64,000 nt of DNA from Leucoraja ocellata. Its lineage: Eukaryota. This document shows positions 1 through 64,000 of the stretch, in pieces. The stretch covers positions 6,510,001 to 6,574,000 of the forward strand of contig JAWMAR010000010.1 in assembly GCA_036785375.1 (NCBI GenBank), written 5' to 3'. The notes beneath the pieces are model-generated. The model was not told the origin of the DNA. It ran no database searches and saw nothing but the letters and a program-made list of their open reading frames with translations. Made by a program: the position numbers and the translations under genes. Position 1 is the first letter of the stretch; each line of letters opens with the position of its first letter.

Positions 1-169
1 TGGTATTCAGGAGGCTTGTGAATTGGCAGGTGGGTATGCAGGCAATGGAGGGATATGAATTAAGAGCTGGCTGGTTAGAGTAGGTCTTGGCATCGTGTGC
101 AGCACAAACATCTCCGCGCGGCGGGGGGGGGGGGGGGGGGGGGGAGGCTTTACACAGTGCCGTCCGCTA

Positions 170-743
170 TGGCAGTTTCCAGGCTCCGACCACGGGAGAA
201 AAACGGATGAATATTCATTGCACTTTAACGGCTGCCATTGGAGTGAGAAATGGCTGATATTTATGTAGAAATTAATTGGTGTATGTGAACGTGAACTTGA
301 TCTAATTTATCTATGGTAGTGACAGTGTTATTCTCATTAACATTAAGAAGAGGTTGAAATTTTCTGAATTGAAGTCCATACAGACTTAATGACCATGAGA
401 TGTTTTTCTTGTAGCCTCTGCCTGACCCTCCACTTGAACTTGATCTAACTCATCAATGGACTTAGCAAAACTTATCAAAAGACTTGGAATCTGATGAAGA
501 ATATTCAGATGAAGATCAGATGTAATGTAAACAAATAAATTGGGGAAATAAATGATTATATAAAGTTTTATTTTAGTGTCGATCGTTTCACTGTTTAGTT
601 GGTCAAATTATTTAAACAATGTGTGAATTACGTATTATAATGGCATGCTGGTGAATGACAGTGCAACAGTCCACCCACTCATCCACACATACATATACAC
701 ATCCACACACACATATCCATCCGTACGTGCATTTCCATGCATG

Positions 744-775
<32 letters not shown>

Positions 776-818
776 GTGGGCCTGATGTGCCCCGCGGGCC
801 ATATTTTCGAGACTCCTG
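170..818. mobile_element. Probable non-autonomous hAT-type DNA transposon remnant containing a (CA)n microsatellite
   Basis: Ends in gcccgcgggccatattttcgagactcctg, resembling hAT/Charlie-type termini. (CA)n at 745-770. Left end uncertain. Confidence 0.35.
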
Positions 819-1744
819 CCTTACATGAACTAAACGAAAATGTACAGAAGAACAAACATTGATGACTTTATTATTGTGATAAGTATAGATCTATTTAAAA
901 CAATCTAATAACTTTCTAATGTACGGACAAAGTCTACCTTCCCAAGTGGCGTATCTTGTTCCGCTCCATGTCTGTGCCGCCGCTGCTGAAACTTGCTAAC
1001 GTGTAGAGAGAGTGAGGTAGCGTCAATTACGTCAATACGTAATTGACGGTCGCTCTTCCTCCACTGGGCTCAAGACACGCCCCCTTGTGAGGCAGATGTG
1101 ATCTCTGCCTCCCCTGGAGCTTTGTCAATGCAGATTTATGTGAGACCCGCGATCACAAATTTAATATCTTTATATGTGAAATACGTTACATGGACTATAG
1201 AAGGTAAGGACATGTAATGAAGGGGTTTACAAACATTACTTTGGTGACATGCATGGAGATGGTAACAGGCACACGCTTATTGCCCGCGCTCCATGCAGTT
1301 TCTAAGGGGTTGCGCAATCAATTCGCCGCTGCCTCACCTCCCATCTCTCCATATATTTGCAGCGGAGCTGCGTAAATTTGGCGATTTTTATTATAAAAAA
1401 AACATTATATTAATATAAAAATGACATTTATAACAGTGGAAAAATCTTTAAATTTATTTTATTTTATTATTATTTTTCTTTACTTTACTTAACAGCTATT
1501 TTCATTGGGAGTATGACAGGTGAGGCTCTGCCTGTCCCTGAAGACAAGAAAACACGCTTAGCTAGAGTAGAAAAAGTGAAATATGGGCCGGAATGAAATC
1601 TTTCAATAATCTCCAAGATACCGCCCTCTGCAAAGAGCGGTGTTCGCCATCTGCTCCAAGGAGCAGACCACTGGAGCTGTCCCGGTATAGTGATTCTCGT
1701 GACACAAAACGATCTCCTCCCCACCCTACTCCGGTGTCAGAGCG

Positions 1745-2265
1745 ATGGGGATCCTTTTAGCTTGTATCCTGTGTCTCTGTATATGCCCAGAGTACGGCTC
1801 ACACACTTCCACATTGTTCCGGTTTAGTGTAAATTTGTCCGTGGCTATTTTTTAAATGAATTTGAATCACCATCCGAGTTCAGTTGCTCGCCTCTGATGC
1901 CCATTCATGTCTCCCAGTGTATAACCGCCAGGCGTATTCAGGCATTCGGTGACGCAGAGTCCGACAGGGGTGACCGGGCAGTTTGTCTGTCCTTTACGAT
2001 CTCCTGCCACTTTCGGATTTGTTCGCTAAGTTCATACCGTTTTAACTCTGGACCCGTGTTCTAACAAACCCAGACCGTGGAAGAGCTGCAGCGGGTCATC
2101 GTGGGGGAACCGTGTGTCGTATCGACCAATAAAGCGGACATGACATTTACGCTGGAAATTCGGGACATGAGAGTTGGTGACTGCGCCAACTATCAATGCC
2201 AAGTTGCAGATAGCTGGACCGTATGGGGTTTGGATATGCACATTGGAATGGAAGGACGCATTTAA
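1745..2265 (+). pseudogene. Ig/TCR-type leader + V exon pseudogene, IgNAR-V / NAR-TCR-V-like, frameshifted
   Basis: Leader MGILLACILCLCICP starts at ATG 1745 with gtacgg at 1792. A short intron ends at acceptor ccgccAG (1931). The exon then reads (G)VFRHSVTQSPTGVTG / LSFTISCHF (Cys 2005) / W (2049) / VEELQRVIVGEPCVVSTNKADMTFTLEIRDMRVGDCANYQCQV (Cys 2197). These segments are in different frames. Confidence 0.7.
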
Positions 2266-2598
2266 ACGCTATATGATCAGAATCGGCCATCAGAATTAAA
2301 GGATTGTTGTATTAGTAACCTTGCTATCAAGTTCAATTTCATTGTAATTTTCTCTTTCTAAGTTATTTAACTGCCGTTTGGTTCCGACGTTCCTGATATT
2401 AACCGTGTCTAAACCATTTTATTAACCCATTGAGAGCTCCGTTCCTCAATGGGAACAAAATCATCCACTAGGCGTTTGGGAAACACGGAATATTATTTGT
2501 TCTTCTGAAGCACTGGAATAATTGGGCAGCGTTTCCTGTTGCTTTCCGGGTAAAATGGGGTGAGGACTTTCTTTTACCGGGAAGACTGAGGGCTGGAT

Positions 2599-2663
2599 CA
2601 CTGTGTATGACTGTCATGCTTACTATAAAAATGGAGCGGGGGCAAGCATGATTTTCACGCCGG
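2599..2663 (+). pseudogene. Candidate J segment preceded by an RSS heptamer
   Basis: Perfect CACTGTG at 2599-2605 is followed by YDCHAYYKNGAGASMIFTP, which has a G-A-G motif like IgNAR J ('DGAGTVLTVNP'). The nonamer is degenerate (T-rich, ~22-23 nt upstream) and there is no intact GT donor. Confidence 0.45.
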
Positions 2664-3505
2664 AGAGCATCCTAAAAGCGCTCTTTATATCCATTGCCCA
2701 GGAATAATCAGTGTAGTCGAAAATTGGGATCGTGTGACATCAATGTCCGTCTAAGTGAAGCAACCCCAATTTCTAAATTCATCTTGCAAAATGGCCCATG
2801 GCAGAGGGCGACAGGTCTGGTGTGAGATCCGAGACAGCAGACTGGTGCACTTCTGAATCAGAAGGGTTGTGGATTTTGATGGACAATAAATGCCAGACTT
2901 GTCAGCCATGCACGCATACCAGTAAATGGATAAAATAAACGGAGCACCAGAGTGTCGGGGTGCACACTGATGTGCGTCGCAAGTATTAATGAACAGAAAA
3001 TGATGGGCTTATACGAGTTCCCCAGATGGGGTTGTTTGGGGAACGGGGAAGACATACCGACTTTGAATGTACTCAAATCCAAGAGATTTCTGACATGAGG
3101 GGTGTCCAATGGGGAACGGTTTTAGGATGGGTCCACGTGCTCTATGAGTGTGAGAATACCAGATGCAATCTCTTTATTGTTTACAATCCACAGAGCAAAG
3201 TTGATAGGGCAGACGTTGAGCTGTGCGTTAGTCGGAAATCCCCGCGAAAACAGCACAGACTCAAAGCAACTGACAACTGAGTGCGGGAATAATTTTCAGG
3301 AGGGGAAAATATGAACTGTAGGAAGCGAGAGGCGAGGGGTGAAGTACAACGGGATCTGAGGGACCTTGTTCATCAGTCAATGAAAGTAAGCATGCAGGTA
3401 CAACAGGCAGTGAAGAAAGCGAATGGCGCGTTGGCCTTCGTAACAAGAGGAGTTGAGTACAATACTTAAATACTTCAACAATAAGAACAAACGTTTCCTG
3501 ACATT

Positions 3506-4291
3506 TGTAGCGAACAGAATCTCTGTTTGATCGGACATGGGGGTAGAAGTGTCATCCTGTCAAAACTTTGGACTTTTGTGTTTTGGACTATATACTGGGT
3601 ATCATGCCTGATGTTAAGGGTTTTAAGCGTACAGTACTAAGAATAAGAATAACGTTTTAATAAGACGAATAACCAAGTTATGCTTGCTTCTATAACGCGA
3701 AGGTGAAGGAAGAATAGCTGAAGAATTCTGAATGCTGATATATCATGGATGCTATTTTTTGATTTTTGAAATATGTTAATGTTTTATTGCTACCTTTTTA
3801 AATATATTGCTACCGTTTAACTATATTTTATTAATTGCCTCGTTATATACTCAGAACAATTAGGGACCGGTATGTAGTAGTCATTTAGCTAAACTCAGTA
3901 TGTTATAACTAGAATTAGTTACCTTTAACTTTTATCTGCCTGTGTGGGTGGGGTTTTTCACGGTTGGAGCGGTGTTTGCGGCTGGGAATCTGGCACAGAC
4001 GTTATAGTAATTATAGTTTAGTTTAGTTTTAAGAAGCATGGGAAGAGGTCACAGTTTGAACCATGCACGAGTTCCACCATGCGCGAATTTGACAACGTGT
4101 AAGATCAAAATGTATTTAAACAAGAAGACATGGATGAATATCTACTGTTTTACTACTGCAATAAAGGAACTATTAATTAAGAGGCTGTGTTTGGGAGATG
4201 TATCATTCAACGGCATTAAATATATCGTGGAACGCTCACCAATGCGTTTCGATTATCCCCTGAATCCCTGGCTTCAATCATAGTGACTACA
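3506..4291 (+). mobile_element. Probable solo LTR
   Basis: TGTAG...CTACA termini, ~790 bp, AATAAA at 4160. No target-site duplication found. Confidence 0.45.
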
Positions 4292-4339
4292 GTAAAGATT
4301 CCTTGAACGATATGAAAATCTGTCACTACAAGGTGCTCA

Positions 4340-4695
4340 AAAAGCCTGTTGGCACTTTAGCCTTTCATCAATCACAGTATTGAATATAGGAGTTGGGAGG
4401 TCATGCTGCAGTTGTATAAAACGTTGGTGAGACCGCATTTAGAATATGTTGTTATGTTCTGGGCATCATGTTATAGGAAATATTTTGTCAAATTTGAAAG
4501 GGTTCAGAAAAGATTTACGATGATGTTGCCAGGTCTAGAGGGTGTGAGCTGTGGGGAGGGTTGAGTAGGCTGGGTCTCTATTCCATGGGAGCAGGAGGAT
4601 GAATGATGATCTAAAAGAGCTGTATAAAATCATTAGAAGAAGATACACAGAGACCCTTTCTAGAGTAGTTGCATCGAGGACCCGAGGACCTAGGA
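4340..4695 (+). mobile_element. CR1-clade LINE 3' fragment
   Basis: Decayed LYKTLVRPHLEY / RVQKRFT coding motifs. Confidence 0.75.
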
Positions 4696-5359
4696 TTCCT
4701 CCTGATCTTTCCCCCTGAATAATGTAAATATGACCACTCAGAAGAGCGTTTCTATTTCATTTTTCAACGGGGCCTACTGGAAACACCTGGAACGAAATGG
4801 AAAATGGGTAGATTAGGTCAGTGTATGGGAACTGTAGCTCAAGGTCTCAAAAAATAAATAAAGATAGACACAAAAAGCTGAAAAAGGTCTCGACTCGAAA
4901 CGCCACCCATTCCGTCTCTCCGGAGATGCTGCCTGTCCCTCTGAGTTATTCCAAATTTCTGTGTCTACCTTCGGTTTAAAACGGTATTTGCAGTTCTTCA
5001 TACACACTCCACATCAATGATTTCATCGTATCGTGCGTTGTGACTGATATTTTGTCCGACCTTTCGACAGCTGCAACCTCGTGGAACATATTTAAATTTC
5101 GAAATATTATTAGCAAACCTACTTTACAGTTGGTTTGTTCCGTGCGTGATGAATTGGTGCATGTGCAATGAACGACTACCCTCGTGATTGTTGTCGTATA
5201 ACATCACACGGGAGCAAAATCCGTAATGAATGTCCACAGGGAGGTAATCTCAATAAATCGTTAATCTTTTACTTGGCTTATAAATGTTCAGTGGTTTAAC
5301 CTCCCACTATAACATCTGTAAGTTTTGTACTGCGTTTGCGAGGTCGCTGTGAAGGAGAA

Positions 5360-5429
5360 ATGGGTCGCCTGCAACACTTGCCGGTTGAATATTACTATTA
5401 CCCAATCCTGGCATCAATTGGAGTGCCGG
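5360..5429 (+). CDS. GPR139-like class A GPCR, exon 1
   Basis: ATG 5360 gives MGRLQHLPVEYYYYPILASIGVP, then G|gtaggt phase-1 donor. It supplies the first half of TM1 missing from the 6181 ORF. Confidence 0.85.
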
Positions 5430-6181
5430 GTAGGTCACTTGACGGTTACATGTGCTGGACGACATTTGATTGGGAAACGGCAATGATGAAAATAAAGTGA
5501 AAATACTGTGACAAAACGTGCTAAATGTTCGGTTGCACCATGGAACGGGGTTTGGGGAATAACATGAATGTATTTATTTCATCGTTTGCCGTTTACTGGG
5601 ACTGGTATAAAATTGTTCTTGTATTATTGTTTAGAGTCAAGTCGAGTCAAGAGTCAATAGTGTTTTATTGTCAAATGTCCCGGACGGGACAATGAAATTC
5701 TTAACTGCTGCTATACCTAACAGAATATGTGAATGTGTGATCATTGTATATAATGAGGAAGAAATAAAAAGTTCAATGACTAACAAATATAGTGCACATA
5801 GCAAATAATAATATAGTATTTTGCTGTTCAGAGCTCATAGCTTATTCGTTGCGTTTAATAGCCTGATGGCTGTGGGGAAATAGCTGTTGCTAAACCTGGA
5901 CGTTACAGTCTTCAGGCGCCTTTAACTTCTGCCTGATGGCAGTGGTGAGATAAGTGTGTGGCTAGGATGGTGTTTCTCTGTTGATTTATTCACTGTTAGG
6001 TGGAATGTTTATTCGTGAGCGCAGTGTCAGGGATCGCATTCAAAACAAAGGAATCCCCGTCCATCACATCCATTTCACAATTTTAGGAAAGTAAGCAAAA
6101 TATTAATATATACCCACCCATCACTCAACTGGAAGTTATTCTGTCCACATAATCACCATTGCTTCTTTCTTACTCCATTAG

Positions 6182-7080
6182 TGAATCTACTGGCGATTGT
6201 GGTCCTGTCCCGAGGAAAGTGCGGTCTCTCCAAATGCATCACTCGTTATCTGGTGGCTATGGCGACGGCGGACCTCACGGTGATTGTCTGCGAAGTGATT
6301 TTAAATCGGATTGTAGTTCTTTATTGGTGGAACACAATCCTGTACTACACACCTGTGTGCAGGTGTATTCTCTTCCTGTCCGCAGCGGCAGTAGACTGTT
6401 CCGTGTGGTTCACGGTCGCTTTCACATTTGATAGGTTTGTGGCCATCTCCAAACCGAATCTGAGATCCAGATACTGCACCGACAGAACCGCGGCGGTGGT
6501 TATGGTGACCCTATGTGCCTTCTTCTGTTTACAGAACGTTCCCTGGCCTTTCGCCTATGATTCTTTCCTAATGCAGATTGGCTGCCGAATCCGATGGGAC
6601 TTCTATTACCTGCCCGCATGGATCGCATTTTCTTGGATGGAGCCGCTGTTGACCCCAGTGATTCCATTCTGTTTGATTTTGTTTTTTAATGCGCACACGG
6701 CGAGACGTATTTTAATGGCCAATCGGGTCCGCAGGAGGCTCCGCGATCTCAGTCGTGGAGACCCGGAGACAGAAAGCCGTAAACGGTCAATCATTTTACT
6801 CTTTGCAATTTCCAGCAGCTTTATCCTGCTCTGGGTCACAACTGTATCTCATTTTGTTTACTATCGATGTGTCACCGGAATTTGGGGGCGAGGTTTCACA
6901 AACCCATATGCAAAATTTGAAAAAATTGGAGTTCTGCTGCAGCTGCTGAACACGTGTACAAACACACTGATTTACACCGTCACCCAGGGGAAGTTCAGAG
7001 AGCAGCTCCTTCACGCAATTCAATGGCCCGTTGCGTTAACTGGAACGTTTGTGCAAAATATCAAATCATTTTTAAAATGA
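6182..7080 (+). CDS. GPR139/GPR142-like class A GPCR, exon 2 (spliced product 322 aa)
   Basis: Polypyrimidine tract and AG at 6180-6181, in phase with exon 1 (GVP-V-NLL). 7TM pattern with YLVAMATADL, SVWFTVAFTFDRFVAI and NTCTNTLIY. Stop TGA ends at 7080. Confidence 0.9.
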
Positions 7081-8639
7081 CATCAGGTAACACGTCACCC
7101 GAGTGTTACATTATGGATCTCTGGTGAAGAGAGGGCATTGAACGAAAATCTCACCTATCTTTCAAAAAACATTTTTAAAAATGTCACTCACATTCGGCTA
7201 AAACAATAATATCCCCGCACATGACAGCGTAGAGCGGTTTTGGCAGCCCCACCGGTCCCCAGGCCCGCCCCCTGCCCTTTAAATTGAACACCGCCTATTT
7301 CCGTGTAGGGCGAACTGCGGGTCCCGATGTTCACTTCTACTGGAGCGGACGCCCGGTATTTCCAGTTGAAAAATCTGCGACATCTCTGATTTCCTTTCAA
7401 TCCAGCAGCCGCCCTATTCGGCTCTAAATGCAAAACCTTTAAGTTTCCCGATGCGTTCCGCGTCCTTCGCACTTGAATTCTTACTCATGTGGGTGCCCAA
7501 GTCACAACTTTACTTGATGACATTAACGTAGAGTGCGTCTCCCACATTCCAGCGGCAACATTCAACTGAACGGGAGTTTCATTGTATTCTTTGTGCCCCC
7601 TTTCAACAGAACCCGTTATTCCCATTTAGAGGCGCTTTCGGATTACATTGCACTAATTAACTAAACAATAGATGAAAGTAACGAGAATTGCTGATATTCA
7701 TACAAGCCAGTGTAGATACATATTCTATATTATTAGATAAAGGAGATATTGACAGTCTACAGATTTTACCGCGGTAATGTGCATAGATATGATTGATATG
7801 CAGAATATCTGACGGTTTGTGCACCTAAATGTCCCATCTGCCATGTAGAGATTGGCTCTCTCGCTGTCTCTTCTCTGCTGAATGGATACTGGCTGGTTAT
7901 ATAACCCATTCTTCAAATATCTTTGCAGTATTACACGTTACATCTGAACATTCAAATTCAGGAACCACATGTGGACCAGATTGACGAATCCTGACAGACC
8001 TCACGACATTCACATAACACCTGGACAAAAATGACGCGTGGTTCTGTGAGGTATTGTCAGCATTTTGCCAGTGACACCGGGCGAGTTATCTTCCCACAGT
8101 CACGATTGTTTTATTATCCTCTGTTCTAAAGCGGAACAACGAAGAATGTACTCGCAGCACCACAACAGACAAGTAAACATCATACTGTGCAAAAGTTCCA
8201 TTATCCGAGGATATGACAGCCCAGCCATCCCGGGAATTAACCTAGGAAACTTACGCTACACTCCGTCAATAGCAAGAATGTCCTTCCTCAAATTAGGGGA
8301 CATGTAATGTCATGACTCCTTTAATGGAGTTATATTGTAAATGCTTCATTATCAAGAGTTTTTTCCAATGTGCTCCACGAGATGCCGATTTACATTAAAC
8401 CGTGACATCGGGAAGGGAGCTGTCGCTCTCGGTGAATATGTTCCAGATTCGTTGTTCGTTCGTTTTGACATGCTCTCCAAGGTCCCGTTAAACAGCTCGC
8501 AGAACTAATGTTACATAGGAATTAAATGCCCATGACAGACATATGACTTTTTCTCTTGTTATCAACTAAACAAATATGTGTTATTTAAGGTAATGGTTAT
8601 ATTGTAATCAATCTCTTTATCCCAGGAGGTTGCAGGCAG

Positions 8640-9715
8640 TTCCTTGTGACATAGGAAAACGAATTTACGATGCCGAACTTCATTAACTTCACAACTAATT
8701 TCCATCCCGCACAGAATTCACTTGGGCCAATTCCGATATCTCCCGACCGTTTCTTCTTCTCACCGTCTCTATCACGGGAGATAGACTATCGACGGGCATC
8801 TACTATAAACCTACTGACTCCCACAGCTATCTTGACTACATTTCTTCCCACTCTGCCTCCTGTAAAGACTCTATCCCCTACTCCCAATTCCTCCGTCTGC
8901 GCTGCATCTGCGCCCACGTTTAAGTGTTCCATACCATGACATCTGAGATGTACTCATTCTCTATTCACCAGGGTTCACCTCTTACATTATAGATTAGTCC
9001 CTCACTGAGGTCTTCTCGATATCCCGCAGCTCTGCCCTTGCTCCCCCACCCCAGTCGCAACAGGGACAGTATCTCCCAGTCCGCACATTTCACCCCATCA
9101 GCCATCGTACAAGCATATGATCCTCCGATATATCCGCCACCTCTAACGATATCCTACCACGAGCAATATCTTCCCATCTTCAGCCCTATCCTTTTTCCGC
9201 AGAGACCGGTTCCTCCAAAACTCACTGGTTAACATGTCCTTCCCGTTAATAATCTAGCTTCCTAGCTACTTTCCCCTGCAACCGCGGGAGCTACAACGGC
9301 TGTCCCTATACCTCCTCCGTCCAAGGACTCGGACAGTCTTTTCGGTTATGGCAGAGATTCACGTGCATCTCCTCCAACCTCATCTACAGTGTCCGCTGTT
9401 CCAGGTGTTGGCTCCTATATGTGGGCGACTACAAGCGAAGGCTCTGTGTTCGTTTCGCTGACCACCTTATCTCTGTCCACCTGGAACTGCCCGATCTCCC
9501 GCTTGCCAAATACTTTAATTCCCATTCCCATTCCCACACTAACCTTTGGCTCCTAGGCCGCCTCCATTGTCAGAGCGAGGCCATACCCGAATTGGAGGAC
9601 CAGCATCTCATATTTCGCTTAGACAGCTTACAACCCAGTGGTATGAAAATTGATTTCTCCCACTTCAAGTAACCTCTGCATTCTCTCTCTCTCCATCTCT
9701 CCCCCACCTAAGTCG
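8640..9715 (+). mobile_element. Penelope-like retroelement (RT C-terminus + GIY-YIG endonuclease), degraded
   Basis: FINFTTNFHP, YYKPTDSHSYLDY, KDSIPYSQFLRLRRIC and YVGDYKRRLCVRFADH..QHLIFRLDSLQPSGMKIDF, read across frameshifts. Confidence 0.85.
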
Positions 9716-9799
9716 CAGTTTATTCCAAATCATCTTCTTCAGTCTCATAGTCTACAAGTCGTACAAACCTACGAAACTTTTTGCATATCTTAAAAACAC

Positions 9800-11200
9800 A
9801 AAAACATAGAGAAATAGGTGCAGGAGTAAGCGATATTTTTCCTCATCCCGGTCCTAAGTGGGCTCTCCTTATTCTAAAATTGGGACCTCTAGTTTTTGAC
9901 TTCATCAACATCGGGAACATTTTACATGCATGCAGCCTGTCCAATCATTTAACAAGGTTATATGCTTCTATAAGATCGCCTTCCATCCTTCTAATCTCCA
10001 GGAAATACAAGCCCAGTTCACCCATTATTTTGTCATATGTCAGTCCCGCCATACCCGGAATTAACCTACGGCACAGCCACGCAATAACATGAATGTCGTT
10101 CCTCAAATTAGAAGGCCACAATTGCACACAATACTCCAGGTGCGGTCTCACCAGGTACAAATGCAGTGGGACTTCTTTGCTCCTGTACTCATCCTCTCGC
10201 AATGAAGGCCAACATGCCATTAGATTTCATCACTGCCTGCTGTACATGCACGCTCACGTTCAATGACGAATGGACAAGCACACCCAGTTTTCGTTGCACC
10301 TCCACTTTTCCAAATCTGACAACATAACGACAGTAACCTCGTCCAAATCCTTAATATATATTGTAAATAACTGGGTCCCAGCACCAGTACCCCACTAGTC
10401 ACTGCATTCTTTCATTCGTCTATTCTATATGTCCCAACATCACCGTCTGGATATGTCGGTTCCATTTCTCCTTGCTCTCCTGTCAGAAGCACACTGCGAA
10501 CCTGATCAAGTTCAGTGTCATTGTTTCCTCGCTGATCTTCTGCACATAGACGTTAGAGAAAGTGTGTAGAAACAGGCCCTTTGGCCCACCGAGGTCGTAT
10601 CCAGGTGGGGTACTGGTGCTGGGACCCTGTTATTTACAATATATATTAAGGATTTGACCGAGGTTACTATCGTTATGGTGTCAGATTTGGGAAAGGGGAG
10701 TTGCAACGAAACCTGGGTACACTGGGTCGTACCCAGCGATCACATCGTACATTTACACTATCCTACACACTTGGGACAATGTCAAATTTACAGATATCAA
10801 TTAATCTACCAACCTGTACATATTTGGAATGCATTGGAATGGAATGGGATGGAATGGAATGGAATGATTTATTGTCACATGTGACAAGACACCAAACCTT
10901 TTCCAAATCTGACACCATTACGATAGTAATCCGCCTTCCTGTTCTTGCCACTAAAATGTATACTCTCAAATATATCCAAATGGTAATGCATCTGTCATGC
11001 ATCTGCCCACTCACCCAACCTATCCAAGTCACCCTGCAGCCTCCTAGCATCCTCATCCCATCTCAAACTACCATCCAACTGAGTGTCATCCGCAAACTTT
11101 GAGATGTCACATTTAATTCCCTCGTCCAAATCTTAATTTTGGATTGTAAATAATGGGGTTCCAAGTGCCGAGCCTTGCGGCACCCCACTAGTCACTGCAT
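9800..11200 (-). mobile_element. Rearranged CR1 LINE fragments with local direct and inverted duplications and a SINE piece
   Basis: RPHLEYCVQ and LIPGMAGLTY motifs. 10307-10394 is inverted at 10606-10693. Confidence 0.8.
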
Positions 11201-11272
11201 TCTTTCACTCATCTATTCTATATCTCCCTACCTCACCGTCTGTATATTACATTTCCATTTCCCTGATTATCC

Positions 11273-11306
11273 GGTCTGAAGAAGGGACTCGACCCGAAAC
11301 GTCACC
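11273..11306 (+). ncRNA. Minimal type I hammerhead ribozyme motif (Penelope-associated)
   Basis: GGT-CTGAAGA-A-GGG(actcga)CCC-GAAAC-GTC-ACC gives the core boxes, stem II, a palindromic stem III and a 3-bp stem I. Confidence 0.6.
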
Positions 11307-11769
11307 TATTCCTTTTCTCCAGAGATGCTGGCTCACCCGCTTAGTTACTGGAAGCTTTTTGTGTCTATCTTCGATCCTCGCTATGACATTATGTTTAAAA
11401 TAAAACGCATGGCGACTCGCACAATGCACACCACTCCTCGAGACTTCTCATCAGACCTATTACTAAATGGAGTAAAACATCTTTACCCAGTAGTCAAGGC
11501 CTCTCGTTAGAAAGACCAATGCAACATGTGGCTCATCACGGTTGCGAGCTGTTTTATTTTATTTTTAACAACTCTTTTATTGGCATTCCACGGCAAACAC
11601 ATTTCCATAAAACGGGTTTCAGGTATAATGCTATATGTACACATCATCCATTTATGTTTGCCTTCAATTGCCACTTTTTGAGAATTGTACAAAACAAATA
11701 TAGAAACAGGAATACAGTAAAAACTACAAACAGTTAGGGAGTGATTCTTTCTTTACCATATAATTAACA

Positions 11770-14700
11770 AATTGTAAAAAAATAGTCTGGCATGTGAGAC
11801 GTTAAATAGTTAACCCAGTTTTCACAGCGTCACACAAATAACTAGTTTTAAGTTAACATATGTTGTTATTTTCTCCATTTTATAAATGTCCATTGTGATG
11901 TCCATCCATGCATTCAGAGTTGGGCTCTCCTGTGATAACCATTTCTTTGTGAGTGATTTTTTACCAGCTACAATCAATATATTCAGTAAATATTTGTCTT
12001 TTTTTCGCCAGTCTTCATGTATGAATACAAAAAAACATGGTCTTATTCTCCAGAGACACTTGATATCTAAAAATGTATTGTAAGACATCATGTAACTCTC
12101 TCCAAAAACTTTAATAACAGGGCAATCCCAGAGGACTTTAAATCTCCACATTTTCTCCAGTTCCCATAATGGGATATTTTTATTTTTATTAGAAGTAGAC
12201 ATATTATAAAGTATAGTTACATATTATAGTAAAAAAACTTTTCATATACATCAGTCATACATTATTAAAATGTTCAATTGTCGATTACTTCTGCTTCTAG
12301 TGGGGGTTTTTTATATAGAAAAAGAGAGAAAGAGAGAAAAAAGAGTTACAAATATTTAAAAAAAACACAAAAAAGGTGGAATGGATTAAAATACGTCATT
12401 GGAGATAGGTTCGTAGATTATATAGTATGACTTTTCATCTAATCCTGAGTTCAAGTTTCAGTTGGGTTTTCGTGCTGGGCCAATCTATCCCGTCAGATAA
12501 TTAATGAATGGAGCCCATATTTTATCAAAAAGTTCTTGTTTGTCCATTAAGACAAGTCTAATTCTTTCTAGATATAGGGTCTCCGACATTTCCACAATCC
12601 ACATTTTAATTGTGGGGGTCGTAGGGCCTTTCCAAAATTTTAATATTAATTTTTTCCCGGTTATTATACTGTAGTCGAGGAAATTTCTTTGGCTTGTTGT
12701 GAGTGTTAAACTTTGCTCTGATATTCCAAGTATTATTAATTTTGAGTTTGGATCCAGTTTTGTATTAATAACTTCTGAAATTATTTCAAAAATATCAGTC
12801 CAGAAATGTTTAATTTTTATACAATTTGCAAACGTATGTGTTAAATTAGCATCTAGATGTAGACATTTATCACAAATATGAGAGATTTTTGGGAAGATTC
12901 TATTTAGTTTTATTTTAGAGTAGTGTAATCTATGTAAGACTTTAAATTGTATTAAAGCATGCCTGGCATTTAACGAACATTGATGTTTATGTTGTAAATT
13001 TCGTCCCACAAATCTTTCGTTATAGGATGACCTAATTCATTTTCCCATGTGTGTCTATATGGTTCCGTCGGTGGTACCTCGTTGTTTAGGAGGGTGTTAT
13101 AAATATAAGCTATTAATTTTTCAGTGTTAGGATGTTTTTTCAAACATTCATCAAGGATTTCTGGGTCCCTAGTCCTGTAGACTTGTGTGTTAGATTTAAC
13201 ATAATCTCTAATTTGTAGATATCTGAAGGAATTATTTGAGTGCAGTCCACGATTCTGTTGTAACTCCTGAAATGAAAGAAAAGTGCCTTTCCCATAAAGA
13301 TGTCCAATCTTTTTAATTCCATAATTTTTCCATTGTGTGAAACCCTTATCCAAAAAGGATGGGTTGAATAAGGGATTATTTACAATGGGAAGGCATAGTG
13401 GTATATTTTTCAATTTTAAAACTTTTTTTAATTGTTTCCAAATTCGTATTCCACTATGTATTATGGGGTTTTCCCTATAGGTTTTTTTGTGCAGTTTGGT
13501 GGTAGCAAATATGATCGGTCCAATTTCAAAAGGTAAACAGTCTTTCTTTTCCATCCTTAACCAATCGGGTTGTTGATCCATTTCTTCCAGCCAGAAATTC
13601 ATGTTTTTAATATGGACTGCCCAGAAATAAAATAAGAAATTTGGCAAAGCCAAACCTCCATTTATCTTTGACTTACATAAATGTTTTTTACTTATTCTAT
13701 GATTCTTATAATCCCAGATAAAACTTGTAACAATGGAGTCGACTTTTTTGAAAAAAGTCATAATGGGATTTCTGAGAAGGCGTAATAAAATTTGTCTTTT
13801 CCAACTAAACTCCCTCCAGTTTTGTGAGCTGATACACTTCCATTGACACCTCCATATTGCTGTCCATTCTTCCTCGGATATGATTATCCCTCCTTCCTTC
13901 TCCCATTTCATTTTAATATATAATGTTGAGTGTGATTAAGATTCAGTCACCCTTTATACATACATGAAATAATTTTACTATCAACATTTGAGATACGCTT
14001 TCCTAAATGATCCCATGAAACCTATACTCGACGCCGTTATATTGTAACATTTTTATTATTAGCATTGTTCAGCATCTGTAAGTATCGATAGAAGTCTTGT
14101 TTTACTAACAGGAATTTTTCTTTAAGCATTTCAAAACTTAACAGTTTTCCTTCTTTCATAATGTTACAAAGAGCAGTTATGCCTTTAAATGTCCAGTATT
14201 TAAACATACTAGCTAACTTATTAGGAGTAAAGTCTGTGTCATATGCGCATCATTTAGGATTGTAATGTCTTCCTATAAATTATACTGTTATACCTGTTTT
14301 CCACATTTTAAGAGTCAATTTTACCCAAGGATTTTCAATAGCATTTATGTAGTCTTGTTGGTTGCTGTCAGCTATGACCATTCTGCCGAATAACCATCAG
14401 ATCCTGGTGACTTGCTCAGCTTGAGCCTACTAATTGCAATTTTTAACTCGCCCTCTGTTATGTCTCAATTCATTGTATTTTTTGTTCCTCTTTTAAGGTG
14501 GGCAAATCTAAGGAATTCAGAACGATGTCTACTTGGGTTTGGCTGCGTCCTGGATCTTCAGAATCCACTTATGTAGAATGCTTCAAAGGCTTCCTGAATT
14601 GCACTTAATTTACCTTTCAATATTTTTATTCTTGGGTCTCTGATTCTGTGAACAGTATTTTCAGCCAGCTTTTTTTTTCATTTCCAGTACTTTAATGGAT
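11770..14700 (-). mobile_element. L1/Tx1-clade LINE (element A), degraded, interrupted by element B
   Basis: ORF2 C-terminal motifs KWEKE..EEW..NWREFSWK (13800-13911) continue as WDCP..KKSLTKKW..MEKIT (11822-12150). Confidence 0.8.
12176..13758 (-). mobile_element. L1/Tx1-clade LINE (element B), 5'-truncated, nested
   Basis: GGLALPNF..YFWA and IQFKVLHRLHY..CDKC..HTFANC motifs, an A-rich tail, and an 11-bp TSD cataatgggat at 12165-12175 and 13759-13769. Confidence 0.85.
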
Positions 14701-15294
14701 TTAGAACCACTCGAAGGGCCGAATGGCCTACTCCTGCACCTATTTTCTATGTTGCTATACATGACCTTTTCTCTTGTTATCAACTAAACAAATATGTGAT
14801 ATTTAAGATAATGTTTATATTGTGATCCATCTCTTTATCCCAGTGTGTATAATCGCCAGGCGTCTTCAGGCATTCGATGACTCAGTGTCCGACAGGGTGA
14901 CCGGGAATAATGAAAGAATATCCAATCCTGGAAACAGGCGCGATTTCTTCAACTTCCTCCTCCCATAATTTGGACAAACGATCTCGGTGGAAGCTTCAAG
15001 GGACTGTCGAAATATCTCCCAGAAGTGAGTCTGAAAGACTCGTTACATATGCAGCATTCTTTATTGTACAAGCCGCATATAAAGAGCGTCTCAATCAAGG
15101 GCTCAGGTCACAACTCCAATGATAATTGTAATGCGCAGATATTTGTACAGAGAAGTGAGGGAGTGGCGCCTGAGGTTTTACCAAACAGTAGGACCAGGAG
15201 GGTTAGTTGTGCAATGTGCACCAGCTGATCGCAGCAGAAATATGTTAATAATATCTTGCGAAAGGAAACTTGTGATTAACTGCTCACATGACAG

Positions 15295-15945
15295 GTACAG
15301 CGATACAGCGGTAGAGTTGCTGTCTTACAGCGCCAGAGACACGGGTTCGATGCTGACCTCGGGTGCTATCTGTACGGAGTTTGTACGTTCTCCAAGGTTA
15401 ATTCCCGGGATGGCGGGACTGTCATATGCTGAGAAAATGGACTTGTACACTCTGGAGTTTAGAAGGATGAGAGGGTATCTCATATAATATTGTTAAGGGC
15501 TTGGAGGCAGGAAACATGTTCCCGATGTTGGGGGAGTCCAGAACCAGGGGCCACAGTTTAAGAATAAGGAGTAAGCCATTTAGAACGGAGACAGAGAGTG
15601 GTGAGTCTGTGGAATTCTCTGCCCCAGTGGGCGGTGGAGGCAGGTTCTCTGGATTATTTCACGAGAGAGCTAGATAGGGCTCTTAAAAATAGCGGAGTGA
15701 GGGGATATGGGGAGAAGGCAGGAACGGAGGACGTGCAGATACCCGCCTGCGGCTTCAGCGGCGGGCGCAGCGAGTGCTCCGGTGTCCGCCAACATTCCAA
15801 AGACGTACAGGGTTGTAAGTTAATTGGCTTCTGTAACTTGTCACTTGTATGGCAGATAGAACTAGTGTATGAGTGATCTTTGTTCGACGTGGACTTAGTG
15901 GGCCGTAAGGCCTGTTTCCACGCTGTATCTCTAAACTAAACTAAA
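15295..15945 (+). mobile_element. HE1/V-SINE-like SINE interrupted by a CR1 3' fragment (15393-15727)
   Basis: tRNA-like head gcggtagagttgctg..gggttcga and (taaac)n tail, with CR1 LWNSLP coding sequence inside. Confidence 0.75.
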
Positions 15946-17044
15946 AGATCCCCCTTAAATCTCTCCCCTCTCACCTTAAGCCTATGTCCACGAGTTTTTG
16001 AATCCTTTACACTGGGAAAAAGACTGTGAGGGTTCACTTTATCTATGCCCCCTCGTGATCTTGTGCACCTCAATAAGTTAATCCCTCAAGGTCCACGGCA
16101 GGAGGTTCCCAGGGATCTAGACATCCAGGGAAGGTGATGGCTGGAGGCCCTGCAACAGCCTGGGGCTCACCTGGATCTGGAGCTGCTCATAAGACCTGGA
16201 GTTCAGACTGGACTTTTAAATGGCGGCAAAACCTTGCTCCTCTTGCATGCAGTCTCGGTGGAATATTTCTGTACACTTTGCTAATCGGGGATTGTGGTTA
16301 GGTATTGCAATATGGCATTAGAGACCCTCGGACTATCTTTCATTGGACTTTACTGGACTTTTTCTTGCACTAAACACTATTCACATTGTTCCCTTTGTCA
16401 TATGTGTGTCTACACTGTGAATGGCTCGATTGTAATCAGGTATTGTCTCTCCTCTGACTGGTTAGCACACAACAAAAGCATTTTACAATACCTCGGCACA
16501 CGTGACAATAAACTAAACTCAAAACCTTACTGGACTGTGTGTAAGGCAAATAATGTCACTGTGTGTTTGCACAAGTGACAATAAAAGCAACACTGTTTCA
16601 TTGATTCTGACCAAAAAAATGGGCTAGAACAGGGATGATGGGCTGAATGCTCTGACTGAGTGCAGTGCAGATTATCACAGAGGAACAGCCAACGTCCTTG
16701 CACAAAACAGGTTTATTTGGTGCAATTCAAGTCATTGTAGCGTCATCTAAAACTTTCACAAACTCCGAGACTAGCTTGGATAAGGCACCTTGGTCGGCAC
16801 GCATGAGTTGGACTGAAGGGTCCGCTGTGTGCCGTATGTCTCTACGACTGTGAAAGCACATTCCACCACAGTGGGAAAGGTAAAATTAGCAAGGATTAGG
16901 AACTCGTTATGGGGTCTGGTCACCCTGAGACTGACAGACCCAAGGAGAAGGAACCATCCATTTGACTGCCTGTAGCCCACCAGCTGGGCTTTGAAATTCC
17001 TCGTGACTGGGAGGTCACAAGGAGAGAGGAGCTCTTCCCAACGT

Positions 17045-17342
17045 CTTAGAATAAAGGGGGGGGGGGGTCATTTAAGACTCTGGGTGAGAAAATACTTTTT
17101 CACCCAGAGAGTTGTGAATTTATGGAATTCCCTGCCACAGAGGGCAGTGGAGGCCAAGTCACTGGATGGATTTAAGAGAGAGTTAGATGGAACTAAGGGG
17201 CTAGTGGAATCAAGGGATATGAGGAGAAGGCAGGCACGGGTTATTGATAGGGGACGATCAGCCATGATCACAAGGAATGGCGGTGCTGGCTCGAAGGGTC
17301 GAAAGGCCTCCTCCTGCACCAATCTTCTATGTTTCTATGTAA
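17045..17342 (+). mobile_element. CR1 3' end
   Basis: FFTQRVVNLWNSLPQ followed by the 3' UTR and a (tttctatg)n tail. Confidence 0.85.
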
Positions 17343-17420
17343 CTCCACATTAAATGGTACCTTTTCCTCAACCCTGTTTTCCGATCTAGAATTTCTATGA
17401 TAACCCTGTGTGCGGATGAT

Positions 17421-17665
17421 GGGCGGCACAGTGGTGCAATGGGTAGAGTTGCTACCTCACAGCGCCAGAGACACGGGTTCGATCCTGAACTTGGGTGCTG
17501 TCTGTGTGGAATTTGTACGTTCGCCCTGTAACCCTCTGGGTTTCCTCCTGGTGCTCTGGTTTCCTGCCACATCCCACATCCCAGGGTTTGTAGGTTAATG
17601 GTCTCTGTAAATTTCCACTGGTGTGTAAAGAGTGTATATGAAAGTGAGGTAACGTAAACTAGTAT
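17421..17665 (+). mobile_element. tRNA-derived SINE (HE1/V-SINE-like)
   Basis: ggcggcacagtgg...gggttcgatcctga A/B boxes; more than 20 related copies occur in the window. Confidence 0.8.
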
Positions 17666-18509
17666 GATGTGTGTTTGTGTGTGTGCATTGATGTACCATA
17701 GTACCATCCTGCACCATGTCTACATGTACTCTTGTCTGCTTATGCACGTGTTATTTGTAAATGCGTGCATCAGCAGTACATGGACTGTGTATGCAAATAC
17801 ATGTTTGTGCATATATATGGCATGTGTGTTATCTGCTGATAATAATTCTGTGTGCAATTCTGTACAATTATACTTGTGTGAATAATTATGCAACTTTGTG
17901 AAAGGTTGCCATTGTTTACCCTTCTACTGTATCTTCACTTGTGGTTCATTTCGGTCTTGAATGCATTTTATTATGCCTGTCTGCCCTGTATGTACATTCC
18001 CAACTTCTGATGAGCTAGTGGGATATCCTAGAACTAATATGCGTGGGTGATCAATGTTTGGCGTGGATCGGTGGGCCAAAGGGTGTACTCCCATGCTCTA
18101 TCTCTAATCTAAATCTCCATATCCCACCACTCCCCTGACCTATTCCCTCCACGCTCATCATCGCCTCGCCCTCTATACTCCTCGCTGCTCTTTCCCCGCA
18201 CTCAGCCCAAAATAAATGTTCCCAAATTTCTCACCCTGAGTGTTTGTGAAGTTTAGTTACTGGTATATTCATTTCCAGAATTATTATTGGGAATAATCGT
18301 ACATAAATCCCAGTGGGAATGCTAGGGTGGGGTACAACTGTGATGGATAGCTCGTAGGCAGGATGAAATTTGCTCTTGGGCCCATGCATCGCGCATTGAA
18401 TGATTGCCTTTACAAGCGCAGCCGAGATCAGCGGAGGCAGGCAGTGTGGAACGAGCGGCAGATGTGCATATGGATGAAGAAAATGGGTGTCTCAGCCTCC
18501 AGCGGTGGA

Positions 18510-18525
18510 TCAGTCCCGACTCCTT
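18510..18525 (-). CDS. Siglec-15-like receptor putative terminal exon (RRSRD-stop)
   Basis: Strong acceptor ggtcttgttctgtccacAG in unique sequence. A phase-2 join gives ..DKT-R-RSRD*. Alternative terminal exons are not excluded. Confidence 0.5.
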
Positions 18526-19739
18526 CTGTGGACAGAACAAGACCAGTTAAAATGAGCTTCGGTAATTCCACAGGAAAATCTTTTTTATCACATTAATTGG
18601 TAGCATCACGGAATGGTTACGGCATAGGCGGTGACCACTCAGCAGGTCAGGCAGCTTCTGTGGAGGGAAATGGACGGACGACATTCCCGTGTGTGAAGGA
18701 ACTGTACATACTGGTTTATCAAAGAAAGACACCTGATTATTATGGGTGTCGGGGTTATGGGGGAGGGCAGGAGAATGGGGTTGAGAGGGGAAGACACATC
18801 ATCCATGATTGAATGGTGGCATAGACTTGATGGGCCGAATGGCCTCATTCAGCTTCTTGAACTTATGAACATGAACTTAAGACGCAGTGGGTCAGGCGGC
18901 ATCTCCGGAGAACCCTGGAGCATCTCTGGTAGATCTTCCCCTTTGCTCTACCCGTTGTACTTGAGTGTCACTTGATTGCAAATATGTATCATATTATCTA
19001 ATCTGAGTGGATGGCATGCAAAGCAAAGCTTGTCACTGCACCTCAATAGCCATGCCAATAATAAGCCTAATCCCAAACCTCACTCGCTCACCCCCTTCTA
19101 GACTTGCAGCGCTCCATTCACTGAATACCATCACATCTGAGCTATTCAGGCAAAGAATGTGAAGGGCCATGGGAAGAGACAGAGCAGAGCATGGGAGACA
19201 CAAGGAACTGCAGATGTGAGCAAACGCACAGTGCTGGAGGAATTCATTAGGTCAGGCAGTGTCTGTGGAAGGGGATGGACAGGTAACATTTTGGGTTAGG
19301 ACCCTCCTTCATCCCCTGAAGTTTCTTTCACCTTTAGGTTCAGGTTTATTATTGTCACATGAACTGAGGTGCAGTAAAAAGATTTGTTTTTCATGCAAAA
19401 CAATAAGATCAGATTATGCTACACATAAAAACAATCATGTCTAACAAGTACGATAGGTAGAGCAAATGGGACGATGCAAAGTGTAGAATATAGTTCTCAG
19501 CAATGTAGCGCATCAGTTCCAGAGACATAGTCCAATGTCCACAATGGACACGAAAGGGTTAGAGGGATATGGGTCAAATGCCGGCAAATGGGATTATATC
19601 AGATGGGGCCAAAGGGCCTGTTTCCATGCTGTGTGTTATAGACAAATTGGATGCTGAAATGTTTGACACAGAGAAAAACAGAGAAAACCTGGGAAGAATG
19701 GATAATGACAGACTGTGCAGATCCACATTTCCTGAATAT

Positions 19740-20050
19740 TGACTGAATGATTGAATGAATGAATGTATGAGTGAATGTATGAATGAATTAATGAATGTAT
19801 GATTGAATGCATGAATGATTGAATGAATGCATGATTGAATGAATGAATGTATGATTGAANNNNNNNNNNNNNNNNNNNNNNNNNNNNNNNNNNNNNNNNN
19901 NNNNNNNNNNNNNNNNNNNNNNNNNNNNNNNNNNNNNNNNNNNNNNNNNNNNNNNNNNNNNNNNNNNNNNNNNNNNNNNNNNNNNNNNNNNNNNGAATGA
20001 TTGATTGAGTGATGAGTGAATGAGCGAATGCATGAATAATTTTGAATGAA
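19740..20050. repeat. (GAAT)n microsatellite flanking assembly gap 19860-19994
   Basis: Direct observation. Confidence 0.95.
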
Positions 20051-20376
20051 TAAAAATAACTTCTCATATGTCCGAAAGGGGAAAACATTGTGAGAACAGA
20101 GGGAGAATGGAATGGCAATCTTGCAGGAGACGGGGTGGGGCTAGGTGTAGTCAAGGAAGATGTCAGTGTGTTTGCTGTAAATATCTATGGATAGTCTGTC
20201 CCCTGAGATAGAGACAGAGAGATTGAGAGAGGAGAGGAACACTGAGAACACTCAGTTGGTCAGGCAGCATCTACAGAAGAGAAAAGGAATTAATGTTTTA
20301 GATGAATCACCAGAAGAAGACAATGAATCACATTGCGGACATTGGAAGGCAAGTATCTCGCAGCAATATTACATAC

Positions 20377-20476
20377 CTGGTTTTGTCCCTGATTAAAATG
20401 AAGCCCATCACCAAAAGGACAAGGCTTTTCACTCCAAGTGCAATACACAGTATCAGAGTGTTGGAAAACTGTGGGG
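20377..20476 (-). CDS. Siglec-15-like receptor exon 4 (transmembrane, with central Lys)
   Basis: Acceptor ctctctcttcAG, donor AG|gtatgt. Reads APQFSNTLILCIALGVKSLVLLVMGFILIRDKT; ALGVKSL resembles the Siglec-15 TM motif ALGFKAL. Confidence 0.8.
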
Positions 20477-20849
20477 CTGAAGAGAGAGAAGTCAAACCAG
20501 ACTCGATCAATAACATGGAGACAATTCATTTTACCATCTCCAGCAGAAGGTACAGAAGCTTGAAAGTATGCACCACCAGACTCGGGAACAGCTTCTTCCC
20601 CTCTTTTATTAGGCTTCAAAACGGTCCTTGCTTTTCCAAATAACAAGGAATAGAAGGTAAAAGAGAAATCCTGGGGAAAAAAACAAGGATGAAAGCTGCC
20701 GAGAAGCGTTGTTCAATTATTTTAAAATGTAGAATCTCTATGTGGCCATTGTAGCCAAAAGCCTAGTGATGCTGTGAATCATTGAAACACTTTGGGTTCC
20801 CTCAGAGTGTTCCCCAGTATTTAGTGTGAAGGCCTTGAATAACACGACT

Positions 20850-22183
20850 TGTTTGAGAAATCATTGGACAAAGTCAGCATGGATTTACGAAAGGTAAATC
20901 ATGTCTGACGAATCTTATAGAATTCTTCGAGGATATAACTAGTAGCGTGGATAGGGGAGAACCAGTGGATTTGGTGTATCTGGACTTCCAGAAGGCTTTC
21001 GACAAGGTCCCACATAAGAGATTAGTATACAAACTTAAAGCACACGGCATTGGGGGTTCAGTATTGATGTGGATAGAGAACTGGCTGGCAAACAGGAAGC
21101 AAAGAGTAGGAGTAAACGGGTCCTTTTCACAATGGCAGGCAGTGACTAGTGGGGTACCGCAAGGCTCAGTGCTAGGACCCCAGCTATTTACAATATATAT
21201 TAATGATCTGGATGAGGGAATTGAAGGCAATATCTCCAAGTTTGCGGATGACACTAAGCTGGGGGGCAGTGTTAAGTGTGAGGAGGATGATAGGAGACTG
21301 CAAGGTGACTTGGATAGGCTGGGTGAGTGGGAAAATGTTTGGCAGATGCAGTATAATGTGGATAAATGTGAGGTTATCCATTTTGATGGCAAAAACGGGA
21401 AAGCAGACTATTATCTAAATGGTGGCCGATTGGGAATGGGGGAGATGCAGCGAGACCTGGGTGTCATGGTACACCAGTCATTGAAGGTAGGCATGCAGGT
21501 GCAGCAGGCAGTAAAGAAAGCGAATGGTATGTTGGCTTTCATAGCAAGAGGATTTGAGTATAGGAGCAGGGAGGTGCAGTTCTACTGCAGTTGTACAGGG
21601 TCTTGGTGAGACCACACCTGGAGTATTGCGTGCAGTTTTGGTTTCCAAATCTGAGGAAGGACATTATTGCCATAGAGGGAGTGCAGAGAAGGTTCACCAG
21701 ACTGATTCCTGGGATGTCAGGACTGTCTTATGAAGAAAGACTGGATAGGCTTGGTTTATACTCTCTAGAATTTAGGAGATTGAGAGGGGATCTTATAGAA
21801 ACTTACAAAATTCTTAAGGGGTTGGACAGGCTAGATGCAGGAAGATTGTTCCCGATGTTGGGGAAGTCCAGGACAAGGGGTCACAGCTTAAGGATAAGGG
21901 GGACATCCTTTAAAACCGAGATGAGGAGAACTTTTTTCACACAGAGAGTGGTGAATCTCTGGAACTCTCTGCCACAGAGGGTAGTTGAGGCCAGTTCATT
22001 GGCTATATTTAAGAGGGGGTTAGATGTGGCCCTTGTGGCCAAGGGGATCAGAGGGTATGGAGAGAAGGCAGGTACGGGATACTGAGTTGGATGATCAGCC
22101 ATGATCATATTGAATGGCGGTGCAGGCTCGAAGGGCCGAATGGCCTACTCCTGCATCTAATTTCTATGTTTCTATGTTTCTAT
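20850..22183 (+). mobile_element. CR1 LINE, 5'-truncated, young
   Basis: RT motifs [23 protein letters not shown] and FADDTK, one frameshift near 21580, and a (tttctatg)n tail. Confidence 0.95.
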
Positions 22184-22489
22184 GAGAAACTCGTCACCAT
22201 TCTGCGAGATGCTGCCTGTCCAGGTCAAACACACAATTCCCTCCAACAAGGACCAACAAAATGGGGCGTACAGATTACATTAGTCACACGGTTGCCCTTG
22301 ACATTGAGGCAGTGGGGAAGATTAATAATAATGGGGACTGTAGTACAAACTCGCTGTTGGCTGGAATCACAGTGTAAGGTAGGTGGTTGTGTTTGCTCTG
22401 TGTTAATCATCTCAACACCAGCATTTTGTAGAGCCCCAACTATTTCCAGTTGCTCCATCAACTGGCCATCCCACAGCAAAGTGCAGCAC

Positions 22490-22800
22490 TGTGGCGCCAC
22501 TGATAGAGCCGCTGCCTCACAGCGCCAGAGACCATTGTTCGATCCCAATCTCAGGTGCTGTCTGTGTGTGGAGTTTGAACGATCTCTCTGTGACCGCTTG
22601 GGTTTTTCCTCCCGTTGCTCCGGTCACCTCGCACACTCAAAAGACGTACAGGTTTGTAGATTAATTGGCTTTGATAAAATTATAAATTGCCCCCAGTGTT
22701 TGGAATAGTGCTAGTATACAGGGTGATCACTAGTCAGTGTAGACTCGGTGGGCCAAAGTCCTGTTTCCGCACTGTATCTACAGTATGTATCTCTAAAGTC
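22490..22800 (+). mobile_element. tRNA-derived SINE
   Basis: Same head, core and tail as other SINE copies. Confidence 0.75.
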
Positions 22801-23027
22801 CAATGCCTAACGCATGCGAAACAAAGCTTTTCACTGTGAAGAGCTTTTGTTCGCTGTAAAGCTCACTTTTCACATGTGACGAATATAACCCTAAACCTAA
22901 AATATTGTGACCGCAAGAGCCACAATGACATCATGTCTGAGGGAGCCACCTTGTGACACTCCAAAGACAGGACACCATTTACAGAGCACAAGTCAGGAGT
23001 GATGCAACATTCTCCAATTCTTCACTA

Positions 23028-23265
23028 ATGCCCCTGTCCCACTTAGGAAACCTGAACGGAAAACTCTGGAGACTTTGTGCCCCACCCAAGGTTTCCGTGA
23101 GGTTCCCGGAGGTTGCAGGAGGTTGCCGGAGGTTGCAGGTAGTGGAAGCAGGTAGGGAGACTGACAAAAACCTCCGGGAACCTCCGGGAACCGCACGGAA
23201 ACCTTGGGCGGGGCACAAAGTCTCCAGAGGTTTCTGTTCGCGTTTCCTAAGTGGGACAGGGGCAT
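23028..23265. mobile_element. MITE with ~90-bp terminal inverted repeats
   Basis: atgcccctgtcccacttaggaaac... pairs with ...gtttcctaagtgggacaggggcat, flanked by TA on both sides. Confidence 0.9.
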
Positions 23266-23864
23266 TACAACCTTTAAGAAGCTCAAAACTTTCCAAAACA
23301 AAGCAGCCAACTTAGAATAGTGTTTATAGATACAGCTTCCCCGCCGACCAAGTATCGCATGTACACTAGTTTTATGGTGTCCTACCTTTCTACACACTTG
23401 GGGCAATTTACAGGAGCCAATTAACCTACAAACCTGTGTGTCTTTCAAATCTGGGAGCAAACCAGAACACCCAGAGAAAACCCACACGGTCAGAGGGAGA
23501 ATGTGAAAATTTCGTCTAGAGAGCACCCATAGTCAAGATTTAAACTGGGGTTTTGGCGGCAGCAACTCTACTACTGTTCCACCCTGTTAATTCTATATTA
23601 TCCCACTTTTGCACCCTAAAACCTTGGAACAATTTACAGTGGCCAAGTAACGTACAAACCCGTAAGTCTTTGGAGTGTGGGAGAAAACCGGGGCACCCGG
23701 AGAAAACCCACCCGGTCACAGGGAGAACGTCCAAACTCTGTATGGGCTTCTGAATGGTCCTTCCATAAGCTATGACACAGTTACGATTTCCCAACCTACC
23801 TCATTGCGGACATTGGCCTCAGGAAATGTAACCTTACAATATGAAGAAACTAGTTTTCTATAAT

Positions 23865-24160
23865 GTGGGTGGCACGGTGGCACTGCGGCAGAGTTGCTGC
23901 CTTGCAGTACCAGAGACCCGGGTTCAATCCCGACTACGGGTGCTGTCTCTACAGAGTTTGTACGTTTTCCTTGTAACTGTGTGGGTTTTCTCTGAGTGCT
24001 CTGGTTTCCTCCCACAATCTAAAGACATACCGGTTGATCAGTTAATTGGCTTTAGGAAGATTATAAATTTTGACTAGTGTGTAGGATTGTGCTCGTGTGT
24101 ACGGGGTGATCGTTGGGCGGCACCAACTTGGTGGACCGAAGGGCCTGTATCCGCGCTGTA
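23865..24160 (+). mobile_element. tRNA-derived SINE
   Basis: gggttcaatcccgactacgggtgctgtc head and V-core. Confidence 0.75.
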
Positions 24161-24878
24161 ATTCTCCATATTCTGCAATCTGATTTCTTTCTCTCCGCTC
24201 TACCTATTATAGAGTAAATGAGTCATCGAGTAACACAATGTGGAAACAGGCCCATCAGCCCAGATTTCCCACACCAACACCGGCCAACATGTCCCATCTA
24301 CACTAATGTGTAGGAAAGAAATGCAGATGCTGGTTTAGATCTGCGTGAAGAAGGGTCTCCACCCGAAACGTCACCCATTCCATCTCTCCAGAGATGCTGC
24401 CTGTCCCGCTGAGTTACTCCAGTGTTTTGTGTCTACCCTCTACACTTGTCTGCATTTGGCCCATATCCCTCTAAACCTGTCCTATCCATGTACCTGTCTA
24501 ATTGCTTCTCAAACACTGTGATAGTACCTGCCATCTACCTGCTCCGGCATCTCATTCCATACACCTATGTGCGAAAAAGTTACCCCTCCCATTCCAATAA
24601 AATCTTTCCTCCTTCCCCTTAAACCATTGTCCTCTAGTTCTCGAGTTCCCTGCTCTGGGCAAGAGTGTGCGTCTACCCGGTCAATTCCTGTGGTACTTGT
24701 GTTTGGTTTGATTGTATTCGCATACAGTATTATATGACTTGATCAGATAGCCTTACAAACAAAAGATTTTTAACTATACTTCAGTACACGTGACAATACA
24801 AAACAAAAACCTAGCACTAAAGCTAGACCTAAATACCTTCGCTGCACACTGCAGCACGAGTTGATGGGGGTTTCTTAC

Positions 24879-25211
24879 CTGTTGCAACTTGCAGTTGGAT
24901 CTCGCACTGGAACAGATGGTCGGTCGAGATCACGAGACAGAGGTAGCCGCCACTGTCCTCCACACTCAGCTGCTTTATCCTGGTTGAGGCGTTTCCCAGC
25001 TCTGGGTTCCCGACCAGCTCGAACCGAGTTGTTCCGTTCTCCGCCGCCCAGGATCTATCAGCTTGGGGTCTGAACGCGACGATGTGCCGGTCGCGATCCT
25101 TCCTCATCCATGTGACCGTGCGAGGCATGTGCCTCGGCAGAGGCGGTGAGAAGACACAGGGTAACGTGGCCGAAGCCCCCTCAGTCCCAGTCACCAATGA
25201 GACATTGCGAG
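24879..25211 (-). CDS. Siglec-15-like receptor exon 3 (V-set Ig domain 2)
   Basis: Acceptor ccttccctcAG, donor G|gtaaga, 333 nt, phase 1-1. Reads GASATLPCVF..VTW..RFELVGNPELGNASTRIKQLSVEDSGGYLC. Confidence 0.85.
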
Positions 25212-25687
25212 CTGAGGGAAGGACAGACACCGGTCAAGAGAAGCAGGACGAGGGAGCTGGAGATACTGTAAACTGGAAATAAGAACTGGATGCTGGGCTC
25301 ATGCTGAATGAGCTTTAGATGGGTCATAAGTTCATAAGTGGTATGAAATAAATGGGCCCATCAAGTCTACCATTCAAACATGGCTGATCTATCTTACCCT
25401 CTCAAACCCATTCTCCTGCCTTCTGCTCGACACCCGTACTAATCAAGAATCTGGCAAATCTCTGCCTCAAAAATATCCATTGACGACCTCCACAGCCTTC
25501 TGTGGCAATGCATTCCACAGATTCCCCACCCTCTGACCTCCTCATCTCCATTCTAAAAGTACATCCTTTTATTCTGAAGCTGTGGCCTCTGGTCCTTGAC
25601 TCTCCCACTAGTGGAAACATCCTCTCCACATCCAGGCCTTTCTCTATACAGTAAGTTTCTATGAAGGCTCCGCTCATCCTTCTATCC

Positions 25688-26366
25688 TAGAGCCCATGGG
25701 AAATCCCGGAGGGGGGGGAGGGTAAGGGTGCACGTCCCCCTCATGCTTTGAGAGGTGGGGGACAATCCCCCCCATGTTTTGTAATCCGGATTTTGAAATT
25801 CAGTAGAAGCAATCTATTAAAAATCTCCGCTTTCGCGAGACACTGAGGGTGGAACTGATGATCGATCAGTCGAGAGAGACGTCGGTCAGCAGGCAGTGGG
25901 GGGGGGGGGGGGGGGGGGGGGGGGGCGAGATGATGATTCAGCGCGATGATTGGAGGAGGGAGGTGTTGGTCAGGTGCAGAAGTATGGGGGTGGGACTGAG
26001 GATAGAGGGCGGTGATTGGAGGAGGGACATGTCCTGGTGGAGCAATGATCATAAGGCGGAGCTTGAATTGGCCCATTTGTGGGGCTTTTCATCGCACCGC
26101 CGGGCGATGGAAGATCCTGCGGCCGGTTTTAAGCTGCGCCGGGCGATGAAAGGCCCTGCAAACGGGTCGATTGAAGCACCACGATACAGGGCGGACGAAG
26201 CTGCTGTTGCTGGAGTTCGGAGTCGGTCACCAACCAGATCAGCCCCCGATGTTATCGTCCACAGGGCCGACGGCCGAAGCCTCGCATGTGCATGTGTGTG
26301 TGCCAGCGGCCACCAATAAATTGAGCCCCCCCCCCCCCCATTTTTTTATAGCGATTTCCGCCCCTG
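25688..26366. mobile_element. GC-rich insertion (probable non-autonomous DNA transposon) inside a CR1 fragment
   Basis: It interrupts CR1 coding sequence that is continuous in the paralogous copy at 39100-39135. It ends in ttccgcccctg and has internal poly-G/poly-C runs. Confidence 0.65.
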
Positions 26367-26439
26367 CTCCAGCCAGTACAGGCCCAGTGCCATCAAACGC
26401 TCATCATATGTTAACCCACTCATTTCTGGGATCATTCTC

Positions 26440-29400
26440 ACAATAGACAAGACAATAGACAATAGGTGCAGGAGTAGGCCATTCGGCTTTTCGGGCCAGC
26501 ACCGCCAATCAATGTGATCACGGCTAATCATCCACAATTAGTACCCCGTTCCTGCCTTTCCCCATATCCCCTGACTCTGCTATCATTAAGAGCCCTATCA
26601 ATCTCTCTCTTGAAAGTATCCAGAGAAACAGCCTCCACCCCCCTTCTGAGGCAGAGAATTCCACAGCCTCACAACTCTCTGTGTGAAAAAGTTCTAAAAT
26701 ATTTACAAAATTCTTAAGGGGTTGGACAGGCTGGATGCAGGAAGATTATTCCCGATGTTGGGGAAGTCCAGAACTAGGATTCACAGTTTAAGGATAAGTG
26801 GGAAGTCTTTTAGGACCGAGATGAGAAAATCATTTTTTACATAGAGAGTGGTGAATCTGTGAAATTCTCTGCAACAGAAGGTAGTTGAGGCCAGTTCATG
26901 GGCTATATTTAAGAGGGAGTTAGATGCGGCCCTTGTGGCTAAAGGAATCATGGGGTATGGAGAGAAGGCAGGGATGGGATACTGAGTTTGATGATCAGTC
27001 ATGATCATATTGAATGGCGGTGCAGGCTCGAAGGGCCGAATGGATACTCCTGCACCTATTTTCTATGTTTCTATGTTACCCCTTAATCTTAAACTGTGAT
27101 CCCTAGAGGCAGGGGACATGTTTTCTGCCTCTAGTGTGTCCAAACCCTTAATAATATCATGTTTCAATAGAATCACCTCTCATCCTTCTAAATTCCAGAG
27201 TGTACAAACCCAGCGACTCCATTTTCTCAGCATATGACAGTCCCGCCATTCCGGGAATTAACCTTGTGAACCTACACTGCACACCCTCAACAGCAAGAAT
27301 GTTCTTCCTCAATTTTGGAGACCAAAACTGCACACAATACTCCAAGTGTGGTCTCACTATGGCCCTGTACAACTGCAGAAGGACCTCTTTGCTCCTATAC
27401 TCAACTCCTCGTCTTATGAAGGCCAACATGTCATTAGCTTTCTTCACTGCCTGCTGTACCTGCATGCTTACTTTTATTGACTAATGAACAAGGACCTCCA
27501 GATCTCATTGTACTTCCCCTTTTCTCAACTTGACACCATTTAGATAATAATCTGCCTTCCTGTTTTTGCTAGCAAAGTGGATAACCTCACATTTATCCAC
27601 ATTAAACTGCATCTGCCATGCATCTGCCCACTCATCCAGCATGTCCAAGTCACCCTGCATTCTCATAGCATCCTCCTCACAGTTCACAATGCCACCCAGC
27701 TTTGTGTCATCTGCAAATTTGTTAGTTACTTTGAATCCCTTCATCCAAATCATTGATGTATATTGTAAATAGCTGCAGTCCCAGCACCGAGCCTTGTGGT
27801 ACACCATTAGTCATTGCCTGCCATTCTGAAAATGACCCGTTAATCCCTACTCTTTGTTTCCTGTCTGCCAACCAATTTTCTATCCATGTCAGCACTCCAC
27901 CCCCAATACCATGTGCCATAATTTTGCCCACTGGTATCCTATGTGGGACCAAATCAAATGCTTTCTGAAAGTCCAGGTACACTACATCCACTGGCTCTCC
28001 CTTGTCCATTTTCCTAGTTACATCCTCAAAAACTTCCAGAAGATTAGTCAAGCATGATCTCCCCTTCGTAAATCCATGCTGACTCAGACCAATCCTGTTA
28101 CTGCTATCCAAATGTGCCACTATTTAATCTTTTATGATTGACTCCAGCATCTTCCCCGCCACCGGTGTCAGGCTAACTGGTCTATAATTCCCTGTTTTCT
28201 CTCTCCCGCCTTTCTTAAAAAGTGGGATAACATTAGCTACCCTCCAATCCACAGGATCCGATCCTGAATCTGTAGAACATTGGAAAATCATCACCAATGC
28301 GTCCACAATGTCTAGAGCCACTTCCTTAAGTACCCTGGGATGCAGACCATCAGGCCCTGGGGATTTATCAGCCTTCAGTCTCATCAGTCTATCCAACACC
28401 ATTTCCTGCCTAATGTAGATTTCCTTCAGTTCCTCAGTCACCCCAGATCCTCTGGCCACTAGTACATCAGGAAGATTGTTTGTGTCCTCCTTAGTGAAGA
28501 TGGATCCAAAGTACCTGTTCAACTCATCTGCCATTTCCTTGTTCCCCATAAGAAATTCACCTTTTTCAGTCTTCAAGGGTCCAACTTTGCTCTTAACTAT
28601 TTTTTTCCTCTTCACATAACAAAAGAAGCTTTTACTATCCTTTATATTCTTGGCTAGCTTACCTTCGCACCTCATGATTTCTCCCCGTATTGCGTTTTTA
28701 TTTATCTTCTGTTGCTCTTTAAACATTACCCAATCCTCTTGCTTCCCGCTCATCTTTGCTATGTTGTACTTCTTTTCTTTAATTTTTAATCTGATCCTGA
28801 CTTCTCTTGTCAGCCATGGTCGTTCCTTACTCCCCTTGGAATATTTCTTCCTCTTTGGAATGAACTGATCCTGCACCTTCTGTATTATTCCCAGATATAC
28901 CTACTATTGTTGTTCCACTGTCATCCCTGCTAGGGTATCTTTCCAATCAACTTTGGCCAGATCCTCCCTCATGGCTCCATTGTGCCCTTTGTTCAGGTGT
29001 AACACGGACACCTCCGATTTACCCTTCTCCCGCTCATATTGTAGATTACAATTTACCATATTATGGTCACTACCTCCTAATGGCTCCTTAATCTCAAGTT
29101 CCCTTATCAAATCCGGTTCATTACATAACACTAAATCCAGAATTGTCTCCTCCCTGGTTGGCTCCAGTACAAGCTGCTCTAAGAATCCATCACAAATTCC
29201 CTTTCTTGGGGTCCAGTACCAACCGGATTTTCCCAGTCTACCTGCTTGTTTAAATCTCCCATAACAACTGTAGCATTACCTTTACGACATGCCAATTTTA
29301 ACTCTTGATTCAACTTGCACCCAATATCCAGGCTACTGTTTGGGGGCCTTTACCCTTACAATTCCTTAGTTCTATCCATACCGACTCCACATCGCCTGTT

Positions 29401-29799
29401 TCAATGATACCCCATGCAAGGGACTGAATTTCATTCCTCACCAACAGAGCTACCCCACCCCCTCTGCCCACCTGTCTGTCTTTTCGACAGGAGGTATACA
29501 CTAGAATATTCAGCTCCCAGCCCTGGCCCTCTTGCAGCCATGTCTCTGTAATTCCCACAACATCATACTTGCCAATTTCTAACTGAGCCTCAAGCTCCTC
29601 CACTTTATTTCTTATACTTCGCACATTCATATACAACACTTTGACTTCAGTATTCACCTCCCCTCACACACCGCTCACAATTAGCCCTGATCTTACTCTC
29701 TTATCCCTTCTTAAACTTTCCTTCCCAATAATTCGGGAGTCTTTTGTAATTATTCCTGTACTCGCTTCCCCTTTAACTCCATCCATCTTTATACTCCCA
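26440..29799 (-). mobile_element. CR1 LINE with near-complete but disrupted ORF2 (APE endonuclease + RT)
   Basis: VLYMNVRSIRNK..GITETWL, SDHN, KSPGPDGLHPRVLKE, NYRPVSLT and FADDTK motifs, with a (ctattgt)n tail at 26440-26465. Boundaries are fixed by the empty site at 39044-39060. Confidence 0.95.
26697..27077 (+). mobile_element. CR1 3' fragment nested in opposite orientation
   Basis: KILKGLDRLDAGRLFP... ending in a (tttctatg)n tail. Confidence 0.85.
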
Positions 29800-30029
29800 G
29801 TAAACCTCCACTGGACACCTTAATGGGCAAGGAGGAGAAGAGGCAGCCCTGACGTACAGGGACTGAGAGAACTCCAGGTGTAGTGCTGGGCAGAGGTCTC
29901 CCTTCAGATCAATGCAGGGCACAACACCCAAGGGCATGGTCACAATGAGCTTTGAAGATCTCACACGGGTGGTGAAGGTCAGAGAAGGTCTCATTAATCC
30001 CACCTTTCAGTCATTGGCACCACAGTCTA

Positions 30030-31140
30030 CTCCCCTCCCCTCCCCTCCCCTCCCCTACCCTTCCCTATCCCCTCCCCTCCCCTCCCCTCCCCTACCCTCC
30101 CCTCCCCTCCCCACCCTCCTCACCTCCGTTCAGCGACTTCAGAAGTCACCTCCCAGCAAATCCCCATCACATTTTGTGTCCATCGTTATGATGCATCACC
30201 TACACACACACATATGCACATGCACACAAACACACGCACATAGGCATGAATGCACACATACACACACACACACACACACATAGGCATGAATGCATACACA
30301 CACACACACATAACATGCGCACACACATATACACACAACATGCACACATACTCATGTACACACTCACACACAGATACGTGCCATCACACATGTACAAACA
30401 CATGCACGCACACAGACNNNNNNNNNNNNNNNNNNNNNNNNNNNNNNNNNNNNNNNNNNNNNNNNNNNNNNNNNNNNNNNNNNNNNNNNNNNNNNNNNNN
30501 NNNNNNNNNNNNNNNNNNNNNNNNNNNNNNNNNNNNNNNNNNNNNNNNNNNNNNNNNNNNNNNNNNNNNNNNNNNNNNNNNNNNNNNNNNNNNNNNNNNN
30601 NNNNNNNNNNNNNNNNNNNNATGCACACGTACATTCACAGATATATGCACACAAAAATGAGACGCATACACACAGTCACTGACATACACACAAACAAGAC
30701 ACGTACACAGTGACACGTACACACTGCCGCATATACACACGCACACAAATGAGATGTGCACACATACAGGAATATGGACAGACACACAAATATACACTAG
30801 CAAGTGACACACACACACACATACATGAAGACACTCGCACACACAAGACATACAAATGGACACACATACACGCACTCACACATTCATACAAAAAACATAC
30901 ACATTGACCCAATAACACATACAAACCAAGAGACATTGACACATACGTGCATAAACGCACCCTACAGAATCGCACACACATAGATGTACAACCCACATGT
31001 ATACACCCATACACAAACAGACACACACGCATAGAGATAGACACACATGTACTCACACACATGCACTCGCACAGACACACATGCAGCCGCAAATGCAGCA
31101 CCAACACACACATTTTCCACATTTACACACACACAAATAC
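30030..31140. repeat. (TCCCC)n plus degenerate CA-rich satellite with assembly gap 30418-30620
   Basis: Direct observation. Confidence 0.95.
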
Positions 31141-32322
31141 ACATTTTCTTATCTGCACTTTCTCTGTAGGTGTGGTGCCACATTCTGCACTGTGATAATT
31201 TTCTCTTCTGCACTACCAGATATACTCAACTTATCAGCATTTCAACATAAGGCCGGCACAGTGGCAGCAGTAACAGTGCCAGAGACCCGGGTCCATCCCG
31301 GTTTTCCTTGTGTGCTCCAGTTTCCCCCCACGTTCCAAGGACGTGCAAGTTTGTGGGTTAATTGCCTTCTGTAAATTCCCCCTAATGCGTAGGATGCAAA
31401 TTTGGGATCGCATAGAACTAGCGATCGCTGGTTGGCGGGGACTCGGTGGGACAAAGGGCCTGTTTCAAATGCTGTATCTCTAAACTAAACTGAATCTAGA
31501 AGACATTTGGACTGGTACATGGATACGAAAGCTTTAGAGGAATACGGGCCAAAGACGGGCAGGTAGCACAGGTGTAGAGGTGGCATCTAGATCATCATGG
31601 GAAAGTGTCTGTTTACACCCTGTATGTCTATGATATGATTCCAACATAACGGGTGCCAGAGGTTACAGGGAGAAGGCAGGAGAATGGGGTTAAAAGGGAG
31701 AGATAGATCAGCCATGATTGAATGGCGGAGCAGACTTGATGGACCGAATGGCCTAATTCTACTATTCCTTACGACCTTCTGACCTTAGCATGCAAAACAA
31801 AGATTTTCACTCCATCTCGGTAAACTTAATAATAATGCACTAATCAACCAAATAATGCCCAATTAAATCAAAGTGAGGGAGAAACTCAGTGGGTCAGGCG
31901 GCATCTGTGAAGGGAATGGACAGTCTGTCTAATCCCTCCACCGATGCTGCCTGAATTGCTGGGTTTCTCCAGTACCTTGTTTTGCTTGGGATTGAAGCAT
32001 CAAGAGTATTTTGTGTTTCCAACCAATTGCCTTGGTTGGGATGTATTGGTTACTAGAAGGGCCAGTTACTAGTTTAGTTTACTGTCAGGTGTATTGGGAT
32101 TCATCACAGCATGGTTTGGGAAAAGCTCCATCCAAGACCGCAAGAAATAGCAGAGAGTTGTGGACATAACCCAGCCCATCGCACAAAACAACCTCCCTTC
32201 CATTGATCCCGTGTACACTTTATGCAAGGCCAGCAGCATAATCAAGGACGACTCTCATCCCAATCACCGCCTCATCTCCCCTCTCCCACCAGGCAAGAAA
32301 TGCAGAAGTGAGAAAATGCACA

Positions 32323-33405
32323 CATAGAAACATATAAAATAGGTGCAGGAGTAGGCCATTCGGCCCTTCGAGTCCTAAAAGATTTCCCCCTTATCCTTAA
32401 GCTGTGACCCCTTGTTCTGGACTTTCCCCAACATCGAGAACAATGTTCCTGCATCTACCCTGTCCAACCCCTTAAGAATTGTGTAAGTTTCTATAAGATC
32501 CCCCCTCAATCTTCTAAATTCTAGCGTGTACAAGCCGAGTCTATCCAGTCTTTCTTCATATGAAAGTCCTGACATCCCAGGAATCAGTCTGGTGAACCTT
32601 CTCTGTACTCCCTCCATGGCATGAAATGTCTTTCCTCAGATTAGGAGACCAAAACTGTACGCAATACTCCAGGTGTGGTCTCACCAAGACCCTGTACAAC
32701 TGCAGTAGAACCTCCCTGCTCCTATACTCAAATCCTTTTACTATGAATGCTAACATACCATTCGCTTTCTTCACTGCCTGCTGCAGCTGAATGCCTACTT
32801 TTAATGACTGGTGTACCATGACACCCAGGTCTCGTTGCATCTCCCCTTTTCCTAAACAGCCACCATTCAGATAATAGTCTACTTTCCTGTTTTTGCCACC
32901 AAAGTGGATAACCTGACATTTATCCACATTATACTGCCATATATTTAGTTTTGGTCTCCACATTATATCTGCCATGCATTTGCCCACTCGCCCAGCCTAT
33001 CCAAGTCACCTTGCAGCCTCCTAGCATCCTCCTCACAGCTAACACTGCTCCCCAGCTTTGTGTCATCTGCAAACTTGGAGATGTTGCATTTAATTCCCTC
33101 GTCCAAATCATGAATATACATTGTAAATAGCTGGGGTCCCAGCACTGAGCCTTGCGGTACCCCACTAGTCACTGCCTGCCATTGTGAAAAGGACCCGTTT
33201 ACTCCTACTCTTTGCTTCCTGTCTGCCAGCCAGTTCTCTATCCACATCAATACTGAACCCCCAATGCCGTGTGCTTTAAGTTTGTATACTAATCTCTTAT
33301 GTGGGACCTTGTCGAAAGCCTTCTGAAAGTCCAGATATAACACATCCACTGGTTCTCCCTTATCCACTCTACTAGTTACATCCTCGAAAAATTCTATAAG
33401 ATTCT
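32323..33405 (-). mobile_element. CR1 LINE, 5'-truncated, with a 3' internal deletion
   Basis: RT motifs near-identical to the 20850-22183 element. Confidence 0.92.
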
Positions 33406-34109
33406 ATAAGATAACACCTTCAGATTCAGGGACAGTTTCTACCCAGCTGTTATCAGGCAACTGAATGGTCCTCTAACAAGCTGGAGTGCGGTTCTGGCCT
33501 TCCATCCATCCCATTGGAGACCCTTTGAACTATCTTGAATGGGACTTTATCAGACTTCAATGTTATATGTTTGCACTAAGAGAGCATCTTTGCATCCTTT
33601 ATTCCTTATCTGTGTACTGTGGACAGCTTGATTGTATTCATGTATAGCATTTTCTTTGACTGGACAGCATGCAAACAAAAGCTTTTCACTGTACCTCGGT
33701 GAATTTAGGGCAAATTACAGTATCCAATTAACCGACTAACATGTGTCTTTCAAATGTGAGAGGTAACTGGAGCACCTGGAGAAAACCCACAAGGTCACAG
33801 GAATAACGTGCAAACTCTGTACAGACAGCATCCGTAGTCAGGATCGAACCCGGCTCACTGGCGCTGTGCAGCAGTAACTCTACCGCTATTATGTTGAAAT
33901 GTTGAGAGGTTGAGTATATGAGCTGGCGCAAAAAAGAAAAGTATCAGAGCGCAGTAGAATATGCTGCAGCGACAGAGAAAGTGCAGGTAAAAACAATTGC
34001 AAAGGCTGCAACAAGGTGGATTGGGAGATTGATCCCGGGTCTCTGCCACTGAGAGGCAGTGGCTCTACTACTGCTCCACTGTTATTGGTACAATTAGAGC
34101 CTTCCTCAC

Positions 34110-34469
34110 CTCTCACAGTCAGGCGAATGACCTTTTGTAATAGAGGATGTCCATCGATGTTGTTCACATTGCACTGATATAGACCATTATCCTCCTGTCC
34201 CAGTTGCTCCACCATTAGCGAGGCATCCCTCCGGCTGAGATTCCCGATGAACTTAAACCGATCTCTTCTTGCCTCATGCTTCACTTCATCGCACGAGGAG
34301 TGGAAGGGAGCAGTGAACTGACACGTAATAATGGCATCCAAACCCCGCAAGTCACCTTTGAACCAGCGCAGCTCGAGTTTGAGGATGTGATCAGTGGCCG
34401 GGAGGGTGAACGTACATGGCAACACAGCCGAGCCTCCTTCAACGGCAAACACGGCATCGGCAGTGGCTG
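34110..34469 (-). CDS. Siglec-15-like receptor exon 2 (V-set Ig domain 1)
   Basis: Acceptor ctttctattccAG, donor G|gtgagg, 360 nt, phase 1-1. Reads GGSAVLPCTFT..W..ITC..SSC..RFKFIGNLSRRDASLMVEQLGQEDNGLYQC, a four-Cys pattern like the Siglec-15 V-set. Confidence 0.85.
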
Positions 34470-34676
34470 CTGGAATAGAAAGGGTCGATAATCAATATCG
34501 CGTCGGTAATATCGTGAATAATATTTAGTGCAAGATAAAAGTCAAGTAAAGTTTGATCATAGACTATGATCAAACTTTACTCATAGACAGCCCAAAAGTC
34601 TCCAATGAGGTAGATGGTGGTACAGCACTGCTCTCTAATTCTAGTAGGATGGTTCAGTTGCCTGACAAGAGTCGGG

Positions 34677-35152
34677 AAACATAGAAACATAGAAAATAGG
34701 TGCAGGAGTAGGACATTCGGCCCTTCGAGCCTGCAGCGCCATTCAATATGATCATGGCTGATCATCCAACTCAATATCCTGTACCTGCCTTCTCTCCATA
34801 CCCCCTGATCCCCTTAGCCACAAGGGCCACATCTAACTCCCTCTTAAATATAACCAATGAACTGGCCTCAACTACCTTCTGCGGCAGAGAATTCCAGAGA
34901 TTCACCACTCTCTGTGTGAAAAATGTTTTCCTCATCTCGGTCCTAAAAGATTTCCCCCTTATCCTTAAACTGTGACCCCTTGTTCTGGACTTCCCCAACA
35001 TCGGGAACAATCTTCCTGCATCTAGCCTGTCCAACCCCTTAAGAATTTTGTACGTTTCTATAAGATCCCCCCTCAATCTTCTAAATTCTAGCGAGTACAA
35101 ACCGAGTCTATCCAGTCTTTCTTCAGATGAAAGTCCTGACATCCCAGGAATC
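34677..35152 (-). mobile_element. CR1 3' fragment
   Basis: IPGMSGLSSEERLDRLGLYSLEFRR...GTGY* followed by the tail. Confidence 0.92.
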
Positions 35153-36839
35153 CCAGGGAAGAAACTGTCCCTGAACCTGGAGGTGTGCGTTTTCACACTT
35201 TTTACCCTTTTGAGCCCGAGTCTGTGTCATTATGTGTCAGCGACTCTAGCGTCGCGCCACTGTGCCAGCCAAAGGGAAAAATACAGAGGACATTTCAGGT
35301 CAGGCCGTTCTAAATGTTGTCCGTCCTGTTCCTTCTCAGATGCTGCCTGACCCGTTCACTCCCTCCAGCACTTTGTCATATTTCCCCAAAACACAAGAAT
35401 CATTGTGAAGCCACTGTGGTTCAAAAAGGCCATTAGACAAATACATTTTGGAATCAACATTTCAAATTGTGGATTTTCAAGTGGAAAGAAATTGTGTGGG
35501 GGGCGGGAGGTGGGGGGGGGGGGGTGAGTAAAGGCCTGGAAGACATTGATCTGAGATTTGAAATAACCCTTCAGGAAGAAATGAGGAGATTAAAAGGATG
35601 TTCCTTCAGAAAGGAGATGAGGAGGAATTTCTTTAGTCGCAGGGCGGTGAATCTGTGCAAGTTATTGTCACAGATGGCTGTGGAGGCCGTACATTGATAT
35701 TTTTAAGGTGGAGATTGATAGATTCGTGATTCAATAGACAATAGACAATAGGTGCAGTAGTAGGCCTTTCGGCCCTTCGAGCCAGCACCGCCATTCAATG
35801 TGATCATGGCTGATCACCCCCAATCAGTACCCCGTTCCTGCCTTCTTCTCATATCCCCTGACTCCGCTACCTGTAAGAGCCCTATCTAGCTGCCTCCACT
35901 GCCCTCTTAGGCAGAGAATTCCACAGACAGATTCGTAAGGATGTCATGGGTTATGGGGAGAAGGCAGGAGAATGGTGTTGAGAGGGAATGATAGGTCAGC
36001 CATGATTGAATGGTGGAGTAGACTTGACAGGCCAAACAGCCAAACTCTGCTCCAAGAACTTATGAACTCATGAACTTGGGACAGTGAGCATCACATGCGT
36101 CGTTGTCAATGAAACAAGAAATGAGGGTTGGATAGCACATAAACAAAGGTTTTTCACTGTACCTTGGTACCAGGAACGGGGTACTGATTGTGGATGATCA
36201 GCCATGATCATATTGAATGGTGGTGTTGGCTCGAAGGGCCGAGTGGCCCGCCCCTGCACCAATTTTCTATCTTCCTATCTTTCTATACGGCTGGAAGACC
36301 TCAGCAGACCAAGCCGTAACCGTGGAGAGAAAGGAACGACAGGCACAAAATGTTGGAGTAACTCCAGCTTTTTGTGTCTATCTTCATATGTAGCCTCCTG
36401 AAGCCTCTCTAAGATCTCAGTCCATCACTCATTCTTGAGCATGCTACTATCTAAGCTGCCACATGGTGGCGCAAGTGGTACAGTTGCTGCCTCACTGCCT
36501 GGGACCTCGTGTGCAATGACACCGTCATAGAGTTATACAGCGTGGAAACAGGCCCTTCGGCCCAACTCGTCAATGCTGACCTCGCTCGCCCCATTTGCCT
36601 TTGCCTGACCCATATCCCTCTCAACCTTTCCAATCCACGAACCTGTAACAATGTTTTATAAACATTATAATTCTACCACTCCTTCTGAGAGCTGGTTCAA
36701 CACACACATGCCACCCTCTGTGTGAAATACTTGCCCCTCAGCTCCCTTTTACGTGTGCAGTTTTAGTTTGAAGAAACAGCTAGAAAACAGGCCCTTCAGC
36801 CCGCTGAGTCTGTGCCGACCATCCATCACCAATTTAACT

Positions 36840-37340
36840 TTAGGTTAATTTAGATTAGAGATACAGTGTGGAAACAGGTTCTTCTGCCCACCGAGTCCGC
36901 GCCAGCCAGCGATCCCTGTACACTCGCTCTATCCTACGCATCAGGACAATTTACGGAAGCCAAATCATCTACAGACTTGCACGTCTTTGGGATGTGGGAG
37001 GAAACTGGAACACCTGGAGGAAACCCACACGGTCACGGGGAAAACATGCAAACTCCATACAGACAACCGTAGTCGAGATCGAAGCTGGGTCTCTGGTGCT
37101 GTAAGGCAGCAACTATACCACTGCGACACTCTGCCACCCTAGTTCTATGTTATCCCACTTTCTCATCCACTCTTTATACACTAGGGGTAATTTACAGAGA
37201 GCCAATCAACCTGCAAACACATTCATCCTTGGAATGTGGGAGGAAACCAGAGCACCAGGAGAAAACCCACGCGGTCACAGTGTGAATGTGCAAACTCCAC
37301 ACAGACAGCACCCGAGTTCAGGATCCCTGATGCTGTGAGT
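36840..37340 (-). mobile_element. Tandem SINE copies
   Basis: Reverse-complement SINE cores (gaaacccac..gtcac..caaactccatacagaca). Confidence 0.7.
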
Positions 37341-38304
37341 CAGCAGATATTTGTTAAACTTGGCATCACATTCGGCGCAGGCATGGCGGGCTGAAGGACC
37401 AGATCATGTGTTGTACTGTTCTCTGTTCTATTTTTCCAGTACATTAATGACTATATCGGTAGTGCTTCCTGCTTTTGTACTGAAACTTAACGGTTCTTTC
37501 TTGCAGCAAATGTCCACATTGTTTGCATTAGAACAAGAGAAAGAGGAACAGGAGTAAGCTATTTGGCTGCTCGAGGCTTGTCTGCTTACACTGTGGCCGT
37601 GGCTGGTCACACCATCCCCTGCGCTATGACTTCGTCCCCAATATCACTAAATCTATCAGATTTTCTATTTTGAAGTCACAAAGAACATGCTTATCCACAC
37701 CCCTGCTTCCTCACAAGTTTGAGGAGTCTCGACAGGTCGTTGAACACTCCACCCAACGTGTACAGGTTATACGGTGGAGAACATAAAGACGGGTGGTGTC
37801 GCAGCCTGGTTCAATAACTCAAACATACAGTAATGATGGAGGCTGCAAAGAAGATGTGGGGTCTTATCTTCCATGCCCTCAAGGTCGGCTGTGGTAGGCG
37901 CACACAGGGAATGAAGGCCGAAGGTGGCCAGGAGAGGAGAGGGATGACAGTCATTAGGTCACAAGGAATAGGGATGAAATTAGGCCATTCAGCCCATCAG
38001 GTCTGCTCCGCCATTCAATCATGGCTGAGCTATCTCTCCCTTCCTACCCCATTCTCCTGCCTTCTCCCCACAACCTCTGACACCTGTTATGTTGAAGTCA
38101 TATCATAGTCATACAGTGCGGAAACAGGCACTTCGGCCCAACTTTCACATGATGACCTAGATGCCTCCTCTACACTTGTGCTACCTGCCCATCTTTGGCC
38201 CATATTCCTCTGAACCTTTCGTATCCATGTACCTGTCCAAATGTCTTCTAGATACAGACCCTTTGGTCCACCGAATCCCAGCCAACCAGCGATCACCAGT
38301 TCTG

Positions 38305-39035
38305 GGTCTGGGTGTGTGTATGTGGGTTGTATATCTATGTGTGTGTGATTCTGTAGCGTGCGTTCATGCACGTATGAGTCAATGTCTCTTGGTTTGTGTG
38401 TGTGTCATTGGGTCATTGTTTTTATATGAATGTGTGAGTGCGTGTATGTGTGTCCATTTGTGTCTTGTGCGTGCGAGTGACTTTATGTATGTGTGTGTGT
38501 GTGTGTGTTACATTCTGGTGTATGTTTGTGTGTCTGTCTATATTCCTGTATGTGTACGCATCTCATTTGCGTGCGTGTGTATATGTGACAGCGTGTACGT
38601 GACACTGTGTATTGTCTACTTTGTGTGTATGTCAGTGACTGTGTGTGTGTCTCATTTCTGTGTACATATATCTGTGAATGTATGTGTGCATCTGCAACNN
38701 NNNNNNNNNNNNNNNNNNNNNNNNNNNNNNNNNNNNNNNNNNNNNNNNNNNNNNNNNNNNNNNNNNNNNNNNNNNNNNNNNNNNNNNNNNNNNNNNNNNN
38801 NNNNNNNNNNNNNNNNNNNNNNNNNNNNNNNNNNNNNNNNNNNNNNNNNNNNNNNNNNNNNNNNNNNNNNNNNNNNNNNNNNNNNNNNNNNNNNNNNNNN
38901 NNNNNNNNNNNNNNNNNNNNNNNNNNNNNNNNNNNNNNNNNNNNNNNNNNNNTAGCACGTGTGTGTTTGTGCGAGTGTATGTGTGTATATGCATGTATGT
39001 GTGTGTGTCTGTTGTATGTATGTGCGTGTGTGTGT
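38305..39035. repeat. GT-rich satellite (inverted paralog of 30620-31080) with assembly gap 38699-38952
   Basis: Reverse-complement similarity, e.g. tcaatgtctcttggtttg vs caaaccaagagacattga. Confidence 0.9.
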
Positions 39036-39630
39036 CCAGTGGAGGTTTACGAGAATGATCCCAGGGATGAGTGGGTTAACATATGATGAGCATTTGACTG
39101 CACTGGGCCTGTACTGGCTGGAGTGTAGAAGTATGAGAAGGACCTGCACAGAAACTTACTGAATAGTGAAAGGCATGGATAGAGTGCATGTGGAGAGGAT
39201 GTTTCCCCTAGTGGGAGATTCAAGGACAAGAGGCCACAGCATCAGCATAAAAGGATGTACATTTAGAATGGAGATGAGGTGGAATTTATTTAGTCAGAGG
39301 GTGGTGAATCTGTGGAATTCATATCCGTCGAAGGGTGTGGAGGCCAAGTCAATGGATATTTTTGAGACAGAGATTTGCCAGATTCTTGATTAGCACGGGT
39401 GTCAGGGGTTGCGGGGAGAAGGCAGGGGATTTAGGTTGAGAGGGTAAGATAGATCAGCCATGTTTGAATGGTAGACTTAGTGGGCCTAATTCAACTCATA
39501 TCACTTATGAACTTATGACACATCTAAAGCTCATTCAGCACGAGTCCAGCATCCAGTTCTTATTTCCTGCTTACATTAGCTCCAGCTCCCTCGTCCTGCT
39601 TATCTTGACCAGTGTCTGATCTTCCTTCAG

Positions 39631-39897
39631 CTCCCAGAGGGAATGTCTCAGTGGTGACTGGGACTAAGGGGGGTTCGGCCACGTTACCCTGTGTGTTCCC
39701 ACCGCCTCCACTCAACCAGGTCCCGCTCGCGGTCACATGGATGTGGAAGGATCCCTACCGACACATCGTCACGCTCAGACCCCAAGCTGGTGGATCCTGG
39801 GCGGCGGAGAACGGAGCAACTCGGTTCGAGCTGGTCGGGGACCCAGAGCTGGGAAACGCCGCAACCAGGATAAAGCAGCTGAGTGTGGAGGACAATC
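39631..39897 (+). pseudogene. Inverted, 3'-truncated paralogous copy of the V2 exon
   Basis: Reads GGSATLPCVFPPPPLNQVPLAVTWMWKDPYRHIV...IKQLSVEDN and then breaks into a SINE before the F-strand Cys. The upstream intron is also homologous to 25212-25680. Confidence 0.85.
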
Positions 39898-41161
39898 ACG
39901 GTGGAGATTGTGACCTTATCCCCTCTTCCAATTCCCAATTTTAATACTTACCAAAGCCAATTAACCTACAAATCTGTACATCCTTGGAGTGTGGGAGGGA
40001 ACCGGAACACCCAGTGTAAACCCACAGAGGGAGAACGTACAAACTCCGTACAGACAGCACCCCTAGTCAGATCAAATCCGGGACCTCTGGCGCTGTAAGG
40101 CAGCATCTCTACCATAGCCAATAGGGAAATTTTCTCTTTTGTGCATGCGTATGGCATGATTGCAAGTCAAGAATCAACAGTATTTAATTATCATATGTGC
40201 TGAAACAAGACAATGACATTCTTATTTACAACAGCATAACATGGTCTGTAGGCACATTAGATAGCATGATAATCGAAAGATCAATAAAGTAACAAAAAAA
40301 AAACAATATTAGTTATAAAAAGGATAAAAAGAATGTAATAATAAGGACTGATGGTGGTTTATACCAAGATAGATTCAAAATGCTGGAGTCACTCAGTGGG
40401 TCAGGCAGCATCTCTAGAGAATACTCCCTCTTCTCCCCTCTCGCATCAGGCAATAGGTACAAAAGTGTGAAAACGCACATCTCCAGATTCAGGGATAGTT
40501 TCTTCCCAGCTGTTTTCACGCAACTGAACCATTCCCATCAACAACTGGAGGGCGATCCTGAGCTACCAATGTGACTTAGACATGATCCAAGTCACATTGA
40601 AGCCCCTTGGAATATCTTAAATCGGACTTCATTGGACTTTATCTTGCACTAAACGTTATTCCCTCTATCCTGGATCTGTACACGGTGGACGGTTGGATTG
40701 TATTCATGTACAGTCTTTCTGTTGAGTGGATGGCACACAACAAAATAAGCTTTACTCTGTACCTTGGTACACCTGGCAATAAACTAAACTCATCTAAACT
40801 GGGTGACGTTTCTGAAGACAGGCCCTGACACAAAACATCACCTATCCATGTTCTTCAGTCTAAAGATAGGTCTAAGTCCCCTCAGTCTGAAGAAGGGTCT
40901 CGACTCAAAATGTCATCTATGCCTTTTCTCCCGAAATGCTGCCTGACCAGTTGTTACTCCAGCATTTTGTGTCCACCTTCACCAGAAATGCAGCCTGTCC
41001 CACCGAGTTACTCCAGCACTTTGTGACTATCCCGATATTAGTATATCCCATGGATTGACTGGAAAGCACACAAACACGGTTCTTCACTGTAACTCGGTAC
41101 AGGCAACAGTAATAAACCTACACTGTACCAATAAAGCGATCGTAATAAAAAAGACACCTAC

Positions 41162-41222
41162 TGTTTCCATGTACTGAGACCAACAGCAGAACTGTAGGCA
41201 GCCAAGTGGAGAGAATCATCAT
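41162..41222 (-). CDS. Siglec-15-like receptor exon 1 (signal peptide)
   Basis: Minus strand reads MMILSTWLPTVLLLVSVHGN + A|gtaggt. The phase-1 donor is compatible with the V1 exon, and the exon sits in non-repetitive sequence. Confidence 0.7.
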
Positions 41223-41257
41223 CGCTGGCTATCTCGTGGTGTCCAGCTCTCCACACT

Positions 41258-41313
41258 GGGACTTTCAGCCTTTACACAATACAAAACCAGATGCCAGCGT
41301 TTCTTCACTTCCT
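41258..41313 (-). promoter_or_regulatory. Putative immune promoter motifs (kB-like and ETS/PU.1-like) upstream of the Siglec-like leader
   Basis: GGGACTTTCA at 41258-41267 (9/10 match to GGGACTTTCC) and CACTTCCT at 41306-41313, both within 100 nt of the ATG. Confidence 0.4.
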
Positions 41314-41359
41314 GGTTCACTCCCAACGAACAGTGAATTCAGTGACAATTAAGAGACGG

Positions 41360-41885
41360 GGGCGGCACGGTGGCGCAGCAGTTGAGTTGCTGCCTTACAG
41401 CACCAGAGACCCGGGTTCAATCCTGACCACAGGTGCTGTCTGTACGGAGTTTGTATGCTCTCCCCATGAACGCGCGAGGTTTCTTTGGTTTCCCCAACAA
41501 TCCAAAGGCATACAGGTTGGTAGGTTAATTGGCTTTGGTCCATTTGTAAATTGTCCCCAGTGTGTAGGATAGTGCTAGTATATGGTGTTCACTAGTCCGT
41601 ACAGTCTTGGTGGGCCAAAGATCAGCGTTTCCACTCTGTATCTCCAAACTAAACCAAACTAAGCATTTTCACGTTGAGCGTGACTGCGTAGGTTTTCTCC
41701 AGGTGCTACGGTTTCCTCCAAAGCTGTGCGAGGTTTGTAGGTTAATTGGCTTCTGTAAATCATAATTTGTCCCCAGTGTGTGTTGGATGGTGTTAGTGTA
41801 CGGGGTGGGTGAATGCTGTTTGGCGTGGACTCGGTGGGCCTAAGGGCCTGTTTCTGCACTGTATCTCTAAAGTCTAAAGTCCAAA
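41360..41885 (+). mobile_element. Two tandem SINEs
   Basis: ggcggcacggtggcgcagcagttgagttgctgcc head and (taaac)/(taaagtc) tails. Confidence 0.8.
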
Positions 41886-42249
41886 TTATAACACTGTATA
41901 GTTCCACATTTCACACAGAATGTCTGACCTGATGTGTTTCCAAATCTTCCTGTTGCATTATGCACTATAGTTGTGAAATCCCTTTCCAGTCAGAAGATAA
42001 TTTGTAAACACAGAACCTATTGACCATCTAAGTTAAGTGATTCGCTGGGGAACTGCAGAGGGAAGTTCAGACTCAGCTGAGGTGGTGTGGGCCTACTGTT
42101 GTATGTTGAAACAATAACAGTGTCGGATTTGCTTCTCAAAAGGACGTTAGTACTTCAATTTGTTTAGTTTAGAGATACAGTGTGATCCCACCGATCCCAT
42201 GCCGACCAGCAATCACCCACACAATAGTTCTATCTTACAATTTACAGAA

Positions 42250-43527
42250 ACCACGGAAAAATACAAATTAAAAAGAGGCGTTCACGCATTGAAGTGGTTC
42301 GCATATGACTCAAAGTTTAACCCAGGGGTGTATGATTCAAAATTCAAAGAATGGGCACAAAAAGGCATAACGGCAATGTATACAGTTTCAGAAAATGGCG
42401 AGTTTATGAGCTTCCAAGATTTAAAGTCAAAGTATGGTCTCGAAAACAAAGATATTTTTAGATACTTGCAATTAAGAGACTACTTTATAAAAGAGATAAG
42501 GCCAGAACTAGATGAAACTTCAAATAATGTGATCAAGGTGATTGTGGATGCATACAAACAGAAGGGGTCTCGGGTCATCTCTGCTTTCTACCAAGCTCTG
42601 GTGGAAAGCGGGGGAGAATCAACGCTCTACATAAAAACAAAATGGGAAGCAGAATTAAAGATTCAAATAACAGAAGAAGAATGGTATCATATGTGTGAAA
42701 CACAATGTTCATCCGCAAGCTCACTAGTATGGAGAGAATTTTGCTGGAAGAATCTATCTCGCTTTTTTATAACACCCAAAATAAAAAGCAGACAACTTGC
42801 TGTCCTACAACACTGTTGGAGGCTGTGTGGGAGTACGGAGGCAGACCACTCACATATTTTCTGGAACTGTGTAAAGATAAGGCCATACTGGGAAAATGTT
42901 AATGCAACTGTAAATAATATCTTGGGTTATAAAATCCCAAATACTTGCCCTGTGATGTATCTGGGGCGTATGAAAGATAGTGTAAATATAGAAGATACAT
43001 ATTTGATTAAAGTTTTGCTTGCAGCAAGTAAGAAGGCCATTACCAGGCAGTGGCTTCATGAAAAAAGTCCAAAACAGGAACAGTGGTTAGAAATTGTGTG
43101 AGACATCTTTAATATGGAGAAACTGACATATTCCTTGAGATTCAAGGATAATTCATTTGAGAAGATCTGTGAAAAATGGGCTGTTTATTTGAGCCATGAC
43201 ACCAATTAGATAAATGCCGAGCTAGATACGGGAAGATTGCGTTATATAGAACTAGATGGTATGTTTGTATGAATGTTGAATTATCTCCAGATAACTAATC
43301 AATGTAATGGTTTTTCTTTTTTTAATTTGGTAAGTGAACCACACGGTCTTATTCCAATTTTTTAATTTATTTATTTACTTCTTTTTTGTTTTTCTCCCCA
43401 TCTACTTATTTTTTTATTTTGATTGCTGTTTTTCTTACTTTGTTTTATTTATGGTGATGGTGTTGCACTGTTTTGAAAATATCTCTTAAAAATCTATAAA
43501 AATGTAAGTGAAAAAAAAAAAAAAAAA
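42250..43527 (+). mobile_element. L1/Tx1-clade LINE 3' part with poly(A) tail, inserted in a minus-strand SINE
   Basis: FRYLQLRDY, KTKWE and CWRLCG..HSHIFWNC motifs, a T-rich 3' UTR, and A17 at 43511-43527. Confidence 0.9.
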
Positions 43528-43609
43528 GCAACCAATGTACCTACAAACCCACATGTCTTTAGAATGTGGGAGGAAACCGGAGCACCTGGAGAAACCCAAC
43601 GTGGTCACG

Positions 43610-44155
43610 GTTTCAAGGTTTCAAGGTCAGTTTATTGTCACATGTACCAATTAAGGTATACAGCCACACGAAAAAAAAGCAACAAGACACACAACTACAT
43701 AAAAGTCAACATAAACATCCACCACAGGGGATTCCCCACATTCCTCACTGTGAAGGAAGACAGTAGAGTCCGACCTTTTTCCTCTTTTATTTTCCTGCAG
43801 TCGAGGTAGTCGAACCATCCACACTCGGGGCAATCGGAGGCCCCACGTCGGGGCGATCAAAGACCCCGCGTTGGGGCGGTCGAAGCTTCTGCAGCTTGGT
43901 GTTCCCAAAGTGGGTCTCTAACCAGAGACCGTGAGCTCCACAATGTTAGTCTGCAGTCACCCGCGGTGGAGTTCTCGAAGTCGGTCTCCAGCAAAGGTGG
44001 CCAACTCCTCGATGGTAGGGGGAAATCGCATCTCCGTCCAGGTAAGAGATTAGAAAAATGTCCTCCCCCCCCCCCCCCCCCACAGAAAACAAGCTAAAGA
44101 ACATTAAAAACATACATTTAACACATACAAACAAACAACAAAGAAGGAAGGGACA
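43610..44155 (-). mobile_element. GC-rich interspersed repeat (related copies at 57005-57745 and 60820-61380)
   Basis: Shared catccaccacagggg..ttcctcactgtg..gagctcca.gatgtt..poly-C blocks. Confidence 0.7.
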
Positions 44156-46859
44156 GGGTGAACATACAAACTCTGTACAGACAAACACCCTTAGTCAGGA
44201 TCGATCCCGAATCTTTGGTGCTGTAAGGCAGCAACTGTACCACTGTGCCACTGTGCCACCCAAATGGGACAGGATTTCACAAATGATCACTTACTTTTTA
44301 TTCCAATGTCTACTTTGTTTAATTTCATCAGATCTGTCCATTGCCAAAAAAGCCAGCATTTAATTGCCCCAAAAAAGACCACCAGTGCTGGAGGAACTCA
44401 GTGGGTCAGACATCTTCCATCCTCCAGCCTTACAATTTGCAACTATTCAGTCCTTTTGTCTCACACCTTCTGTCTTTACATCTCTGGCCTTTGTCTAACC
44501 ACCTGCCTCTAACCACCCTCCCCCCTCCCCCTGTATCAACCTATCACCTCTCAAGCTTTGTCCTGCCCTGCCCCTCTTCCAGCTTTCTTCTCCCATCTAC
44601 AATCAGTCTGAAGAAGTGTCCCGACCCAAAACGTCACCTATCCATGTCCTCGAGGGAGGCTGCTTGTCCATTGGATGGGGCATTTTGGTTGGCATGGACA
44701 GATTGGGCTGAAGGGCTTGTTCCGTGCTCTACCACTCTATGACCAAAGGGCAGCATGGCAGTGCAACGTTAGAACTGTACGGAGTTTGTACGTTCTCCCC
44801 GTGACCTGCGTGGATTTTCTCCATATCTCCGGTTTTCTCCAACACTCCAAAGACGTACAGGTTCGCAGGTTAATTGGCTTTGTCTAATTATAAATTGTCC
44901 CAAGTGTGTGTGGGATTGCTGGTCAGCAAGGACTCGATGGGCTGAAGGGCCTGTCTTTGAGATGTATCTCAAAACTAATCTAAAGGAGGTAGTTGTACAG
45001 GTACAATAAGATCAGTTAAATGACAGGTGCATGGGTAGGACAGGTGTAGAGGGATAAGGGCCAGGCATGGACAAATAGGACTAGCTTAGACGGGACATTT
45101 TCGTTGGCATGGATAGGTTGGGTTGAAGAGCCTGTTTCTGTGCTGTATGACTCTATGGCTAATAAAATGTTAGGATTTGTGTAAACAAGTGGTTGATGGG
45201 CCGAAGAGCCTACAACCCTACGACAACAAACCCATGATCTTTCCATTGTTATCCTCGAAGAGGAACCCCTCAGGGAATGCGGGACTCAAATCTGATTTCA
45301 GAAAACAAACTGCTGGAGCCACTTAGCCGGTCAGGCAGCGTCTGAGGAGGAGAATTGAACTGTCGACATTTCACGCCAAAATCTTTCGTTAGAGCCTTCA
45401 CCCCCTCCTCAGTCCACCAATGATTACCGGACTCTCTCTCACCCTTCTCCCTCTCCTCTTGATATCCATCTTTTTCTTAGTCCCGATACATCATCAACTC
45501 CTTCCCCTCCACAGATGCTGCCTGCCTGACCTACTGAGTTCCTCCAGCAGATTGTATTTAGCTCCAGATTTCAGCAACGGAAGTCGCTTGTGTTTCAAAT
45601 CAGATTTAACTCCATCTCATTGTTTTTCATTAACGGCTTGAAAGATCTAGCCTGGAAACAGGCCCTTCGGCCCATCGAATCATTTAGAACGGAGATGAGG
45701 AAACTTTTTCACACAGAAAGTTGTAAGGCTGTGGAATTCTCTGCCTCAGAGGGCGGTGGAGGCTGGTTCTCTGGAATCTTTCAAGAGAGAGCTAGATAGG
45801 GCTTGTGCAGATAGCAGAGTGAGGGGATATGGGGAGAAGGCAGGAACGGGGTACTGATTGGGGATGATCAGCCATGATCACGTTGAAGAGCCGTATGGCC
45901 TACTCCTGCACCTATTGTCTATTGTCTATTGCATCCACGTAGGCCATTGATCACTCGTTGTATGTTCTGAATGTTTGACCCTCACTTCTGAATCCACTTT
46001 CTACACATGAGGGTCAATTTGCAGAGGGCCAATTAACCTACAAACCTGCACGTCTTAGCGTGTGGGAGGAAACTGGAGCACCCGGAGGAAACCCATGCGG
46101 TCACAGGGGGAATATGCAAACTCCTACAGACAGCTGTCGAGGTCATGAACTAACCTTGGTCTCTGGTGCTGGAGGCAGCAGCTCTACCAGTTGCTACATT
46201 AATGATTACAGATAAGATTTCTAATCACTCTCCAATCTCAGTTTGTTCTCAGTTTGTTAACCTTCATCCCTGGCCTTAATGCCAGGGGAGACTATAAAAC
46301 AGGTCATTGACATGTTCTGGACCAGAGTTCTCCACATGTGCTTCCTGGCATGGATATTGATAAGGCAATTGATAAACTCCCCCATGGCAGGCCATTAGCT
46401 CCCGATCAGCTGTGCGGGACAGCAGAAGCTCCCAGCAGAAGCTCACCAGCCGCAGAACCAGGAACTCAACTGGAGTCATCCGAGGCTCGTCTCCTGTTCA
46501 ATTCCAAAGACCAGGAAGCGGGAAGGAGGGGGGGAGGGGTCGGCGATGATAGCGGACGCTGGTCAGAGGGCCGTTTTCAAGATGGCGGCGGACAGGGGAG
46601 AGGATCGGTGTCTCCAGGACAACGGGCCTTTAAGGCCAAGATAAGACTGCGCTCTTAACAACTTTGAAACTTTGTGGGCACCAAAAACATGGCGACCCTT
46701 TGTTTACTGTCTCGGTGAAGCCGACCATTGAACTACAATCGTTGCACATTTGTATTTATTTATGGTTGTGCTTATCTATAGTATGATTTGCCTGGATTGT
46801 ATGCAGATTTGCACTGTGCCTCGATATATAGATACAAGTGACAATAAAGTATCATTGTC

Positions 46860-47850
46860 ATCAGAAGATTAAAGTACGTTCACAGTGACCTGGTCAGATG
46901 GATTCAGAACTGGATTACTGATAGAAGACTGAGGGATGTGGTGGAAGGTCAATATTCAGGCCGGAGAGAATATATAATTAATGGCATGACCCTTATCAAC
47001 ATTGATGTACAGAGGGATCTTTGGGTCCAAGTCCCTGAAAATGGCAACGCAAGTGGATACAGTGGTAAAGAAGGCATATGGTATGCTTGCCTTCATTGAT
47101 CAGGTCATTGAGTATTAGAGTCAGGAAGTCATGATGCAGCCTTGTAGGACTACTTTAAGGGCAGCATGGTGGCACAGCGGTAGAGCTACTGCTCACAGCG
47201 GCAGGGACCCGGGTTCGATCCTGATTGTGGCTGCTTGTCTGTACGGAGTTTATACATTATCCCCGTGAACCATGTGGGTTTTCTCCGAATCTTAGGTTTC
47301 CTCCCACACTCCAAAGACGTACAGGTTTGTAGGCGGATTGGCTCGGTATAAACCTAAATTGTCCCTAGTGTGCGTAGGATCGTGTAAGTGTGCGGGGATC
47401 GCTGGTTGGTGCGGCTCAGTGGGCCGAAGGGCCTGTTTGCGCGCTGTATCTCTAAACTAAATTAAACTAGACTAAGGTTAGGCCACATTTGGAGTATTGA
47501 GTGCAGTTCTGGTCACCCCATTACAGGAAGGATGGGAAGCCTTTGGAGAGGGTGCAGAGTAGGTTTACCAGAATTATGCCTACATTAGGGGGTATTCGTG
47601 CACAGAGTGGTTGCACAGACTTTGGTTATTTTCTCTAGAAAGACCAGATCAAATGATATAAAATTATGAAAGGAGTAGAAATGAAAGAATCTGAACTTTT
47701 TCCCAGGATAGATATATCAAATATTAGGAGTCAGAGCTTTAAGGTGAGAGTGATAAAGTTTAAAGGAGATGTGCGGGGCAAGGTTTGTAAACAGAGGGTG
47801 GTGAGTACCTGGAATGCTTTGCCAGGGATGGTAGTGGAGGCAGGTCTGAT
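46860..47850 (+). mobile_element. Older CR1-clade LINE fragment with a nested SINE (47160-47475)
   Basis: Decayed VKKAYGMLAFI / RPHLEY / WNALP motifs around a full SINE. Confidence 0.75.
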
Positions 47851-48613
47851 AGTCAATCTTTGCCTCTCAATCTCATTGTGCTGTCTTCTCCACATAACCC
47901 CTGACACCTGTACTAATCAATAATTTATCTACTGTATCTCTGCCTTAAAAATATCCATTGATGGCCTCCACAACCTTCTGTGGCAATGAATTCTACAAAC
48001 TCACTACCCTCAGGCTAAATAAATTCCTCCTCGTCTCCTTTCTCAAGGTACGTCCTTTTATTCTGAGGCTGTGCTATTGGTCCTTGGGAAGGAGAGATAT
48101 GTATTAAGTGCAGGCAGATAGGAGTAAGTCTTGGCATTATGTTCAACACAGACATTGTGGGCTGGAGGGCTTATTCCTGTGCTGTACTGTTTTATATTCT
48201 ATGTTCTGACCTGTTGACTTACTGCAGCTCATTGCGTTTTGCAAAAGAATAAAACATACGGTTATCATGTTTTAGTAATTTATTTCATTTTTGCACTATT
48301 CAAGAATAAAACAGTCCGTCTTTTTCCCGAATGTATTGTAGAACCGGATTGTAATATAGTTATTTAATATTTAGTAGTAAGAATAATTGGTAATTTTTGT
48401 ATTTGGTGGTGGGTGTGTTGGTGTTGTTTGCTTGGTGTAAATAATTGAACACGTTTATTTTTAGTAAAAAAATCTTCTTCCTCATAATAAATCAGTGCAA
48501 TTCGTGCCGACACAATGCAATTTCTGGAATCTGTCACTAGAGGGGTTTTCAATCCCTTGTTCGTTACTATTAGTGATGTATATGTGAACAGATACTGAAT
48601 CCAGAAAGCCTAT

Positions 48614-48712
48614 GTCGCTGGAAACTACCTATTGAACGAGTGTCCATAGGGACCGCTTCTATCAGTAACGTATCCATGGAAACTACACCTAGATAGAGTT
48701 GTTGTGGATAAC
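48614..48712. promoter_or_regulatory. Cluster of RFX X-box-like motifs
   Basis: GTATCCATGGAAAC (48670-48683), GTGTCCATAGGGAC (48640-48653) and GTCGCTGGAAAC (48614-48625) in unique sequence. Confidence 0.5.
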
Positions 48713-49074
48713 ACATTTCCAATTGATTGACCATGAAAAGTGCAGTCTCATGATCAGCAATGGAAGTCACAGATCAGATTAGTTTATTGTCATATCCCAC
48801 AGGGGGCAATGAAATTGCTTGTTCACGAGACGCATGGAGTAAACAGTACTCATATAGCAATGATAAATACAGCAAGACCTTCAACGACAAGAACAAAACA
48901 GCAGAATGGAGAAAGATATACGTATATATAAATACATAAATATAAATATATATATATGTGTGTAAACATGGTTCACTGTAAATATAATAAATGGAAAAAG
49001 TTCATCATATATATTTATATATAAACATAGGTATACACACATACACACACACACAAATTGATGGATCTCTGCAA

Positions 49075-49405
49075 TGGGAAAGGGGGAGGGAAAGAGGGAT
49101 GAGGGAGAGGGAGGGAGAGAGAAAAAAGGGAGAGAGGGAGGAAAAGAGAGGGGCGAAGAAAGATTGATAGGGAGGGGCACAGAGAAGAGTGAGAGAGAAG
49201 AGGGAAGAAATAGAGTAAGAGGGGGCGAGGGAAGAGTGAGAGGTGGAGGGGGAGGGAGTGATGGAGAGAGGAGAAAGTAGAGAGGGAGAGGGGAGAGCGA
49301 GGATGGAAGAGTGAGGAGGGGAAAGGGTGAAGGGGGAGAGAAGAGGGAGAGAGGGGGAGAGGGAGAGTGATGGGGGGGGGGGGGCAGAGTGAAGGGAGTG
49401 AGGGT
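49075..49405 (+). repeat. Polypurine (GA-rich) low-complexity tract
   Basis: About 330 nt of almost only G/A. Confidence 0.9.
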
Positions 49406-49409
49406 GACC

Positions 49410-49860
49410 CTCATGTCCCGGGCTCTGGGACACTCCGAGCCAAAGATCCTCTAGTATCTTTGCTCCGAGCGGCGGCTTTGCTGGGCTCGGCAGTGGCCCG
49501 CAGGCGGCGCCCGGGGTCTGCGGCAGGCGGGCGGGCAGGGTAGGGCAGGGCAAGGCAGGGCAGCGCCGCCCCGCTCCAGCCTCCCCGCCCTCCCGGCGCT
49601 CCCACATAAGGAGCCGGAGCCGGAGCCGGAGCCAGCGCTGTGCGCAGGGCGGCAGCTCCGTCAGTCCCAGCGTCGGGATCGCAGGCGGAGCCGGTGCCGG
49701 AGAGCGCAGCCCGGGAGGCCTAGCCGGAGCGGGAGCAGCTAAACCGGGATCAAAGGTGGAGGAGCACTTACACCGGGATCAGACTCGGAGCGGGCGGTGC
49801 AAACCGGGAGCAGGCTAGGAATCGGGAGCAACTAAACTGAGATCAGATCAGGAACGCGAA
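49410..49860 (+). promoter_or_regulatory. CpG island, probable promoter/5' end of the TESK gene
   Basis: Very GC- and CpG-rich stretch with GGGCGG boxes and (GGAGCC)n, 1.3-1.7 kb upstream of the kinase ATG. Confidence 0.75.
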
Positions 49861-50455
49861 CCCGGGATCAAACAGAATCAGATCTGGAGCAGATAGACTG
49901 GGATCTAACCAGGATCAGATCAGGAGCAGATAGACTGGGATCTAACCAGGATCAGATCAGGAGCAGATAGACTGGGATCTAACCAGGATCAGATCAGGAG
50001 CAGATAGACTGGGATCTAACCAGGATCAGACTGGGATCAATCGAGGATTGGAAAGACTGGGTGGGATCCGACAAGGAATCAGCAGATATCCTGGGACTGG
50101 ACCAGGATCAGCAGATAGACTGGGATCAGATCTGGAATCAGCTGCAGATAGACAGGGATCAAACCAGGATCGGACTGGGATCAATCGAGGATTGGAAAGA
50201 CTGGGTGGGATCCGACAAGGAATCAGCAGATATCCTGGGACTGGACCAGGACTCAGGATCAGGTAGACTGGGATCAAACAGGATCAGGTAGACTGGGATC
50301 AGACCAGGAGCAGATATACCAGGGTCAGGCCAGGAGCAGGTAGACCAGGGTCAGACCAGGATCAGCCAGACTGGGATCAGGCCCAGATCAGTCCAGGATT
50401 AGATAGACCGGGTCAAACCAGGAGCAGATAGATTGGAAAATCGGACCAGGAATCG
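49860..50455 (+). repeat. GGATC-rich minisatellite (37-bp unit x4, then ~144-bp higher-order duplication)
   Basis: agcagatagactgggatctaaccaggatcagatcagg starts at 49888, 49925, 49962 and 49999. The tcgaggattggaaagactggg block occurs at 50041 and 50185. Confidence 0.9.
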
Positions 50456-51145
50456 GGATCAATTAACAGCATTGCCGGCTTTGAGCAGAGAAGAGGTTCT
50501 ATTGCTACTCTACCCACTCTGAATCAATACAATCCATGCACAGGGTGAAGGGACCTCAGCCACCTCCCAGGTCAACACCCCAATGGTGAATAGTGACCAG
50601 TCTCCAAGTTCAGGAGACCTATTGCTCTTTTAGTTTGCGATTGAACGCTGAATATTGACTGCTTATCATCGCTTTATTCATTCATCTTTGCCAGATCAAT
50701 CATCGTTGCTGGATTATACCGATCATTGATTAATGGATCGCCAATTCATCAGTTTATTTGTTGACTTATCAATGCTGGATTATTGATGACTAGTTGCTGT
50801 GCAGAGCCAGGTTATTGATCAACATTGCAAGACTATTCGTCGACTATTGTTGAATGACCGGTGGTTTATTGATTCATTGTGCTTGGGCATCTAAATGACT
50901 CGCAAAGTGATCCAGGCTAGTCCTAGTTTATCACTAGCTGCTCATTGCTTCTCGCCTCTTCATGGGTTTGATCATACGAAGAGTGGGCCAAGTGGATGAA
51001 ATGCCGGGGTTGAAGGTGTGAAGGCTTCATCTCTGAACACTCCTGGAGCACCCCGTCTCCCCTTGCATTCCACTCCCGAGTCTGGGGAAGATGTGAATCA
51101 GGTTGGGGTAGGTCCGCTGGGAGGGGGAGGAGGGCAGGCAGAGAG

Positions 51146-51364
51146 ATGGCGAGGGAAACAAACCTGAGATTGGACTTGCCCAGTGAGGTCCTGGTGCCGG
51201 ACTGCGGGCCCTACTCGGCCCCCGTGTCGGGCGCGATGCTCGGCTGCAACTGTATGCGACCCTCCTCATACCGGGCGCTGTGCAGCGCTGTGTCCACCCT
51301 GGCCAGGATCGACGACTTCTACTGCGAGAAGATCGGCTCGGGATTCTTCTCGGAAGTGTTCAAG
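51146..51364 (+). CDS. TESK1: Dual-specificity testis-specific protein kinase (TESK family, TESK1-like), first coding exon
   Basis: [36 protein letters not shown]|gtaagg contains the TESK N-terminal motif and the kinase Gly-rich loop. SAVSxLAR favours TESK1 over TESK2, but this is not decisive. No exon 2 was recognised before the window end. Confidence 0.85.
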
Positions 51365-51439
51365 GTAAGGGTCTGACCGTCTAATCTAAAGAGTGTTTCA
51401 ATGTAGACTCATGGAACTGCTTTACAAACAAACACAAAA

Positions 51440-51645
51440 TCAGTGGGTCAGGCAGCATCTGTGGAGAACATGGATAGGTGACGTTTCACAGAGTGCTGGA
51501 GTAACTCAGCGGGTCAGGCAGCATCTATGGAGAACATGGATAGGTGACGTTTCACTGAGTGCTGGAGTAACTCAGTGGGTCAGGCAGCATCTCTGGAGAA
51601 TGTGAATGGGTGATGTTTCAGGTCGGGACCTTTCTTCAGACTGAT
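51440..51645 (-). repeat. 66-bp tandem repeat (x3) of Penelope-derived terminus
   Basis: Unit gtgctggagtaactcagcgggtcaggcagcatct.tggagaacatggataggtgacgtttcacaga. Confidence 0.85.
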
Positions 51646-54600
51646 GGTAGTAATGGGGGGGGGGAGGAATTTCAGATAAAATTTTTACTGAAGCTGCATC
51701 TGTCGGAAGGATGTCGTTAAGCTGCAATGGGTGTAGGGAAGATTTACGAGTATTTTGTCAGGACGAGGGTCTGAACTGCAAGGGAGTGCTTTGGCAGGCT
51801 GGGACTTTATTCATTGGAGTGCTGTAGGCTGAGGGATGATCTTACAGAGGTGTCTAAAATCACGAGAGGAATAGATCAGACGAATGCGTGGAGTATTTTA
51901 CCCAGGGTAGGAATCAAAAGCCAAAGGACGTAGCTTGAATGTAAGAGGAGCAAAAAGGCAATATTTTCACTCTGAGGGTGGGGGGGGGGGGTATATGGGA
52001 CAAGGACGTAGTTGAGGCAAGTACTGTAAAACATATAGTATTTGGACACGTACATAGATACGATTTAGAAGATGACAAAAAGCTGGAGTAACTCAGCGGG
52101 ACGGGCAGCATCTCTGGAGAGAAGAAATGGGTGATGTTTCAGGTCGAGACCCTTCAGAAGGGTATGGGCCAAACGGGAAGAAATGACAATAGCTTAAATG
52201 GGGCATCTTGGTCAGCATGGATGTTGGGCCAAAGGGCCACAGTCCGTTCTGTATGACTCTATATAGCAGTAAACTCAACACACTGAGATAGGAATGTAGC
52301 AAACAAAAGTCTAATACATTATTAACCCCATTACTGGTGCAGAAAAGTCCTTAGAGCAAGCAAAGACAGTCTATTCTTCATAACTGGTTTATAGTGTTGT
52401 GTGGTGTTAAAGAGCCTGATGGTGGTTGGAAAGGTCTGAATAAGGGCCCCGACTTGATCTGTTTTCTCCAGAGATGCTGCCTGACCTGCTGAGGGTACTC
52501 CAGCATTTTGTATGTATCTTTGGTTGTTGCAAGAAGCTGTATCTGAATCTGGTGGTCGTGATTTTCAGGCTCCTGTATCTCCTTCCCAAATGAAATGAGA
52601 GTGCAACCAGGCTGGTATGGGTTTTTGGTGCTGGCTGCCTCTTCTGAGGCAGCATCTCCTATAGATCCCTTCGATGGTAAGGAGGTCAGTACCTGTGATG
52701 GACCGGGCAGTGTTCACCGTCTTCTGCAATATCCTTCGTTCATATGTCAGTCCCACCAGTTCATATGATGAAAGAATGGATCGACTGGGCCGATATTCAC
52801 TGGAATTTGGGAGGAAACCGGAGCACCCGGAGGAAACCCACAGGGTCACAGGGAGAATGTGCAAACTACACTCAGACAGCATCCGAGGTCAGGATCGAAC
52901 CCGGGTCCCTGGCACTGTGAGGCGGCTGCTCTACCCGCTGTGCCACTGGACCGTGCAGGTGGTTGGTGAGCATTGGCTGCTCTGGTGATTGGGAGCAAGA
53001 GAAGAGTCCTGTGCCAGGATCCCTGCCCATTTCTCTCATGCCGACTCTCCCGCTGACTGCTGTTTCAGGGAGCATTGCACAGTGAGGTGCAGTTGAACAT
53101 AGAACAGAACAGCACAGGAACACTCCCTTCGACCCACAATGTCTACTCCGAACATTATACCATGTTAAACTAGTTTAGTTTAAAGATACAGCACGGAAAC
53201 ATGCCATTCGGCCTACCGAGTCCGTGCGTACACCAACCCTATCCTACACACCAGGGACAATTTACAATCTTTACTGAAGCGGATTAACCGACAAACCTGC
53301 ACGTCTTTGGAGTGTGGGAGTAAACCGGAGCACCCGGTGAAAACCCACGCGGTCACGGGGAGAACGTACAAACACCGTACAGACAGCACCCGCAGTCAGG
53401 ATCGAACCTGGGTCTCTGCCGCTGTAAGGCAGCAACTCTACCGCTGTGCCGCCCCAATCTCCTCTGCCTGCTTGTGATCCATATCCCTCCATTCCCTGCA
53501 TATCCAAGTGCCTATCTAAAAGCCTCCTAAGCAACACTATTGTATCTGCCTCCACCACCACCGCTGGCAACACGTTCCAGGCACCCACCATTGTGCATAA
53601 TAATAATTAAAAACTTACCCCTTTATTCATTCCCCCTCTCAACTGAAAGCTTTGCCCTGTAGTCTGTGATATTTCCACTCTCAGGATAAAGGTTCTGACT
53701 GTCTACCCTATCTATGCCTCTCATAATTTTATATACTTCTCTTACGTCTCCCCTCAATCTCTTGCGTTCCAGAGAAAACATTTCAAGTTTGTCCTGCCTG
53801 TCCTTGTAGTTAATATCCCTCTAATCCAAGCAGCATCCATGTGCCTATCTTAAAAGCTCTTAAATACCAGTATCGTATCGGTCTCCACCGTCATCTCTGG
53901 CAGCACGTTCCACGTACTCACCCCTCTCTTGCCCTGCGCGTCTCCTTTAAACTTTGCCCCTCTGACCAATTGCTGGTAAAACTGTCCTGCACCCTTTCTG
54001 AAACTCATGCACCTTTACTGTAATGGGGTGACCAGAACTTCTTGAGTTAGCCAGAAGCAAATCTTGAATTGAGAAGAGAGAACATGTAGGATGTGAGGGG
54101 GTGGAGGGGCAAAATAGAATTGAAGGATGGTACTTGTGAAGTGATTAAGTTAATTAGCCCCTCCATGGCAGTAGAGTAGAGAGCACGGAGCTGGGGGCTA
54201 ATGAGGGGTTAACGAGACACATTATGTCCAATCAACTCATCCGGCAGGAGTTAAAAAACAAAGAGCATATTGGATTTTGTACCCACAGAAAACTAAGATG
54301 TTGCCAGGATTCGAGGGACCTAACCTACAGGGAAGGGCTGAACAGGCTAGGGCTTTATTCCTTGGAGCGCAGGAGTTTGAGTGGTGACCTTATAGACAAG
54401 ATCATGAGAGGAATAGATTGAATAAATGCACAGTCGTTTACCCAGATTAGGTGAATCGGGAACCAGAGGCCAGGCACTTCGACCCAACATACCAACTCTA
54501 GTAGTTCCGCGTGTGGATTAATGTAGATTTAAAACATGCTGTTTATCTTGCTTGGAGCCGTATAGTCATACAGCATGGAAACAGGCCTTTCTTCACAACT

Positions 54601-56309
54601 TGCCCACACCTGACCAACATGCCCATCTACACTAGTCCAACCTGCCCACGTTTGGCCCATATCTCTCAAAGCTTATCGTATCCATGTACCTGTCAAAATA
54701 CGCAGAATAAGTTAATCGAGAACCAGAGGACATTGGTTTAAAGTGAGGGGGGGGGGGAATTTAATAGGAACCTGAGGGCAACTTATTTTACGCAAAGGAT
54801 GGCAGGTGTATGGAACGAGCTGCTGGAGGAGGTAATTGAGGCAGGTACTGTCACAACGTTTAAAAAGCATTTGATCAGGTACGTGGATAGGAATGGTTTA
54901 TAGGGATATGGGCCAAACGCAGGCAGGTGGGACTAGTGTAGATGGGGCATGATGGTCGGCGTGGGCAGGTTGGGCCTGTTGCCACGCTGTATGACTCCAT
55001 CATAGAATGTAAACAAGATAAATGCCATGTAGTAAATCTATGTTAATCCAGCACACACGGGTCTATTAGAACATGAATGGATATTTATTCAATAGCTAGT
55101 TTCTAGGGATGTAATGCCCCCTGGATATAGTATCCATTCACATAGACATTACTAATATTAACAAAAGTAGGATTGTAACTCTATCCCCTAGCGCCATGTT
55201 TCAGAAATTGTCCAGTGCAGCCACTAATTCCATCAAGTTATTGTCAGGGAAAAGCTGGGCTGTTTTATTCTCTTGCAAGAACACAGAGTGCTGCAGTAAC
55301 ACAGCGGGTCAGAACCTAGAACATAAAACTTAGAACAGTTCAGCGCAGGAACAGGCCATTTCAGCCCACGCTGAGAATTATGCAAAGATAAACTAATGTG
55401 ATCCACGTCCTTCCTTTCCCTGCATATCCACCTCCCTAATTAAAAGCCCAGTAAAAACGTCACCATTGTATCTACCTTCACTCACACAGAAATGGGGCTT
55501 CTCGGACCACCATACTGGTCATCAAGTACTAATCTACACTGCACATGTTTTGTAACCTGCTCTAAATGTTCTTGTTAGGCCATTCAGAGCAGAATTAGGC
55601 CATTCTGCCCATCAAGTCTACTTTGCCATTCAATCATGGCTGATGTGTCTTTTCCTCTCCTGCCTTCTCCTTGTAACCCCTGAAACCTGTACTACTCAAG
55701 AAAGAAGGGTCTCGACCGAAAACATCACCCATTCCTTCTCTCCAGAGATGCTGCCTGTCCCGCTGACTTGCTCCAGCATTTTGTGTCTATCTCTAATCAA
55801 GAACCTATTGATCTCTGCTGTAAAACAAAATCCATTGACTTGGCCTCCACAGCCATCTATGGTAATGAATTCCACAGATTCACCACCCTCTGGCTAAAGA
55901 AATCCCTCCTCATCTTACTTGTTGTTTCAACTGTATGTCTAAACGCTTCATATACATTTTAAGAGTCTAGGCCCCCATCACCCCTCAGGCACTGCGTCCC
56001 AGATTTCCTCTGGGTGAAGAGGTTCTCTCAGAGATCTGCTTTCATCTTGTTCCTCTGTCTTGATGTTACACTGGTGAATTTATCGGACTTTGATGTGACT
56101 TCAATTAACATAGCTTTTAATTTAAGCAAAACGCAAAGTGCTGGGTGAACAGCGGGTCAGGTGGCATCTTTGGAAGGAATGTAACGATTCAGGTCCTTCT
56201 TCAGAGTGATTGTTGTGGTGGGGGGGGGGGGGGAGAAAGCTGCAAAAGAGAGGTGGGGGGCGAGACAAAGTGGCAAGTGATAGATGGTTGAAGAGCGGAA
56301 GAGCAGCAG

Positions 56310-56645
56310 GAAACACAATACATCAAACATGAAATTAAAGTGACGAGTGGAAAGGATTGGGGATGTGCAAAGATGTATATAGATTGTGGGAGGGGAGTCA
56401 GTCTACCCCACGACAGAAGGGGGAGGAGTTGTACAGTTTGATAGCCACAGGGAAGAAGGATCTCCTGTGGCGTTCTGTGCTGCAACTTACTGCTAGAACC
56501 AGATTGTTGCTGACGGTCCTCCTCAGGTTGACCAGTGGGTGGGTCATGGAGAGGGTGAGCTGTATTGTCCAAGACGCTCCACTGTTTGTGGGGGCCTCCA
56601 CTCCAAGACCACCTCCCATGAATCCAACTCCATCCCCAGGATGGA
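56310..56645 (-). mobile_element. Rex1/Babar-like LINE 3' fragment (related pieces at 20545-20620, 33415-33700, 40425-40800, 52540-52740)
   Basis: HPLH..TERHRRSFFPVAIKLYN and RFRDSFFP C-terminal motifs. Confidence 0.65.
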
Positions 56646-59600
56646 GCTACAGCGCTCAGAGTTTAGAAACGCTGAAACTCTAGTTTAGAGATATAGCGGG
56701 GAAACGGGCCCTTCGGCCCACCGAGTCCACGCGCTTACACTACCCGACACACACTAGGGACACAGGCCAATTTGCCTTCAGACCTGTACGTCTTTGGAGT
56801 CTGGGAGGAAACGGAGATCCCGGAGAAAACCCACGCAGTTCACGGGGAGAACGTACAAACTCCATGCAGAGAGCACCCGTAGTCAGGATCGAACCAGGGT
56901 CTCCGGCGCTGTACCGTGCTTCCTCAAAGTAAGCATACTAGGAGGAGATTCTGCAGTGGAGCAAAGAAATGGAGCCACAAGGAATTGCAGATGTTGGAAT
57001 CTTCAAGGTTTCAAAGTTCTGTTTATTGTCACATGTACCAATTAAAGTACAGTGAAATGCAAATTACCACACAGCCATACTAAAAAAAAGCAACAAGACG
57101 CACAACTACATAAAAGTTAACATAAGCATCCACCACAGGGGATTCCCCACGTTCTTCACTGTGATGGAACGCAATAAATTCCAATCCCCTTCCTCTTTAT
57201 TTTCCCGTGGTCGGGGCAGTTGAACCATCCGCAGTTGGAGGGATCGAAGCCCCTGTAGTAGGCTGTCAAAGCCACCGTGTTGGGGTGATCGAAACTCCTG
57301 CGCCGGGGTGTTCGAAACTCCCGTGTTGGCGCGATCGAAATTCCCGCGTCGAAACTCCTGCGGCTTGGAGTCCCCGATGTCGGTCTCTAACCGCGGGCTA
57401 CGCGAAGTTAAAGTCCTCCGACACCCATGGTTGGAGCCCCAAAGACAATCCTCGACAGGGATCGTGAGCTCCACGAAGTCCCGCAGGCTCCTGCGATGGA
57501 GCTCCCGGTCAATCTCCAGCAAAGGCCGCCAACTCCTCGATGTTAGGCCGCAGTTTTGACGGAGATACGATACGTAAAAAATTGCATCTCTGTTGAGGTA
57601 AGAGATTGGAAAGAGTTTCCCACAACCCCCCCCCCCCACATAAAACAAGCTAAAGAACACTAAAAACAAACATTTAACACACACAAAACAGACACAGAGA
57701 AGGAAAGGACAGACAGACTGTTGGCGAGGCAGCCATTGCTGTCCGCGGAATCTTGCACAAAACACACAGAGTGCTGGAGGAACTCAGCAGGTCAGGCAGC
57801 ATCTGTAGAGGCAATGGGCTGGGTCTGTTTCCATGTTGTATAACTGTTTTGTTAGACTAGTCCTGATACGCAACCAAATAAGGAAATATGAGCAAGCAGG
57901 GGAATTATGCTCATGGCTGCTTTAGTCAGAGTGACCTCAACTCTACATTCTTGTCTTCTCTGCAATAACCTTTCTCTCTCCTGCTTATCCAAAAACCATC
58001 TATCTTTGCCGTGACAATTACTGAAAAGCTTTGCTTCCACAAGCCTTTTGTGGAAGAATGTTCCAAAAATGTTGAGGGGAAAAAAATCGTCTTTATCTCT
58101 CTCGTAAATGAAAGAGCTTTTTTTAAAACATTTGTTGAAATACAGGAAATAAGGCAACGACAGGAACCTCTACCAAACTGCCTGAAGATCCTGATGGGAT
58201 AGTCAATTCTTGAGTGTCAGTTGAGATCAAATGTGTCTCAATTATCTCTGATGTGCTGGCCAGGACTCTGGAGATAATTCACCCAATGCTCTTTGTCCGG
58301 AAGCTGGCTGTAGATCAAGAGGTCCCCAGCTCAAAACATAATGCTGGAGGAACTCAGAGGGTCAGGCACCATCTATAGAGGGAATGGACAGGCAACATTT
58401 CAGTTCAGGACCCTTGGTCAGGATGCATTTAGCGTATTTTGTTCTGTTTTTGTCACCGTGTTATAGGAAAGATGTTGTCAAGCTTGAAAGAGTTCAGAGA
58501 AGGTTTACCGGGATGTTGCCAGGACTTGAGCTACTGGGAGAGGTTGTGCAGGCAAGGCCTCTATTCCTTGGAGAGCAGGAGGGTGAGGGGCGATCTTATA
58601 GAAGTGTATAAAATCATGAGAGGAATAGATCGGGTAGACGCACAGACAGACTTTTGCCCAAAGTAGGGGAATGGAGAACACGGGGACATAGGTTTGAGGT
58701 GAGGGGGGGGGAAAGATTTAATGGGAACCTGATGGGTAACTTTTACACACATAGGTTGTGGGTGTATGGAACAAGCTGCCAGAGGGGGTCATTTAGGCAG
58801 GTACTATTGCAATGTTTAAGAAACATTTAGACAGGTACATGGATAGGATATGTTTAGAGGGATATGGGCCAAAAGCAGGCAGGTAAAACCAGTGTAGATG
58901 GGACATGTTGGTCAGCATGGACAAGTCGGGCCAAAATACCTGTTTCCACGGTGTATGACTGTATGACTATGTCCCGAAGCACTACACATCTATTTTCCTC
59001 CCTAGATGCTGCCTGACCTATTGAGTTCCTCAAGATTCTAGCATCTGCAGTTTCAGGTCCCCAGTTCAAATCTGCCCCATTAGCCACTTTGCTTGTCAAT
59101 AAGTTGGAAAGGGTGCAGAAGAGATGGGCCAGGATGTTACAAGCTGGAGTTTGAGTTATAGGGGGAGTTTGGATAGGATGGGACTTTTTAATTTGGAGCA
59201 TAGAAGGCTTTGGGGTGATTTTATGAAGGTACACGTGATTATGAGGGGCGTGGATAAAATGTAGAGGATTCGAAAACAAGAGGTCAGAGCTTTAAAGTGA
59301 GGGTGGAGAGTTTTAAGAGGGAACTCAGGGACAACGTTTTCACTCGGAGGAATGAGCTGCCAGAGGAAACTATAGAGGTGGATACAAGACACGGTTTCAG
59401 GCTCCGTGGGGAATAATTTTTAAAATAGGATTAATAAAGTAGTGTTTGTTTAGTTTAGAGATACATCGTGGAAACAAGCTCTTAGGCCCACCAAGTCCAT
59501 GCACAAACAGCTATACACTAGTTGTACCCTACACGTTAGGAACAATTTACAGAAGCCAATTAACCCTCAAACCTGGACATCTTTGGAATGTTGGAGGAAA

Positions 59601-61409
59601 CCTGAGCACCCGGAGTAAGCCCACGCGGTCCCAGGGAGAACTACAAACTCCATACAGACAGCACCCATAGTCAGGATCAAACCCAGTCCTCCAGCAACTC
59701 TACCACTGCGCCACCATCAAATGGGTGTTTGATGGTTAGTACAGTCTCAATGGGCTGAAGGGCCTTTTTCTATGCTCTGTCCCTCTATGAGTCTAGTTTA
59801 CAGAGTAATTCTGCTCCGTCACTGTTAGTCTCTGAAACATACCTTCCCCACCTACCTATCAACTGCCCCCCTCCCCCCGGTTCTTCCAGTCTCCACGCAC
59901 TCTGGGCAATTTACAACAGCTAATTAACCCCACACAGCCTGGAACGGGCTGCCAGGGGTGGTGGTGGTGGTGGAGGCAGATATAATTGTGGCGTTCAAAA
60001 GACATAGATTGGCACGTGGATTTTTTAGTTTAGTTAAATTTATTGTTGAGTTACAGCGCGGAAACAGGCCCTTCGGCCCATCCAGTCCGTGCCGACCAAC
60101 GTTTATCCTGCACACTAACATTATCCGACACACTCGGGACTATTTACGATTTTTACCAAAGCCAATTAACCTACAAACCTGTACGTCTTCTGAGGGTGGG
60201 AGGAAACCGGAGCGTCCCGGGGGGGAAACCCGTGCGGTCACGGGGGAGAACGTACAAACTCCGCACAGACAGCACCTGCAGTCGGGGTTGAACCCTGTGA
60301 GGCAGCGACTCTACCGTTGTGTCATTGTGTCGTCCTTACATGGGTAGGCAGGGAATGGAGGGATATGAATCACGTGAAGGTGCCATGTTCGGCAAAGGCA
60401 TTGTGGGCCTTTGGGTCCGTTCCTGTGCTATAGAGTTCCATGTTCTCTGCTCTCCGTTCCAACTTGCATGTGTCTGGGATGTGAGAGGAAATCGGAGCGC
60501 CCAGTGAGGAACATGCAGACTCCACACCAATAGTGCCCAAGCTCAGAATTGAACCCCAGGTCTCTGGATCTGTGAGGCATTGGCTCGACCCACTGCGCCA
60601 GGTTGCCTTGATGCAAGGGGTCACCAAATAGTTAATGGGATGGCGGCCTCCTCCTCAAGTCAGTTTGCGATACAAATAGCAGGAGGTGACCTTCACTTGC
60701 CAGAGTGTCGACAGGCGCTTGGCCAGGCAATGCCGATCTGTTCTGCAGTAATCTATCAGCGGCCCAGTCCACTTTAGCGTTATCTGTACAAAGGTGAAAT
60801 TGGAAAGGTATTCATAATAATCATAATCATTTATTAGCCAAATATGTTTTGCACCATATGAGGAATTTGGTTTGCCATACAGCCATACCACAAAAGCCAC
60901 AAGACACATAACTACATAAAAATTTGACATCAACATCCACCACAGCGGCTCCTCCACATTCCCCACTGTGGTGCAAGGCAATAAAGTCTTATCTTCTTTC
61001 CTCCTTTCCTCCCGCGGTCGGGGGAGTCGAACCAGCTGCCGACGGTGATCGAGCTCCCACTTCGGGGAGGTCTAAGCACCTGCGTTGGGGCGGTCGAAAC
61101 TCTTGTGCCTTGGAGTTCCCGAAGCCGGTCGCTAACCAGGGACCACGAGCTCCACGATGTTGAAGTCCGCAGCTCCCGTAGGTTGGAGCACCTAAGGCCG
61201 ACCCCTGGCAATACGATACGGTATCTCCATCGAGGAAAGAGATAAGAAAAATTTCCCCCCCACCCCCCACATAATACAAAACTGAAGATAAAATAAAAAT
61301 ACATTTTACACCAAACTAAAAACACAAAGAAGAAAAAAGACAAAGACAGACCGTTGGCGAGGCAGCCATCGTGCGCCTCCCCCTGGGAACAACAAATATA
61401 GACACAACA

Positions 61410-61690
61410 TGCTGGAGTAACTCAGCGGGTCAGGCAGCATCAGTGGAGAACATGGATAGGTGACGTTTCACAGAGTGCTGGAGTAACTCAGCGGGTCAGG
61501 CAGCATCTCTGGAGAACATGGATAGGTGATGTTTCACAGAGTGCTGGAGTAACTCAGTGGGTCAGGCAGCATCTGTGGAGAACATGGATTGGCGACGTTT
61601 CACAGAGTGCTGGAGTAACTCAGCAGGTCAGGCAGCATCTCTGGAGAACATGGATAGCTGACGTTTCAGGTTGGGCCTCTTCTTCAGACT
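61410..61690 (-). repeat. 66-bp tandem repeat (x4) of Penelope-derived terminus
   Basis: Unit starts at 61411, 61477, 61543 and 61609. Confidence 0.9.
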
Positions 61691-61959
61691 GATGGTTGGG
61701 GTGAAGAGGGGAATGCTGGAAGAGAGGAGGGCAGAATAAAGCCTGGCAAGTACTGATGTCTGAAGGTAGTTCAGTCTAACAGTCGACCCGAAACGTCACC
61801 CATTTCTTCTATCCAGAGATGCTGCCTGTCCCGCTGAATTACTCCTGCATTTTACATCTTTGGTGTAAACCAGCATCTGCATTTCCTTCCAATACATATA
61901 CCTGGCAGGTACTAGGCGATACAGGTGATGGGGGGTTTTGATAGGCAGATGGAGGAACA

Positions 61960-62470
61960 GCACCTCTTATTCCACGGGTAGCTTACAACCTAACAGTATG
62001 AACATTGAATTCTCCAATTATAGGTAACGACAACCCTCTCTCATTCTCCCTTCCTCCACACCCCTCTTTCTGTCCTCCACTCACCCCTGTGCCCCACCTA
62101 GATGTGCATCTATTTCTCCCCCTCCCCCTCCCCTTCCACCAACATTCCTTCCTCTGGCCTCACAATTCGTAACTCTTCAATCCTTTTGTCTCACACCTTC
62201 TGTCTTTTCCTCTCTGGCCTTTGTCCAACCACCTGCCTATCAAACCCGCTCCCACCTCACCTGTATCCACCTTGTCACCTGCTGAGCTTTGTCCTGCCTG
62301 TCCTCCCTGCAAGCATCCCCCTCCTCTTTCACAGTCAGTCTGAAGAAGGGTCTCGACCAGAAACGTCGTGTGTCCATGTTCGCCGGAGATGCTGCCCGAC
62401 CCGCTGAGTTACTCCAGAATTTTGTGGGGTTTTTTTTCGTACACCAGCATCTGCAGTTCCTTGTTCCCAC
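61960..62470 (+). mobile_element. Penelope-like 3' end with hammerhead-like motif
   Basis: 61978-62027 matches the end of the Penelope ORF at 9625-9672. A pyrimidine-rich UTR follows, then CTGAAGA..GAAACGTC at 62340-62367. Confidence 0.75.
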
Positions 62471-62617
62471 AGAAATAATAAATAGCCAGCATGGTCAGTG
62501 AAAGACAAAGTAAGCTGAATGAACCTCATTGAAAACTACAGCATAAATACGGGTAAGATAAGGCATGTAATTTATCTCATGGCGCTGCTTCTCATAAGAG
62601 AAGGACAGGAATATTGT

Positions 62618-63105
62618 GTGCAGACCACACCTGGAATATTGTGCGCAGTTTTGGTCCCCTAATTTGAGGAAGGACATTCTTGCTATTGAGGGAATGCAGC
62701 GTAGGTTTACAAGGTTAATTCCCGGGATGATGGGACTGTCATATGCTGAGAGAATGGAGCAGCTGGGCTTATACACTCTGGTGTTTAGAAGGATGAGAGG
62801 GAATCTCATTAAAACATATAAAATTGTTAAGGGTTTGGACACGTTAGAGGCAGGAAACATGTTCCCGATGTTGGGGGAGTCCAGAACCAGGGATCACAGT
62901 TTAAGAATAAAGAGTAAGCCATTTAGAACGGAGACGAGGAAACACTTTTTCTCACAGAGAGTGGTGAGTCTGTAGAATCCTCTGCCTCAGAGGGTGGTGG
63001 AGGCCGGTTCTCTGGATGCTTTCAAGAGAGAGCTAGATAGGGCTCTTAAAAATAGCGGAGTCTGGGGATATGGGGAGAAGGCAGGAACGGGGTACTGATT
63101 GGGGA
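62618..63105 (+). mobile_element. CR1 3' fragment
   Basis: RPHLEYCAQFWSPNLRKDILAIEGMQRRFTRLIPGM. Confidence 0.9.
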
Positions 63106-64000
63106 TGACCCGCTGAGTTACTCCAGCACTCTGTGAAACGTCACCTATCCATGTTCTCCACAGATGCTGCCTGACACGCTGAGTTACTCCAACAATTTGT
63201 TGCGATTATGCACCAACAGTTATTCCCTTTATCCCTTATCTGTACACTGTGGGCGGATTGATTGCAATCATGTATAGTCTTCTGCTGACTGGATAACACA
63301 CAACAAAAAAAACATTTCACTCTACCTCGGAACACGTGACAATAATAAACTAAACTAAATACTTGGTGTCTTTTTTAGAGAGGCACATGGATAAGCCGGG
63401 AATGGTGGAATACGGATAATGTGTAAACAATCATAAGATGAACAGATCGGGTAAATGTGCCATTTGTCCAGAGTAGGGGAATCGAGAACCAGTGGACCTA
63501 GGTTTAAGGTGAGGGCCAAATAATTTAATGGGAACCTGATGGGTAACGTTTTCACACAAAGGATGGTTGGTGTATGGAACAAGCTGTCGGAGGAGGTAGT
63601 TGAGGCAGGTGAGATCGCAATTAAAAAAATAATTTAGACATGTACTTGATTAGAGTAGGTTTAAATGGATTTGGGTCAAAAGCAGGTAAGTAAGCCTAGT
63701 GTCGATGGAGCATATTGGTCAGCATGGGCAAGTTGGGCTGAAGGGCCTGTTTCCATGCTGTACGACTCTATGTCCAGGCAAATGAGATTAGTTGAACTTG
63801 GCATTTGTGTTCGACATGGAGATTGTGGGCTGCCTGTTCCTGTGCTATGCTGAGCTCATAGGAGTGTAGCCCCACTTGAAACATGCCCCCACTGACTGCT
63901 TGCCCCAGATAATGTACCACCGCGGGGTCTAAGGTTGGACAGGAGAAGGAATGGATGACAGGAACACCATCCACTCCTGGTATGCATCACACAACCTGCT

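Follow-up and report, generated by a model that had tools for sequence, protein, structure and literature searches.

The cassette at positions 1745 to 2663 of the window, the whole 64,000-nt stretch of Leucoraja ocellata DNA analysed here, is real and, judged by its sequence, of NAR-TCR rather than IgNAR origin. Quite probably, it represents a defunct and detached copy of the module of a skate NAR-TCR gene that lies distal to the membrane and consists of a leader, a NAR-type V, D segments and a J. The leader, the 140-nt intron, the V lacking CDR2 and the J all match NAR-TCR gene models from sharks and rays. The original prediction of a decayed single-domain antigen-receptor L-V-(D)-J relic adjoining non-Ig genes is therefore supported in its general outline. 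The features of the cassette are as follows:

1745–1791 (+): leader exon, NAR-TCR type, 47 nt to the first GT, phase 2 (V acceptor phase 1)
1792–1931 (+): leader intron, 140 nt, GT...AG, with the acceptor (1930–1931) placed by homology
1932–2223 (+): NAR-TCR V pseudogene, by homology, profile and alignment
1984–1986, 2005–2007 and 2197–2199 (+): cysteines of the V in the a-b loop, B-strand and F-strand, respectively
near 1982 and 2062–2064 (+): lesions of the V, a frameshift and a TAA, respectively
2221–2238 (+): 15–18 extra nt past the normal V coding end, candidate N/D of a putative germline V-D join
2239–2266 (+): heptamer CACATTG and degenerate nonamer, not a V-type NAR-TCR RSS and best read as a putative 12-spacer D-type RSS
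2401–2463 (+): candidate D (2408–2425) with a weak 5' heptamer (2401–2407) and a 3' 22-spacer RSS (2426–2463)
2567–2605 (+): J RSS with a perfect heptamer and a spacer of 23 (22–24) nt
2606–2663 (+): NAR-TCR J of 19 codons + 1 nt, the length seen in Pristis P0082, with AG at 2664 where the donor is lost

Identity of the V domain

Scored against a profile of NAR-TCR V domains, the V of the window reached 77.0 bits, and the best other site in the window outside the cassette 10.8 bits. A phmmer search of 1.84 billion representatives returned 35 matches, which were rescored by single domain. The top 15 by this score were all shark or ray NAR-TCR-type models (31.7–54.2 bits) and the other 20 scored 13.9 bits or less, so that the best matches are not non-rearranging V-set proteins. 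A non-rearranging V-set receptor of the NKp30, CD8 or UrIg kind is also at odds with the layout of the cassette, in which V and J do not form a single VJ exon and are split by about 380 nt with RSSs. Most of the 15 top models display the order leader, NAR-type V, J and second V, and one of them runs on into a TCR constant region. A profile built from the top models gave 85 matches including LOC121270138, which carries the label NARTCRdV in Table S1 of Flajnik (2025).

NAR-TcRV is defined by a leader, a cysteine in the a-b loop, the loss of the WYRK tryptophan and an associated leaderless V-delta (PMC1845163). The a-b loop cysteine is present in the window V (TGT at 1984–1986), as in 69 of 71 homologues. 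The W41/WYR column contains Val (GTG at 2056), and Phe in 69 of 71 homologues. With 64 aa, the core Cys-to-Cys span lies within the range of the family (59–65, mode 63–64) and marks a NAR-type V without CDR2. A V with a short W-to-Cys spacing had been predicted; the short FR2/CDR2 is confirmed by this span, whereas the tryptophan is not. The TGG at 2049, 148 nt 5' of the Cys, was rejected as the V tryptophan, since it is out of the V frame and an alignment with VNARs puts W41 at GTG 2056.

Identity of the window V to models of Pristis and Amblyraja is 45–51%, with 51% to Pristis P0095. In a quick tree (78 rows and 91 columns, with three models without the YYC motif left out), it falls on the batoid side of a branch with an SH-aLRT value of 98 that sets apart 58 shark Vs. 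It is placed on a long branch there, nearest to Pristis P0090 and P0095.

Where the original prediction spoke of an IgNAR/NAR-TCR-like cassette, the NAR-TCR part holds, given the best single-domain phmmer score (54 bits, NAR-TCR-type, versus 28 for solved VNARs), the a-b cysteine and the missing WYR tryptophan, and the IgNAR part is to be dropped. The predicted Ig-style "minicluster" is likewise the wrong frame. With the identity settled as NAR-TCR, the absence that matters most is that of the supporting V-delta without a leader, and not that of Ig C exons.

Lesions of the leader, V and J

Both the leader exon and an intron of about 140 nt had been predicted and were recovered. A PSSM built from 33 homologue leaders ranked the site at 1745 first of 126,491 six-frame windows (score 40.1; runner-up 24.1). 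The leader is opened by the ATG at 1745 and ends at the GT at 1792. Its splice is out of phase, as the exon has 47 nt to this GT versus the 43 nt implied by the homologues. The first reading frame of the V holds up to about 1981; a second frame, interrupted once by the TAA at 2062, extends from 1984 to 2259. No GT follows the J, and its splice donor is thus lost. The cassette is a pseudogene by its out-of-phase leader splice, frameshift, stop codon and lost J donor, and no protein is made from it.

RSSs, candidate D and J

RSSs were scored by a hand-weighted match (maximum 21) to what we take to be the RSS consensus. Heptamer-like sites and nonamer were located at 2239, 2426, 2455 and 2599. 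The J RSS scored 16 of 21 with a 23-nt spacer (10 of 126,512 sites were as good) and 11 with 12 nt. The end of its spacer and its heptamer (2583–2612) fit a read-through model of the sawfish Pristis NAR-TCR, with 26 of 30 nt compatible, which is the unique best site in the window. The 23-spacer RSS of the J is well supported. The J peptide came first of the 126,491 windows when the PSSM was made from 12 batoid J regions and only sixth when all 69 J regions were used; the region also aligns with those of batoids. With a short HMM of the J, no match was obtained in the window, and the J was recovered by the PSSM instead.

The other two RSSs score as weaker candidates than that of the J. The element at 2239 is weak with any spacer (12–13 of 21, 0.5–1.2% of background sites being as good). 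The candidate 3' RSS of the D, CCCATTG-22-ACAAAATCA at 2426–2463, has CCC in place of the CAC of the heptamer and scored 16 of 21 with its 22-nt spacer (21 of 126,520 sites; chance expectation in the V-J interval about 0.2). It is a plausible RSS; in view of how many positions were tried, its score is suggestive and short of decisive. Under the 12/23 rule, the evidence for a candidate D of the cassette's own consists of one plausible 22-spacer RSS and weak 5' RSSs. A third D near 2492–2533 was rejected at only 12–13 of 21.

Much of this layout had been anticipated. The V does stretch to CACATTG at 2239, 39 nt past the last Cys, and the CCCATTG-22 RSS lies where it was described. The CACTGTG at 2599 and the J-like peptide behind it are present as well, but the J had been given the wrong start, the true one being 2606, five codons before YYKN.

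A possible germline V-D join

On the sequence evidence, we lean somewhat towards the view that the V was joined to its first D in the germline, which would have left a D-type RSS at 2239. Among the 83 models with a YYC motif, 29 read through the presumed V heptamer, at 16–24 nt past the Cys; the offset is 22–24 nt in 26 of the 29 and greater than 24 nt in none. In the window it is 39 nt, a displacement of 15–18 nt, and a V-type spacer is absent at 2239. The canonical V-RSS peptides (P0091, P0023, P0098) fit 2221–2224 and 2239 at background level only. V-like coding runs to about 2220, the normal end of a V, and is followed by 15–18 foreign bases. The heptamer at 39 nt versus 16–24 nt, together with the lack of a V-type spacer, suggests a germline V-D join, and a RAG coding joint would account for a break exactly at the V end. 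The element at 2239 resembles the read-through motif of P0109 (20 of 30 nt, a fit equalled at 62 of 63,291 sites), which is readable as heptamer, 12-nt spacer and nonamer. Against the join, this motif also admits a reading as one portion of a variant V RSS with a 22-nt spacer. Joining in germ cells is established for shark Ig (PMC2193156). The predicted partial germline joining of the cassette thereby gains real, if indirect, support from the offset and the missing V-RSS signature and falls short of proof.

It is also well conceivable that no join took place and that the cassette is an unrearranged V-D-J, whose V has a naturally or secondarily longer 3' end with a decayed 22/23-spacer RSS at 2239. 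Such an RSS scores 13 of 21 with a 22-nt spacer, as good as with 12, and P0109 and P0077 are examples of NAR-TCR Vs whose sequence beyond the coding end is variant. The join, in turn, needs a less familiar D layout, i.e., a 12-spacer RSS and then a D with a 3' 22-spacer RSS. What tells against an unrearranged cassette is the absence of offsets above 24 nt from the 29 read-through models, the misfit of the canonical V-RSS peptides at 2239 and the start of the extra bases at the normal coding end, as expected for a RAG coding joint.

Three shark NAR-TCR V models (P0109, P0077 and P0113) have a variant sequence past the coding end, which may be a variant V RSS or another V-D fusion. In P0109, heptamers at distances of 22 and 12 nt could share a single nonamer. 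Table S1 of Flajnik (2025) gives the label V(gj) to one NARTCR model of the great white. RSS read-through is present in many database NAR-TCR models with the appearance of a V-J join, and "germline-joined" labels taken from gene models may therefore be annotation artefacts.

Missing partner exons and neighbouring genes

In the intact locus, V, D and J are joined by RAG. Splicing connects the J to a supporting V-delta without a leader, which itself rearranges to D-delta, J-delta and C-delta; the product is a three-domain TCR-delta chain with an unpaired V (PMC1845163 and PMC5931798). An HMM from nine supporting V domains found no supporting V-delta in the 61 kb downstream (best score outside the cassette 6.7 bits). 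An HMM from two C-delta regions likewise found no C-delta in the window (best 5.1 bits outside the cassette), in agreement with the original prediction that recognisable C exons are absent. No C1-like exon was present among the listed open frames of at least 110 aa, a cut-off that exceeds the length of C exons. All seven great white NARTCR models span 3.8–12.0 kb. Since the supporting V-delta was not found, the cassette is not a complete NAR-TCR gene, though it worked like a NAR-TCR module. Three features downstream of it are relevant here:

5360–7080 (+): GPR139-like GPCR in two exons (5360–5429 and 6182–7080), a neighbour located where the supporting V-delta is expected
14838–14905 (+): second copy of a V-start fragment, 68 nt, 88% identical to 1912–1978 (V acceptor and start)
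51146–51370 (+): first coding exon of a TESK1-like kinase, synteny marker, 98.7% identical to Leucoraja P0236 over 75 aa

The GPR139-like gene has an open second exon (7tm_1, E 1.8e-18; best PDB match GPR139, E 2.7e-7) and, together with TESK1, provides the non-Ig neighbours that had been predicted. A GC-rich stretch and a degenerate tandem repeat (49841–50451) precede the TESK1-like exon, and no further TESK1 exons were matched in the window. Searching the PDB with the kinase exon yielded nothing informative. The V-start fragment at 14838 is fused to a copy of 8543–8625, which shows a later local rearrangement. This acceptor-like segment of 83 nt is duplicated at 93% within 14761–14905, with a short stretch shared at the fusion. 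A loose end in run X3, one of the DNA runs of related organisms described below, suggests the V-start fragment in that relative too.

Two single-exon V-set domains are encoded about 9 kb apart on the minus strand, at 34491–33892 and 25233–24832 (Pfam V-set, E 2e-12 and 3e-14). The best PDB matches of the exon at 25233–24832 are CD276 and pIgR, and an atlas look-up of both exons returned generic V-set clusters only. They probably belong to one non-rearranging multi-V receptor gene. As candidate parts of a NAR-TCR they were rejected, scoring 10.8 bits or less against the NAR-TCR V profile. An inverted, broken duplicate of the V-set region 24954–25684 is found at 39126–39941 (84% over 769 nt).

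Genomic placement

The cassette is likely an orphon, copied from the TCR-alpha/delta region to the TESK1 region. TESK1 orthologues lie on a 212-Mb sequence in Heterodontus and a 229-Mb sequence in Cetorhinus, and the placed NAR-TCR models on sequences of 59.5 Mb and 65.2 Mb, respectively. An orphon is indicated because TESK1 and NAR-TCR thus occupy different chromosome-scale sequences in two sharks. For Hypanus, the kinase maps to a sequence of 182 Mb, whereas the complex has been published on chromosome 26, where its listed coordinates are 9.7–32.1 Mb. This comparison rests on sharks and Hypanus; in Leucoraja, the scaffold that carries the NAR-TCR model measures 208 kb, and no Amblyraja TESK1 was among the 120 of 544 matches listed. 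The non-Ig neighbours alone are no proof of an orphon because shark NAR-TCR cassettes scatter among other genes. Those of the great white are spread over 8.4–17.1 Mb of chr27 (about 9 Mb), one of them marked as a possible pseudogene. We do not go beyond "likely" because there are three short N gaps between cassette and TESK1 (19860–19994, 30418–30620 and 38699–38952), the DNA analysed begins at window position 1, and the comparison covers Heterodontus, Cetorhinus and Hypanus.

An ordinary NAR-TCR pseudogene in or at the edge of the TCR-alpha/delta complex also has to be weighed, with the supporting V-delta deleted locally and the link to TESK1 due to a scaffolding error or a lineage-specific fusion. 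The three gaps, the dispersed cassettes of great white chr27 with their possible pseudogene, and the confinement of the analysis to DNA from position 1 onward would all agree with it. We nevertheless regard it as unlikely, as the gaps are short (135–254 nt) and lie within simple-repeat tracts, the 64 kb contain no further scoring site for a NAR-TCR V, a supporting V or a C-delta, and TESK1 and NAR-TCR are on separate sequences in the two sharks.

A much older origin, as an antigen-receptor relic left on an MHC/AgRC-paralogous chromosome after whole-genome duplication, would fit the adjacent non-rearranging V-set exons and the location of TESK1 on human 9p. Flajnik (2025) argues that there are links of antigen receptors with human chromosome 9. 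This origin is highly improbable for the cassette, whose V groups with batoid NAR-TCR Vs inside the shark-ray family (51% to Pristis P0095) and which has kept a batoid-like J and J-RSS sequence.

Comparison with known systems

The cassette shares with NAR-TCR the leader type, a CDR2-less V with the a-b loop Cys and no WYR tryptophan, the J length and the J-RSS region. It differs in being pseudogenised, in having neither a supporting leaderless V-delta nor C-delta, in its probable position off the TCR-alpha/delta chromosome and in a V heptamer displaced by 15–18 nt. The doubly rearranged three-domain delta chain is precluded here by the frameshift, the stop and the lost donor.

IgNAR clusters (V-D1-D2-D3-J-C) likewise have a related CDR2-less single-domain V, a compact V-D-J and a 23-spacer J RSS, and pre-joined segments are known in them, such as the pre-joined D segments of bamboo shark IgNAR clusters (PMC8692893). 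VNARs are also among the best PDB matches of the window V (1ver, 28.2 bits, E 1.8e-5), the first PDB row being a multi-domain antibody scored by summed domains. In spite of this and of the IgH-like 23-spacer RSS at the J, an IgNAR minicluster that lost its C exons is largely refuted and would be most surprising, since an IgNAR V retains the WYR tryptophan and is followed by C exons, whereas the window V lacks this tryptophan, has the a-b loop Cys and scores about half as much against VNARs (28 versus 54 bits, the PDB VNARs being the IgNAR set compared), the leader and J are of NAR-TCR type, and NAR-TCR read-through matches the J-RSS region.

From the germline-joined (VD-J, VD-D-J) Ig clusters of sharks and skates, the cassette differs in that its candidate join concerns a TCR-derived module and would be V-D only. 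Orphons are Ig or TCR V segments outside the main locus. The cassette resembles them as a dispersed, non-functional copy that has kept its intron and RSSs, and differs in holding a whole L-V-D-J module and not a lone V. Neither a NAR-TCR orphon nor a V-D-joined skate NAR-TCR was found in the titles and abstract openings searched, a weak negative with most subscription papers outside coverage. No title on shark TCR orphons was found in the literature searched, and the text "NAR-TCR" is absent from the elephant shark 2014 supplement.

Proposed origin and significance

We posit that the module was copied at the DNA level from the TCR-alpha/delta region into the TESK1 region, perhaps after its V had been joined to its first D in a germ cell. 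Copying at the DNA level is suggested by the retained leader intron and RSSs. The copy would have broken between the J and the supporting V, and would have decayed neutrally from a time before the split of the sampled relatives. An in-frame "ESI" after the J resembles the start of the supporting V and raised the question of a spliced or retroposed origin. Such an origin was rejected, as the likeness ends after three residues, the HMM found nothing, and intron and RSSs are kept.

The NAR-TCR family is already known, and skates have intact-looking models. The cassette belongs to this known system as a decayed variant, with two twists of mild interest that are both unproven. Being dead, the relic does nothing for the animal, and its value is evolutionary. 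According to a published proposal, IgNAR originated when a NAR V(D)J unit was transferred between TCR-delta and an IgW cluster (PMC12227049 and PMC4279169). A copy that ends at the J, without the supporting V and outside the locus, would, if true, exemplify in nature how this unit moves alone. The V-D join, if confirmed, would mean that the activity of RAG in germ cells reaches beyond Ig clusters to a TCR module. Taken together, the cassette might be a fossil of the skate lineage, in which a NAR V-D-J module was RAG-joined (V-D) in a TCR-type germline and then moved to another chromosome without its supporting V-delta. We offer this combined scenario as a tentative one; if true, it would constitute direct genomic evidence both for the mobility of the module as a unit and for germ-cell RAG activity on TCR loci.

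The cassette in related organisms

DNA runs of three related organisms carry the cassette, with 29 of 30 bins covered in X1 and 30 of 30 in both X3 and X17. At a number of positions, among them 1988, 2182 and 2204, the letter in the relatives is closer to the family than that of the window, and this is often the case. One X17 contig of 265 nt spans the leader donor and the frameshift with zero gaps, and these two lesions therefore look shared between the window and X17. This contig is 88% identical and may represent a paralogue or second copy. At the stop codon, no change was present among the substitution rows listed (86 further rows exist). The indel table covers the contigs minus 22 gap letters of one X3 contig.

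In one poly(A) RNA run (tissue not stated, 5% read), none of the reads fell over the cassette, which is weak evidence alone; the nine reads obtained were all in the first, repeat-like bin (1500–1560).

The region immediately upstream (1605–1744) weakly resembles the read-through 5' of Heterodontus NAR-TCR leaders (tblastn E 0.2 and 0.016) and is possibly a conserved promoter. In run X17, a 14-nt insertion follows the heptamer at 2239 (2255–2259). In runs X1 and X17, moreover, some contigs have a 9-nt insertion near 2800 (2798–2803) and others lack it, which hints that the cassette has a second copy or a divergent allele.
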